A DNA stretch of 64,000 nt from Flaccisagitta enflata (lineage: Eukaryota), in NCBI GenBank assembly GCA_965153355.1, contig OZ231126.1, positions 23,374,001 to 23,438,000 on the forward strand, in the 5' to 3' direction. The number at the start of each line of letters is the position of its first letter. The first letter of the stretch is position 1. Positions 1 through 64,000 of this stretch are shown piece after piece. The notes beneath the pieces are model-generated. The model saw only the letters and a program-made list of their open reading frames with translations. It had not been told where the DNA came from and ran no database searches. Made by a program: the position numbers and the translations under genes.

Positions 1-241
1 ATGATTGTGCATCCTGGCAGCCCAGTCACTCTCTCATTTAAACTCTGGACTCTAGGAGAGGCATTGTCCGTCAGTCTATCCATTGGTCTGTTGGTCCGTC
101 TGTCCGTCCAAGTGGAAAAGTGGAAAAACAAGCAGTCTTGATGCTTGTGTGTGGGGGTTGGGGTTGGGGTGTGGATGGGGGTTGGATGCCTCTGTCCACC
201 TATCCGCAACAATATTGTAACCCCGGGTTACATGAGAGAAG

Positions 242-284
<43 letters not shown>

Positions 285-389
285 AGAGAGAAAATGAGAA
301 TGGGAGAGAGAAAGAGAGAGAAGAAAAAGAGAAAAAGAGACAGGCAAACAAACAAGGCCAACACCTATAAGTCGCGTGCGAGACTTACT

Positions 390-1310
390 TAATTACGTTA
401 TCGCCTAATTGTATAAGTACGTTATTTCCTGTAATCACGATAATGACTACAACTACCTATTGACCTATAATTGCCTATAATGACCTATAATTACCTATAA
501 TTACCTATAATTACCCATAATTAAATACTGACCTATAAGTACCTATAAAGACCTATGATTACCTATAATTACATATGGACCAATAATTACCTATAATGAC
601 CTATTATTACTCATAATTACCCATAATTACCCATAATAACATAATAACCTATAATTACCTATAATGACCTATGATTACCTATGATTACCTATAATTGCAT
701 AATGACCTATAATTACCTATAGTGACCTATGATTACCTTTAATGACCTTTGATTACCTATAATAATCCATAATTTCATAATGACCTATAATTACCTATAA
801 TTACCTTTAATGACCTATAATAACCTTTAATTACATAATGACCTATAATACTTATAATGATCTATAATAACCTTTAATTACCTATAATTATCTATAATTA
901 CATAATGACCTATAATTACCAATAATGACCTTTAATTGCATAATGACCTATAATGACCTATAGTTACGTATGATGACCTATGATTACCTATAATAACATA
1001 ATGACCTATGATTACTTATAATTACCTACAATGACCTATAATTACCTATAATTTCCTATATTTACCTATGATTATATACTGACCTATAATTACCCATAAT
1101 GACCTACAATTGCATGATAACCTATAATTACCCTTAATGACCTATAATTACCTATGATTACATAATGACCTATAATAACCTATAATGACCTATGATTACC
1201 TATAATGACCTATGATTACCTATAATTGCATAATGTCATATAATGACCTATGATTACCTATAATTACCCAAAATTGCATAATGACCTATAATTACCTATA
1301 ATTATGTAAA
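390..1310. repeat. 10-bp satellite (TGACCTATAA/TTACCTATAA)n
   Basis: Directly visible degenerate tandem array. Confidence 0.95.
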
Positions 1311-1344
1311 TAAAAAGTGCAATGACTATACTATGCGAATTAAA

Positions 1345-1770
1345 AAAATGACTGAAATGATATAAAATGACATAAATTGACTTAAATTGACTTATACTGA
1401 CTTATACTGACTTAAATTGACTTAAAATGACTTGAATTTACCTGAAATGACTTGAATTTACCTAAAATGAGTTAAATTGACTTAAAATGACCTAAATTGA
1501 CTTAAATAAACTAAAATTCAAAAATGACTTAAAATGAATTAAATTGACTTATACTGCCTTAAATTGACTTATACTGAGTTGAACTGACCTGTATTGACTT
1601 GAATTTATTAAAATGACTTAAAATGACCTAGATTGTCTAAATTGACTAAAATTCAATGATGACACAAATGACTTAATTTGACTTAAAGTGACTTAAAATG
1701 ATTTAAAATGACTTAAAATGATCTAATTTGACTCAAAATCACATAATTGACTTAAAATGACTTGATAGGA
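1345..1770. repeat. 10-bp satellite (AAATGACTTA)n
   Basis: Directly visible tandem array; the same motif occurs at 31430-31750 (reverse) and 59430-59630. Confidence 0.9.
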
Positions 1771-1932
1771 ATAAAACGAATAAAAAAAGTAAAATGGGGA
1801 CCGACCAACCGACCGACCAACCGACCAACCGACGGACGGACAAAGCGGGGTATAGAGTCGCGTGCACGCGACTAAAAACAAATAGAGAAAGACATGTAGA
1901 GAGTGGAACGAGCCAAAAGATGCCCGGTGAAT

Positions 1933-2175
1933 AAACAAGGTCGGATACACGGCTACCAAAGTCGTATGGGGGTGGGCAGGGGCCATATATGCATATTTGA
2001 GGTCACTAGAACACTAGGCAGGAGCAGTGAGGTCAAAGAAATAAAATCATAAAAAAAAGTAAAATGGGGACCAACCGGCAACCGACCAACCGACCGACCA
2101 ACTGACCGACCAACCAACCGACCGACTGACCAACAGACAGAGCAGGTTGTAGAGTTGCGTGCATGCAACTGAAAA
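1933..2175 (+). mobile_element. HINE family A short copy
   Basis: AACAAGGTCGGATACACGGC head, GGGTGGGCAGGGGC core, (CCGA)n, terminal hairpin AGTTGCGTGCATGCAACT plus A-run. Confidence 0.75.
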
Positions 2176-2501
2176 GGCATCACAAAAAATTCCAAAGGCA
2201 TCACAAAAAATTCCAAAACCTTTTTTCCTACGGCGAGAGCCGCCTTTATTGAAAACGTTGCGTCACGACTAGGCTCGCATGCGGCTGGGGTTGAAATTGA
2301 TACAGGGTGAAAATGAGAACCTTCTAGAACAGAGCAGAGCACTTGCTACACAGTGACCCGAAGATGACATTAGAATGAGAATTCTTTGGGAGGTGGTTGC
2401 GGGATAATTAAAGAATGCGATCATAGACTTCTTTGCGCATTAAGCTCAATATGAGAATGCAGGAGTTTGAAAAATGATCAAATTATTTTTTATTTCTTTT
2501 C

Positions 2502-2663
2502 TTTAGTCGCGGACACGCGACTCTACACCTTGCCGTGTCGGTTGGTAGGTCGGTCGGTCCGTCTGTCCGTCGGTCCGTCACATTTTTGAATTCTGAGCGG
2601 TTTTCGCATTACTGCTCCTGCCCAACCGTCCGCGACTGGATTGCCGTGTATCCGGCCTTGTTT
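2502..2663 (-). mobile_element. HINE family A short copy
   Basis: Reverse-complement head (GCCGTGTATCCGGCCTTGTT) and hairpin tail (TTTAGTCGCGGACACGCGACT). Confidence 0.75.
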
Positions 2664-3402
2664 TTACTCTTTTCGCAAGAAAAGCTATCATGTGCCTCCT
2701 CAAACATCAATGAGAGGCTGGATCTGTCTATCGATTTGACTGTCTGTCTATTGGTCATTTATTTATTCATTCATTCATTCATTCATTCATTCATTATGCT
2801 CGTTCATAGAAACCGTTCATTCATAAAAACTTTAATTCATAAAAACTTTAATTCATTATAAAAAGTTTTATTTCAGGTACGACAAAGCACCTCTATAACT
2901 GTCTGTGTCCGTTGGTTGTTTGGTCGGTTGGTTTGTCGGTCGCATTTGTTTGACAATCCACACGTCGCACCTTATTGACCTTGTTATGAAAGACATTTTT
3001 TTGGAAAAAGTACATTCATAAGCATTAATACACGAGGCGTGTTAACTCTGCCTTGTTTGTAATTGCCATCTGTGTAATCTAAAAAAAATCTTACTAACAA
3101 GTTGTTCACACTCGCTATTTTGGCAAAGAGTCACTCATGTACTCACATGCACACGGCATATCCACTTCCATTGACTTATTGGCTTACTGGCATTATGCAA
3201 CTAAAGGGAGGTTCAAGACCAAAGCTGTTCGTGACAAATTACCTTTCAGCAAGCTCGCATCTTTGAATGAGGCTCTAAAAGTTGGGCAAAGAGACCCAAA
3301 AACGCGATTTTAATTATCCAGAGAATGGCGCCATAGAAAAAGTGTCGAAGAATTACTAATGTCGTATTTTCAAGGAAAAAATCTACACACGCACGTTGAA
3401 TA

Positions 3403-3781
3403 CAACGTGAAGATTACGAAAAAGGTATAGCATCCCCCCTTGCAGCTCATGTTGCCATAGCCACATGGTCGTGTATGGTATCATTCAATAGGTTCTCTCA
3501 ATACAATTTACGCCACCGAGGCGATTTTTTAATTTCGCCTCCATTCAAGAGATATACACCCCAAAAAGCGGATTTTTTGACCTCCCAAGGGGGTGTCCGC
3601 CGCCAGTGTTTGAGGTAGAATTTCTCAAGAACGGGACCGAAATTAAAAAATCGCCTCGGTGGCGTAAATTGTACTGTAACAAGCTACAGAATGATACCCC
3701 ATATGATCATGTGGAAGTTTTGTCCAAAGCTGTAGGTGGGGGTGCTAACCGTTTTTTACGTTTTTTGCAATCTTCACGTTG
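3403..3781. mobile_element. Palindromic MITE, TA-flanked
   Basis: TA|CAACGTGAAGATT...AATCTTCACGTTG|TA; internal arms TACAATTTACGCCACCGAGGCGATTTTTTAATTTCG and its reverse complement. Confidence 0.8.
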
Positions 3782-3843
3782 TAGTGTACTGTGTACTGTG
3801 TACTGTGGCTAAATCAGTGAGGCGTAACACCACGTAATCTGGG

Positions 3844-4170
3844 GTGAGATTAAAACCCGGGGTATACTCGGGTATTTGGGTATGCTCGAGTATTGCTCGG
3901 GTATTGCTTGGGTATTGCTCGGGTATTGCTCGGGTATTGCTCGGGTATTGCTCGGGTATTACTTGGGTATTGCTTGGGTATGCTCGGGTATGCCTGGGTA
4001 TTACTTTGGCATTGCTTTGGTATCGCTCGGGATTGCTCGGGTATGCTCGGGTATTTGGGTATGCTCGGGTATTGCTTGGGTATTGCCTGGGTATTGCTTG
4101 GGTATTACTTGGGTATTGCTAGGGTATTTCTTGGGTATGCTCGGGTATTGCTCGGGTATTAATCTCACAT
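3844..4170. repeat. 11-bp minisatellite (GGGTATTGCTC)n bounded by short inverted repeats
   Basis: Tandem array flanked by GTGAGATTAAAACCCG / CGGGTATTAATCTCAC. Confidence 0.85.
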
Positions 4171-4857
4171 TTTTCTATTAGCGATTACCAGGTGCGTAAC
4201 GATTTTTTTTCGGTAGTCGAATTCTGACCACGCAACGATGGGTCCTCTATTCACCAAAGAATCAGCAGCAAATGAGAAGGGACATCAGGGACGTCATAGA
4301 CGTCAGCTGAGGTCCCTGTTGTTGGACACTACAAATTTGATGTTGGACACTACAAATTTGATGAGAAACAGGTAGCCCAAGGGCAATATGTGGTCAGCCC
4401 TTTGGGGCCGCTGCCCAAAAAGGAAACAAAATGGAAAAAGAAATTACAAGTTATGTGGGCTTTAATGGGTATGAGTGATAAAAAAATCTCCTTGAGGAGT
4501 GAAAAAGAATCGTTTCAATTATTTGAAAGAATGATCCAAAATTTTTTCTTGTTAATTGAAGACGCGCCAAATGTACAAAGAAATGGTATTAAGATGGATG
4601 AGTTAAGCTCTTTCCGGGTTTGCGTGGACCAAACCAGATGAGAACTTGTGGAGTCAAACAAATAACCTGCAGCAACACAAGAAAACAACCTCAAAAGCGA
4701 GGCTGTAAAAAAATTGTGTGAAACAACATCTTTCCAGACTGCTTCCAATCTCTCTACAACTACAAGACAGTGTTGCATAGTACTAGATGCATTTTGACAT
4801 GTTTACTGTCCACTTAAGTCAGCAAATAAACATGGACACCTGCTGTCCGTATATTTA

Positions 4858-5125
4858 CAGTCTATGGACATTTCGGTATTTGTAGATATGTCAGCAGTTT
4901 GGTACATTTCAGCCTGTTGAAATCTCTCATTCTGGCATATTTCAATGGTTTGAAATCTTTCATTCTACTGATATTAATCTTGTAGAATGAGAGATTTCAA
5001 TGTGTTGAAATGTGCTAAAATAAGAGATTTCAACCTGTTGAAATATACCAGAATGAAAGATTTCAACGGGTTGAAATGTACCAAACTGCTGACGTATCTA
5101 CAAATACCGAAATGTCCATAGACTG
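4858..5125. mobile_element. Palindromic MITE (~270 bp)
   Basis: CAGTCTATGGACATTTCGGTATTTGTAGATA...TATCTACAAATACCGAAATGTCCATAGACTG; internal TTGAAAT/ATTTCAA subrepeats. Confidence 0.85.
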
Positions 5126-6826
5126 TTTATAGGCCAAGATGGTATAAGACGGTTTGTCCGAAGGAAGGAGGGAAGGAGGGAAGGAAGGGAGGAAGGGAGG
5201 AAGGAAGGAAGGAAGGAAGGAAGGAAGGGAGGAAGGAAGGAAGGAAGGAAGGAAGGGAGGAAGGAAGGAAGGAAGGAAGGTCCAAAGATCTGTAACGTGA
5301 AAATTTGGATGACGCAAATTCGGCTGAAATGACGATTTTTGAGCATTATGGCTCCTGTCCAGCCACCCACATACTGCCCCTGCCCACTCATATTACTGCC
5401 CCTGTCTACCCGCAATCAACTACTTATTAGCCATGATTTTTATTCGTGTGCAACGCGACTCTATAACCCGCTATGTCCGTCGGTCGTTCCATTGGTCGGT
5501 CTGTTACCATTAACTTTTTCGGCGTGTTCAGGCGTTTTTTTACATTACAGCGCCTTCCCAAACTTTCAAGTTAGCCTTTTAATCACCACCCCTGCGGCCC
5601 TGCCTACCCGCACGCGACTTCGTTAGCCGTGTATCCAGCCTTGTTTTTCATCAAACCTATGCTATTTCTGAACCAATAAAGCTACAATAACCAGCAACGT
5701 CGCATTCGGAAGATTTTTCGCACAGCTTACCACCAACCATTCATCTTACTTCAAAGTGACTCACCTGCTGTCAGTGAAAACGCTGAGAGGACAAAAACAC
5801 AATGAAGGACGAAATTCTTTGTGGGTATCATTTTGGTTCTCCCACGTGATCCCTTGCGATGCCTGTCCTATTTTGTGTACCTTTTGTAGATTTTTGTATT
5901 TGATATTTATTTATCAATTAGGATACGTTCAGTGCCCGCACAAAATTCGACAATGAATCGTCATCAATCCGTCATCGTGGAGGTAATAGGAAGTAGCTTT
6001 TTTTGTCGCTTGCTCAGCGACTCTTTAAGAGGGTCCCTTGGTAGGTCTGTCTGCCTGTCCGGAACGCGAAAATCTAGATGACGCGAAATTGGCCGGAAAA
6101 GCGATTTCTTAGCATTACTGCCCCTGCCCTGCCCGCCCACTCACACACAGCCCCTGCCAACCTGTATCACTGCCCCTGCCCAACCGCAAGTGACTACATA
6201 TTGGCCGTGTATCCGGCCTTGTTTATTCCGTGTGCCCGTGTGCTCCAGCGAATATGACGTTGGAACGAGTTTTCCACGAGATATAACGATCGCTGGTGGA
6301 AAAACAACGATCGTGCGATTCAAACGTTATTGGATGAAAATGATGTAATCCTGAACGTGGCAAATCTTCATTGGATATGAAAACGGCCTGATCCTGACTC
6401 ACAATCGAATAGTACACCGATTCCATGATGAATGGTAATTTTTGTTAACGATGAAGTGACGAAAAGCACGAATCTGTCAGCGTTGAGCTAAATGTTCAAA
6501 TAATTATGAGTTTCATGACTTTTCTGACGTCTCAATTGAATTTCTGACGACTCAATTAAAGAATTCTGACGCCTCAGGAGGAAAAACAAGTAACCCGGGT
6601 TACAATAAATATCGTTACGGACGGGTGGGCAGGGGCGTGCTACACCCCCCCCTTTAAAATCCCCTCCTCCATACATGCGCGGCCTCTCAAATGCGCGTTT
6701 TACCACTTTTCGACTTTTCCGTTATGGACCAAGGAACGGACCAACAAACCTATGCAGTATGCACCGTTGGACGGATGGACCGACGGACCAAGCCTCTTAA
6801 AGAGTTACGTGTCCGCAACTAACAAA

Positions 6827-7076
<250 letters not shown>

Positions 7077-7129
7077 GAACGAGAAAGAGAAACCTACCTA
7101 CACAGTCTATCAAATCCCACTCTGAAAGG

Positions 7130-7365
7130 AAACAAGGCCGGATACACGGCTACCTCAGTCGCGTGCGGGTGGGCAGGGGCAGTAATTGAGTTACTAGAGC
7201 ATTTGGGCAAGAGCGGTGAGGCCAAAGACCGCAAAAACATAAAAAAAATAAAATGCGGATCAACTGACCGACCGACCGACCAACTGACCGACCAACTGAC
7301 CGACCGACCAACCGACCGACGGAGAAAGCGAGGTGTAGAGTCGCGTAGCACGCAACTTAAAAAAC
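7130..7365 (+). mobile_element. HINE family A short copy
   Basis: AACAAGGCCGGATACACGGC head, (CCGA)n, AGTCGCGTAGCACGCAACT tail. Confidence 0.75.
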
Positions 7366-8956
7366 CTAACGCCACTTTATCCGACTAAACCCACCTAGAC
7401 AGGCCATCGAATCCCACTCTGATGGGAAAAACACCTAGCGCCATTTTGTCGCACTCAACCCACCTATTCTATTTACATCTACAGCCACAGAAAAACAGAA
7501 AGCAAGACAGCGTGACAAACAGAGAGAGCAACTAGCAATGAAACAAAAAAGAAAGAAGGAAAGATAGAAAGAAAAAAGAAAACAAGTGACGCGGGGTCAC
7601 AATATCGTTGCGGACGGGTGGGCAGGGGCATCCAACCTCCATCCACACCACGGCGTCCAGGAACAAACTCTGGGTCAAAAAAAATTGTCAAGACTACTGA
7701 CCCGGTGGAATGTCTTATCTAATGCATTAGCTACATATTCAGCGCAAAAACAAAAAAATCGGCTTGGAAGCCTAAAAATGCTCGTTTTCCATCATCCAAT
7801 CACACCACTGTGACCTCAAACCATATTTAGCGCCCTTACCTGGGTCAGAAGTGAAATCATTGGATGGGAGTAGGTGGATGAAGTTGCCTCTGCCAAGCCC
7901 AATGAAACTAAAACCAGCCAAGAAATAGCTGAGAAATGGTCAAAAATGGCCCAAAATGATGCTAAAAAATGACCAGAATTGAAAAAAGGTAGGGATTAGT
8001 GATTGTTTGCTGAGGGTTAGAATCGAATCACCATGCTTCGAATTTTGCAATTTTTTCACACACGTCATGTGTAGGAAGCGCAGTAATGATCGGGAAAAAA
8101 GTCGAAGTCAGTCTTCGACTTTTTGACATATTCGAGAGAAACGGGGTTTTCATTTTCTTATGGGTAAGTTGAGGGTCTCGATCAAGCGATTGAGGCCTCC
8201 AATGAAATTGATAGGGTAAATAAATTTGATAATTCTCTTTCATTTGGCGCCAAGCAGAATGCTCTACGACAAATATTTTTTGCCCTATGATTTTTTAAAG
8301 ATTTATTTATAAAAAAATTTGAATGGAATTTTTTTCAATTTTTTACAATTTTGTGTAGAATCGATAAAAGAGTGTATTTATGTTTGTTTGAGCATGCAAA
8401 TAAAAGAAAACATGTTTATGAGCACAGCTGCTCATCTGAGGGCGTTTTTGAGCATTTTAGCTCATTTAGCTCACTTAGCTCAGTCTATTCTTTCTGATTT
8501 TAAATATGATAAATGAATAGATATTTTCAAAATTGTTTAAGCAAGCAAATAAAAAAAACATGTCAGTGAGCAGAGCTGCTCATCTGGGAGGGCGTTTTCA
8601 AGTATTCTAGCTCATTCAGCTCATTTAGCTTGCATTTTTTCTCTGATTTTAGATAGGATAAATAAATTAATGTTTTGATTTAAGCATGCAAATACAAAAA
8701 AGCATATTAGTGAGCAAACTGGTTGTCGGGTTGAATCATTTTGATTATTTCAGCTTATCTAGCTCATTTGGCTCAGTCCTATTTTTCTCTGATTTTCAGC
8801 ACAGTCAATACACACAATTGCTTTTGATTTGATCTAACAAAATTTTAGTGACTGAAAATGGTGAAAAGTGACCAATACTTACGACTTTTTTCCTCACGGC
8901 GACAGCCGCCATTACTGGTAGTTGAGAGCTCACATAGAGTGTGTGGGTTGAATTGA

Positions 8957-9155
8957 GATGTTGCGCATGTGTCACGATTCTGTCGCCAACATGGAAAAGG
9001 CCTTGCTTCATTCTCAGAACAAACCTTTGAGCGCTTACATTCCAAATGGGCTGAATACTCAAGAGTACAAGCTCCGGAGCGAGACGACCGATCCCGAGTA
9101 TGGGAATGTACTGCTCAACGTTTTTAAGGACTTCAACAGCCTGCATCTACGTTAA
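8957..9155 (+). pseudogene. C-terminal relic of a Chapaev/Transib/RAG1-like transposase
   Basis: Reads HVSRFCRQHGKGLASFSEQTFERLHSKW, then after a frameshift YKLRSETTDPEYGNVLLNVFKDFNSLHL*. Resembles the H-V-x-x-F...G-L-x-x-x-S-E-Q-x-x-E-x-x-H motif holding the catalytic Glu of this transposase group (recognised by eye). Confidence 0.6.
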
Positions 9156-9262
9156 CAACGCCTGAAATACAGTATTGTAGTGTTTATATTGTTCCGCATG
9201 ACTAGCACGTGCCAGTCCTCCCAAGGTGCCATTAGTGTGTGTGTGCATGCCTGAGCGAGGGC

Positions 9263-9335
<73 letters not shown>

Positions 9336-9483
9336 TGTGTGTGTGTGTGTCTGTGTGTGTGTGTGTGAGCATGTGTGCGTAATTGACAAAGTGTGTATCC
9401 GAATTAGTAAGTGCATGTGTGAGTATTTTATTCCAGTTGTATTCTATGGATTGTAGTTTTACGCTTTTGCATCCATTTGCACT

Positions 9484-10725
9484 TTTTGGGCAGCGGCCCA
9501 AAAGGGCCGATGTCCTGTAGAACACGGGGGGATTTCAAGATGTCCGTCCGTCCATCCGTCCGTCCGTCCGTCCGTCCGTCCGTCCGTCCGTCCGTCCGTC
9601 CGTCCGTCCGTCCGTCCGTCCGTCCATCCGTCTGTCCGTCCATCCGTCCGTCCGTCTGTTTGTCCATCCGTCCGTCTGTCCATCCATCCGTCCATCCGTC
9701 CGTCCATCCATCCATCTGCCCCCTCCCCCAAGACCATCAGGGCCTCGAGTTAGCCCTCCCAGGCCTCAATTTAGGCCCCCAGGCCTCAAATTAGCCCTCT
9801 TGGCTTCAAATCAGCCCCCCTCAAGCCACAAATCTGCCCTCCAGACCTTCAATCAGCCCTCCAAGCGTAAAACCAGCCCTCCAAACCTCAAATCTGCTCT
9901 CCAAGCCTTAATTTTGCCCTCCAGCCCTTCAGTGGCCTAAATTAGCCATCTACAGTGCGATGCATAAAAAAAGATACAAGCCAAAGTTCATGTTTTAAGG
10001 ACTCAAAATCATTTTTTTGGGGTTCTTCTTGAGAGCATTTAAAAGAGCTTCAAAAAACGGAGACAAGGCCACCAAGCCCAAAGAGTTTGATCAATTTGTT
10101 TAGATTCTATGATAAATCAAAGACAAGGTATCAAAAACAGCTATGAAAATTGTGACCTTTTTTTGCTGCTATCAGGAAAGGAATGTTTTTACTTAAATTA
10201 ACATAACTCTTAAACAAATTGAGCTACAGATGCTGGATACGACTCAAATGGAAGCTATTTTGAAGGGCTTTCCAAATGTCATGGATTTCTATCAGTTCAA
10301 AGTCAATTCAAAGAATTTAGATATGATTTAAGTCAATTTTAAGAGTTATTTGAAGATCTTGCATCAATTGACAACATTTACTTTTCAATTTATGATAAAA
10401 TCTAGTCAAATTGACTTAAATGTTTGTGATAGGTGCTAATTACTTCATTTTTTCCTACTCTTTGGATTCTTAATGAAAAAAATAATCTTTATGTGATTTT
10501 TGAGCAGAGAAATCTGGAATATAAAATTTGTATCTTTTTTTATGCATCGCACTGTAGAGCCCCTCAGGACGGATGGAAGGACGGACGGACCTCTCGAAAT
10601 CCCCCCTGAGATCTACAGGACATCGGCCTTTTGGGGCCGCTGCCCTGCTCTTACTCCACCTCTTTACTGGAACAACCCCAGCAGGGCATTGGGTACCGCT
10701 TACCATGTGCGATCCTTGGATGACT
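9484..10725 (+). mobile_element. HINE-like family B element (interrupted by a MITE)
   Basis: Subterminal inverted repeats GGGCAGCGGCCC..AAAGGGCCGATGTCCTGTAG / CTACAGGACATCGGCC..GGGGCCGCTGCCC, (GTCC)n tract, ~20-bp AGCCCTC/CTCAAAT repeats, tail GTGCGATCCTTGGATGACT. Confidence 0.65.
9953..10554. mobile_element. Tc1/mariner-type MITE
   Basis: Perfect ~27-bp TIR CAGTGCGATGCATAAAAAAAGATACAA with TA TSD on both sides. Confidence 0.9.
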
Positions 10726-11076
10726 TTTTATTCATTGTTCCAAGTCGAAACTGAAATGAGATTAATGCGTATTTGGATACATGTTATTAAAATTCTTGAA
10801 TGAAATGCTAGAACGCAGTTTTTTAGGTGCAACAAAGCACCTCTATAACTGGCTATGTCCGTTGGTTGGTCAGTTGGTTGGTCGGTCGGTCTGTTGGTAA
10901 GGCATTCGTTCGACGATCCACACGTCGCACCTTATTGGCCTACTTGGCCTTGTTCTTTTATAATTACATAATCATGAATGACAAAGACAAACAAAAACAA
11001 CAACCACAACCACAACCACAACAACACCAACACCAACACCAACACCAACACCAACACCAACACCAACACCAACAGC

Positions 11077-11113
<37 letters not shown>

Positions 11114-11835
11114 CCCCTCCCCTTTCCCGCTTTCATCCTTTGAGAGACCTAAAGAACAAGGCCGGATACACGGCCATCAGTTGCGGACAGGTGGGCAGGG
11201 ACGGAAATGCGCACTTTCACACTTTTCAACTTGATCGTTATGGACGGACCGATGGACCAACGGACGGATGGACGGACGGCCGGACAAAGCCTCTTATAGA
11301 GTTGTGTGTCCGCAACTAAAAACGGTAACTTTGGTCTATTCATGGTTGTTCTGGCGCTATTTTGGGCCATTTTAGATCATTTTTCTGGGCTGTCGTTGAT
11401 TCAAAAGGCCTGGACAGGGGCAACGGCACACTTGGGGTTCATCACCCAACTACTCCTATGCAATTATTGCACTTCCGACCCTAGTTAGGGCTCTAAGTAC
11501 GGTTTGAGGCCACAATGGTGAGATTTGATGGAGGAAAATGGTCAATTTCACGCAATAAACGCTATTTTTCCAAGCCGATTTTTTTGTTTTTGCGCTGAAT
11601 ATGTTGCAAATGTATTGGAAATGACATTCCACCAGGTCAGTGGTCTTGACAATTTTTTTTGACCCAGAGTTCGTTCCTGGACGCCGTGACACCCCAACTC
11701 CCACCTCTCACCTCCTACACACACAAAACGCTCCATTTCCCACTTTTCGACTCGATCATTATGGACCGACGGACCGACGGACCGATGGGCAGACGGACAA
11801 AGCCTCATATAGAGTTGCGTGTCCGCAACTAAAAA

Positions 11836-12120
<285 letters not shown>

Positions 12121-12850
12121 GCCGTGGTAGGGCTGCCGAAACTTGTATAACCACGACTCATTTGATCGACTCTTTAATCGCTCGACTCAAATTGTTTCAT
12201 GATAGTGAAAAGAAAAGAGAGATACTGCCAGACGGACAGACGGGCAAGCACACAGGGAGACAGACAGACAAACAGAGGAATACAGAGCTACACAGCTACT
12301 TTATTTCATAGTTGTCATTTCTACTCAAACTGAGCTGAATTGCTGGGCTTGGTCTAGAATTTGAGATAATTTAATGTAGATTATGATGTAAGGAAAAAAT
12401 GTTCTCACTGATTCTAATTTTGAACAATTTGCAGATAATTTTTTCAAAATTTTCCAAAATCTTGGAATTTGCGGTGTTTTGGGGTCAAAATCAATCATTA
12501 CTGCATCACAAAAGTCAAATCTTTTAGTATTGCTAACAAAACTTCATTATTCCTCATAACCAACACTGTAGAACCACTCTTGTTGAAAAAAAGACGCACT
12601 GCTGCCATCTAACCTCATTTTTTCCATGAAAAAAGGCCATTTTTGGCTGAAATCGACTAATTTTTGTCATGAAATTTAGAGCAAATTTATCAACACTGGG
12701 GCTTTAATTATCTTTTTTTGTAACAAAACCTAATCAAATTGTCTACCACAGAGAAAAAGAATCAAGTAGTTGTCTTAAGTATTTTATGAGTAATATATCT
12801 TCTTTTCGCGACAGTCCAATCTAAAAGCGGTGTAGTTTGAGCTGAATCAT

Positions 12851-13013
12851 AAACAAGGCCGGATACACGGCAGGACAATCGCGGACGATTGGGCAGGGGC
12901 GGTAATGCAAAAACCGCTCGCAATTCAGAAATGTCACGGATGGACGGACAGACCGACGGACCGACGGACCAATTGACATGGCAGGGTGTAGAGTCGCGTG
13001 TCCGCAACTAAAA
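12851..13013 (+). mobile_element. HINE family A short copy
   Basis: Head, GACG tract and hairpin tail AGTCGCGTGTCCGCAACT plus A-run. Confidence 0.75.
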
Positions 13014-15646
13014 ATGAAGATTTTCAGTGAAATGACGTGGCGACTATGGGCTTGTCCGAGAGTACAGTACATCGAGTATCTGCGCGCGGGATTTCATGCA
13101 TTTAAAGAGACTTTCACAATGGACAAACAACATACATCTATCCGTGCATGCGCTTGATTGATCCTGGACGGGACGCTTAGAAAAGCCCAGATTTAAAAAA
13201 ACGATTGCATTGGTCCCGATTATCAGATGAACAGCTTCTCGCTATTGACCAGCAAGACTTAGGTAGACAGAGAAAGTGAAGGTTTTCATGGGTTCAAATC
13301 CTGCTTTTTCAGCAAGTACAAAACTAAAAGCCGCTAAAAGCTGCTTCCTAAAAGTTGCTGTTTGTTAATGATTTGTGTTCAGCAACTTTATTGCTACATT
13401 GTATAAAAAGTTACAAATCATAACGCCATCAGATCTATATCACTGACAAATGATACACGGCAATCCAGTCGCGGACGGTTGGGCAGGAGCAGTAATGCGA
13501 AAACCGCTCGCAATTCAAAAATGTTACCGACGGACCAACGGACCGACGGACCCACGGACTGACTGACACGGCAAGGTGTAGAGTCGCGTGTCCGCGACTA
13601 AAAACGGACTTGAAACTCACTTTCCCTCGCTAACTTAGGTTTGTTTTTTAACCACTGTAACTTCGTTTTCTACTGTAGCTTAAGCGCTAATATTTTTAGC
13701 TCTAACACTCTGGAATGATGAAAGAAAAGGCTAAGCCACTTGACTGAGTATTGTTTACAAAAAAGAAATGGCTCACGGTAGAGGAGAGATGAGAGACGGA
13801 GAGATGTTAGGATACACATCTTAAACCTGTGAAATTGAAACCAATCAAAATGGTTTTCCTCATCTTAAAACAAGGCTGGATACACTGCTACCCTAGTCGA
13901 GTGCGGGTCGGCAGAATTTGAGTTTTAAGAACATTTGGGCAGGAGCAGTGAGGCCGAAGACCACAAAGGCATAAAAAAAAGTAAAATGGGGGCCAACCGA
14001 CCGACCGACCACTGGATGGACATGGCCGCCACCCCCTTATTTTCCATAAGAAATGTACAGGAAGGATTTTAACCCTCAATGTTTCCTACACTTTATAATG
14101 GGAATAAGGCAGGGTAGCGGCCATGAGCAGACTTTATCCAATCACCCCCAAATTTTGGATTATTCATCCATGTGGGAAATGGTCACATTTTCTCCGTGGG
14201 CATCATAAGATTTGACTATGAGCCCACTTTAGGCCACCCTAATACCAAGGCTTTCTGTGTTTTAGTTTCTACCAACTTAGATCCATTTAAAACAGTTGTG
14301 CAAAATCGAGTCTTCTTGCACAATTGGCACAGTAATTGGTAAACAGGCGTTAGGTTACGCCATTAGTGGGGTGGGATGAAAACAAAAAGAAATTTACCAT
14401 TATCTTTATTTCATTTCCGAATCACATGATTTAGGTTACGCAATATTGTCACCAGACGCTCAGGTGCCCCTCACCAGTTTCCATATGAATGTATTAGTGG
14501 GAGGGTCTGTAAAAAAATTGAAAAAAATAGAAAATTCGCATTTTGTACAGTGGGGTTTGTGCCAAATACGCTGAAAGAACATTAGTATTTTCTGTAAGAA
14601 ATAGCTCGTTTGACCATTGGCATTGCTAGGGAGCATCATTTAACTGTTGCTAGATATGACGCTCCCTAGGCATTGGGGAAAAGCTCCCACACTTGTTGCC
14701 TAGATAACCTCCTTATTCACTAGCTGATAGGATCATCAGATCTTTTTTTTATATTTTGATTTTTCCTTAACGGAAAAGAGAAAAGTTTAGACCGCCGTCC
14801 TAGTTGTAAAGAACAATATGCAGATTTGGAATTCTCATCATAAGCTCGATCGGGCAAGTATTTCTAATTTTAAAGCACCAGGACTTAAAATGAACAAAGG
14901 AAATTGTTCATAATTATTTATTATTTCTGATGTAAGTGGTTCACAATCAATTTTTTTACCGTCCATACTAAGGGAAAGTTATAGCAAACTTCATTCTGAG
15001 CAATGTTCCTTCTGCAAATATTTTCAAAAGATTTTTTTTTTAGCAATTATGAAGGATCAAAAAAATGTTGGTTTCCATGGCAACCAACAAAGTCAGGCAC
15101 ACAAGTATCAATTGAGCACCTAAATTTCAAATATACAGTTAATCAAATTAAATTGAGATACTTAAATAGCTTCATCCAGTTTAGGGTATTAATGCACTTA
15201 CCCCACTGTATGCATCAAGATACCAGTTCAATTCACAAGACACTTTCTTGTCACTACTCACTACACAGGCCAATATTGTTATCAAATTCCTCACCCAAAA
15301 AAGTGACAATGGCAAACAAGAGTAATTTGAGATGTTTAAAAGCGGCGAAAGTTTTAAGAGCACCAAAGCTGGGTTCAAAATAAGTCATTGCCAATCATAA
15401 AAGGGTAGCATTGAATGAAGGAATGCATTCTATTTACAAGACAAATATGACATAGTAAGACATACGAGTTGTAACTTCTTGCCCGCGAAAGTTTTTGAAA
15501 AGCCACTTTTTTCTCAACAGGATTCTTTTGAATATTTCACATACATTGATTTTAAAAGAATCAGAATTTTTCTTTCTTTTTTTTTCTTTCTTTCTTTCTT
15601 TTTTTTTTTTTCGACCAACAATATTCATCCACTTTTCCGCGTGGTC

Positions 15647-15925
15647 TTAAACGTGATTTCCGCAGACTGCCTCGTCATAGTTGGGTGGTAGGTCCACGTC
15701 ACCCGCGTCAATTACGTCACCAACCATCGCGCCATGTTCGTAGACGACAGGAACGCCACCGATGGCGCAGCCGCCGGCTTGATCATTTTTGAACGCTGGC
15801 GTCGCTGATGAAGTGACAAAATAGATTTTGTCGGTGCGGTCGTCATCGTCGTGAGCGCAGCAGCAACCGCCGCAGCAACTGCAAGCGTCGTCTTGACGAA
15901 TGGCGATGGAAGCGGCGACGATACC
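15647..15925 (-). CDS. Probable terminal exon of a host membrane-protein gene (end of a hydrophobic segment, Cys cluster, C-terminal PPxY); MS4A/CD20-like tail architecture
   Basis: GC-rich 92-codon open frame GIVAASIAIRQDDACSCCGGCCCAHDDDDR...DLPPNYDEAVCGNHV* followed by AT-rich UTR-like sequence; cut at its 5' edge by the LTR element. Confidence 0.6.
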   Translation of the reverse strand, partial: GIVAASIAIRQDDACSCCGGCCCAHDDDDRTDKIYFVTSSATPAFKNDQAGGCAIGGVPVVYEHGAMVGDVIDAGDVDLPPNYDEAVCGNHV

Positions 15926-16850
15926 TGTTAGAAATGTACGTCTGTCCGTCTCTTAGGTGTGTGTGCCTTCTGTCTCTTTTGCGTGCTTTTGGCTTTTTCT
16001 CTTTCTCTACTATTCGATGCCCGTGTCTTTTGTTTCTTGCCATTTTTTATATTGGACGCTAGATGGGTAACCATATGGTTGCGCCTTGATTTTGTGCCAT
16101 TTGTTTTTACTACGTAGGCAAATATACGTAACTCGTCTTTCGTATCATCCAATTTTTGGATTGATTGATTTTATTTAATTACGGCATCGCTTCTTAGAGT
16201 GATTGATTGATTTTTATGATCGTTTGAATGCGCCCTTGGAATTCACTAATTTCAATAATCTCTCATCTTTTTATTGCAGATAAACTAATGAACGGACAAT
16301 TAACGTTAATTTGACATCGACAGACTGTGGGTTGAAACCAACGAAAGTGGGCCTAAAAGTAAGTTTTATAGACGTGTTTCTGCTTTTATTAACGTTGTTT
16401 TTATCTTGTCTTCCGGTCTGTTATTTTTGTCTTTTGCCCTTTTGCATTTTTATCGCCGGATTTTAGTATGGTTTTTATCGCTTGTCCGATCAGCTTGCTA
16501 TAGGGATGATATGGATGAATTTAATGGGATGGGCCGGGGCAGGGGCAGGTATTATCAGGTGGCATGGGCTCTGAAGAAGATGAACATGTTGTCATGTGCT
16601 GTTTCTGTCCTTTATTGTGTCCTATCTCGATTTCATGTTATCTTTTGCGTTTGCTGATCACAATTAACGCCCACTTTCCCTTTCATTTTTCCCCCTCTCT
16701 TCAGTTGTTGAAATTTTTTTATGGAATAAACGAGACGATCGCCTTCCTATTTTCCAATCGGCCAACTTTCTTTCACCACAAGTCGTCAGTCAGATAGACG
16801 CTCATAGACAGTGCCAGTTGAAACTCGTGGGCGTAATTTATATTTCAACA
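15926..16850 (+). repeat. 5' LTR (925 bp)
   Basis: TGTTAGAAAT...ATTTCAACA (TG..CA with imperfect terminal inverted repeat); AATAAA at 16725; repeated at 28189. Confidence 0.95.
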
Positions 16851-16905
16851 ATTTAAAAACGACTCGATTCTTTTCATCTTCGACCTCCGAAAGCGAAATT
16901 GGACA

Positions 16906-19900
16906 ATGGCAGCCGCGCGTAACGACGACACCGTCTCGACTGCTTCAACGTCATCTCGTGTATCTCACTTCGGTTTGAATCAGTGTCCGAGGTCGAATCG
17001 TTTGCGCGCAATGAGGAACGACATCACTGCGGAAATGGAAGGATGCCGGCGCCTTTTCGACGCCGTTTCTACTTGCACCGAAGGAACGAATGATTTCGAC
17101 GACGCCGCCTGTGAATCGGATGGCGCTCGACACGGCCTTCGGGACATGGTCTACGACTTTATATCGTATGCAAGACAAATGGCGCTCGACTCGATGCCCG
17201 GCGACCCTCTTCGATTCGCGGCGTCTTCTTTGCGTCGAATCCGGCGCGAATGGGACTCCATGCGTTTCTTTGATCGTGAAAACTATCCAGAGGGTTTTCC
17301 TTCCAACGCTGACATCGTGAACGCAGTGCACAATGACATTGGGAATCGCAAAAGACCCGTCAACGAATTCTCATGGAATAGTCTCCCAACTGACACCCAC
17401 GCCGCCCGTGACAATGTTACCGGCGCTCCGACTCCAAGGATGCGAACGTCTTCGCCAAACCCCGACGGATCCGAGTATCTACCACTTCCGGTCCCACGAC
17501 ATGGTGCGCAATCTCCAACTGGCGGCCAATTTTTAAATCTGCCGCCGATCCAAAGAGGAGATGCCGTCAATCAATGGGTATCAGATTTGGTCTCGGAAAT
17601 TGAACCTGCGCGTGCGTCTCCTATGGAGCAAGCTGACGACATGCTTGCGGATCTCGACGACGCCGACGCTCTCGCAAGAGGCCGCGGGATCATCAACGGA
17701 TTGACGCCGCAGGAGAGGGCGAGGCGACGCTTCGTCAACAGGAGTGCTGAGAGAGACAGATGGGGCAGGCAGTTGGAGAGGAAATGCGACAAGGCCGTCG
17801 GCTGATTGACGATATGCAGCAGCAACAACGGGAGGAGGAGCAGCGACAGCAGCAGGAGCAACAGCAGCAGCATCAATTGCAGATGCAGCAGCAGCAACTC
17901 CAACAGCAACGTCAACTCCACCGACCACAGGAGCAGCAGCAAACGACGGCTCAACGGCAGCAGCAAGAGCTGTTGCAGCAGCAGCAGTTGCAGCAACTCC
18001 AACAATTTTGTCAACAAGATCCTGCAGCCGGCGCTCATCATCAACAACAACACGATCAACAGCAGCAACAACAGCAACAGCAACAACAACAAGAGCTGCG
18101 ACAAACGGCAATGCAGCCGCACGAACAACAACAACAGCGGCAAAACGATGCAGGAGAAAGTACGCAACAGCAACAGCAGCAGCAACAGCAACCTCCCGCC
18201 GCAATCCCAGCGGTGGTGGTGGATCCTCCAGCTTCAAACAACCATCTTGTCGAAAGCATGAACGTCAGTGAGGAGACAGAAGAAGAGAGACAGCAACGCC
18301 TTGCAGATCAACGGCTGCGCATGATGGCTGAAGGTGAAGGTGGTGGTGCAGCAACAGCTCCAAAGGCGCCGATCGCGGTGCCATTGGGATTCCAACAGCG
18401 AAGCTCATCACAAGAAGACAAAGAGTTATACGACAGAATGTGTAACTTTCGCCAGCAGCAGCAACGAGATGAAGATAGAAGAGCGGGAATATTCAACAAT
18501 GCGGCAGAAATGCAACGAAAGCACTGGAATAGCCTGAACGACGGCGGCATTGGTGGGGCTTTAGAGCAGCGTGATGTGAAGCTTAGGCAACTGTCTGAGC
18601 TGGAACAGCAGCAGCCGCAGCATCCGCCAAAAGACCGTCGATCTATCTTCAGAAACTTCAATCCTTCAATTCGAACACACAGCAACGTCATGTGCAGTCA
18701 GTGGAAACGTCCGTCAAGCAGCCGATGCAGCAGCAGCAACAGTGGGAGCAGCAGCAGCAGCAAGGACAACGTCAGCGTCAACTGCAGCAGCAGAATGAAC
18801 AGCAACAGCGTCCTGACCAGCAGCAGCAGCTTCAACATCAACAGTGGCAGCAGCAACGGCTTCAACAACAGCAACAGCATCAAGATCAGCATCATCAAGC
18901 CCCAGCAGCAACGATTCTCCCTACCGCACCGGAAGTGATCTTCGAGAAGCAGATTGGCTCTGCTAGAAGGGAGACTGGTCTTCCCCATCAAGAGGAAAAG
19001 GTCTTCAACACAGCCGGAAGCGGAGGTGATGCAACGGAGGCGATGCGCAGGAGGCAGAAACAGGAGGCCGCTGACGCGAAGTTGGCACAACAGCTGCAAG
19101 ATAAAGAGAGAAGGAAAGTCGCTCCTAAGAAGACAACGAATGGATTGCAGCCGAAGGCGCCGAAAGTAGCGCAAGCGCCTCCAGTAACGCCTCAAGCGGA
19201 AGTCATCCAGCAGAATCAACGTTTGCAGCAAGAAGTGGATAGTTTGAAGATGCAGATTCAGCAGAGAGACTTTGACCTTGCCGCAGCGAGAGCGGAAGAA
19301 AAACAACGAAAAGAAGAACAACAACAGCGACAGTACGTCCGCCAAGACTTTGATGCTCCCCGATTCCATCAAGATGATCGTCAACAACAAGTGAATCAGC
19401 AAGAGGAAGTGGGGTGGAGCGTTAAAACCACCAAAAAGAGATCTCCGGTGAAAGTCGGGGGTCAATACGCCTTCGTCCAACAACCCCCAGCGTATCATCA
19501 AGTGGAGCATCATCAAGTAGCCCGTCAACCGGAAGTCCACGTTCAGATGCCCAACAATCCGGCTCTGGACAGGTTTTTGGAAAGAGCGACGTACAATGAT
19601 CTCATGCGAGCAAGGGAGGTCGGCCTCAAAGCGTTGGAGAGAGCAAGACCTGAGAAGCCTCTGCAGGAGCTTTCATCCACCGACTTTATGATGTGGAAGA
19701 GGAAGTTTAAAGATGCTGAGAAGCATGAAGGCTTGACGCAAATGGACATCTTATTGGAATTGCCTAAGTGGTTTGCTGGTCCGGCAAAAGAGATCATAGA
19801 AACTGCGACGATTGATGCAACTGAAGCGACAGCAAGAGGAGAGATTGACGACGCCTTCGCAAAAATGGACGTCGTCTTTATGGCAAGGCGCTGCAACATT

Positions 19901-20683
19901 GCGGCGCTGTTCAACGAAATCGTCGCGGAGGCAAAGATCCAGTCGGCCGACCATGCAAGGCATTTCAATTTGTCTGCAAGGTTGCAAAAGGCAAAGAAGA
20001 TTGCGAGGACCTGTGGAGAAGTGCAACAATGCTATCGTGACGAGCTGCTGCAGGAGATTCTCAACAAGAGGGTCCCTCATCTTGCAGATAAATTCTGGGA
20101 AAAGCAACATGAAGCAGCCCTAAATGGACAATTGTTTTCATTCGACAACTTGGTCAATATGATCGAGACATGGGCGGTGATTCAGCGCAACAAAGGCGCA
20201 AGCTGCAAAACAGCATCAGTGGCAGCAGTCGCAACTACAGAGAAAGAAGCGCCATCATCATATGAAGATGCTTTGACCAATGGCAAGCAAAAGACGCAGT
20301 CGACGGACCGCTGCAACGTCTGCAGTGGAATGCATCAAACGGAAAACTGTCATCAACTATTAGAGTTGGAAGTGGACGCGAGAGTTCAAAAGATCATGTC
20401 TCGCCGTCTTTGCTTCCACTGTCTCACGCCAGGACACAACGCCAAAGAATGCGTGAACAGACCGACTTGCCAAACCTGCAAGAAGCGGCACGCGATTCTC
20501 CACGGGCGCACCTACAAGAAAGAAGAAAAGGAAGAGAAGAAAGGAGAAAACAAGCAGGGAAATAAAGTACCGCTGGCTCCCTTCAAAAAGTCAGAGGATG
20601 CGGCTGCAGCAGCACCAACAGCTCCGTCGACGACGGAGGCAGCCAATCCAACGGAAATCATCTCTCCTAACGCCACGGCATGA
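16906..20683 (+). CDS. gag: gag (glutamine-rich, ~1250 codons across two frameshifts near 17800 and 18680)
   Basis: ORFs 16906-17805, 17760-~18690 and 18692-20683; BEL-type knuckles CNVCSGMHQTENC, CFHCLTPGHNAKEC, CQTCKKRH; long polyQ tracts. Confidence 0.85.
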
Positions 20684-23600
20684 CTGGCGGCGACGGCAAC
20701 GTCGCGGTCCGTCTCTTCATTCGACGACGTTGTCCGTCCGATCGTTCCAGTGACTATATTAAACAATTCTTCGGGTGCGCAGAGGACGATATATGCTATG
20801 ATCGACTCAGGCGCTGATCGCGACGTGATCAGTACCAGCCATTCGCAGTCTTCTGATTCCAACAAAACAGTGCAAATGACGGTGATTACTGTGGGAAGTC
20901 ATGCTGTTGAGGATCGTTTCATCGCATCATTCACCATGCAATCGGTCGACGAGGAATACGCCGCCGACATCAGCGACGCATTGGTGGGTGATTTGTTAAC
21001 GAGTGAACGCGATATTCCTCCTTTTCTCCGCGACCTATCTGACCAACCTCACATCGAAGGCATAAAATTTCCAGAAGCTGAAGGCGGTGTGATGATGATC
21101 ATCGGAGCGGCGCATGCGGATGCCGCTGTCGCTCAAGAAATCCGCGAGGGCCTTCAGGATCTTTGACTTGCTTTAGATGTCTATTCGGTTGGACTGTATG
21201 TGGAAAAACGGGCAAAAGAGGACGAGATATTGCATCGATCAACGCTATCGCGACGGATGACCGCGTCCTCAACGATAATATCGATCGCATCCTCGACAAT
21301 CGCGTCCTCAACAGCAACATCGACCGCATCTTCTACCATGACTTTGCATCATCAATCGTCTCGCAAGAGGAGATGGGTGATTCTCGAAAATGTCAGAGCG
21401 TGCAAAACGTTAGAGGAAAAATATATTTTTGCCCAATTGTGAAAAAGTACTTTGCTCCCGTCACATGGAAATTTCATCATGAAAAAATCATGGAGATTCT
21501 GAGAAGAGTCAAATCACGACCGACTGCGATGAAGCGACTCGGCAACCAACGTTTTCGCTTCAAGCGTGATCCAGCCTTCAAAGAAAGAGTCTTCCGTGAA
21601 ATCGAGAAGTTTTACGAGACGGGAGTGGCGATTGAGATTGACAACGTCGATTTACGACGACGGCATTGAGAAGTCGCGCTGGTACTTGCCGCTTCATATT
21701 GTCGAATTGCGCGGAAAAACGCGCGTATGTCACGATGCGCGTGCGGCGACCGACGGGATCTCACTCAATGATTTGCTCGTCGGAGGCCCAAATTTGATGA
21801 ATAGCCTGATGGACATCCTCATGTGTTGTCAGTGGAAAATCGCCTTTATGTGTGACATAAAGGCGTTTTCCACCAAATCCGCGTCCATCCTGACGACGCT
21901 GATTTATTCAGATTCTTTTGGTTCAAAGATCGCACTCTTCGAAGCAATTTTGAATCTGTTTTTCACACGTCTTCGGCAGCCAATCCAGCTCATTCGTCAC
22001 ATCTTTCACCGTCAGAAAGCATGCTGAAGTAATCCGGCCCAAATACCCCTACAACGTCTACGATCTTATTCGCTATGGCTTTTACGTCGACGACGGAAGT
22101 GGGGGTGGGGATTCGGTCGACGAAGCACTGCAACTAAAGGTGGATTCAGTGGCGGCGATGGCGGAAGGCGGGATGGACCTTGTGAAGTGGAAGAGCAATG
22201 CGCGGCAATTGATGGATGGAGATCCAAATGTGCCAATCCCCATTTCAGATAAGCAAGATGATGCGCCGACGAAGGTGTTGGGCGTCTCATGGCTTCCGGC
22301 GGAAGACGTCTTTATTTTCATCTGCGACGAAGAATTCAAAACTCTTAGAGCAAAACACCTCGTCAATTGGTCTCTATGCAAGCGAAACTTTACGATCCAT
22401 TGGGCTTTTGGAGTCCAAGCGCATACATCGGCAGACGTCATCTTCAACTCTGTCGTCCACAGGAAGTGGGATGGGATTCGCCCTGGAAGAGAGCGTCGAG
22501 GAATCTTCTTCCGCTATACTTTCATCTTGGCCTCTTCTACAACAATATCGAATTGAACGCTGGTGGAATGGCGGCGTCGACAATAGCGACATTGCGGAAG
22601 TAACAATCGAGTTATTTTGCGATGCAGCTCCAAAAGGCGGATATGGAGCAGTTGCATATCGACGTCAAGTCAACCGAGATGGAGATGTTCACATTTCATT
22701 CATCGCCTCCAAATCTCACGTCATTCCTCTCAATCCAAAACGTGCCTCTCATCACAACAGCGTTCCACGCGTCGAGATTGTATCCGCAGAAAAGCAGTGC
22801 AGCTCAAACGCTTCGTCGGAAGGACCATCAACTTGGACAATCTCGTCGCCAGATTTTGGTCCGATTCTGAATCTGCACTGAAGATGATTTATAATCCGGC
22901 AAAACCGAGGCCTGTATTCTTCGCCAATCGTCTCTCCAAGATCCATAGTGGGTCTGATCCTCAACAGTGGCGCTGGGTTGACTCACAAACAACCCGGCGG
23001 ATCACTGTAGCAGAGGCATCCAGGCCCATGAAGCCGAAAAATGGCGTCAATTCCATCAAGGCCCTGCATTTTTGCCTTTCCCAAGATCAATGGCCAAAGA
23101 CGAACATCGCGACGTGCCCTATTTCTGCACAGGTCGCCGCTCTGTATGCGGCTGAGAGTGAAAAGAAACAAGTGGCTGACGCGATACTTCTGCAGCCGCT
23201 TCTCGGGGAAAATGGATGCAGAAATTGCGGATTATCGGCATGGTTCTCATCGCAGGAAAAGGTGGAGAGCCTATCCAAGGGCGAAGACACGAGCAACAAA
23301 AGATCTCCTTCCAAAACCGGAAGTGACGCAAGACGTCGTGGAGGAGGCGCGCAAACAGCTCGTCAAGTCAATGCAGCGGCAGCATTATTCTGACGTCTTC
23401 GAACAATTGAATTGGGAAAGTTTTCAAGCCAGAAAGCCGTCGTGACTTCATCATAAAGAACAAGGAGATGCGGAAACTGAACCCTTTCGTCGACGACGAC
23501 GGCATCCTTCGCGTCGGCAGTCGATTGCAAAATGCCGACATCTCTCACGACGCTAAATTTCCCTTTATCCTGCCGCCAAAAGACGAGAATGTGAAATCAT

Positions 23601-24703
23601 TAATTCGCCATTATCATCATAATGATTTTCACGCGGGTGCAAAGCATACATTGTGCCAATTACGCCAATTTGTGTGGATTACAAAAGGTCTTCAGGCCGT
23701 CAAGAGCGTCGTCAACACGTGCTTTAGATGCCAGAAGAACTTAAAAAGAACGCAAATCAGCAAATGGCCAATCTTCCATCAAATCGCGTCAATCCGGCGC
23801 CTGTCTTTGCAGAGACTGGATTGGACGTCATGGGGCATTTCATGGTAAAAATGAACGGGCGTGCTGATCACAAGGTGTGGATCGCAGTGTTCACCTGTTT
23901 CGTGTCACGCGCCGTCCATGTGGAATTGCTCTTCAACATGTCAGCCGATGCGATGGTAAATGCAATCATCCGCTTTGCAGCAAGGCGCCCAGGAATCCGC
24001 CGTTTCACATCAGATTGTGGGACGAATCTAGTCGGCGCCAACAACATCCTCAAGAAGGAAATGGAAGCTTGGAACCGCTCGTCAACTCCTGAACTGCAGC
24101 GGCGCGGCCTTCGGTGGGATTTTATCACGCCGAGAACACCCCACTATGGAGGGGTGTGAGAATCGTTGTTCTTTAAGCGCCATCTTGCTTCCATCTCAAC
24201 TGGCGCCATCCTCCACGCCGACGCCTTCAACACTGCCGTCGTCGAAGGAAGGAATTCTCAATCGTCGTCCTCTACAGCGCTCAGCGGATGATCCAAATGA
24301 CTCTGAGGCCCTTACACCGAATCATATCCTCAATCCATCAACATCCGGCCATGCCCCTCTAGATCTGGTGCAACAAGGCGTCAATTCTGACGCCGACTCC
24401 GCGAAGATTCAATGGAGGCGTGCGCAATCGCGTGTGGATGCATTTTGGAAATCGTGGAGGGTCGAATATTTGTCGCTTCTTCATGCGCGAAGCAAATGGT
24501 CGAGATCTGAGAAAGACTTTGCGGTGGATGACATGGTCATCGTCATGGACGAAACGCTGCCTCGTCACAATTGGAGCTTAGGACGTGTCATGGGCGTCGA
24601 GGGTTCGTCAGCCCATGTCCGGAGGGCTCACATCCGGCGCCAAGATGGAAAGATCGTGACGAAAGACCGCACGAAGCTCGTGCGGCTGGAATTGGACTCA
24701 TAA
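20684..24703 (+). pseudogene. pol: pol (aspartic protease, RT, RNase H, integrase, C-terminal DUF5641-like domain), multiply frameshifted
   Basis: YAMIDSGAD (PR); VCHDARA, GPNLMNSL, CDIKAF, FYVDD ~22083 (RT); FCDAAPKGGYGAVAY, WSDSE (RH); LNPFVDDDGILRVGSRL, FTCFVSRAVHVEL, SDCGTNLVGA, PHYGG (IN); WRRAQSRVDAFWKSWRVEYL. Confidence 0.92.
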
Positions 24704-25054
24704 AAAACGCTAAGTTTTGAGAGAGAGAGAAAAAGGCGCATGGGCCTGTCCATTAGTAACTATAGATATGAGTGATTGATACTCTGACTTGTTATATTTA
24801 CAAAGAGTTGTTATTATTCATATTTGGTTCTGATTATCCATGCTTTCATCTTTCCTCTTGTCAATTATGTTGTCCATTTCCATTTACACATCAAAACACT
24901 GATTCATTCGCCCTGTCTATATGTACATATTATTGTGCCAAATCCGTTCTTACCTTTATCAGTTCTTCAACACGAACATTTCAAAGCTTCCGCTGACGAC
25001 GTCATTCCATCTACGAAGTCAGTTTGCATCTTGAAGTCGCTCGTCGGAGTCAAG

Positions 25055-27154
25055 ATGTCCCGTCAGCAGCGTCTCGAGGCTGAAGCCGACGTGTCGACGT
25101 CGTACGGGTCCTTGGATCTTCATCGACTCTTCAACGACGGCTCGACTCGAGAGGGATCTGCATCCACGACGTCGTTCGGGGCGGAGGAGGAGGCTGTCGC
25201 GCTGGCAGCCTTCAATGGCGACCTTCGTTCCGTCGTCGACGCAAAAATGGCGAATAAAAAGCGTCAACAAGATGATGCGTTGGTAAATCGTCAACAGCCA
25301 TCCAACGCCGTTGATCCCGCGTCGCTTCCTCCATTGGTGGTCATCAAAGATGGAGGTTCGAGGCGGATTGCGATCAATCGGCCGCCGACGGACTTATCCA
25401 CCACTTCCGCGGCGGCGTCATCATCATCGGATTTGCCCCCATCGCCTCGCCAATTCTGCCTTGATTTCGGTCGCCCAGCGTCTCGTGATCAAGCGTCTGC
25501 AGCTGCACGTCAACGCAGCGGGGGCGAAGAGAGAGAGAGATTGGTCAATGATGGAGCAAGAGTGGAGGAGGAGGGGATGGAAATAGAGGAGGAGGTGTTG
25601 GTGAATGGGGAGGTGGTGGAGAAAGGCATTGACCCGGAAGTGGACACTGCGACGCCGGAAGAGAAACACCAACGGATGCAGGCGCGTTGGTGGTATCGTA
25701 TCATCAGTCCGGACGTCGAAGTATCTCTCCTCTTCAAAGAGTTTGAAAAACTTTCAGTATGCTGCAACAAACAAACTCTCATGCGCTCATCGGCTAATCA
25801 AACAGAGCTGGGCTCGGAGACTCTGGAGCGCAAAATCCAAAGCAATAAGAGAAGGAGGGAGCATGATAAGGAGGTTCGTCGCATGGTCCAGGCGACGAAG
25901 AGGAAGAATGCGGCTCCGAAGCCTCCTGGTGCAACTTCCGTCGACGCTTCCGCAACTCCACCAGCGGTATTCGTGCTCGACGCAGCCGCAGCTACATCAG
26001 CGGCAATTCACTCTACAGCATCAGGAAGTCGTCAATCGCGCCTCGGATTGGTTCATCCCCCAAATCAGCAGCAACAGGGTCCTCGTGACGTCACTCCCTC
26101 ACAACAAGTCGAAGAGATCACGTCGGGGAAAGACTCACAACGCGCAACAAAGGAAATAAACCAAAGGGGCCAGAACCAAAGCAAAGGCCTCTCTCAAGCG
26201 CCCCTCTCCAGTGGCGCCGCCTTCTGGCAGCAGTAACGCCCAAAGGCCAAAGGAGAGTCACGGTTCGCTTCACGGCACCACAGCAACCCAGAAGCTGGAT
26301 CAGGCGCCTGGGGCAGCGGCAGCAAAAGGGAAGAAGACCAAGAGAGCTGGGAAGAAGCACAAAGCAGCAACCATGGGAGGTTCTACTTGCGGCGCTTCGG
26401 CGTCCGCTAAACCTCAAGTCTCTGGTCAGCAGACGGGAGCGTCTTTTCACTCCGCAGCCACTGGGGTCATGTAGGAAGCGAACTAGTTACGTGTGTGCTT
26501 CACATCTGCTGTGCTGTGTAGCGCCTCGTCAGCAGACCTAAGCCTGCCCAAGGTCTGCAGCAAGTGCAGAACCCGCCTCCCCCGTCGGATCCAGCCTTTG
26601 ATCCTGCGCATGGACACCACATCGCCGAGTCATTGCTACGAGAAGCCTCTTCACTGACCTCAAATGCTCCATTGGGGGTGGTGAAGAATTTAGCATCAAG
26701 GCTTCCAAAAGACTTCTTCGCGTCGCTTCCGCCGCGTCAACGAGTTGAAGCGGCTCGTCAAGTCTTAGACGAGAGGATTCGTCGCAATATCCAAAAGGAG
26801 AGAGACGATGCTCGTCGAGCAGCAATGGCTGCGGACAATGAGGTGGTCAAAGGCAATAAGCGAGTCGTGGAACTGGAGAAGCAGCTTGAAAAGGAGAAGC
26901 AGGCCTGTGCGATGAAGGCTAAGAAGAAAGAGGAAGCGGTGGAACGCGCAAAGGCGGCTATGGCCGTCGACTTTAAAACCGCGTCCGCTGTACGTCCAAA
27001 ATTTCGACTGGCGCCGAATTGCGATGCAGCATCTCCACCTCCTGCGTCTTCTCCAGCAGAAAAGTCGGTCAGCAGATCCCGTCGCAAAAAGACGCTCCCA
27101 AGCCTGGGAATAAGAAAAATCGAACCAGGCCTGGAAAAATTGACCGCCAGCTAA
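25055..27154 (+). CDS. Accessory ORF3 of unknown function (disordered plus coiled-coil, not env-like), probably spliced or frameshifted
   Basis: ORFs 24824-26236 (first ATG in the GC-rich part at 25055), 26211-26474 and 26564-27154 on the gag-pol strand with coding-like GC; preceded by pyrimidine tract plus AG at 24961-24962. Confidence 0.6.
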
Positions 27155-28173
27155 ACGCTGATTGGCCATGCCCAGTTGAGGTTCAATTTAACTAAATTTG
27201 CAACATGGCGTGGAGAGCGCCGCCATTCGCTGAGGATCGTATTCCACCGTAGCATCCTCATCCCATCGATGGACAGGCCGGCCAAGTCGGGGGCGCTACC
27301 CGGGGCGTGGGAATGACGTCCGCCCCGGGGCCTGGCGAAAAACGCCCGCGTAAGTTTCATGGTTTAGGAAGGGTTGAAGTTGAGTTTTGTTGTAAATTTG
27401 AATCTGTGTACGATAAGAACTTTACTAATCAATCTGCCCCTGTTCTTCTTTCTTTTCCTTCCCTTCGGGGAGGATTCACTCTCAGACGGCTGCACCACCT
27501 GCGCCTTTCGATGCGGTCATGCTGACCCACATCACTCATCGCCGCCCACGAAAGGACGAGGTGTTGGAGCTGAATGACCCGCTCGTCTCTGTAATGGAGA
27601 AGGCGCAGGTGATGTGGTCGTTCCATGATGCTTACTAATTTTTTTCTTTCATTTAACAGATTCGTTTTTATTATATAGTTAGTAATTTATTTAATTTTGT
27701 CTTGTTTTGTTTGGTTCTTTGGAACATGTACATTTTTGTTGTGTTTGTTTTAGACATGGTCTTTTTAGTCATTATTACGAATACTTTCGTATGACATGTT
27801 TTAGTAGTATGCCCCCACTTATCTTTTTCCACTCTCAAGTCAAATCCCAGGCTTGGAGTGCGCCTAGGCCCGTTCCCCTTTCCCCCCCCCTTCCCTTTAA
27901 CTTTTTTCAGAACGGGCGCCTCAACCTCCTCGTCGCCGCCTCGTCTCCATCCGCGTCGTCATGATCGTTGCAAATTGCTGGTGGTGGATCCTTTCCCGAC
28001 GCGGGAATCATCATTCGCAGTCGCTGATCTGTTGATAGTTAGGGGATGTAAGAGGCGGACGGGGAGGGGCGGGCCAGGTTCTGGTGTCTTTTTTTAAGGG
28101 AAGCAGAGATCGGTTTTTAGTAGGTTTCCCGCACTGGAAACTAGTGTCGGATTTTTGAAATTCGTGAAATTCC

Positions 28174-28188
28174 AAAAATGGGGCAGAA
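28174..28188 (+). promoter_or_regulatory. Polypurine tract
   Basis: AAAAATGGGGCAGAA immediately before the 3' LTR TGT. Confidence 0.8.
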
Positions 28189-29109
28189 TGTTAGAAATGT
28201 ACGTCTGTCCGTCTCTTAGGTGTGTGTGCCTTCTGTCTCTTTTGCGTGCTTTTGGCTTTTTCTCTTTCTCTACTATTCGATGCCCGTGTCTTTTGTTTCT
28301 TGTTCTTGCCATTTTTTATATTGAACGCTAGATGGGTAACCATATGGTTGCGCCTTGATTTTGTGCCATTTGTTTTTACTACGTAGGCAAATATACGTAA
28401 CTCGTCTTTCGTATCATCCAATTTTTGGATTGATTGATTTTATTTAATTACGGCATCGCTTCTTAGAGTGATTGATTGATTTTTATGATCGTTTGAATGC
28501 GCCCTTGGAATTCACTAATTTCAATAATCTCTCATCTTTTATTGCAGATAAACTAATGAACGGACAATTAACGTTAATTTGACATCGACAGACTGTGGGT
28601 TGAAACCAACGGAAGTGGGCCTAAAAGTAAGTTTTTATAGACGCGTCTTGGTTTTAATAACGTTGTTTTTATCTTGTCCGGTCTGTTATTTTTGCCTTTT
28701 GCCCTTTGCATTTTTATCGCCGGATTTTAGTATGATAGTTTTATCATTGCCCGATCAGTTTGCTATAGGGATGATATGGATGGATGAATTTAATGGGATG
28801 GGCCGGGGCAGGGGCAGGTATTATCAGGTGGCATGGGCTCTGAAGAAGATGAACATGTTGTCATGTGCTGTTTCTGTCCTTTATTGTGTCCTATCTCGAT
28901 TTCATGTTATCTTTTGCGTTTGCTGATCACAATTAACGCCCACTTTCCCTTTCATTTTTCCCCCTCTCTTCAGTTGTTGAAATTTTTATGGAATAAACGA
29001 GACGATCGCCTTCCTATTTTCCAATCGGCCAACTTTCTTTCACCACAAGTCGTCAGTCAGATAGACGCTCATAGACAGTGCCAGTTGAAACTCGTGGGCG
29101 TAATTTATA
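28189..29109 (+). repeat. 3' LTR (terminal 8 bp missing)
   Basis: Matches the 5' LTR up to GCGTAATTTATA; lacks the final TTTCAACA. Confidence 0.95.
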
Positions 29110-29370
29110 ACCCTGCACTTTCACAAATAATTAGGTCAAGCGGTTTTTCAATCTTTAATCAAAAGAATAAATGGAAAAATATTATGGACGATACTTACGG
29201 GAAGTTTTTTATGTGCTCTTTTTCAATCTTTTCTTCGGCAGACTTTTCTAGTCATAGTTTTCTCAAAAACGCATGGGGGAAATTTGTTTATGAAAAAAAA
29301 TCAAGGCGCAGAATGCCATGGAAACGACCGAATAAAACTCTTACAAATGTAATAGATGTTAGAGACTTAC

Positions 29371-29481
29371 ATGTATTGGAAAATATCGGGATGTCCTTCC
29401 ACTTCAAGTTTGCGGCTAATCCAATTTTGAGTTTTGGTCTGAGGTCTGGGTTGGGTGCCAAGCCAAAGGGTCTCGAACCAT
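29371..29481 (-). CDS. Probable host internal exon (111 nt)
   Basis: TTTTGTTATGACAG acceptor and GTAAGT donor; open frame WFETLWLGTQPRPQTKTQNWISRKLEVEGHPDIFQY in phase with the upstream exon. Confidence 0.5.
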
Positions 29482-29853
29482 CTGTCATAACAAAAGATGA
29501 TGTTTCAAAATTGTGTCAAGAAAAGCTACCATGAATCGGTGAGGGATGAATTTTTTTCGATTTTCAGCGGGGGGTATTTTGGAAAAAGGCCGGATACACG
29601 GCCATCAGTTGCGGACGGGTGGGCAGGGGCGGAAATGCAACTGTCCGCAACTAAAAATGTTCTAAAACGCTCCTTTCCTCACTTTTCGACTCGTGTCCAC
29701 GGACCGACTGACGAACCGACGGACGGACAAAGCCTCTTATAGAGTTACGTGTCCGCGACTAAAAATTCAAATTGAATTTTTTTCGTTTTTTTTTAATTTT
29801 ACGTTGCGTGTCCGCAACTAAAAAGGCACAGCTGAGCCATTTCTCCAACTTGC

Positions 29854-30062
29854 CTATCCTTTGGACTGGCTTTGTAGTCCAGAGTAGGATCATAAGTCCA
29901 TCCACCTTTTTCATTCGCGAAACAATTGAAAGTCCAAGAATTTCCTTCCTCAACAATCGCCTTTTTAGGTTCTTCATTCGCGCGACAAGAAGACAATTTG
30001 CATGTGATCAAAATCAGCGCAAACAGTCCAAAAGATGAAACCAGATCCCACGTTTTGGACAT
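29854..30062 (-). CDS. Probable first coding exon of a host secreted or membrane protein (signal peptide)
   Basis: MSKTWDLVSSFGLFALILITCKLSSCRANEEPKKAIVEEGNSWTFNC...; ends at AG|GCAAGT (GC donor), phase 2, joining 29481 in frame. Confidence 0.5.
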
Positions 30063-30081
30063 CTTTGTGCACCGTCAGAAT

Positions 30082-30696
30082 TAACTATAGCCAAAAAAAA
30101 ACAAAAAAAAAAAAAATGGGACAAATTATCTTGCTGATTTTTGCTGAACTGAAAACTTAAACCATAGAAAATCCATGACCGTTTGAAAGCTCTGCGAAAG
30201 ATCTTTCAAATGCGACATTGCTGGTCATTCTAGCTTTATTCGTTTAGAAATGGCACAAGAATGAATGAAAACATTGCCATATTCATTTTTGCAATCCAAT
30301 TGAATTTTAAAGGTTTTGAAAAGAAGTAGTTCACTTTGACGAGCTCTGACTTTTTAACGGTTTGAGATACAGACCTGGGATTGGTCTAGAATGAAAGAAA
30401 ACTTAAAAATCTTTAAAAGCATCTCGGAGAAAAAAGTCAAAGTCTTTTTTTTTTATCTTTTTTTATAAACTGAAAATAATGTTCACTTTTTCAACTTTAC
30501 TTTTACACTCATGACCATATATTCTTTATTCTTAAGTCATTTCTAAACGAATAAAGCTAAGACAACCAGCATGGTCTCATTTTGAAGATCTTTCGCATAG
30601 CTTTCAAATGGTCATGGATTTTTCTATGTTTTTCCTATTTCATGAATATCAAACACCAAAAAACATTTTGTCATATTTTTATTTTTGCTATAGTTA
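30082..30696. mobile_element. MITE with ~180-bp imperfect TIRs
   Basis: TAACTATAGC...GCTATAGTTA; inverted arms CATAGAAAATCCATGACCGTTTGAAAGCT / AGCTTTCAAATGGTCATGGATTTTTCTATG. Confidence 0.8.
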
Positions 30697-30753
30697 GGAC
30701 GTTCTTAAGTAGTGGGATGGGCACAATTTGGGCATTCAAATAGATATTTTTTT

Positions 30754-31280
30754 CTAAGCGCTCTCCATGTTCCATTTCCTTACTTAGAGCCCAATCTATG
30801 AGGAAAATCGATTTTGACTTGATCTAGGCACTCTTCATCAATGCTGTAGTTGTAAAGATATAATTGCTGGAGTTTTGAGCGCCATTTTGGTACTATTGGA
30901 TGATTATCTGTAATCTTTCGTTTTTCAGACTTTTTAAGCGGGTTTTTAAATTAGGGTTAGGGAATGGGTTAAGGGTTGGGATCAGGGTTGGGGATAGTTT
31001 TAGGGTCAGGGTTAGAGACAGGGCTGGCGTTTGGGCTAAGGGTTGGCTGGGTTTTTGTGTACTACGGCCCAAAGCTACTCGAATTAAAGCTTCGCTCTGG
31101 CGGAGGATTCGGAAAGAAACAAAATTGTGCTAAAAATCATTCAATATCGCCGAAATTTCTCCCATTGACAATCTATATACAACCACAGCATTGATGACGG
31201 AGTCCCTAGATCAAGTCCAAATCGATTTTCCAAATAGACTCAGCTTAAATTATACAAACGGAATATGGAAAGTGCTTGGA
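30754..31280. mobile_element. Inverted-repeat element enclosing a degenerate (TTAGGG)n module
   Basis: Arms GGAAAATCGATTTTGACTTGATCTAGG..CATCAATGCTGT / ACAGCATTGATG..CCTAGATCAAGTCCAAATCGATTTTCC; module repeated at ~46985-47215. Confidence 0.7.
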
Positions 31281-32089
31281 AATGATTTTTAGTTGCGTGC
31301 ACGTGACTCTATGACCCGCTTTGTCGGTCGGTCGATCGGTCAGTCGGTCGGTCGGTCGGTCAGTCGGTCTGTCGGTCAGTCGGTCGGTCAGTCTGTCCGT
31401 CATTTTGCTTTTTTTTTTTGTCGTTTTTGGTCATTTCATGTCATATTGGGTTATTTTAAGTCGTTTTCAGTCATTTTATGTCATTTCCTGTCATTTGGAG
31501 TCATTTTTAGTCATCTAAGTCATTTTGTTATTTTTGTCATTTTAAGTTATTATAAGTCATTTTAAGTCATTCTAAGTCATTTTAAGTCATTTTAAGTCAT
31601 TTTAAGTCATTTTAAGTCATTCTAAGTCATTATGAGTCATTCTAAGTCACTCTAAGTTATTTTATGGCTATTGTAGTTTTTGTCAATTTGCATCATTTTA
31701 AGTCATCTCGAGTCTTTTTTAGTCATCTCAAGTCATCTCAAGTCATTTTACAGCCGGAGATCCTGGGAAAGCTCATTTCTGAGCTTTTGCTTTTTTCGCG
31801 TTTTTTTCTTAATTTCCCACGACCATACATCCTCATCGAGCGGACTAATTCATTTTTTTTTAGAGAATTTTGGGGTAACAGCTATGTTGTAGAGAAAAAC
31901 TGGGATGCAGGTATGGATATTAATCTTTTTTTTCGATTCGAGAAAAAATGAGCGATGAAAATCTCAGACATGGCACCCTTCGATTTTTTTCATTTTTCAC
32001 CCAATGATAGATTTTGGGGTGGGGAATTCATTCAGATTGTCAAATTCGCCCCTCAAATTCTCTTTAAAAATAAATAAAAATAAGCTAAA

Positions 32090-32902
32090 ATAGCAGCCAA
32101 GACGGGCGTGGTCAGCGGTACCCGTGCCCTGCTTGGGTGGTATTGGTTGAGAGGAGCAGGGCGCGGCCTTGGAAGGGACGAAGTCCTGAAGGCCTGGGAG
32201 ATCTGTCCGTCCGTACATCCGTTCGTCTGTCCGTCCATCCCACGTTTACCTTCCTTCTGTCCAGGATGCCCTGTTATTTTAATTTTCATTGAATACCAAG
32301 GGGAACTGACAAAAGGCAGAATATGGACATTGGTACCCTTGCCATTTTTGTATAGTTTGTAGGTTAAGTTGAGGCAGGAGCAGGCCAGGATCTGGTTCTC
32401 TGAGGCCAGAATCTGGGTCTCAGAGACCAATTTCTTGGTCTCAGAGGCAAGGATTTCAGTTTCTGAGGTCAGGATTTGGTCCTCTGAGGCTAGGATTTAG
32501 GTCTTTTAGAAGCCCTTTCTAGGTCTTGGAGAGGTCCAGAATCTGGGTCCCATAGGTCAGGATGTGGCTCTCTAAGGCGGGGATATGCGGTTTTGGAGCC
32601 AGAATCTAAGTTTAAGGGGCCTAGATGATAGAACTCAGGCCAGAATTCAGGTTTTCTAGCCAGATTAGGCCCATTTTACCTGGTCTTAGGCCATTTTGCC
32701 TGGATTTGGCCAATTTCGGGCGGATTTGGACCATTTTGCTCGGATTTCCGCCATACAGTTTGGATTTGGGCCCCAAAGGAGACGAAGCCAAGGGTGGGGC
32801 GGGGGGGACGGACGTACGGACGTACGGACGTACAGACGGACGGACGGACAGATTCCCCCTGTGTTCTACAGGACTTCGTCCCCTTCGGGGCCGCTGCCCA
32901 AA
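32090..32902 (-). mobile_element. HINE-like family B copy
   Basis: Reverse-oriented CTACAGGACTTCGTCCCCTTCGGGGCCGCTGCCC end, GACG tract, ~21-bp repeats. Confidence 0.6.
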
Positions 32903-32993
32903 ATGAGCTTTTTGACTCAAAAGCTCGACTTGGCTGGGTAAGGTGCTCAAAAAGCTCATTTCTGAGCTTTTCCAAGGCTCAAAGTTGAGCTTT

Positions 32994-33621
32994 TTGGGCA
33001 GCGGCCCCAAAGGGCCAATGTCCTGTAGGACACAGGGGGGAATTTCGAGACGTCCGTCCTTCCGTCCTTCCAGCCTTCCGTCCTTCCGTCCGTCCTTCCG
33101 TCCGTCCCCCCCCCCCTTGGCCTCAATTTTGCTCTCTCAGGCCTGATTTTGGTCAGATTTTGGCCTGATTTTGGCCTGATTTGGGCCCTCTGAACCATCA
33201 GAATAGGCTGCATAGCCCTTTCAGACCTCAATTTAGCCCTTGAGACCTTAAATCAGCTCTCCATACCTCATATCTGCCCTCCAGACCTCAAATTGGCCTC
33301 CATACCCCAAATCCACCCTCAAGGCCTCAAATCAGCTCTTTAGGCCTCAAATTTGTCCTCCGGGCCTCAAGCCTGCCCCTCAAACCTCAAATCTACTCTT
33401 TAAATCCTAATTCTGCCCTCCAGGCTTCAAACCCGCCTTTGATGACCTCTATCCATCTTCTCAGAACTAATATACCCCAGGACGTCTCGAAATTCCCCCC
33501 TGTGTCCTACAGGACATCGGCCCTTTGGGGCCGCTGCCATGCTCTCTCTCCACTACTTCACTTGATCACTCCAAGCAGGGCATCGGGTACCGCTGACCAT
33601 GTGCGATCCTTGGATGACTAG
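32994..33621 (+). mobile_element. HINE-like family B copy
   Basis: Same subterminal inverted repeats and tail GTGCGATCCTTGGATGACT as 9484-10725. Confidence 0.7.
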
Positions 33622-33757
33622 TTAAGACTATGTGTCGTTTTAAGCCTGTGCTTGCAATATTCACTTAAAAACACTTAGAATCAAACTCTGGACGACTTAT
33701 CTTGTTGCTGGAGAAGGCCGGATAGAGGCCTCCAAGATTGGGCAGGGGCAATGATAC

Positions 33758-34076
33758 CAGGCCTAAATATTGTTCTACATTTCCCTCCCCCCCGGTGGGA
33801 GGGGGAAATAGTCAAAGGGTTTGAAGATGGGGAAAAAATGTAAGGTGAAAAAAAGAAAAAAAAATTTGGGGAAAATAACATTTTTGGCAGTACAAAATCA
33901 TAGAAACTGATTAGTAAAACACAATTTAACACTTTAAACCTTAAAAACATTGTTTTATTGCTATATGGGGAAGAAGATCATAGGTTTTGTAATGCGACGC
34001 GATGCATCGCGGGGAAGAAAATCAAAGGCAGGGGGGGGGGAATTAATCAAAGAGCATAGAATTATATACATCCCTG
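33758..34076. mobile_element. hAT-type MITE
   Basis: CAGG...CCTG termini with perfect 8-bp TSD AATGATAC (33750-33757 / 34077-34084). Confidence 0.85.
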
Positions 34077-35256
34077 AATGATACAGGAGGGCACATAAAC
34101 ATGTGGATTAGGATACCAACAAAGTCAAGAAAATCATATTTTATTTGTAGTCGTGGACACGCAACTATACACCTTCCTATGTTGGTTGGTCGGTACATCG
34201 GTTACAAACTTTTTTGAATTCCAAGCGATTATTGCATTACGGCCCCTGCCCAATTGTCCCAGCTGTCTTGCCGTGTATCCAGCCTTGTTCTAAAGACTTG
34301 TTGATTTTTTGACAGTTGTATTTTACTTTTATTTTCTAACATGTAATTCCCGCACTATCAAAAAAAGATTCTTCTTAGGACGGCGAGCATCTGACGGCAA
34401 GATTTAGTGTGTCAACGGGGGTAAAAAAAGAAAATTCTATTAGAATAAAAATAAGAAAAAACATAAAAAGAATCATTGAGGTACATCCTAGTAAATATTC
34501 TATTGCAAAATTTGCATCAAAATAGTAAAAAAGAGCAAGTAAAGCAAACATTAACTAATTATTTTTATTTAGAAATATTCAAAATTCAATAATTTGTTCA
34601 CTGATAGGAGGCTTGTCAAAATTATAACTTTGCATGGAAAATGAAAAAACTCAAAAATGAAGAACATAGCCCCCTTCCAAACTTGATTATGGAGGGGGCT
34701 ATGTTCTTAGAAATGCAAAATTTCTTTGCATTTATGTGTCTTATAATTTTGACAGCAGCAATGAGATAAAAAATGTAAGCACAATTTTCTTAAAAATCCT
34801 TTCTTCCTTTGCTTTTCTCATATGAATTGCTGATTTAAAGGTTCATTTGAGGTCAGCTTATGGCAGAGACATACACATAGAGTATTTCTGGAGGCAATTT
34901 GTCTTATGAAAATATCTATTTGCACTCATGATTATTCAACTATAGTTGAAAAAATGGGGTGAAACACTAAATGTTGACATCAATTGCTCGCCGTCTTAGT
35001 TCTTAGTCGCTTTGTTTTTCTGTTGGTCTGTTTGGGGTCCGTCTGTAGGTCTGTTTGGCGTCTGTGGGTCTGGGAGTTATACCTCATAATGATTGAGTCA
35101 AAAAGTAACACCACAGACAACTTACATGAGATAACAACATTGTTGCGGATAATAGGCAGGGGCATGTAACCCCCTCATCCACACCCACACACGCCCACAG
35201 AACATGTTTTTTACAGCCATGTATCCAGTCTTTTTTTTTAAATTTGAAAAAAAAAG

Positions 35257-35793
35257 AACAAGGCCGGATACACAGGCCAAGACGGTGCGCCAACATTATT
35301 ATTTTCTAGACCTATCCTTAGCTTTATCAGACCTATCCATAGCTCTATCAGACCTATCCCAAGCTCCATTGACCACAGATGATAATGGATGAAATGATAA
35401 GAAACATGAATTCTTAGACCTATCTCAAGCTCTACCAGACCTATTCTGAGCTCAATCAGACCAATCCCAAGTTCTATTGGACAATCCAAAAATGAATATG
35501 ATGATGAATGAAATGACAAAAAAAATTCCTCAGACCTATCCTGAGCCCTATATCAGACCACTTTCAGATCTATGAGCTTCATGAGACCTAACTGTAAATG
35601 AATGTGATAATGAATGGAATGACAAGTAATATGAATGACAAAAAAGATGAGTTCTCATGTGATTTCAAATATTTTTCAGGATTTTTCACTCAAGGGTGAC
35701 CAACCGACCAGCCAACCAACAAACCAACCAACCAACCAACCAACTTTTGACGGACAGAGCCTCTTAAAGAGGTGCTGTGGCACACCTGAAAAG
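35257..35793 (+). mobile_element. HINE variant carrying 21-bp repeats (AGACCTATCCxxAGCTCTATC)
   Basis: AACAAGGCCGGATACAC head, 21-bp array, (CCAA)n, terminal hairpin AGGTGCTGTGGCACACCT. Confidence 0.6.
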
Positions 35794-36864
35794 TGACACT
35801 TTTTTTGTCGCAAACAAGCAACTCAAAGCAGCTTTGTCTATTGGTCCGTTGGTCCGCTGGCATGTTGGTCACGCATCAATTGAAAAGAGCAAAAGCGCAT
35901 GTTTTGTGGGTGTGGGTAAGGGGGTCACATGTCCATGCCCACCTATCCGTTACATTGTTGTTATCTCACGTAAGTCGTCTTTGCTGTTACTTTTTTACTC
36001 AGTCATTGCTAGGCCACACTCCCAGACCCATGGACGCCAAACAGACCAACAGATGGACAAAGCGACTAAGAACTGAAAAGAAATTCATTTTTTCAAATAC
36101 GAGAAAAAATGTTAAAAATTACAAGTAAAATACAATTGTCAAAAGTTCACGAAAAAGATGTTAGAAAAGTAAAATATGATTATCTTGACACGGTTGTTAT
36201 CCTTACCCACAGGTCCATGTGCCCTCCTGTATCATTGCCCATGCCCAATCTTAGAGGCCCATATCTGGCCTTCTCCAGCAACAAGTTTAGTCGTCCAGAA
36301 TCTCATTCTAAGTGGTTTTAAGTGAATATTGCAAGCTCAAGCATAAAATGACACTCAGTCTTAAAAAGCTCAACTTTGAGCCTTAAAAAAGCTCAGAAAT
36401 GAGCTTTGTGAGCACCTAACCCAGTTAAGTCAAGCTTTTGAGTCAAATAGCTCATTTTTGAGCTTTTATTAATTAAAAAGCTTATTTTTGCCTTTTTTTT
36501 TAAGACTTGTAAGGGATTTGTCAATCTAAATGAATTCCCCACCCCAAAATCTATCATTGTGTGAAAAATGAAAAAAATTGAAGGGTGCCATGTCTGAGAT
36601 TTTCATCGCTCATTTTTTCTCCAACCGAAAAAAAAAGATTAAAAATTTAAAATCCATACCTACATCCCAGTTTTTCTCTACCACATAGCTGTTGCCCAAA
36701 AATTCTCTGAAAAAAAAGAATTAGTCCACTCAATGAGGATGTATGGCCATGGAAATTAAAGAAAAAACACAAAAGCAAAAGCTCAATGGGCTTTCCCCAG
36801 GATCCAGCTGTTTTTAGTGTTACAGGTCGTGCAGGCCTTTGAGTCATTTTTTTTTTCTTAGGAT

Positions 36865-37250
36865 CAGTTTAAGTCTGGTTAATGTCTGGTTTATGTCTGG
36901 TTTAAGTGGTTTAAGTCTGGTTTTTAAGTCTGGTTTAAGTCTGGTTTGCAGTTCTTGACAAAGGGGGAGGTCTGGTTTAAGTCTGGTTTAAGTTTGGTTC
37001 AAGAAGTTTTGTTAAGGTTTTTAAATCTGGTTTTAAGAGTCTGGTTTTAATTACCGTTAAAGTCTGGTTTAAGTCTGGTTTAAGTCTGTTTAAGTCTTGT
37101 TTAGGTGTGGTTGAGGTCAGATTTAAGTCTAGTTTATGTCTGTTTTACATCTGGATTGATTCTGGTTTATGTCTGGTTTAGGTCTGGTTTAGGTCTGGTT
37201 TAGGTCTGGCTGAAGATGGTTCAAGTCTGGCTAAAGTTTGGTTTAAAGTC
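36865..37250. repeat. 11-bp satellite (TCTGGTTTAAG)n
   Basis: Direct observation; further arrays at 38140-38385 and 41850-42450. Confidence 0.9.
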
Positions 37251-37284
37251 ATTCTTGGTCATTTGAGCCACTTTTAGTCATCTA

Positions 37285-38135
37285 CAGGCAGCGGCCCCAG
37301 GGCTGATGACCTATGGTTCACACAGGAGAAATTTCTCCTTCTTCTTCTCCAGTGTACCTCCCCCTCCCCAGCCTCAAGCCTCAGTGGCCAAATTCTAGCC
37401 CAGAAGTCCATTTTCCAGTCACCCGCCCCCAAATCCTAGCCTCAAAGCCAAAATTCCTACCCCAAATCTCAAATTCAAGGCTCAAGGCCCAAATCTCAGT
37501 CCAAAGCTTCAAATCACAACCTCTGGACCTGATGACCTATGCTTTCACATATGCAGAAATTTCTCCTTCTTCTTCTCCTTCTCCTCCGTCCGTGCCCCCA
37601 GCTTAGGCCCAAATTCTGGCTGTGAGGCCCATATTCCACCCCCCAGAAGATCCAAATTCTAACCTTGAGGCCCAAATTCTAGCCTTGGGCCAGAATTCTA
37701 GCCAGAGGCCCAAAATCTAGCCCTGAGGCCAAATTCTGGCTTTCATGAGGCTCATGTTCCACCCCAGATCCAAATTCTAACCTTGAGGCCCAAATTCCCA
37801 GCCTGCGTGTGGCTCCAAATCCCAGCCTCGAGGGCTCAAATCACAGCCTTGAAGCTCAAATCCCAGCCTCAAGGCTAAAATCCAAACCTCAAAGCCTTTA
37901 ATTCCAGCCTTAGTATAATTCCATTGCAGGCCATATTCCAACCCCAAGGAAGCAGCTCAAGCCTCAGAGCCCCAATTCCAGCCTTCAGGCCATAATTCCA
38001 ACCAAGAGGCTCAAATAAAAACAGCATAGGTCATCGGCCCCTTCGGGGCCGCTGCCCCTCTAACCACCTCACACCCATATACACTCACATAGGGGCAACA
38101 GGTACTGCTGACTATCTAACGCTTTTGCGACTATT
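37285..38135 (+). mobile_element. HINE-like family B variant
   Basis: GGCAGCGGCCCCAGGGCTGATGACCTATG / CATAGGTCATCGGCCCCTTCGGGGCCGCTGCC inverted repeats enclosing ~21-bp CCCAAATTCCAGCCT repeats. Confidence 0.6.
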
Positions 38136-38469
38136 TTTCTTAAGGTCTGGTTAAGTCTGGTTAATGTCTGGTTTATGTCTGGTATATTTTTGGTTTAAGT
38201 CTGGTTTAAGTCTGGTTTATGCCGTTTAAGTGCTGGTCTAATGGTTCAAGTCTGCTTGTTTAAGTCTGCTGGTTGAAATGATATTAAAGATAACTATGGT
38301 TTAGGTCTGGTTTAGGTCTGGTTTAGGTCTGGTTTAAGTCTGGTTTAAGTCTGGTTTTTAAGTCTGGTTTAAGTCTGGTTCGCAGTTCTTGACAAAGGGG
38401 GAATAGCAGCTGATGCAATGAAGAAGCATTGGGCCTCTCACCTGATCTTCTGTTTTAGGAGCTCCCACG

Positions 38470-41400
38470 ATCTTCTGTTTTAAGGGTATAATCGAAAAAA
38501 AGAATAAATTAACCCCAAAATCCGCTAGAGGCGCCCTCGATAGTGACATAGACTGACTTAAAACAATTGGCACCTCCACATGACGGTGAGAAATTGCGCT
38601 GACTCTGTTGCTAGTGTAGTGTGAATAATTATAAACAAACAAGCGTTTAGAAAATAATGCTAATTGAATTTATGTTTGAATCCTATCGTTTTGGAATGCA
38701 ATTCAGGGTAGCTTCCTATGACTATTGAGATTGTACTGAAACAAGTTGAGGATTTTTTGGCCTCAGGTACCAGAACAATGAACTTTTAGTAAAGGGCCTC
38801 TATCCATATATGTTAGATTGAAACCAGGTTAAATGTGTTTTCCCATTGGTTTTCACAAAAATGAAGGGTTCTTATGTAAAGAACACATCTAAAGCATGTA
38901 TCATATGTATTTTCATTGTTTTTATCATTCAAGAAGTTTCATCTTTAGTAATATGAACTAGAAAGGTTTTATCAGCGGGATGCACTCATTAAAGGGAAAG
39001 GTTATGATACTAATCTCATGTTTTGATCTTTTTTGTGCCAAACTTGTTGCAGTGTTCTATATTGACTTACTTTATTTAATGATTGTCATTTTTTTTCCAG
39101 TTTTGGGCCTATTTCCTATGATAATGAATCATTTGCGTTAGTCAATTTACAAAATTGTGCATTTTGCGCAATTTTGACCCTAAAACTCAAACTCAATTTA
39201 AACAGATTTGAGCCTCAATTTTTTTTTGTTTTTATTGCATTTTTAGCCTTCCTACGATGCAAATTAGGCATTAGTTGAGGTTTTCAAAGATTTTTGTTGA
39301 AAAGAGTAGTTTTAGGAGTCCAAAATTGCGCAAAATGTAATTCATAAGTGATACTTATAAATATTGTTGTATTAGCAGTTCTAGGCTATTTCTTGTATTT
39401 GGCTGCTGCCCGATCTTCTGTTTTAGAAATTTATAATGGAAAAGAATAAATTATCTTTAAAAAATCAGCCTAGAGAGCGCCTCGATGGTGACATAGACTG
39501 ACAAAACAATTGGCACCTCCATATGACGATGAGATATTGCGCTGACTCTGTTGCTAGTGTAGTGTGAATATTTACCAATAAGGGCGGCTAATCGCCGTAG
39601 GAAAAAAGTTGTAAATGCTGCTCAAGAAAATGAGAGAGGAAAAGAGAGTGAGAGAGAGAGAGATAAAGAGACAGACAGAGAGACAGACAGAGGGAGAGAG
39701 AGAGAGAGAGAGAGAGTGAGAGAGAGAGAAGAGAGAGAGAGGGAGAAGAGAGAGAGAGAGAAGAGAGAGATAGAGAAGAGAGAGATAGAGAAGAGAGAGA
39801 TAGAGAAGACAGAGGCATCCAACCCCCATCCACACCCCAACCCCAACCCCCACACACAAGCATCTAGACAGCTTGTTTTTCCACTTTTCCACTTGGACGG
39901 ACAGACAGACCAACAGACCGATGGATGGACTGACGGACAAAGCCTCTCATAGAGTCGGGAGTTGAAATGAGAGAGAGACTGTGCTGCCAGGATGCACAGT
40001 CATCACCTGGGACATTTCAAAGTTCAAATAGACTTCAACTAACTCGATTCCTGGTTTTAGGGAAAAATGAGAAAAATGAGAAAAAATAAAAAAAGATTCA
40101 AAAAATCATAGCTCCAAAATTATCGATCGCACAGAATTCTGCTTGGCGTCATCTGAAAGAGGAGATTTAGCTCTTTCTTAGCTATTAATTTCATGCGTAG
40201 CACCATCTAAAGGAACCCCAAAAAGTATCCAGAAAGTATCTAGGATTTTTTTGCTAGTATCTAGATGGCAAACTCGATAGTGACTTAGACTGACTTCAAA
40301 CAATTGGCACCTCCATATGACGATGAGAAATTGCGCTGACTCTGCTGCGAGTGTAGTTTGAATATTTATAAACAAATAAGCGTTTAGAAAATAACGCTAA
40401 TTGAATTTATGTTTGAATCCTATCGTTTTGGAAAGCAATTGAGGGTAGCTTCCTATGACTAGTGAGATTGTACTGAAACATGAGTTGAGGATTTTTTGGC
40501 CTCAAGTACCAGAACAATGAACTTTTAGTAAAGGGCCTCTATCTATACATGTTAGATTGAAACCAGGTCAAATGTGTTTTCCCATTGATTTTCACAAAAA
40601 TGAAGGGTTCTTTTGTAAAGAACACATCTAAAGCATATATCATAGGTATTTTCATTGTTTTTATCATTCAAGAAGTTTCATCTTTAGTAATATGAACTAG
40701 AAAGGTTTTATAAAGCTTTTCAGCGGGATGCACTCCTTAAAGGGAAAGGTTATGATACTAATCTCATGTTTTGATCTTTTTTTGTGCCAAACTTGTTACA
40801 GTAGTTTATATTGACTTGCTTTACTCAATGATTGTCATTTTTTTTCAGTTTTGGGCTTATTTCCTATGATAATGAATCATTTGCGCTAGTCAATTCACAA
40901 AATTGTGCATTTTGCGCAATTTTGACCCTAAAACTCAATTTAAACAGATTTGAGCCTCAATTCTTTTTTGGTTTTATTGCATTTTTAGCCTTCCTACGAT
41001 GCAAATTAGGCATTGGTTGAGGTTTTCAAAGATTTTTGTTGAAAAAAATTGAGTTTTAGGGTCAAAATTAGCACAAAATGCACAATTTAGTAAATTGACT
41101 AACGCAAATGATTAGTGCAACCCGCAGATTCTTGGCTATTTCTTGTACATTGGCTGCTGCCGATCTTCTGTTTTAAGGGTATAATCGAAAAAAGAATAAA
41201 ATTAACCCCAAAATCCGCTAGAGGCGCCCTCGATAGTGACATAGACTGACTTAAAACTAGGGATGTGGAAGCGATTGACCGCTTCCAATTTGGAGGATGG
41301 GATAGCTACTAGTATTTGAACTGTAAAATGGAAGCGAAGCGGTGGAAGCGGCAACCCCGGAATCGGCTAGGGGTGCACTCGCTAGTGACTTACACTGACT

Positions 41401-41845
41401 CAAAACAGTTGGCACCTCCATATGACGATGAGATATGCGCTGACTATGTTGCTAGTGAGCCAGTGTGAATATTTATAAATAAACAAAAAAGCGTTTAGAA
41501 AATAACGCTAATTGAATTTATGTTTGAACCCTATCGTTTTGGAATGCAATTCAAGGTAGCTTCCTATGACTATTGAGATTGTACTGAAACAAGAGTTGAG
41601 GATTTTTTGGCCTCAGGTACCAGAACAATGAACTTTTAGTAAAGGGCCTCTATCTATACATGTTAGATTGAAACCAGGTCAAATGTGTTTTCCCATTGAT
41701 TTTCACAAAAATGAAGGGTTCTTTTGTAAAGAACACATCTAAAGCATATATCATAGGTATTTTCATTGTTTTTATCATTCAAGAAGTTTCATCTTTAGTA
41801 ATATGAACTAGAAAGGCTTTATAAAGCTTTTCAGCGGGATGCACT
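38470..41845. repeat. Local triplication of a ~0.9 kb AT-rich unit
   Basis: TTGGCACCTCCA..GACG..GAGAAATTGCGCTGACT...GCGTTTAGAAAATAA block at ~38560, ~40295 and ~41400, plus a partial copy at ~39500. Confidence 0.85.
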
Positions 41846-41849
41846 CTTG

Positions 41850-42450
41850 TGGTCTGGTTCAGGTCTGGTTTAGGTCAGATTTAAGTCTGGTTTATATCTG
41901 GTTTACATCTGGATTGATTCTGGTTTATGTCTGGTTTAGGTCTGGTTTAGGTCTGGTTTAAGATGGTTCAAGTCTGGCTAAAGTCTGGTTTAGGTCTCGT
42001 TTAAGTCTGGTTTGAGTCTGGTTTTAGTCTGGTTTAAGTTTTGTTAAGGTTTGGTTTGAGTCTCGTGCATGTCTGGTTTAAGTCTAGTTTATGTCTGGTT
42101 TATATCTGGTTTAGGTCTGGTTGAAGTCTGGTTTAGGTCTGGTTTAGGATGGCTTAGGTCTTGTTTAGGTCAGATTTAGGTCTGGTTTATTTCTGGTTTA
42201 AGTTTGGATTAATTCTGGTTTAAGTCTGGTTAAATTCTGGTTTGAGTCTGGTTTAGGTCTGGTTTAAAGTGTGGTTTATCTGGTTTAGGTCTTGTTTAAG
42301 TCTGGTTTGAGTCTGGTTTAAGTCTGGTTTAAGTTCAGTTTAAGTTGGTTTAAGTTGGTTTGAGTCTGGTTTAAGTCAGGTTTAAGTTTGGGTAAGGTCT
42401 GGTTGAAGTCTTGTTGAAGTCCAGTTTAAGTCTAGTTTAAGTGTGGTTTG
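41850..42450. repeat. 11-bp satellite (TCTGGTTTAAG)n
   Basis: Direct observation. Confidence 0.9.
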
Positions 42451-43227
42451 AGTCAATAAAGAGATTCAATAAGGAGTCAAGTCAGTTCAGTTATTTTGTT
42501 TCGCACGCGACTTATAGGTGTTGGCCTTGTTCCTTTTAATGCCCACTCTCTGCCTTCAATCTCTGTGCAACATTCGATAAAAGTCTCTCTGTTTGAGCTC
42601 CGACTCCGTCGTTGAGTTAAAAGCAATGATCGAGAAAAGGCAATTGAAAGGACTGGGATAGTTTGGCCCTCATCCTAGTACTACACATGGAAAAAAAACA
42701 AGCCAGACCAGGCAACGATGCGTCCGGGCTGTGTCTCTATGTGTATTGATCATGTGGCATATATGGAGAGACAGATGGACGAACAGACGCGTAGCACGCG
42801 ACCAAAAAAGGCTAGGAAGAAAAAAGGAGATATCGAAATGAAGTAAAACACAAAATTAGGCATAAACAAAAAAGAAAAAAATTAGAATAAGAATATTTCT
42901 CTTTTGAAATTCTATGGAAATAAAAAATGGAAATTATGTGTTTATGGGTGGGGATTTGGGGATTTGGGGATTTGGGGATTTGGGGATTTTGGTCGATGTC
43001 GCCGATTGGGTTGCTTATTTGGAAAAGCTTGTAGCGATGAAGAAATGGATGGGGGTTGTCGCGTTCGGCGGGGATGAGGAGGTTTCATGTGAGAAGAAAA
43101 TTGAAAGAAGGAGAATCAGTTGGATTAGGAGAATTCAAAAAGGAAGGCCCAGAGAAAAAGAAGAACAAGAACAAGAAAAGGAAAAAGAAGAAAAGAAAAA
43201 GAACAAGAGGGAGAAGGAGAAGAAAAG

Positions 43228-43341
<114 letters not shown>

Positions 43342-43535
43342 AAACTGCTAGAACAACTTTAACCTTTAACAAAAACCGCCACAAGAAAAGAAAGAGGAAC
43401 AAACGTTGAAGACCGTAGACGAAATAAACGATGAAGAAGAAGAAGAAGAAAAAGCCGAAGAGAAGATTGGGAGAGGAAGCCGATGCGAAGGCGGAATTAA
43501 GCCATGGCGGATCTCCAAAGAAGAAGGGGGAGAGC

Positions 43536-43582
<47 letters not shown>

Positions 43583-44000
43583 GTCGAAATGAGCTTTTTT
43601 ATGTGTTTTATGTTTTTTATGATGATAGACTAACTTGACGACGATAAAAGTGTTATTTGGGTCACACGAAAAACTGCAACAAAACCAAATTTCATTCGCT
43701 TTTTTTATGGCTTTCCTTTTTCTTTGTACGCGTGCAACATTTGTAAGGAAAAATGGAACCCATCTTGGGGAACAAAAAGGGAAACAAAAGGAGAAGAATG
43801 ACATTAGAGGAATAAATGACTTGAAGAGACCAAGTTTCTATGTCCGTTAATGCCGGTAACTTACAGACGGAGTTTTGTTATTCTTGGATCCGGTATAGGG
43901 TTTTGTGACTAGAATAAGGAGAAGATGAATTGAATACGCGACGAAAGTGATGGTTGATGAGTAGTTAATGAGGTTGTAATTATTATCCAAAAGCTGAGTA

Positions 44001-44411
44001 CCACGCGTATCAAAAAAAAAGACGCACTTTTAAATGGCTCATTTAGCCATAAAGATTCAGAGAAACTAATAAAAATCTTAGACCATTTTAAAGCCCTTTG
44101 AAAGTACTTTCATTTGGCGCCAATCTGGTATTTCTATCTTTTTTCGTTTAGAAATGGCATTAGTTTGAGTAAAAATGTTGCCTGTTTCAGTTTCGCAATC
44201 CCTATGTAAAATGTGCATTTCAGCAAAATAGTGCTTCTCTTTGCAGAGCTCTAGCTCCTAAACCGTTTGAGATACAGACCTGGGGTTGGTCTAGAATAAA
44301 AGATTTTTTGAAAATCTTTAAAAATGACTTAATTGAAAATTATTAAAATCATTTCTTCTATCTGTTTTATTCATAGATAATGGGGTGCGTCTCTTTTTTT
44401 GATACGCGTGG
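44001..44411. mobile_element. TA-flanked MITE
   Basis: TA|CCACGCGTATCAAAAAAAAGACGCAC...GTGCGTCTCTTTTTTTGATACGCGTGG|TA. Confidence 0.88.
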
Positions 44412-44904
44412 TAACACGTAAAAGACAACACCGGAATAGGGCATAGTACTGGCAAATAAATGTGCCTCGCAGATGGAAAGTACATTAATGAAGACTGGTG
44501 ATGGAAACGACCGTTAAACGCGGTTATACCGTGAACGTCACGACCGGACGGGACACTGATTCTCAACGAAGACCTTGAATCACTAAAAAGAGCGTCTCAT
44601 CTGTTGGCTCAAAAATATCTCTGAGCTAAATCGCCTTATCGCTATCTAGGTTTGCTTTATGATGTAGCAACAGGGTCCTCTAACAATCTACTTAGGTACG
44701 TTCGTGCAAGGATTTGATGACTAAATTCGTTTGCCTTTCTGTATCATTCAATATTGTTAAGGAAGTTACAATGAGAAAGCAATTTACTATGCGTAAACTG
44801 AATTATGCAAATAACCTTTGATCATCAAAAGTTTCAATTTACTAGCGTTTATCAAGCCCGCGCAGACTCCATTTTATAACAATAAAACCATTAAGAACAA
44901 CAGC

Positions 44905-44960
<56 letters not shown>

Positions 44961-44971
44961 CGACGACAACG

Positions 44972-45035
<64 letters not shown>

Positions 45036-45046
45036 CGACAACAACG

Positions 45047-45104
<58 letters not shown>

Positions 45105-45330
45105 CCACGAGATAACCAAGAAAGATTTCCGTAAACATAAATGTAGATAGCAAATTTGTCTTATCCCAAATTTGTTACATTCTTTGCATTTTGTGTAATT
45201 GTTAGATCCTCCAGGCAATAGGCAAGTTGAAAGAAGCCTTACTGCTTTCGACATTTCGTCGTTCCTTAACGAAAAAACTTCTACCACCCACCAACATGAA
45301 TTTTAAACCCGGCGACATTTTTAATTTTAG

Positions 45331-45405
<75 letters not shown>

Positions 45406-45697
45406 GTTATATCATTCTCTCTCCTTTGGTCTCCCACCTCCTGATTGGAATGTCGCCACAGCGACTCTGTTCGTGGACATCGTTTTATTTATGATATTTT
45501 AAAGCCGACGGTTGGGGCATAAATCAATTCTGACTTTGAGGCCGCGGCCGAGGGGCTCTCATTAGAAATTTTTCTCTCTTCTTTCTACCTCTTTTTGTTC
45601 TTCTTCTATCTTTTTTTCTCTTTCGCTTTTTCTTACCTCCTTGAAAGAAAAGTCGCGCTGCGCCGCGCTGAGCTGAGGTCCGTTTGAGCAGAGTCCG

Positions 45698-45780
<83 letters not shown>

Positions 45781-45914
45781 GGACAGGCAGACAGGTAAGC
45801 AAACAGATACAAGCGAAATTCAGACAGACAGACATACACAGACAGACAGACATACACAGACAGACAGACAGACAGACAGACAGAGAGAAGGAGAGACAGA
45901 CGGACAGACTGAGG

Positions 45915-45968
<54 letters not shown>

Positions 45969-46203
45969 GAGCCAGTGAGGATTTTTTGAAATTTTCTCTC
46001 CATCCTCTTCCACTCCCATCACTGTTCATTTGTTTTGCTGAGGAACGAATCTCGATATAGATCGCCATCTCTTGATGAAAGCCAGAACCTCCGAACCTTG
46101 GGGTAAAAACAAAATACAAACGGTAAATCATATAAAATGTATCTGATCTATTACATGTACAGACACGGTATCAATTGTTTGCGTTAAACGCACAATTTTT
46201 ATA

Positions 46204-46811
46204 CTATCTTCGCCAAAAGAAACGCGACACCTTCTATCTAGAATATCTTGGCTTCTAGAAATGCTAGATACTTTTTTAAAAAAAGAAATTAATCTTCTTC
46301 AAAAAATCTACAAAATGAGTCCAATCTGGTTACTGTATCTTAAAGCGTTTAGAAATGGCAAGCAGAAGAAAGGAAATAGTCATTTTCAGAATTGAAAAGA
46401 TTGTGAAATAAAAGAATAGATTAAATTTCATATAGTTTTAACTTTTGTTATCTCAGCTTCTAGAGAAGCTAGATACTTTTTCCAAAAAAGCAAATTAATC
46501 TACATTAAAAAATCTCAAAGGTGGGCGCAATCTCGATTCTGTAGCTCAAGCCGTTTAGGAATGGCAAGCAGAAGAGTAAACCTTTTTCAAAAATCATAGG
46601 CTTGCAAAAACTGTGGACAAATGAGAAAAGGTTATGCCCTCTGTTAATGAAGAAATGCAACATGAATTGCATTTAAGATACACTATCAGGTTTATTTCTA
46701 ATAAAAATAATTTACATGACCTTCAAACTCTGTCAGTTGCTAAATTTTGTCAGAGTATGGTCAATAAATCATATTATTGCTAGGGTGTCGCGTTTCTTTT
46801 GGCGAAGATAG
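46204..46811. mobile_element. TA-flanked MITE
   Basis: Perfect ~28-bp TIR CTATCTTCGCCAAAAGAAACGCGACACC with TA on both sides. Confidence 0.9.
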
Positions 46812-47246
46812 TACGATCGGAAAAGGTGGCAACACTGGTAAGTTATCGTTCAGTTTTTGTATGCTTCTGACCTTTCAAACGCGTGAAACTTTCTTAAGAA
46901 GCTTTACGTTTATGTCTATTCAACATTTTGAAACAGATTCGATTCCAAGCCTCTCGGGTACACTTGTACAAGCATCTGTCGATCTTTTGTTTTTAAGACT
47001 TTTTAAGCGTTTTTTTTTTAAATTAGGGTTAGGGGTGGGTTTAGGGTTAGGGTTAGGGTTGGGGATAGTTTTAGGGTTAGGGTTAGGGACAAGGTTTGCT
47101 TTAGGGCTAAGGGTTGGCTGGGTTTTATGTATTAATATATTACGACCCGAAGCTATTCGAATTTTATTCGCTCTGGAGGAGGATTCTGAAAGAAAAACAA
47201 AATCGTGCAGAGACTCAATCAGCAGCTCCGAATCTCGCTCCTTATA

Positions 47247-47748
47247 CAATCAGTCCCAATTCCGCATTCATCCATATGCCCATATCTCATCATATTACGT
47301 TATAAAGCAACTTTGGTTATTTGGGCATATTTTGATATATCGAAATATGACTTTCGTCTTTCCCTTTTTGCTATGCCACTCATAACGGAGTAGCAAAGCA
47401 ATTTCCAAGATCTGATCTTATATACTTTGTTTTTTCGTGCCCAATACTTGAATAATCAGCTGAGATTACAAATTCGGAAGGATTAACAAAATACAAGGAT
47501 ATGACTGAATGGTACAGCATTCATAAATGTATTTCTTCTAAGATTTCAGTGGCAAAATCTTTGGAGACCGTTAATGTACAAACTGCTATGGAATTCATTC
47601 AGAATTTACCAAAGCCACAATCGAGTAAATCTAACTTTTGTAAGTCATATTTTGATATACCAAAATACGCCCAGATGGAGGAAGTTTTGGTTTTCCAAAA
47701 TATGTTGAGATACGAGCATATGGATGAATACGGAATTGGGACTGATTG
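47247..47748. mobile_element. TA-flanked MITE
   Basis: TA|CAATCAGTCCCAATTCCG..ATTCATCCATATGC / GCATATGGATGAATACGGAATTGGGACTGATTG|TA. Confidence 0.85.
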
Positions 47749-49130
47749 TATAGCTTCCCTTCCGACAATTTTTAAGTCGCGGACACGCGACTCTAGAACT
47801 TGCCGTGTCGATCAGTCAGTCCGTTTGTCGGTAACTTCTTCAAAGTATGAGCAGTTTTTTCTCTGCACTGCCTCTGCCTACCCATCTGCAATTGAGGGAG
47901 TGAACACGGTTTTTCAAAATTTGCATGCAAAGGTAAAACGAAGCACGCGACTGTTGGCCTGTTGGCGTTGGCCTAGTTTCTGTTTATGTAACGATATCAG
48001 AATTGAAACTGGCTCTTAAACAAAGAATCTTGTTGTTCTTCACCCGTAGTTGTCATTATGTCTTTCTCGAGGCTTCAGAAAAAAATGACATTCTAAATCA
48101 ATAAGGTTTTCATATAGATTTCAGTAGCTGACCAATCCCTCGATCCATTCGTCCGTCTGTACATCGGTAAGTCCGTTACGCCTGTTCAAAAGCAAGCCTA
48201 AGTTATGGCCAATAAGTGGACCTCGCTGGTTAACAAAGGAAAAGAACAAGTTACAATTTTCCTGAAGCGTTTTAAGTCGCGTGCTACGCGACTCTACACC
48301 CCGCTAGGTCGGTCCGTTGGTCGGTAGGTCGGTCCCCTTTTTACTTTTTCGCCATTTTTGAACTTTTTGAGCCTTCTGCTCCTGCCCAAATGCTCTAGTG
48401 ACCTTCTCAAGTACTGCTCTTTCCCATCCACACGCGACTGGGGTAGCCGTGCATGCGGCCTTGTTTTATGAATAAATGAATGACTGAATGAAAAAAAATT
48501 GGTTAGGCATGAGAGGTAACAGGAACGAAGAAAGACATCGGAAATGTCCGATTCGCTCGGTCTCAATGTTTGCTTGAGGGACCGACCAACCGACCAACCA
48601 ACCAACCAACGGACCGATGACCTTACAATATCGTTGCGGACCGGTGGGCAGGGGCATCCAACGACCATCTGCACGCCAATCCTCACCCTACACAAAAACA
48701 TAGATAAAAAGTATCTATAACGCTCGTTTTTCCACTTTTCGACTCGATCACCACGGATCAACAGACCAACGGACGGACGGAGGGACGGATGAACGGACGG
48801 ACGGACAAAACCGCTTATAGAGATGCGTGTCCGCAACTAAAAAGAGCAATGATCGAGGCAAGGAAGCTGACTTTTATGGCCTTCTCAATCATACTTGGGC
48901 GACTTTTGTACCTTTTGGTCCGCCTGTTTTGAACTGAGACTGACTTTTACGACCACAGAAAGGGGCAAACGTTCGTTCAATTACCTCTGTTATCTAGAAT
49001 CAGTCAAAATCATTTCAGCTTTAGAGTTCTCTTACTCTCAGGCATGTCTGACTCTCTTTTAACTTTCGTATAACGAGTAAAATACGGATACGAATGTACG
49101 AATAACCAACTATTTCGGACAATTACCCGT

Positions 49131-49239
<109 letters not shown>

Positions 49240-49409
49240 CGCGCGCGCGTTTCCCACATATGCGTAAGCGCTAAATGAGTGATCTCCGGTAGAATTTATC
49301 CTCGCGGACTTGCGACTCTGTAAGAGGCTTTGTCCATCCGTCCCTCCGTAACGCAGAAGTCGGAGAGTCAAAGAGTGTAAACGCACATTGCCATGCCTCT
49401 GTGGGTATG

Positions 49410-49612
49410 GGGCCAAATGTCTGTCACACCACCAAGGTTTTTCCAAATGTCTGTCACACCACCCAGTTTTCTCCAAATGTCCGTCACCCACCCAGTTTTC
49501 TTCGAATATCTGTCACATAGCCCAGTTTTCTCCAAATGTCTGTCACACCATCCAGTTTCCTCCAAATGTTTGTCACACCACCCAGTTTTCTCCAAATTTC
49601 TGTCACACCACC
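49410..49612. repeat. 30-bp minisatellite (TCCAAATGTCTGTCACACCACCCAGTTTTC), ~7 units
   Basis: Head-to-tail units without unique spacers. Confidence 0.9.
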
Positions 49613-49721
49613 TAGCAAACGGAACGGTTTGCAAATGTAGTCCAACGCTACACCAGTGGTATTATTGAAATTAATATCACAAACCTCATTAGTATCATTC
49701 TATTACCTAAAGCAAAAGGAT

Positions 49722-49756
<35 letters not shown>

Positions 49757-49784
49757 GTATGTCTTTCATTTTCCAATATGATCT

Positions 49785-49828
<44 letters not shown>

Positions 49829-49962
49829 CTCCTATAAGGAAAGTAGACAAAAAAAGCATTAACATTCCTTATTCCAGAACAGTGACTAAAAATTAGCACA
49901 AATCTGTCCAGGAGATCTTTCTCCCATTCAAAATTTTAAAACGACATGTCAACACAAATCAT

Positions 49963-50003
<41 letters not shown>

Positions 50004-50239
50004 CTTTGCGTCCACGTTTGTGTTCCGTCGTCTATTGTGGCAAAAATGTCGCTTTCTCTGCCCGAAAAAAAGGAATTATGATCGTTGACATTTTCGTCCT
50101 TTTTTTTCTCTGCTTTCATCGTGAGCTGATCAAAGAGATTCCGTCTGTGTCTCCCTCGACCAAAACCATTTATCAATCCAGTACCAAAATGTCGTTTGAA
50201 GTTTGAAATCGTGCCGACGAGTTTAGGGGGAACCTCATC

Positions 50240-50490
<251 letters not shown>

Positions 50491-50672
50491 CTCAGATGGC
50501 CAGAAATACTGACAGTGAAATAAGCAAACAAGGAGGCAGACAAACCGTCACACAGAATGCCGGGGAAAGTCAGGTACGCACGAGACAAAAACAACCGTAA
50601 TTCGAGGATTGGTGGGCAAAACCAAGAGACTGAATTTGAAAAATGCCAGACAAGCACTGCAGTTTGGCAGAC

Positions 50673-50771
<99 letters not shown>

Positions 50772-51286
50772 TCTTTTGTTACGTGGCACTGCATCACGCG
50801 GCGGCATAGCATGGCAACCAATGGCAAAAAGTGCAGATTGAATGTGACTCGCAGAAATGGCGCTGATTGGTCCAAATTTATGTGCAGGCAACAAATTTTT
50901 CTGTCACCGACGACAATCGCTGAATTTAAGAATTTGAGCTAAACTGAATCTTTATTGTTTCATCTTGTCGTAAAATGGCCCTTGAAGAGATTGTGTAAGC
51001 ATTTTGACTGTTTTGCTGGTACCATGTGGATGCTTTATTTTCCCAATATGAATGAATAATATTTTTCTTAAAAACCAAGCGGTAATTTCAGTGATTATCA
51101 ACAGATTTGTTAATATTTGTTTTCAGTTGCGGACACGCAACTCTATAAAAGGCTCTGTCCGTCGGTCTGTCCTTTGGTCAGTCTGTCCTTAACGCACTAC
51201 TCAAAAGTTGTAGAAACGCGTATTTGGATGTGTGCGTGCGCGCGCGCGCGTGTGTTTGTGTTTGTGTTTGGGTTTGTGTTTGTGTT

Positions 51287-51360
<74 letters not shown>

Positions 51361-51521
51361 TGTGTGTGCGTGTGAATGTGCGTGCGTGTTGAGGTGTGTT
51401 GAGGCGGAGTTAGGGTGAGCCTGGGGGTTGGATGTCCCTGCCGACGATAGTGTGACCCCGCGTCACTTGTTTGTTTGATGCCAATCATGTATACTTGCTT
51501 GAAATTCTTATCGACTAACAC

Positions 51522-52090
51522 CTGTCCGGATATTATTGTCCCAAAATCAAACTACTGTCCAATCAAAACGGGGATATTTAGCAACATGCAGATTTTTTCA
51601 CTGGTTAGAGCTTGAAAAAGTCTTCATTTTGCTCATGAATTTTGCCTGGATTGCTTCATACAAAATTGAATAAGATCAAAAAACATTGCCCTTATAAATC
51701 ATCGCAAAATTACCAGAAAAACCAAATCAACTTCAGATTATTACCAAATCTGTATAAAGATAGATACTCAGATGCGGATTTCACGGCTAAAAAGCCTTTG
51801 AAAAGTTCTTCAATTTGCCCATGGATTTTAATGGATTTCTCAAAGGTGAACCCTTTTAAAATTCCAACCAAAGTTATAGAAAGATTTATACTTGGGCATT
51901 GCTGGCTAGTGGTCAAGGGGTGATTAAATTGATATGAAGCAACCAAAATGGGATAAAATACAAAAAACAATGTAAAACATACTAGGAAATACTCGTCTGA
52001 CATCAAATAACAGAGATTTATATTGTTACTCACCAGCAGTAGTAAGGCATCTAAAGTTGTGACACTACTGGGACAATAACATCCGGACAG
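51522..52090. mobile_element. MITE
   Basis: TIR CTGTCCGGATATTATTGTCCCA / TGGGACAATAACATCCGGACAG. Confidence 0.75.
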
Positions 52091-52266
52091 TTATAATTCT
52101 AAAGGTCGCATGCTCATGCGTATTCGCACTGACTGGAATCCTATGTACCAGTGCCCCTGTCCACCAGCTACGACTTGGGCTCCGCGTACATTCGGATTTG
52201 ATGTTCATTAGTCATTACTTCATGTAAATCCATCTTCGTTGTATCAGTGTTCGTTGCATCTTGACC

Positions 52267-52454
52267 TTTTTTAGTCGCGTGCACGCGACTCTCCAACCCG
52301 CTATGTCCGTCGGTCTGTCCGTCTGTCCGTCGGTCGGTCCGTCACACTTAGCTTTTTGGGGTTACTGCTCCTGCCCAACTGCTTGGTTGGTCAATCTCAT
52401 CACTGCCCCTGCCCACCCGCACGCGACTGGGGTAGCCGTGTATACGGCCTTGTT
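52267..52454 (-). mobile_element. HINE family A short copy
   Basis: TTTTTAGTCGCGTGCACGCGACT tail and GCCGTGTATACGGCCTTGTT head (reverse). Confidence 0.78.
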
Positions 52455-54393
52455 CAGAAGCGAATCTAGTCAATCGTCAAAGTTAAAATCTTCTCACCGA
52501 ATGTAAATTGAGGTCCAACATGTCGGCGTTGATTTTCCGGAGTCGCGAATGTGGTTGTCATGTTGAATACTGTCGAGTGTTATTCATTTCACGAATGTCG
52601 AGGAGGCGAAGAGGAAATACAAGTTCTGTCCCATGATACATGTGACGGCCCCGGTTTCGGCGGCGTCGAGTTGAACACGGTGGAGTCCTTTTTCAATCCG
52701 CCACGCAGAAAGAAGAACCACGCAAAGGGTTGTTTTCCATGTGATCTATGCAAGGGAGAACGATGCTGGTTACAGTGTAGGGACGTTACAATGATTCAAA
52801 TTAGTATTAAGTTTCCCTATGTATCCGATAGATCATGGAGTGCTTGCCAACACGTTTTTCAGACTAGGTCGGTCAGTCCTTCCGTCAGTACGTTATGCTT
52901 GCAAAATTCGAGTTTCTCGGCAGCAGCCGGCTGGTTTGACGACGGTGAGATCCTACATGGAATCAAATGATAGACGAACATGTTTTGAGAGCCTCTTCTG
53001 TTACTCTGTTGTTTCATCTGTCTGCTCATCCATCTGTCTCTCCATATATGTCACATGTTAAGCACCATATTCAATACACGCGAAGACACAGTGCGGACGT
53101 ATTGATGATAGCCTATTGATCTTTAATCAAAACGAGTACATTTAAGAAAACCTCATTTGCATATTGTGATTTTTATTAAAAACGAATCGCCTACTGATAT
53201 TCATTTTGATCTATCTATAAAAGTGATAAGAACTCACAGAAAAGCTGATCAGACGAGCGTTAGTGACTTAATGATTGGACTTAAACCATTTTCCACGAAA
53301 CAATTGCTCCTGAGATTACGCTTTGGACGCCGTGGATAGAGTTTAAGACTCCAAATATGAACAAAAAAACAATATGTTGCGCTGAGATTACTTCGTCCAC
53401 ACGACATTTTCCTCGCGCCGAAGAAAGTCCGGAGCGTGCTAATGGCTATCCCTGCGTGCATGCCCCAACCGCGCCATTACATCAAAATAAGTACGATAGA
53501 GAGAACGTCCTCAATTACCTATGATTTTGTTGTGCTGCAAGTTTTTTTTATTTCATTTTTCTTTTTTTCTCGGTTATTGTTGATATTTTCGATTGGTCGT
53601 TGTCGTTGATTTTTTTTATGTTGCATGTTGTTGTTGCGGTTGTTGTTGCTTAACTGTCGTTGTTATTATTGCTGTCATTGTTGTTGTTGCTGTTGTTGTT
53701 GGCGTGCTATTCTTTTCCTAAGAGTATTTTGTTGAAGTGAAGTTAAATAAAGATGCGCAAAATCACAAATCCATTCTTATTCCTTTCGTTCTTTAGTTTT
53801 CTTCATCAGCGACGTATTAGCAGCCGCGATGTTATCAATTTCTCGTGATGGGTGCGTGCCAATTGCGGCTGGCTCAAACGGCGACCAGTCATTCCGATAC
53901 TGAAAATAATAGATTTTCAACTGACTTTAAACACCAGCCTTCATGTTCTCATCCAAAGATTGCAGAAGTTAGATGAGTGTTGAAGAACGAAATAAGATTT
54001 TCAGAGTTGAGGGTTATTTTAGTCGAGTTAAGGCGGAGTGATTTTTTCTCCGTTTTGCTTCTAAGTCGGTGTCTGTTGATCGAAGCTAAAACCAAAAGCC
54101 CATCCACGGCTTTTAAACGAATTTCAGGACATCTACAACATTTGCGACAATCACGCCATCCTCGGCGTGGCACCATCGGCGTCATCATGATGCAAAGACC
54201 TGAAGACAAAAAAGAAACGAAAATGAGCGACTATGATCGCAACGCGCTGCTTCGAAAACGGGCAATTAAAGAAATTTCATCATTAAGCTGTCTTCTTTAT
54301 CTCTCTTTCTTACTTTCTGTCTCTTTCTCTCTATCTTTTGGGCTATTCACTTATGTTTTCCTGTCTCTCTATCTCTTTTTTTCTGACCGAATT

Positions 54394-54485
<92 letters not shown>

Positions 54486-54986
54486 TCTCCTTATCTCGTC
54501 AAGAGAAAGGGAGAAACGATAGGCAGTGCGAGGGAGAAACATGGTTAAACCCGTTAATTAGATTGAGGAGGGACCAGAAAACGGCGATTATGGACGAGGT
54601 GACGGCGAAATTAAAGACGATTACGGCCATAACGAAATGGTAATAACGCTGAGTTGCAGTCGCGAAGGTCGGGCCGAGATGTTGACGGTGGTGGTGATAG
54701 GTGTGTTGGTGGTACTTGTGGTGGTGTTTATTCTGTCAGGGGTAGAATCCAAATTGGAAAGAGTCGTTGTGGGGGCAAAATGATGGCGGCGAACGAAAAA
54801 GTAGGTAAGAAGATACTGACGGGAAGTGACACTGTGATAGTGGAGACGGCAACTTGGTAGCGAACTAATGAGAAAGTTAGAAAATACTGACGAAAAGTGG
54901 TAGTGGAGTTGACAACATGGTGACGGTTGAAAGAGGAGGTTAGATGAGATGGTCGAGACGGAATATTGATGGGGGATAAAATGATA

Positions 54987-55549
54987 CAGTAGATCTCGTC
55001 TAGACTTGAGATAACGGGGGCAAGCATTGTAGAAAAACAAATGAAGCCAGGGGAGTGATATTTGAAACATAGACTAATAAAGGGATGCTTTATTGTCCAT
55101 GATAGCTGGTTGCCATGGAAACGCATTTCTATGTATTTTCGCTAAAATATCAATATTTTGAGAAATTTTTTGAGGAAACATTTCTTCAAATTAAATTTGC
55201 TACAACTTTCCCACAGTATGTTCTGTAAGAATGTCGCTCGTTTAGCGATTGCTAGGGCTTGTCACACATGGATACGCTCCCTAGCAATGGTCAAACAAGC
55301 GACATTCTTACAGAACATACTGTGGGAAAATTATAGCAAATTTGATTTTAAGCAATGTTTCCTAAAAAAATCTTTCAAAATATTGATATTTTAGCAAGAA
55401 TACATAGAAATGTGTTTCCATGGCAACCAGCTATCATGGGGAATTAAGCATCCTCAGATTAGTCTATGATCCAAATATCGCTCCCCTGCCTTTATTTGTT
55501 TTTCCACAATGCTTGCCCCCATTATCTCAAGTCTAGATGAGATCTACTG
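54987..55549. mobile_element. Fully palindromic 563-bp MITE (Tc1/mariner-pogo-type ends)
   Basis: TA|CAGTAGATCTC...GAGATCTACTG|TA; the arms pair almost to the centre (~55265). Confidence 0.9.
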
Positions 55550-55905
55550 TACAAGGATGGACCGGGTGGAGAATCGTGAAATGTGGGGGCTCACTGTGGT
55601 TGTGGAGGATGCAACTTGGTGGTGCAAGTGATGACATGGGGGAAGGTAAGTATCAATGGTGGCGGCAATGAAAGCCCTTTAGTAAGAGTTTGTGCACCAC
55701 AGTGTTAGATACGAAAGTGGTGCAGATATGATACAAGTGACATCGCCAACGCGGAGTCGTCAGGTGCATGGAGCAAATGGCACAAATAGTCGCGACGCCC
55801 GAGGCGCCACTTGCGGATGCGCCCGGGCGGAGAAAACAGAAAATATTTTCTCTAAAAGACCCCCAAACAAAAGGCCAAACTTAGTTTCAGCATAACGCGA
55901 ACGGT

Positions 55906-55987
<82 letters not shown>

Positions 55988-56020
55988 CAAACACAGACTG
56001 ACAGAAATAGACAAACCAGT

Positions 56021-57323
56021 TGTTGTTGTTGTTGTTAACCAGCACATCGCGATATCCAAGGGGAAAGAGTTGAGGCTCCGCCGACGTCGAATTATCGAGT
56101 TAATGGTATGTACTACCATACCGTCGGCGGCCACCATTAGGGCGGTGGCTCAGGGGGTGGCCTCGCCCTTCGTCGTCGTCTCGGCGGGGGAGGAGAGGGC
56201 CCAGGATCAGGAAGGTCCTGGAAGCCAGAAGAAGAAGAAAGAAATTCCGCCACTCGTCGGGGGCGCTCCCAGAGGTCTTCCACCGTCAAGTCAGTTTGAT
56301 TCGCAGTGCAGTTGAAAAGATGCGAAGTGGAATGGACTGATACTCGACAGCCAGGGCAGAGATCTGTGTCCGACGCACCGATTCTGTGCCTAAATTCGTT
56401 CAGTCGGGAGCAATGGCCTGAACGGAGTTGACATAGCACGGCTCGAGTTTCGCGAGGCAGTGAAGTTTTGCTTGGATGAATTAGCGGAGGCCTAGTCCCC
56501 AAGACACGATTTGGCTCCAAATTGTCGACCGTGTCACTAACAACCTTCATGTGTAATTCATTTAGGACTCCCTTGACTAGATGAGGCTGAACCACCCCGT
56601 CCCGCAGGTATGGTTCGACTTCTTCCCAACACTTGGAGCGAAGAGTGTTCTTCATTTTCCGATTGCCAGGAGGAGGAGGAGACTTGACATGATCATGTGA
56701 AGGGTGGTTTGGGTTTAAGGCACGCGCGAGGTACTGCGATGAGAGAAGACGTAGATGCTGATCAACAGGAAGTATTTGGGTCTCCGCGTGAAGATGGTCG
56801 ACGGAGGAAGCTAAGTGGGCGCCAGTGATGAGCCGAAGGCACTTATTTTGAACGATCTGCAAACGACGAATGGAAGTTGCCGAATAGTTCGGAAAAACAA
56901 TAGGCGCTGCGTAATCGAAAAATGGCCTAATCATCGACTTGAACGTTTGGGTAAGGCACTCTTTGTCGTGGCCAAAGGTAGTGTCTGACAGAGCCCGGAG
57001 AACGTTGAGTCGACAACCCGCCTTCCGCGCCGTGTAGGTGGCGTGAGCGTTGAAAGTCCACATAGGGTCAAGGACTACTCCAAGCAGCTTAGGATTATTA
57101 TCCTGAGGGATCTGTTCAGAGCCGACCGTAACCACAGGAAGACGACCATACTCTTTTGACCATGGCGTGAAAAGCGTAACCGACGATTTCGATGGAGCAA
57201 TGGACATATCAAGTTCTGCTGCCGATGACGCAAGATTGTTTGCAGCAGACGTCAGGCCAACAGCAATGATGGCTGGATCCACATTAGAACAAGCCGCATG
57301 ATTGTCATCGGCATATCGCTCAT
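56021..57323 (-). mobile_element. 5'-truncated non-LTR retrotransposon (LINE) with (CAA)n tail
   Basis: 9-bp TSD CAAACCAGT (56012-56020 / 57324-57332); RT C-terminal half; (ACA)n 3' tail. Confidence 0.92.
56137..57323 (-). CDS. LINE ORF2 C-terminal portion (RT from YADD onward plus CCHC knuckle), uninterrupted
   Basis: YADD, PKLLGVVLD, IRPFFDYAAP, LQIVQNKCLRLITG, QLRSGHC, CPGC-HSTSHLFNC. Confidence 0.9.
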
Positions 57324-57639
57324 CAAACCAGTAGACACAGATCACAGATTTTAGGCGAACCATCACAGATGCAAACGCGAAAAAGAGTGATGACAAAGCA
57401 CGGCGCATGGAGTGGAGCTCTTTTGCATATTGAGGCTAATTTAAGATACGAATTTTGACGGCTAAAGAAATGATTTTAGGCGGTATCTGCATATCTGTTT
57501 ACGTTTTGATTTACTCGATAGTACACATGAAGGATTTTTTTGTACTCATATAGACTTGAAAGGTTCAGTAGAGTGATGCGGTTGCCCAGACTTTCGACGT
57601 CGTGGAAGCCAAGCAAGCGAAAAAATTCTCGGCCGTCAA

Positions 57640-58327
57640 GACCTTAATGGCCAGTGGACAAAACGCAATAGGTAGAGAACTCACTCTAGTGGCTTTAATC
57701 CAACCCACTGATGATGAACAGAGTGCTGTAAACAACAATTGGTGGTTGAAATTACAGCCGGCTATTAAGTTATAAATTTTGCAAAAATCTAACTTTCACC
57801 AAATAGAATGACACCTGCAGATTGATAATTTTAATTGAGTTCTGAGAATTTTGATATATCACAACATTTACTTTTATATGAAAATAAAAATTCTTATGAA
57901 TGTTTAATTCAGTAATAATGCAATGTTAGAAAACAAGGCCGGATACACAGCTACCGAAGTCGCGTGCGGGTGGGCAGGGGCCATATTTGAGGTCACCAGA
58001 CCATTTGAGCAGGAGCAGTGAGGTCATAGAAATAAGATCATGAAAAAAAAGTAAAGTGTGACCGACCGTGCACGCGACTAAAAAATTTACAAAAAGTGTT
58101 GAGTGTTACATATCAAACTTTTCAGAATTTCATCAGGATTATGAATATGCTTGTCACATTCTATTCTGTTTAGGTTGTATTTCTGCCGACTTTGTAGCAT
58201 AAAAGCATGCCTGTAATTTTTACAACCAGTTGTTGTTTACTGCATTCTGTTTAATAACAGAAGGTTGGATCAAAGCCAACAGAGTGACCCCTCTACCTAT
58301 TTTGTTTTGTCCACTGACTGTTAAACG
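57640..58327. mobile_element. MITE with long imperfect inverted arms and a nested HINE (57931-58085)
   Basis: CAGTGGACAAAACGCAATAGGTAGAG / CTCTACCTATTTTGTTTTGTCCACTG and further inverted blocks. Confidence 0.7.
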
Positions 58328-58792
58328 TCCTCGCGATTGTCTATATGAGGAGGAAATACTGTAATCTTCCGTGACAATTTGAGCCGCATGCTACGCGACT
58401 CTACACCCTGCTAAGTCGGTCGGTCGGCCTTGTTTATCTTCCGAGACGCATATAAAGTCAACCTAGATTGAGATTCAGAATCCCGTTCGTCTGCTGAGGA
58501 GAGAAAGAAAGACGGAAGGAAAGAAAGAAGAAACAAGCAAACGAAGGAATAAAGAAACAAAGAAACAACAACAACAACAAACAAAACAAAAAAAAGTAAC
58601 GCGAGGTTACAATATCGTCGCGGACGGTTGGGCAGGAGCGCGGCGTTCAACCCCCCTAACTCCAAACACACACACGCATCCATAACGCTCATTTTTACAC
58701 TTTACAACTTGTGCTATCGGACCGACGGATTGACTAATGGACCAACGAACATACAAAGCCTCCTTAGAGTCGCGAGTCCGCGAATTTAAGAG

Positions 58793-59026
58793 AAACAAGG
58801 CCGGATACACGGCTACCCCAGTCGCGTGCGGGTGGGCAGGGGCCATAATTGAGGTAAGTGGAACATTTGGGCAGGAGCAATAAGGCCAAACCCCCCATTA
58901 ACGCCGAAAAAGTAAGGTGTGACGGACGGACGGACGGACGGACGGACGGACGGACCGACGGACCGACGGACCGACGGACGGACCGACAAAGTGGGATGTA
59001 GAGTCGCGTAGCACGTGACTGAAAAA
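58793..59026 (+). mobile_element. HINE family A short copy
   Basis: Canonical head, (GACG)n, hairpin tail. Confidence 0.78.
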
Positions 59027-59379
59027 AGAGAGAGAAAGAAAGAAAATGGGAATAAACATGTGCAAAAATTAGGCGGAAAATGTAAAGATTTGGTTTCCAT
59101 TGTAAATATAGTTTCAGCAACATGGGATTTTTAGTCACGTGCACGCGACTCTATGACCCGCTCTGTCCGTCTGTCCATCGATCGGTCCGTCGGTCCATCC
59201 ATAACACTGCTTTTTTTTCTAGTTTGACATCATCTTAAGTCATGTTAAGTCATTTTAAGTCATTTTAAGTTATTTTAAGTCTCTTAGTCCTTTGGTCTTT
59301 TAGTATTTCTGTCTTATGGTCTTAACAACCGCACGCGACTGTAAGGTGCCTTGTTACTGAAGAAAGCTACTATCTAGGA

Positions 59380-59776
59380 AACAAGGCCAACACCTATAAG
59401 TCGCGTGCGAGACTTACAGACAAAGAGTGACTTAGAATGACTTAGAATGACTTTCAATGACTTAGAATGACCTAAAATGACCAAAATTGACTTAAAATGA
59501 CTAAAAAAACAAAAAACCAAAAATAACTTAAAATAACTTAAAATGACTTAAAATGACTTAAAATGACTTAGACTGACTCAAAATGACTTAGAATAACTAT
59601 AAATGACTTAAAATGACTTAAAATGACCTAAGAGTTGACGTTATAGTACAAAAAAGTAAAGTGTGACGGACTGACGGACGGACGGACGGACCGACGGACG
59701 GATGGACCGACGGACGGACCGACGGACGGACGGACCGACAAAGCGGGTTATAGAGTCGCGTGCACGCGACTAAAAA
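59380..59776 (+). mobile_element. HINE family A copy with short (AATGACTTA) array
   Basis: Same head as 351, 10-bp array, (GACG)n, AGTCGCGTGCACGCGACTAAAAA. Confidence 0.78.
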
Positions 59777-61262
59777 GTTTAGCGAGACTTATGGTTGATG
59801 GTATATTTTCCCCCCTCATGTGCTCAAAAGTCATGCACCTGATTGTTCTTGGTTATTTTTGTATTCATAATAATAAGAACAAAAGAGAAAAACAATCTTC
59901 AATCCAATTTAGAGACCGCGAGATTGGTTTGTTGATCACAACTAAGAGATGGTTGTGGTAAAAATAGTAGATTTTGGACATTTTGGCATGCAAAACTAGG
60001 CTACTTCTCTTTCCAAATCTGACTTAAAATGCATGAGATTATTAAACTAGAGCTCAAGAGCTAACCAGAGGGTGTCTATTTTTTTTTGGTAAAATTTAAA
60101 AGCATTCCAAAGATTGAAGGGTAGGAAAAACAAGGCCGGATAGACGGCCACCAGTTGCGGATGGGTAGGGAGGGGTTGATATGCGCGTTTCCCACTTTTC
60201 GACTCGTGCTGACAGACGGACGGACGGATGGATGGATGGACGGACGGACAAAGCTTCTTATAGAGAGTCCGCAACTAAAAGAATATTCTTTTTGTCATTT
60301 TTGAAAGTAAACAACCAACTTCATACTGATGCACACATGCCGATCAATTCTGATTCCGTAATTCAGTCGTAGCAAAAATCGGAAATTATTTTTTTGGTAT
60401 TTTTAGAATGTTGAGTCATTAGGAAGATACCCTAGAGCGATACTTCGATTCTATCGGCCCGTTAAGTGGGGGAAATGTGGTGTGTCAGGTCATGCTCAAA
60501 TACAAAGTCCCAATTTTAGCGAAGATGTTTTGGCAAAAAAGTCAAATGAACGCACTGATTGATGTGCCCATGCATCAGTGTATTCGTATACCGAGGCCCA
60601 ATACTCTGGCCCTGCCCAGTTCCTAGATAATAAATTTCACCTTTATGATGCATTCTCTCAAAATGCAAAACGACGCAAATCCAATGAAATAGCTTAGGTT
60701 GTCCGGATGAACCCCTTCTTCCATTGCGTAAAAGGAATTTTGGTAAAACGTGGTAGTTTAGTCTTTAAAATCGAAATCTTTTTTGTCCTCCGGTTTTTGT
60801 TTCATAGTTCTAATCTTCGCCATAATTACAATTTTCGCCAAGGTATTTTTCTAAGCTGCCGTTTTTATTCACTTAACTTAATCAAATCCTTTGCGTAGTG
60901 AAAAATTTTTCATAACTTGCCTTAGAATATTGTGGTGCTATTGCCGTGGTCATTATTTTGCGTAACACAACCCCTTGGAATTGAAAGACTCAGCAGCAAT
61001 CGTGTTTTCCATTTCTAGAAGGTTACAAGGACCGTCTCGATTGAAGTGGAATTGATAGATGAAAGAATATGAAACAAGGCCGGATACACGGCTACCCTAG
61101 TCGCGTGCGGGTGGGCAGGAGCAGTGCTGGAGAAGGTCACCAGGGCACCTGGGCAGGAGCCGTATGCTCAAAAAGCTCAAAAACGCCGAAAAAGTAAAAA
61201 GGGGACCAACCGATTGACCGACCAACCGACCGACCGACCGACCCAGCGAGGTGTAGAGTCGC

Positions 61263-61323
<61 letters not shown>

Positions 61324-61442
61324 CAGACAGACGGACATAGGAAAAGTGAGCCAACGCTTTTGTCACTAACATGAATTTATTGTAATGGAATGAGGAAATG
61401 AATGACCGTTATCCCGATAAATGCATAAATCAATTTGGTCTT

Positions 61443-63327
61443 CAGGACCCGAAGTAGTTAAGGTTTTCAAATTAACTAGTTAATAGTTAACTAACTACTT
61501 TTTTCGGCTAGTTAACTACTAAAGTAGTTAAAACCAGATTTTTGCGGTAACGGGTGGTCAAAAAAAAAGTGACAAAGCTAGGATTTTTTTCAAAAGGTTT
61601 CAAATTTTTTTTATGAGTTAATACTTTGAAAATAAAATAAATTGTATAAAAAAATTTAATTTTTTTCAGTTTTGTAAAACAGATAATTATATAAATATAA
61701 AAAAATAAAATATTTGTATGAATCAATTATAACATAGATAATCAGCGGTTTTTAAGAAACAAATTTGTTCATTAGGTCCTGTCTGAAATAAATACAATTA
61801 TCTATAAGCATCCAAGCTTTCGTTTAAGAGATTTGAGTAAAAAAGAAATGGATGTTTTTTAGAAGTATCTTTTGTTTTGGTATATGTTAGTACTCTTTTT
61901 GTTTTTCTTAGATTTTTAGTCGCGTGCACGCGACTCTACACCCCGCTTTGTCCGTCCGTCGGTCGGTCGGTTGGTCGGTCACACTTTACTTTTTTTATGA
62001 TTTTTATTTTTGGACCTCACTGCTCCTGTCCAAATGGTCTAGTGACCTCAAATATGGCCCCTGCCCACCCGCACGCGACTTTGGTAGCCGTGTATTCGGC
62101 CTTGTTTATCAGTTTTTGAGTCGTCCTTAACTATAGATAGTGAATCTATAAAAAAATTTCAATTTTTTCACAGAAAATTTTTGGTAAAAATAAAAGCGGT
62201 CCAAAATTAAAATCAGTTTATTGTAAATAATTTTAAATGTACAAAAAATGTACACAAATCATAATAAAAAAAAAATTCTCCTGCGCCATGTCTTATTGGC
62301 AAAAAAAAGAAATTTTACCCTGAGTATACTTTTACAAAAGATATGAGAAAATGAAAAAGTCACTTTTTTTTTGACCACCCGTTAACAAGCATATCATCAT
62401 ATCTCATATCTCTCAGTTATCAAGTCAGTTTATTAGACTTTTAGTGTTTTATAAACCAAGCATGATGGCAAAATGCAGAATGATAATAAAATGGGTTGAA
62501 ATAGGAAGATTGTATCAAACTCTTATCAAAGCAGGTCAAACATTAAGTCAATTATTACCAAACACCGAGCAAATAGATCTCCCAAGACATGAGACATGTA
62601 GGTTTTAAGAATGCAATGATTATCAAAACTATTGTCAGCAAGAGAACCTCTCACTTTGGAAACAGACAGTCAAGCTGCATTGAAGGCTCTATCTGTCTCA
62701 ATGAAAGTGGGAGAGCAAGTTGATGTGTTTTGTTGAACTTTCAAGACACAAAGTATTTGCCTTTTTATTTCATGTATATGATCCCATATCTGATGTCTTT
62801 TGCATCGATAAACTTAGTTTTTATTTGCGAAATTCATAGGTTTATTTGTCTTTCAAATATTAATTTCTCTGTATTTCCAAGCCTAGATGATACCCAGTAT
62901 ATGCTATAAAGAAATTTAGCATTGATAGTCTGAATACGAGATGAACTTAACTGAAAGGATGAAAAGGACAATATGGATTGAGAAAGATAATTGAAAATAT
63001 CAAAGAGGCAGAAAAATAAACAATCATTGACTTGGGTCTTATGACCTAGTTGAAGATACATTGAGATTCTGAATCCTGACCTACTCATGCATTAATTGTT
63101 GCAGAGTAAAAATGCACAAATGTATTTGCAGGCATTACTTTGTAAAAAAATGTTGTCTTACAAACATATCTTCAATCAATAGGAGTGTTTCAAAAGATTT
63201 ATTGAATCAAATCTTACTTCTTTTATTTTAACTATTTTAACTAGTTAATTTGGTCTAGTTAACTACAGCCTTTTTCAGAAAATTAACTAGTTAACTAACT
63301 AGTTAAAGTTAACTACTTCGAGCCCTA
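61443..63327 (-). mobile_element. hAT transposon deletion derivative
   Basis: TIR CAGGACCCGAAGTAGTTAA / TTAACTACTTCGAGCCCTA, subterminal TTAACTAGTTAA repeats, GGTCTTC flanking both sides, transposase relic; nested HINE at 61913-62107. Confidence 0.75.
62590..62720 (-). pseudogene. hAT transposase C-terminal dimerisation-domain relic
   Basis: SPTFIETDRAFNAA*LSVSKVRGSLADNSFDNHCILKTY resembles the P-T-S-x-E-x-E-R-A-F-S...R-x-x-L motif. Confidence 0.65.
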
Positions 63328-63401
63328 GGTCTTCTGATTGATTTGAAATGAATTAGTAGGGATGAAGAGCGACCAAAATGGAAAGGCTAGCATGATTATT
63401 G

Positions 63402-63507
<106 letters not shown>

Positions 63508-64000
63508 GACAGATAGACAAACAGGGCGATCGAAACAGAAAGGCAAGCATGATTAAGACGGCTTTCTTTGGCATATACTGACAGAATTTTATTGTTTTGA
63601 CTCCGGGGTCGGGTGATTAAGTTAATATGCATTTTACTAAAACATAAATAGTCGTGGGTGGGCAGAAGCAGTGCTAGAGAAATTCACTGGGTCATCGGGC
63701 AGGAGCTGTATGCTCAAAAAGCTCAAAAACGCCAAAAAAGTAAAAAGGGGACCGACCAACCAACCGACGGACTGACATAGCAGGGCGTAGAGTCGCGTAG
63801 CACGCGACTGAAAATCGGAATTTAAGTCAGTATGACAGCAAAAAGTTCCCTGGTATCGTGAGATTGATGCAATAGCACCCAGTAATATTTGTTTCTTGTA
63901 GTCATTTAAAGGCCGGCTTTTTTTTTCAGTTCAATTAAAACCAATTGTCATTTTTTGTTTTAATATGCTTCATGATCAATTAGTAAAAGTTCTTAATTAT

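Follow-up and report, generated by a model that had tools for sequence, protein, structure and literature searches.

The window considered here, by which we mean the whole stretch of 64,000 nucleotides that was analysed, holds a BEL/Pao (Belpaoviridae) LTR retrotransposon from a marine animal. All of the features described below lie on the forward strand. The element is bounded by direct repeats about 12.27 kb apart: a 5′ LTR of 917 nt (15926–16842), which starts with TGTTAG and was recognised by its direct-repeat match, and a 3′ LTR of 921 nt (28189–29109) with a purine-rich tract just upstream. When the two LTRs are aligned, about 15 substitutions and 9 length differences can be counted by eye. 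The gag gene (16906–20683) opens with the ATG at 16906, resembles the relative P0017 in its N-terminal part, and runs through a long Gln-rich middle and a set of zinc knuckles to a TGA. In the translation of the zinc-knuckle region (20312–20503), a CX2CX4HX4C motif at 20411–20452 sits between two further Cys/His motifs; these are kept in P0002 and also in P0008, a distant relative in which gag and pol are fused. The rest of pol (20798–24703) encodes the protease with its DSG (20804–20812), reverse transcriptase/RNase H, integrase and DUF5641, and terminates with the TAA at 24701–24703. It is collinear with the intact 1312-aa pol of P0003, and Pfam finds, in order, Peptidase_A17 (3.7e-12), Integrase_H2C2 (3.4e-10) and DUF5641 (6.4e-20); the match to rve is weak (1.2e-5) and falls under its curated cut-off. 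The assignment to BEL/Pao rests on the paired LTRs around a coding interior, the Cys/His zinc knuckles of Gag upstream of a DSG retropepsin, and the Pao-type domain order of protease, reverse transcriptase/RNase H and integrase.

The copy in the window is dead, with at least 18 frame switches, of which at least 2 are in gag and 16 in pol. An earlier reading of this DNA, made from the letters alone (the sequence-only reading), was silent on these multiple breaks. In gag, tblastn of P0002, P0006 and P0051 follows the coding sequence from frame 1 to frame 3 by about 18108 and to frame 2 by about 18668, while the 16 switches of pol, mapped by tblastn without gaps using the intact relative P0003, lie between about 20839 and about 24247. 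For this exact family, the search turned up no gag ORF that is both intact and full-length (about 1250 aa); the longest was P0006 with 805 aa. Some of the frame-breaking length differences of the window recur in roughly one half to two thirds of the depth of one sequencing run (X1), and defective subfamilies must therefore have multiplied.

At the boundary between gag and the protease, the letters GCA TGA CTG place an in-frame UGA at 20681–20683, followed by a C at 20684 (UGA-CUG). The stop-to-stop frames on its two sides, 18599–20683 (694 aa) and 20684–21166 (160 aa, with the DSG), are one and the same frame. The sequence-only reading had proposed just such an arrangement, with an in-frame TGA, a C after it and a protease continuing beyond, and both the letters and the stop-to-stop frames confirm it. 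It had also described the protease frame as free of any other stop, which holds in part: the frame is indeed that of gag, but in the window copy it stays open only to 21166, and a compensated pair of frame switches lies inside it near 20839 and 20866. A single in-frame stop without a change of frame between gag and pol is seen both in the window and in L001, a separate metagenome contig. Because gag and pol share their frame, frameshifting at the junction is unneeded. An intron that excises the stop was likewise rejected, as it would remove the conserved DDxxRPIV peptide, and contigs of a metatranscriptome cross 20609–20790 unbroken and with no joint.

The first AUG in the pol frame is reached only after 38 codons (20684–20797) and falls 2 residues before the DSG. 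This AUG-free stretch encodes the N-terminal part of the protease, including an RPIV motif at 20735–20746 that is kept in pol-only relatives; upstream of the motif lie the near-cognate codons CUG (20684) and ACG (20693 and 20699). A profile built from the relatives matches retroviral proteases across RPIV...DSGAD, and when it was compared with solved structures, RPIV aligned with RPLV, residues 10–13 of the mature RSV/AMV protease (E 0.007–0.03). Translation that starts only at the first AUG would give a protein without the RPIV part. Since this N-terminal strand precedes that AUG, readthrough offers the simplest way for the element to make Pol.

The same stop is found in other copies of the element. 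L001, which differs from the window by 48 mismatches over 1104 nt, carries the identical GCA TGA CTG, and its gag end (3–620) and protease start (621 onward) share a frame; this copy is also defective, with a premature stop of its own in the protease. A metagenome scan for further DNA relatives gave the L001 locus only, and scans of viral and prokaryote genomes gave none. Contig pieces of at least 85% likeness were also piled up on the window, 3603 from X1, which may be the sample behind the window, 51 from X3 and 18 from the metatranscriptome X16. Among the 41 variants listed, out of 67, for these three runs, there is none with a share of at least 5% over 20660–20757 and no length change between 20534 and 20837. 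A sense codon in other copies, which the sequence-only reading had named as evidence against itself, is thus absent as far as these data reach, L001 and the listed variants all keeping the TGA. Between the window and L001, dN/dS is about 0.2 overall; the 83 nt from 20660 to 20742 are free of mismatches, which is not significant (P ~0.10), and in the block after the stop, read in the gag frame, 3 changes are synonymous and 1 is non-synonymous. From about 6% of a run of polyA RNA from the same organism (X22), 0 reads aligned, which is no test of expression either way.

The ORFs of related elements end and begin at the same place. On the gag side, the fragments P0051, P0201 and P0203 end at the aligned residue, and 3 of the 4 members of the P0051 cluster end one residue before it. 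On the pol side, 9 of the 15 listed members of the P0003 cluster begin with MIDSGADRDV, that is, with the first Met past the stop; these include 7 distinct intact 1312-aa ORFs on contigs of 6–11 kb, and none reaches further upstream. The same first Met opens 5 of the 6 members of the P0054 cluster. No close fused form was returned by an exhaustive phmmer search or by searches restricted in length (799–2280 aa and 1459–4165 aa). The best 150 representatives at 50% identity comprise 70 gag-only proteins ending near the junction, 43 pol-only proteins starting there, 21 fragments and 16 fused proteins that span it. The spanning proteins are more distant relatives: identity is at most 37% in the 11 whose best matched stretch crosses the junction, and P0008, P0129, P0157 and others read through it in one frame. 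When 43 split and 12 fused forms are placed on a protease tree, the split-or-fused label has to change once, and 0 of 500 shuffles gave so low a number (shuffled mean 11). The split group itself is diverse, with 43 clusters at 50% identity separated by branch lengths that reach values above 1 change per site.

How the pol-only ORFs begin deserves a closer look. They start at most 15 residues upstream of RPIV, and in the window 17 codons separate the TGA from the R of this motif. In 28 of the 43 the first residue is M, with the called start 2–15 residues before RPIV. However, at least some of these initial Ms come from alternative start codons that gene callers have read as Met: that of P0098 stands opposite a V of its relative P0148, within the conserved protease strand. 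As the intact relatives are known only as predicted proteins, we infer their stop codon and frame, and the stop would be conserved in them too. The core claim of the sequence-only reading, a real in-frame gag stop, is supported by L001, the listed variants, the ORF ends and starts of the relatives and the protease tree. The TGA is a genuine, conserved gag terminator of a BEL/Pao family and not damage private to the window copy.

Downstream of the stop, a stem-loop is predicted at 20687–20745, where it overlaps codons of the protease N-terminal strand. Its core pairs 20692–20704 with 20725–20738 around a loop at 20708–20720 (pair probabilities 0.86–0.96), and in the minimum free energy fold the helix lengthens to 20687–20745, beginning 3 nt past the stop. 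The core had been described as a 13-bp stem with one bulge and one G-U pair; the 13 pairs and the single bulged base are there, but there is no G-U pair and all of the pairs are Watson-Crick. An overlapping 6-bp hairpin with a GCAA loop (20690–20705), also pointed out before, is present in the sequence and has a stability of −9.7 kcal/mol when folded alone. The idea that the two structures form competing conformations, in contrast, finds no thermodynamic support, since in context the long stem pairs with a probability of about 0.95 and the GCAA hairpin with one of 0.036. Folding of the region after the stop, which had been proposed as a check, gave a divided answer: the stem is predicted and belongs to the more stable stretches of the element, but it is no more stable than dinucleotide shuffles. 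Of the 3734 overlapping 62-nt windows within the element, 43 reach this stability (top 1.2%), as do 4 of 198 at similar G+C. Against dinucleotide shuffles, the 62-nt fold reaches −25.8 compared with −21.95 ± 3.05 (z −1.26; 22 of 200 as good) and the 100-nt fold −31.0 compared with −29.65 ± 3.14 (z −0.43; 68 of 200 as good), while a fold from 13 nt past the stop has a z of −0.70 (49 of 200 as good). The stem region does not vary between the window and L001, nor among the 41 listed variants, and a contig of a second family matches 20677–20745 only, with 8 mismatches. An H-type pseudoknot of the MoMLV type was considered and rejected, as the best pairing of the loop with downstream sequence (−10.0 kcal/mol) was equalled by 27% of shuffles. 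Over 20400–21000, Rfam gave no SECIS or other family, and one chance-level match only.

Taken as a whole, these observations lead us to infer, with fair though by no means high confidence, that this genuine gag UGA of the family is bypassed by readthrough to give Gag-Pol. With gag and pol in one frame and a single UGA between them, most ribosomes would stop at the UGA and yield Gag, and a minority would pair it with a near-cognate tRNA and go on to translate protease, reverse transcriptase and integrase. This would keep the Gag-Pol fusion at a low, set proportion, as gammaretroviruses do. Two elements may boost this readthrough. The C that follows the UGA is suggested to raise its efficiency, and the stem-loop 3–8 nt downstream may do so as well, a role that, based on structure prediction, we regard as possible but rather doubtful. 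In a wider reading, to which we give not quite even credence, a branch of the Belpaoviridae that is both old and diverse would have dropped the fused Gag-Pol and independently reached a leaky UGA of the gammaretrovirus type, with the downstream RNA acting both as protease strand and as stimulator. The UGA would then lie at the Gag/protease boundary, often after a conserved Leu or Ile codon, in a branch abundant in marine animals. A full-text literature search found no published report of stop-codon readthrough in BEL/Pao; the principal overview of how LTR retrotransposons recode between gag and pol, that of Gao et al. 2003 (RNA 9:1422), stands outside its scope and may bear on novelty.

The proposed arrangement can be compared with several known systems. 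[quoted passage not shown] It differs in having UGA-C and a simple predicted stem-loop, whereas MoMLV has UAG-G, a spacer of 8 nt and a pseudoknot of the H type; moreover, it belongs to another family of reverse-transcribing elements than the gammaretroviruses and is known here from sequence alone. Readthrough of the alphavirus type, as described by Firth et al. (2011, PMC3159437), combines UGA-C with an extended stem-loop on the 3′ side, and the likeness includes the sizeable stem-loop a few bases downstream. The hallmark given there is raised synonymous-site conservation together with phylogenetic support for the stem, whereas the stem in the window is known from prediction. Fused BEL/Pao elements, such as Atlas virus of hookworm with what is described as a single 2828-residue polyprotein without stop codons (PMC9094657), share the superfamily and the domain order, but in the window element, as in 43 related representative clusters, gag and pol form two ORFs. 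A warning comes from Tca2 of Candida albicans, a Ty1/copia element of another superfamily and from another host kingdom. In this LTR retrotransposon, too, gag and pol are divided by an in-frame UGA with a predicted structure nearby, and in the reporter assay described in PMC2194720 this UGA and its potential 3′ pseudoknot failed on their own to direct readthrough.

Tca2, for which the same source describes a minor promoter at the junction, also favours the view that the stop is real and conserved but that Pol is made by a different route, be it termination-reinitiation, non-AUG initiation at the CUG or either ACG upstream of RPIV, an internal promoter or subgenomic RNA, or an internal ribosome entry site. 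The statistically ordinary stem-loop would fit such a route, and the 28 pol-only relatives with a called start shortly before RPIV could hint at reinitiation. Some of these starts, however, lose their weight if they are alternative start codons within a conserved strand, as in P0098 and P0148. In the P0004 cluster, an upstream start is present in 3 of the 8 listed protease-region starters and absent in 5, which include intact 1305-aa ORFs. The family also lacks an AUG in the 38 codons past the stop, where L001 runs without mismatch to 20742, and the unbroken metatranscriptome contigs speak against a separate Pol as well. A Pol made alone would further have no tether to Gag for packaging. We consider a separate route to Pol unlikely, although it merits serious attention.

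A stop that is conserved by descent could also be an inherited defect, carried by a non-autonomous lineage that has lost the Gag-Pol fusion and is copied in trans by other elements, so that the stop would be kept without serving a function. The window copy and L001 are both defective, defective subfamilies have multiplied, and the family has yielded no intact full-length gag, all of which would be expected of such a lineage. Yet there are 7 distinct intact 1312-aa pol ORFs past the stop and dN/dS is about 0.2, and the split extends over 43 clusters with a single change in the tree, a depth to which a defect with intact pol would not last; this explanation is improbable. Still far less credible is a private nonsense mutation of the decayed window copy. 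One more lesion among at least 18 frame switches would be unremarkable, but the codon in L001, the lack of a listed variant in three runs and the gag ends of the relatives contradict it. It is equally hard to believe that the UGA is read as an ordinary residue, either as selenocysteine or under a reassigned host code, for which nothing but the in-frame UGA itself speaks. Gene calls with standard stops give gag ORFs of 874 aa and pol ORFs of 1305–1329 aa that stop or start at the junction, there is no other in-frame UGA, and Rfam, as noted, found no SECIS nearby. UGA is not known to be reassigned in any animal nuclear genome.

How retroelements set the ratio of Gag to Gag-Pol is a classic problem, and BEL/Pao elements are usually described as encoding one fused polyprotein. 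If the proposed readthrough is true, annotation would have to be corrected, as pipelines deem such elements broken or start pol at an internal Met and lose part of the protease. The many natural sequence variants of the group could serve to dissect the signals of UGA-C readthrough. A large group of BEL/Pao elements that keep the UGA would then represent a convergent, retrovirus-style readthrough in invertebrates.

The locus is a BEL/Pao LTR retrotransposon with LTRs at 15926-16842 and 28189-29109; a count by eye gave ~15 substitutions and 9 differences in length between the two. Its gag extends from the ATG at 16906 to a TGA at 20681-20683, and its pol, which carries Peptidase_A17, Integrase_H2C2, a weak rve match and DUF5641, ends with the TAA at 24701-24703. 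In the window sequence, the gag stop stands in the context GCA TGA CTG. The stop-to-stop frame 18599..20683 (694 aa, zinc knuckles at its end) and the frame 20684..21166 (160 aa, containing DSG) have an identical reading frame, which bears out the sequence-only reading of an in-frame TGA, followed by C, between zinc knuckles and protease. The codon listing of the window holds no AUG among the 38 codons from the TGA to 20798, where the first AUG of the pol frame lies two codons before DSG.

Judged from its sequence, the window copy is dead. Comparison with relatives revealed at least two frame switches in gag and 16 in pol, the latter between ~20839 and 24247. Therefore, the TGA, viewed alone, could have been one more lesion. 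At three pol sites (near 20839, 20863 and 21144), the extra bases of other copies are missing in about half to two thirds of the depth of X1, a host DNA run; together with the 2 versus 16 switches, this suggests that a pol-defective subfamily has multiplied. At ~1250 codons, the gag is unusually long; its Gln-rich, low-complexity middle (17750-18900) is also found in the predicted proteins P0002 and P0006 of relatives. Between the end of pol and the 3' LTR lie ~3.4 kb that include two open frames, 24788-26236 (482 aa) and 26522-27154 (210 aa), neither of which had a Pfam match; the element may have a third gene at 24788-27154. Long microsatellites (GA, GTCC and others) are frequent in the window, which also carries, on both strands, more than 10 copies of a short interspersed repeat having (GACC/GACG)n tails and a palindromic core that is conserved (for example at 1799-1878, 11243-11322, 48764-48843 and 59697-59776).

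The sequence-only reading had raised the question of whether other copies keep the stop, and, as far as the copies covered here reach, they do. A metagenome scan returned one locus, the 1165-nt L001, with 48 mismatches to the window in 1104 aligned bases. It shares GCA TGA CTG, and the end of its gag (3..620) is likewise in frame with the start of its protease (621..). L001 is itself defective (621-1007), with its own premature stop further along the protease. Four public runs were aligned to 20200-21300 (at least 85% likeness, 5% share threshold), and aligned pieces came only from X1, which may be the window's own source sample (3603 contig pieces), the marine metagenome X3 (51) and the metatranscriptome X16 (18); the polyA RNA run X22, of which ~6% was read, gave 0 aligned reads. 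Among the 41 variant rows listed of 67 for the X1, X3 and X16 pile, there was no variant in 20660-20757, and hence none at the stop codon, the nearest being at 20657, 20659, 20758 and 20759; no listed row was a length change between 20534 and 20837. The dN/dS between window and L001 is ~0.2, and the block after the stop, read in the gag frame, has three synonymous changes and one non-synonymous change. Therefore, much of the divergence between copies arose under selection, in lineages already carrying the stop. Parts of the window are also present in marine metagenome and metatranscriptome runs (X3-X20) of ten studies, its word depth is very high in the host's own run, and in marine plankton samples the element family seems to be both abundant and broadly distributed.

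Predicted proteins of close relatives break at the same place. In the P0051 cluster, three of four members terminate opposite the last residue before the TGA, and the fourth continues into adapter-like sequence. The P0003 pol cluster, 87% identical in the protease, has 15 listed members, of which 9 begin MIDSGADRDV, at the first Met after the stop; seven of these nine are distinct full-length ORFs of 1312 aa on contigs of 6-11 kb, and none reaches upstream of that Met. The same start is found in 5/6 members of the P0054 cluster. Among families at 57-63% identity, all 15 listed members of the P0002 gag cluster share one end point. In the P0004 pol cluster, the eight listed members starting in the protease region begin with MSSFDDVVRPIV (3), MTIFAMIDSG (3) or MIDSG (2), and the remaining seven begin further downstream. 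An exhaustive phmmer search found no close fused form; neither did searches among proteins of 799-2280 aa or of 1459-4165 aa, which is weak evidence.

The best 150 representatives of the phmmer search, sorted by local phmmer, comprised 70 gag-only proteins with a C-terminus near the junction, 43 pol-only proteins with an N-terminus near it, 16 spanning proteins and 21 uninformative fragments. The best matched stretch itself crosses the junction in 11 of the 16, all at 37% identity or less, and these distant fused relatives run in one frame straight across. Pol-only proteins start 2-15 residues before an RP[IVL][VAI] motif (28/43) or later, at M(I/L)D(S/T)G (15/43), and none of the 43 starts more than 15 residues upstream of the motif. 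In the window, 17 codons separate the TGA from the R of RPIV, so that the closure of the pol frame falls at much the same position across the group. A protease tree of 43 split proteins (the window's included) and 12 fused ones, built by a quick method from 157 columns with rows picked by query likeness, needed one label change, on a branch whose own support was 53; none of 500 label shuffles was as low (mean 11). The tree left out four spanning proteins that did not extend to query position 400, as well as a pol-only protein with a match ending before position 410. Leu or Ile is the last residue of 33/70 gag-only representatives, several of which close with NPTI, and therefore the residue before the stop seems conserved groupwide; a protease cleavage site or the sequence context 5' of the stop could be the reason. 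The window's family, unlike these, ends in Thr-Ala.

Because gag and pol lie in one frame, the simplest route to Pol would be for ribosomes from gag to decode the UGA and continue in frame. UGA-C is the leakiest stop context, and the residue inserted at a read-through UGA is Trp, Cys or Arg. Reinitiation could alternatively occur at the Met starts found shortly after the stop in many relatives. However, at least some of these are alternative start codons called as Met, P0098 having M where P0148 has V inside a conserved strand, and among intact ORFs of the P0004 cluster some have the upstream start and others lack it. A profile of pol-only N-termini matches retroviral proteases (RSV/AMV, E 0.007-0.03; HTLV-1, 0.34) and aligns RPIV with RPLV, residues 10-13 of the mature RSV/AMV enzyme. 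Therefore, the protease starts no more than about nine residues beyond the stop, and a protein started at the AUG at 20798 would be without its N-terminal part. From the sequence evidence as a whole, readthrough of the gag UGA is fairly probable.

The structure 3' of the stop was less distinctive. The stem 20692-20704/20725-20738 has the expected 13 pairs and one bulged base, although the claimed G-U pair is absent, all pairs being Watson-Crick; the MFE fold extends the helix to 20687-20745. The 6-bp GCAA hairpin (20690-20705) is present in the sequence, but its pair probability is 0.036 against 0.86-0.96 for the long stem, which dominates the ensemble. Of the proposed recoding signal, the two competing conformations were therefore not upheld, whereas the stop is shared by L001 and is where relatives' ORFs end and start. 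The stability of the fold is ordinary against dinucleotide shuffles, whether over 100 nt (z -0.43; 68/200 as good), 62 nt (z -1.26; 22/200) or the portion still folded with a ribosome paused at the stop (z -0.70; 49/200). Among overlapping 62-nt segments of the element, the one after the stop ranks in the top 1.2% for stability (43/3734; 4/198 at similar G+C). A pseudoknot was tried without support, and an Rfam search gave no match for the junction RNA. The stem does not vary in L001 or among the variant rows listed for the copy pile, and window and L001 agree at every base for 83 nt around the stop, which does not make a significant run (P ~0.10). A 667-nt X16 contig of a P0004-like family, which loose ends in X3 also match, resembles the window only at 20677-20745 (8 mismatches, no gaps) and is unlike it on either side. 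This match, known by mismatch count alone, is a hint that covers the stop and stem and, equally, the conserved SSFDDVVRPIV peptide. From its position and moderate stability, a role of the predicted stem-loop as readthrough stimulator is conceivable, if doubtful.

In MoMLV, the stop occupies codon five of the protease, whose N-terminal fold is encoded by the spacer and pseudoknot (PMC13517186); that layout is mirrored here, with the stop at the very start of the protease. The alphavirus type has UGA then C with a 3' stem-loop (PMC3159437), as is predicted here as well. Tca2 shows that a UGA with nearby structure need not mean readthrough (PMC2194720). BEL/Pao elements are generally described as having one or two ORFs (PMC3118150), and the well-studied Atlas virus has a single polyprotein with no stops (PMC9094657), in contrast to the gag and pol split by UGA here.

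No report of gag-pol stop-codon readthrough in BEL/Pao was found in full-text literature searches, some of which probed the superfamily name. The abstract of the key survey, Gao et al. 2003, reportedly makes no mention of it. Retrovirus-style readthrough would be new in a superfamily in which a fused ORF is the norm, and the split, probably with its in-frame stop, is a trait of the whole group, not of a single copy.

Follow-up and report, generated by a model that had tools for sequence, protein, structure and literature searches.

A probable intron-less, non-envelope accessory gene downstream of pol in a BEL/Pao LTR retrotransposon

The interval 24704-28188 of the window (the whole 64,000-nt stretch of DNA that was analysed) makes up the last third, on the 3' side, of a BEL/Pao (Belpaoviridae-type) LTR retrotransposon copy that is 13.2 kb long and occupies positions 15926-29109. 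Taken jointly, the observations are very probably best explained by an element tail composed of a spacer, a decayed, intron-less and non-env gene, referred to here as ORF3, and about 1 kb in which no coding evidence was found. A first-pass annotation had proposed that the position of env is taken by an accessory gene that is not an envelope gene, had not been described before and contains introns on the sense strand. The accessory gene is upheld by intact relatives, by the lack of env features and by the lack of a family match; the introns are not, since the first is coding, the second and third lie past the stop codon and RNA contigs run colinearly across all three.

The element and its gag-pol region

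The features of the copy are as follows.

15926-16842, + strand: 5' LTR, direct repeat of 28189-29109
16906-24703, + strand: gag-pol region with many broken frames (about 12 successive frames in the ORF list; Pfam matches)
24704-25054, + strand: AT-rich spacer of 351 nt from the pol stop to the ORF3 start, GC 0.38
25055-27153, + strand: ORF3, putative decayed 703-codon intron-less accessory gene, placed by frame-aware alignment to the relative P0010
25610-25909, + strand: conserved block A of ORF3 (P0010 residues 186-285), with DPEVDT, QARWWY, LFKEF..LS.CC and KRRRE
26590-26990 (approximate), + strand: conserved block B of ORF3 (P0010 residues ~513-645), with FDP..GHHI.E, LPKDF and a long charged helix
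27154-28173, + strand: tail of about 1 kb with alternating GC/AT blocks, spanning the proposed introns 2 and 3 and a 123-nt exon; defined by GC and colinear contigs
28174-28188, + strand: purine-rich 15 nt immediately ahead of the 3' LTR; by position, a candidate polypurine tract
28189-29109, + strand: 3' LTR, direct repeat of 15926-16842

The two LTRs are 96.45% identical over 930 aligned columns and differ by 15 substitutions (1.65%) and nine indel events in 929 columns. The 5' LTR contains a GTAAGT at 16359 and an AATAAA at 16725. Translation of the gag-pol region reveals CCHC knuckles and a DSG protease motif, and pol, which shows length differences of 1-2 nt against other copies at eight listed places, ends with a TAA at 24701-24703. 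The Pfam matches in pol include Peptidase_A17, the 'Pao retrotransposon peptidase' (E 3.7e-12), and DUF5641 (E 6.4e-20), both of which pass their cut-offs and the latter of which is presumably typical of BEL/Pao integrases, together with Integrase_H2C2 (E 3.4e-10) and rve (E 1.2e-5, below its own cut-off). The integrase zinc and core domains are found at the 3' end, with the DSG protease motif, associated with a weak RVP match (E 0.1), upstream. No Pfam reverse-transcriptase match was returned from the fragmented pol frames of the window copy, no Pfam family from 14 other long ORFs of the window, and no match from an Rfam search of the whole window or from a tRNA search.

The genome length given for the Belpaoviridae is 4.2-10 kb (ICTV Belpaoviridae profile), a range that the element exceeds at 13.2 kb, although length is a descriptive and not a diagnostic character. 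The extra length is due to a long gag region with CAG/CAA arrays, to ORF3 and to the 1-kb tail. The family is very abundant in the host DNA, with 39,351 contigs from one run, and is found in many marine metagenomes.

ORF3 and its relatives

The GC-rich, coding-like block of about 2.1 kb that had been noted after pol is real. It has a GC content of 0.56 (25055-27153) and aligns to an intact relative of 703 aa, P0010, such that residues 1-703 are all covered and 602 of the 695 aligned residues (87%) are identical. The MQARWWYRII and LLFKEFEKL patches, along with the acidic and basic runs, are present in the frame 24788-26236. What had been read as several ORFs parted by introns resolves into one gene followed by about 1 kb without coding evidence. 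Judged by its reading frame, the window copy of ORF3 is dead, with eight frame changes near positions 26108, 26139, 26207, 26454, 26470, 26493, 26539 and 27066; no frame change precedes 26108, and the window coordinates of block A were computed from the start codon.

A search of 1.84 billion representatives recovered 13 relatives of ORF3 with E <= 0.001. P0010 belongs to a cluster of 81 members, and nine of the 15 listed are exactly 703 aa long. Two diverged lineages are likewise uninterrupted, one represented by P0036 (673 aa, 50% identity) and the other by P0007/P0034 (682/683 aa, 41/39%), and the start (MSR..RL) and stop position are common to all three. The chance that 703 codons would stay open at the base composition of ORF3 is about 5e-13, and the open frame in three diverged lineages therefore points to selection over a long time. 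Intact ORFs in three lineages also argue against a one-off nested insertion, and ORF3 is very probably a gene of the element family itself. Its position between pol and the LTR was seen for the window's own family and in P0018, a single ORF in which an integrase piece is fused to ORF3. In run X1 the summed DNA word depth of ORF3 (0.9e5-5.5e5) is of the same order as that of pol (4.1e5-8.4e5), which suggests that ORF3 is present in most copies, with the proviso that word depth is not a copy number. The source label of another relative, P0001, is 'merc'. A metagenome contig scan with P0010 returned no relative; a scan with P0044 gave one locus, L001, which was rejected: its DNA does not resemble that of the element, and its peptide match is weak and spans just 34-36 residues.

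Conservation is concentrated in residues 186-285 and 513-645, the least variable parts of the protein among sibling copies. Block A is 46-67% identical between the three lineages with one or two gap columns, and it is where nine sibling copies vary least, at 2.0 variable sites per 100 aa. Block B aligns between lineages without a gap, at 41-50% identity. With a pI of 9.8 the protein is basic; it carries the K/R clusters KRRRE, KRSRRGK and KKTKRAGKKHK, and is predicted to be disordered over about two-thirds of its length. Block A is modelled as helices with a pLDDT of 52-87, and block B, the sole part to reach a pLDDT of 88-95, as a pair of short helices plus one that runs for about 80 residues. 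The fold matches to block B are generic coiled coils only (Z 6.4-6.8). The heptads of the long helix are weak, with hydrophobic residues at a fraction of 0.25-0.42 of the a/d positions and charged residues at 0.40-0.43, and because of this the model may represent a single charged helix rather than an oligomerising coil. The possibility that the C-terminal helix is a bZIP (MafG, E 0.79) was discarded, as the basic-region signature is, by eye, absent.

Among the 50 tied helix matches is the coiled coil of human LINE-1 ORF1p (rank 27, Z 6.5), and a basic, disordered protein with a predicted long helix might on that account serve in the particle as a further structural protein or a chaperone, in the manner of ORF1p, rather than as a nuclear regulator. 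We consider this unlikely: the ORF1p match is one generic coiled coil among equals, the element encodes a CCHC-knuckle gag in any case, to which ORF3 shows no similarity (BLASTP against the element's own gag ORFs, E 2.8 and 0.062), and the conserved K/R clusters resemble, by eye, nuclear import signals.

The proposal that the gene is not an envelope glycoprotein, having neither signal peptide nor membrane segment, holds in the intact relative P0010, where the maximum 19-residue Kyte-Doolittle mean is 1.17; it is 0.83 in P0007 and 0.81 in P0011, and no hydrophobic segment occurs in any of the three lineages. Nor was a match to a known gag or env found by Pfam, PDB and fold searches or by BLASTP against gag. 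More specifically, no Pfam family reached its cut-off, the best PDB sequence matches were at E 0.73 (single sequence) and 1.1 (profile), and a PDB fold search gave generic helices only, with a model of low confidence outside residues 520-645. A BFVD fold search gave 0 matches at E <= 0.001, and the Protein Atlas gave no usable match for either the whole protein or residues 186-290. Tas, Cer7/13 and roo, which we take to be BEL/Pao elements with env-like third genes, belong to the same superfamily, and their third genes lie in the same place downstream of pol as ORF3. Those genes are described as envelope-like, whereas ORF3 is without signal peptide, membrane segment or glycoprotein match.

An orphan gene with no viral relative found, sitting in the env position of a superfamily in which env-like genes are known (ICTV Belpaoviridae profile), could in principle be a captured host gene or a degenerate env without its membrane parts. 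Both origins are very improbable, in that the mere 13 relatives in the representatives searched are, wherever they can be judged, the same gene, including the one fused to an integrase piece, no hydrophobic segment is present, and the mostly disordered prediction is unlike a glycoprotein ectodomain. No longer, fused relative of P0010 was found, which is weak evidence, and no host-like relative was found in searches of limited power to exclude one. From its sequence and distribution, ORF3 is very probably a lineage-specific, non-env accessory gene.

Splice-like signals and the 1-kb tail

The splice-like words of the first-pass annotation are all present: GTAGGA at 26471, AG at 26520-26521, CAG at 26530-26532, GTAAGT at 27350, CAG at 27483-27485, CAG followed by GT at 27608/27609, and the acceptor TTTTTTCAG ending at 27910. 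They prompt a multi-exon model, with sense introns at 26471-26521/26532, 27350-27485 and 27609-27910 that are kept in genomic RNA and removed from a subgenomic mRNA, which can now be given hardly any credence. The words are not more frequent than chance would provide, the window containing 37 instances of GTRAGT where shuffled sequence gave 50 +/- 5.6. For intron 1 the model is refuted. The sequence 26471-26532 is coding in intact copies, where P0004 (427 aa) and P0010 read straight through it, and it sits in a stretch that holds seven frame changes of the window copy against the intact protein. The alternation of GC-rich and AT-rich blocks, which speaks for the model and is genuine downstream of ORF3 (27154-28188), does not extend to this intron, whose GC content is 0.53.

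Introns 2 and 3 lie downstream of the ORF3 stop, the place of which is common to all three lineages. Two points favour the multi-exon model here: the ORF calls from siblings seem to vary more in the AT-rich stretch than in GC-rich sequence (by eye, uncounted), and by coordinate arithmetic the proposed 123-nt exon (27486-27608) joins in phase with the frame after 27910. The exon is indeed open in the window copy, but the openness of that frame is peculiar to this copy: of 30 ORF calls from siblings, 27 read both halves of the exon in one different frame, which continues through intron 2. Moreover, the frame required before 27350 has a stop 12 codons ahead of the donor in the window. Contigs from RNA libraries are colinear across all three sites (26227-26901, 27008-27518 and 27465-28044), and no joint from an RNA run is seen among the 15 listed of 433. 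Colinear contigs at introns 2 and 3 may leave room for a rare spliced form. The regulated retention of introns that had been envisaged loses its support along with the sense-strand introns on which it depends.

The tail itself is a succession of blocks with GC contents of 0.61 (27154-27349), 0.39 (27350-27485), 0.60 (27486-27608), 0.36 (27609-27910) and 0.53 (27911-28188). No coding evidence was found in it, the matches being ORF calls of the same family with shifting frames, starts and ends. In some siblings a colinear ORF of at most 162-163 aa begins about 14 nt past the ORF3 stop; P0058 and P0066 (162 and 163 aa) are open from this point to a TAA at 27636-27638. Some 160 open codons that include an AT-rich stretch would be improbable by chance (an estimated ~1e-3 per frame), and a small fourth gene might thus be considered. 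Such a gene is nevertheless improbable, since only four of 30 sibling ORF calls extend upstream of 27350 and 23 begin at an internal Met, whilst the ends vary, with 15 stopping after HDAY against 13 that read on. All the matches belong to the same close family with no diverged relative found, the composition resembles by eye that of off-frame GC-rich sequence, and the frame is broken in the window copy by a stop and frame changes.

Imperfect hairpins are present in the tail. A structured-RNA role was tried and rejected, in that the fold z-scores of -3.3 and -2.7 to -3.2 were equalled by two of ten control windows, located in gag-pol and in ORF3 (z -3.23 and -3.54).

Expression, possible function and significance

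ORF3 would be made from a subgenomic mRNA, either by way of a candidate acceptor at 24962 or from a start inside the spacer. The AT-rich spacer that had been described, with a pyrimidine tract and an AG at 24961-24962, is present at a GC content of 0.38, and this AG is the sole one in the spacer with at least 12 pyrimidines in the 16 positions upstream. Five ATGs precede it, and the next one downstream is the ORF3 ATG itself. The fold z-score of the spacer is -1.1. No joint to 24962 was found among the 15 listed of 433.

RNA-library contigs of X15 and X16 give colinear cover of ORF3. In the metatranscriptome contigs the depth of ORF3 is not above that of pol, and hence nothing points to an abundant subgenomic RNA; the source of these contigs may be DNA carry-over or genomic RNA that is unspliced. 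In the ~6% of the poly(A) RNA run X22 (organism A) that was read, 35 reads fell on the element, all partly on the CAG-rich gag stretch, and none on ORF3. As a separate observation, the GTAAGT at 16359 in the LTR is a candidate donor for a subgenomic RNA. It lies 366 nt upstream of the LTR AATAAA, and its use would therefore require an unusually long R region.

With respect to function, we tentatively propose, as our best guess, that the ORF3 protein is a nuclear, nucleic-acid-associated accessory factor that would aid the element's own RNA or its expression. Rev of HIV helps viral RNA and its expression in this way. Another parallel is CERV, a non-env protein that is encoded in the env position of the retrotransposon Cer1 and produced from a spliced mRNA, and which is described as being needed for export of the genomic RNA (PMC10309623). 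CERV thereby provides an instance in which a gene of this kind can serve the export of unspliced genomic RNA (PMC10309623). As expected of proteins of this kind, ORF3 is the element's own gene, lies downstream of pol and is conserved in the family. ORF3 and CERV both have basic clusters resembling import signals together with a long helix or zipper-like element (PMC10309623, as described there for CERV).

The two systems are also distinct. Cer1 is a Ty3/gypsy element of C. elegans whereas the ORF3 element belongs to BEL/Pao, and CERV is reported as a protein of 517 aa with three structured domains, whose spliced mRNA consists of five exons and has exons in common with gag (PMC10309623). ORF3, in contrast, has 703 aa, one exon and its own start codon, and is predicted to be mostly disordered. 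Searches of the 1.84 billion representatives and of PDB folds brought up no similarity of ORF3 to CERV in sequence or fold.

A further parallel is Tor of Oikopleura, in which a third gene is described as being expressed from an LTR-started spliced RNA or from an internal promoter after pol (PMC4402516). These are the same two routes that are open for ORF3, although Tor is Ty3/gypsy-like and its third gene encodes, according to that account, a true membrane glycoprotein, unlike ORF3 (PMC4402516). The additional ORFs (aORFs) of plant LTR retrotransposons, as presented in PMC7264820, occur in Ty3/gypsy and Ty1/copia elements and many are antisense, whereas ORF3 is a sense gene of a BEL/Pao element.

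A stronger form of the proposal, which we regard as speculative and rather unlikely as it stands, is that ORF3 is an independently evolved regulator resembling Rev or CERV, a disordered basic nuclear protein that would bind the unspliced RNA of the element, perhaps through the 1-kb tail, and secure its export or its escape from silencing.

The observations hold a lesson for annotation, namely that the splice-like words and frame changes of one decayed copy should be tested against intact siblings before introns are called. Overviews of BEL/Pao elements list gag and pol and, beyond these, no more than an env-like gene (ICTV Belpaoviridae profile; de la Chaux & Wagner 2011). Searches of open-access text brought up no account of a BEL/Pao element with a conserved third gene other than env, and supplements or Repbase may hold such elements. 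Were ORF3 a regulator of the Rev or CERV kind, an abundant BEL/Pao family of a marine animal would be a 'complex' retroelement, and regulators of this type would extend to BEL/Pao, which is the third of the great LTR retroelement superfamilies. Because the family is so abundant in host DNA and recurs in many marine metagenomes, ORF3 may contribute to, and help to explain, its success.

The BEL/Pao host element

The region under study (24704-28188) extends from the pol stop codon to the 3' LTR of an LTR retrotransposon, which is delimited by the following features.

Boundaries of the element and of pol
15926-16842, + strand, 5' LTR, direct repeat with the 3' LTR (96.45% identity over 930 aligned columns)
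28189-29109, + strand, 3' LTR
24701-24703, + strand, pol stop codon TAA, read in the sequence

Pfam matches on the upstream ORF pieces comprise Peptidase_A17, the 'Pao retrotransposon peptidase' (E 3.7e-12), Integrase_H2C2 (E 3.4e-10), DUF5641 (E 6.4e-20) and rve (E 1.2e-5, under the cut-off), which together with the CCHC knuckles and DSG protease motif visible in the gag part assign the element, on its domain content, to the BEL/Pao type. Its 13.2 kb (15926-29109) exceed the range of 4.2-10 kb that the ICTV profile gives for the family. Part of the excess lies in a long gag region with CAG/CAA arrays coding for poly-Q (17816-18192 and 18737-18891). The gag-pol region of this copy is broken across about a dozen frames. 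The LTRs differ by 15 substitutions (1.65%) and nine indel events over 929 columns, an indel-rich divergence that fits the many frame changes in pol and in the third gene.

Neither a second copy of the element nor an Rfam family or tRNA occurs within the 64-kb window, and the 14 other ORFs of at least 160 aa match no Pfam family. Around the element lie a tandem array of GTCG x20 (31323-31401), adjoined by 33 copies of the 10-nt unit GTCATTTTAA (31430-31750), and a short dispersed repeat (12862-13014, 13452-13604 and 29699-29765) in which a GACCGACGGAC-like run is accompanied by a conserved 3' part; one of its copies is about 600 nt past the 3' LTR.

A conserved third gene in the env position

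The GC-rich 2.1-kb block (GC 0.56) that follows the AT-rich spacer (GC 0.38) had been described as a series of separate ORFs, a picture that gives way on comparison with relatives: these are pieces of one gene, ORF3 (25055-27153), split by small length changes. When the first ORF of the block (25055-26233) was used as query, seven proteins were matched, among them P0004 (427 aa) and P0007 (682 aa, 32% identity), the latter spanning the whole block from the MSR..RL start to the basic C-terminus. A full HMMER pass over 1.84 billion representatives, with P0007 as query, returned only 13 relatives at E <= 0.001, including P0010, which belongs to the family of the window copy and is intact at 703 aa. 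A protein-to-DNA alignment with frame jumps allowed placed all 703 P0010 residues on 25055-27153, with 602 of 695 aligned residues identical (87%), and located the frame changes below.

Frame changes in ORF3 (+ strand, n = 8, from alignment to P0010)
near 26108, frame change
near 26139, frame change
near 26207, frame change
near 26454, frame change
near 26470, frame change
near 26493, frame change
near 26539, frame change
near 27066, frame change

Read placement shows that other copies differ from the window by 1-2 nt in length at such places, 26106 and 27059 included, as they do at eight sites in pol. At 27059 the window's form is common to about a third of the word depth in the DNA run X1, so that at least this change is no assembly error. 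The window copy of ORF3 is dead.

Elsewhere the gene is intact. P0010 belongs to a 90% cluster of 81 members; nine of the 15 listed are exactly 703 aa long and 97-98% identical among themselves. Two further lineages are also intact, one of 673 aa (P0036, 50% identity to P0010) and one of 682/683 aa (P0007/P0034, 41/39%), and all three share the positions of start and stop. The chance of 703 codons staying open at the composition of this stretch is about 5e-13. Two blocks are almost gapless across lineages, P0010 residues 186-285 (46-67% identity) and 513-645 (41-50%); among the nine siblings their variable sites number 2.0 and 4.5 per 100 aa, compared with 5.0-12.1 elsewhere in the protein.

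Contigs and reads were placed on the element for X1, the RNA libraries X15 and X16, and the poly(A) RNA run X22. The region is present in other copies: on the 39,351 X1 contigs placed, ORF3 has a summed word depth (3.6e5-5.5e5) of the same order as that of pol (4.1e5-8.4e5), depth not being copy number; in the bin holding the frame-change cluster the ORF3 value falls to 0.9e5. The stretch or part of it occurs in 20 of 24 listed runs from 12 studies, mostly marine metagenomes, six rows being RNA libraries. Rare deleted derivatives also exist, as seen in one DNA joint (24890 to 27401, depth 700) that skips 2510 nt of spacer, ORF3 and tail, and in P0018, a single ORF in which a piece of integrase is fused to the C-terminal block of ORF3.

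The proposed introns and the tail

The most striking claim of the first-pass annotation, that a retroelement has kept sense introns, is not borne out. The sequence words on which it drew are all present where it placed them. 'Intron 1' (26471-26532) is translated through in P0004, which reads uninterrupted across it, and in P0010, and it falls within a cluster of seven frame changes. 'Introns 2 and 3' (27350-27485 and 27609-27910) lie beyond the stop codon common to all three lineages and therefore cannot be part of ORF3. The reported alternation of GC-rich and AT-rich blocks is real only downstream of 27154 (0.61, 0.39, 0.60, 0.36, 0.53), 'intron 1' having a GC of 0.53. GTRAGT shows no enrichment over the window, with 37 matches versus 50 +/- 5.6 in shuffles. 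Its only + strand occurrences inside the element are at 27350 and in the LTRs (16359 and 28627); that at 16359, 366 nt upstream of the LTR AATAAA at 16725, would qualify as a candidate donor only given an unusually long transcribed repeat.

At all three sites the contigs from the RNA libraries run colinear with the DNA: record 22 of X16 covers 24738-26136 and 26227-26901, record 16 of X15 covers 27008-27518, and record 23 of X16 covers 27465-28044. Among the 15 joints shown out of 433, none stems from an RNA run. As unspliced genomic RNA or carried-over DNA could be the source of such contigs, a rare spliced form of the region of 'introns 2 and 3' may exist. The roughly 6% of X22 that was read yielded 35 partial reads, all on the CAG-rich part of gag and none elsewhere on the element, and hence neither expression nor junctions in that sample.

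The '123-nt open exon' (27486-27608) fares no better. In 27 of 30 sibling ORF calls both its halves are read in one frame, which is not that of the window and runs through 'intron 2', and in 23 calls the starting Met lies within that 'intron'. In the window, the reading frame that would have to lead into the donor at 27350 is closed by a stop 12 codons short of it. Most of the 'exon' is an imperfect hairpin (27482-27617; arms of 29 nt at 72% complementarity, together with a perfect pairing of 9 nt), and a perfect 9-bp stem lies at 27299-27329. The fold z-score of the tail (-3.3) is equalled by control windows in the coding parts of the element, and no RNA structure is claimed.

Four of the 30 calls extend upstream of 27350 to just past the ORF3 stop (121-163 aa), and in the siblings P0058 and P0066 a colinear ORF (27165-27638), at most 162-163 aa long, runs from about 14 nt after that stop to the TAA at 27636-27638. 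A genuine small fourth gene is nevertheless improbable: starts and ends vary between copies, and a search with the 69-aa frame holding the 'exon' returned four clusters, all of the same family (91% identity over 45% of the query), with no diverged relative. The ORF is probably no gene.

Protein features and possible role

The gene that the element carries in the env position, ORF3, is conserved and codes for a protein other than env. Its product has a pI of 9.8 and a highest 19-residue hydropathy of only 1.17, and therefore no membrane segment, which upholds the initial view that it is not an envelope protein. Searches of Pfam, PDB (sequence and profile) and the Atlas gave no usable match, and origin as a captured host gene or a degenerate env is very improbable. 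AlphaFold2 models built from 10 and 13 aligned sequences have mean pLDDT values of 49.5 and 49.3, with 465 and 467 of the 703 residues below 50. Only residues ~520-645 are confident, as two short helices and one of about 80 residues, and helices at 201-285 are of moderate confidence. The long helix is as likely to be a single charged helix as a coiled coil, given its weak heptads and 40-43% charged residues. A fold search with the model found only tied generic coiled coils (Z 6.4-6.8), and one against viral models gave 0 matches at E <= 0.001. ORF3 does not resemble the gag ORFs of the element; that it is a particle or chaperone protein appears unlikely. Its conserved lysine/arginine clusters (KRRRE, KRSRRGK and KKTKRAGKKHK) look like putative nuclear import signals.

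Translation of ORF3 would require an RNA distinct from the gag-pol message, made through splicing onto an acceptor or from an internal promoter in the spacer after pol, two routes for which the Tor elements offer a precedent (PMC4402516). The spacer contains one acceptor-like site.

Acceptor-like site in the spacer
24961-24962, + strand, AG, the only such site, with 13 of 16 upstream positions pyrimidines

Five ATGs precede this site, and from there to the ORF3 start there is none, an absence that is not significant because only ~1.4 would be expected (an estimate) in 92 nt.

The BEL/Pao overviews consulted, the ICTV profile among them, mention only gag, pol and env, and a literature search of open-access text turned up no description of a third gene other than env in BEL/Pao. 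The closest known cases are CERV of nematode Ty3/gypsy elements, the env-like genes of other BEL/Pao elements and the additional ORFs of plant LTR retrotransposons (PMC7264820); position and logic are common to all, whereas likeness in sequence or fold is not detectable. The finding is one of an LTR retroelement with an extra, family-specific ORF. Cer1 CERV, a non-env protein in the same position, is described in PMC10309623 as required for genomic RNA export, and by analogy the ORF3 protein would act in the nucleus on the RNA or chromatin of the element, an RNA-handling role that is possible though tentative.
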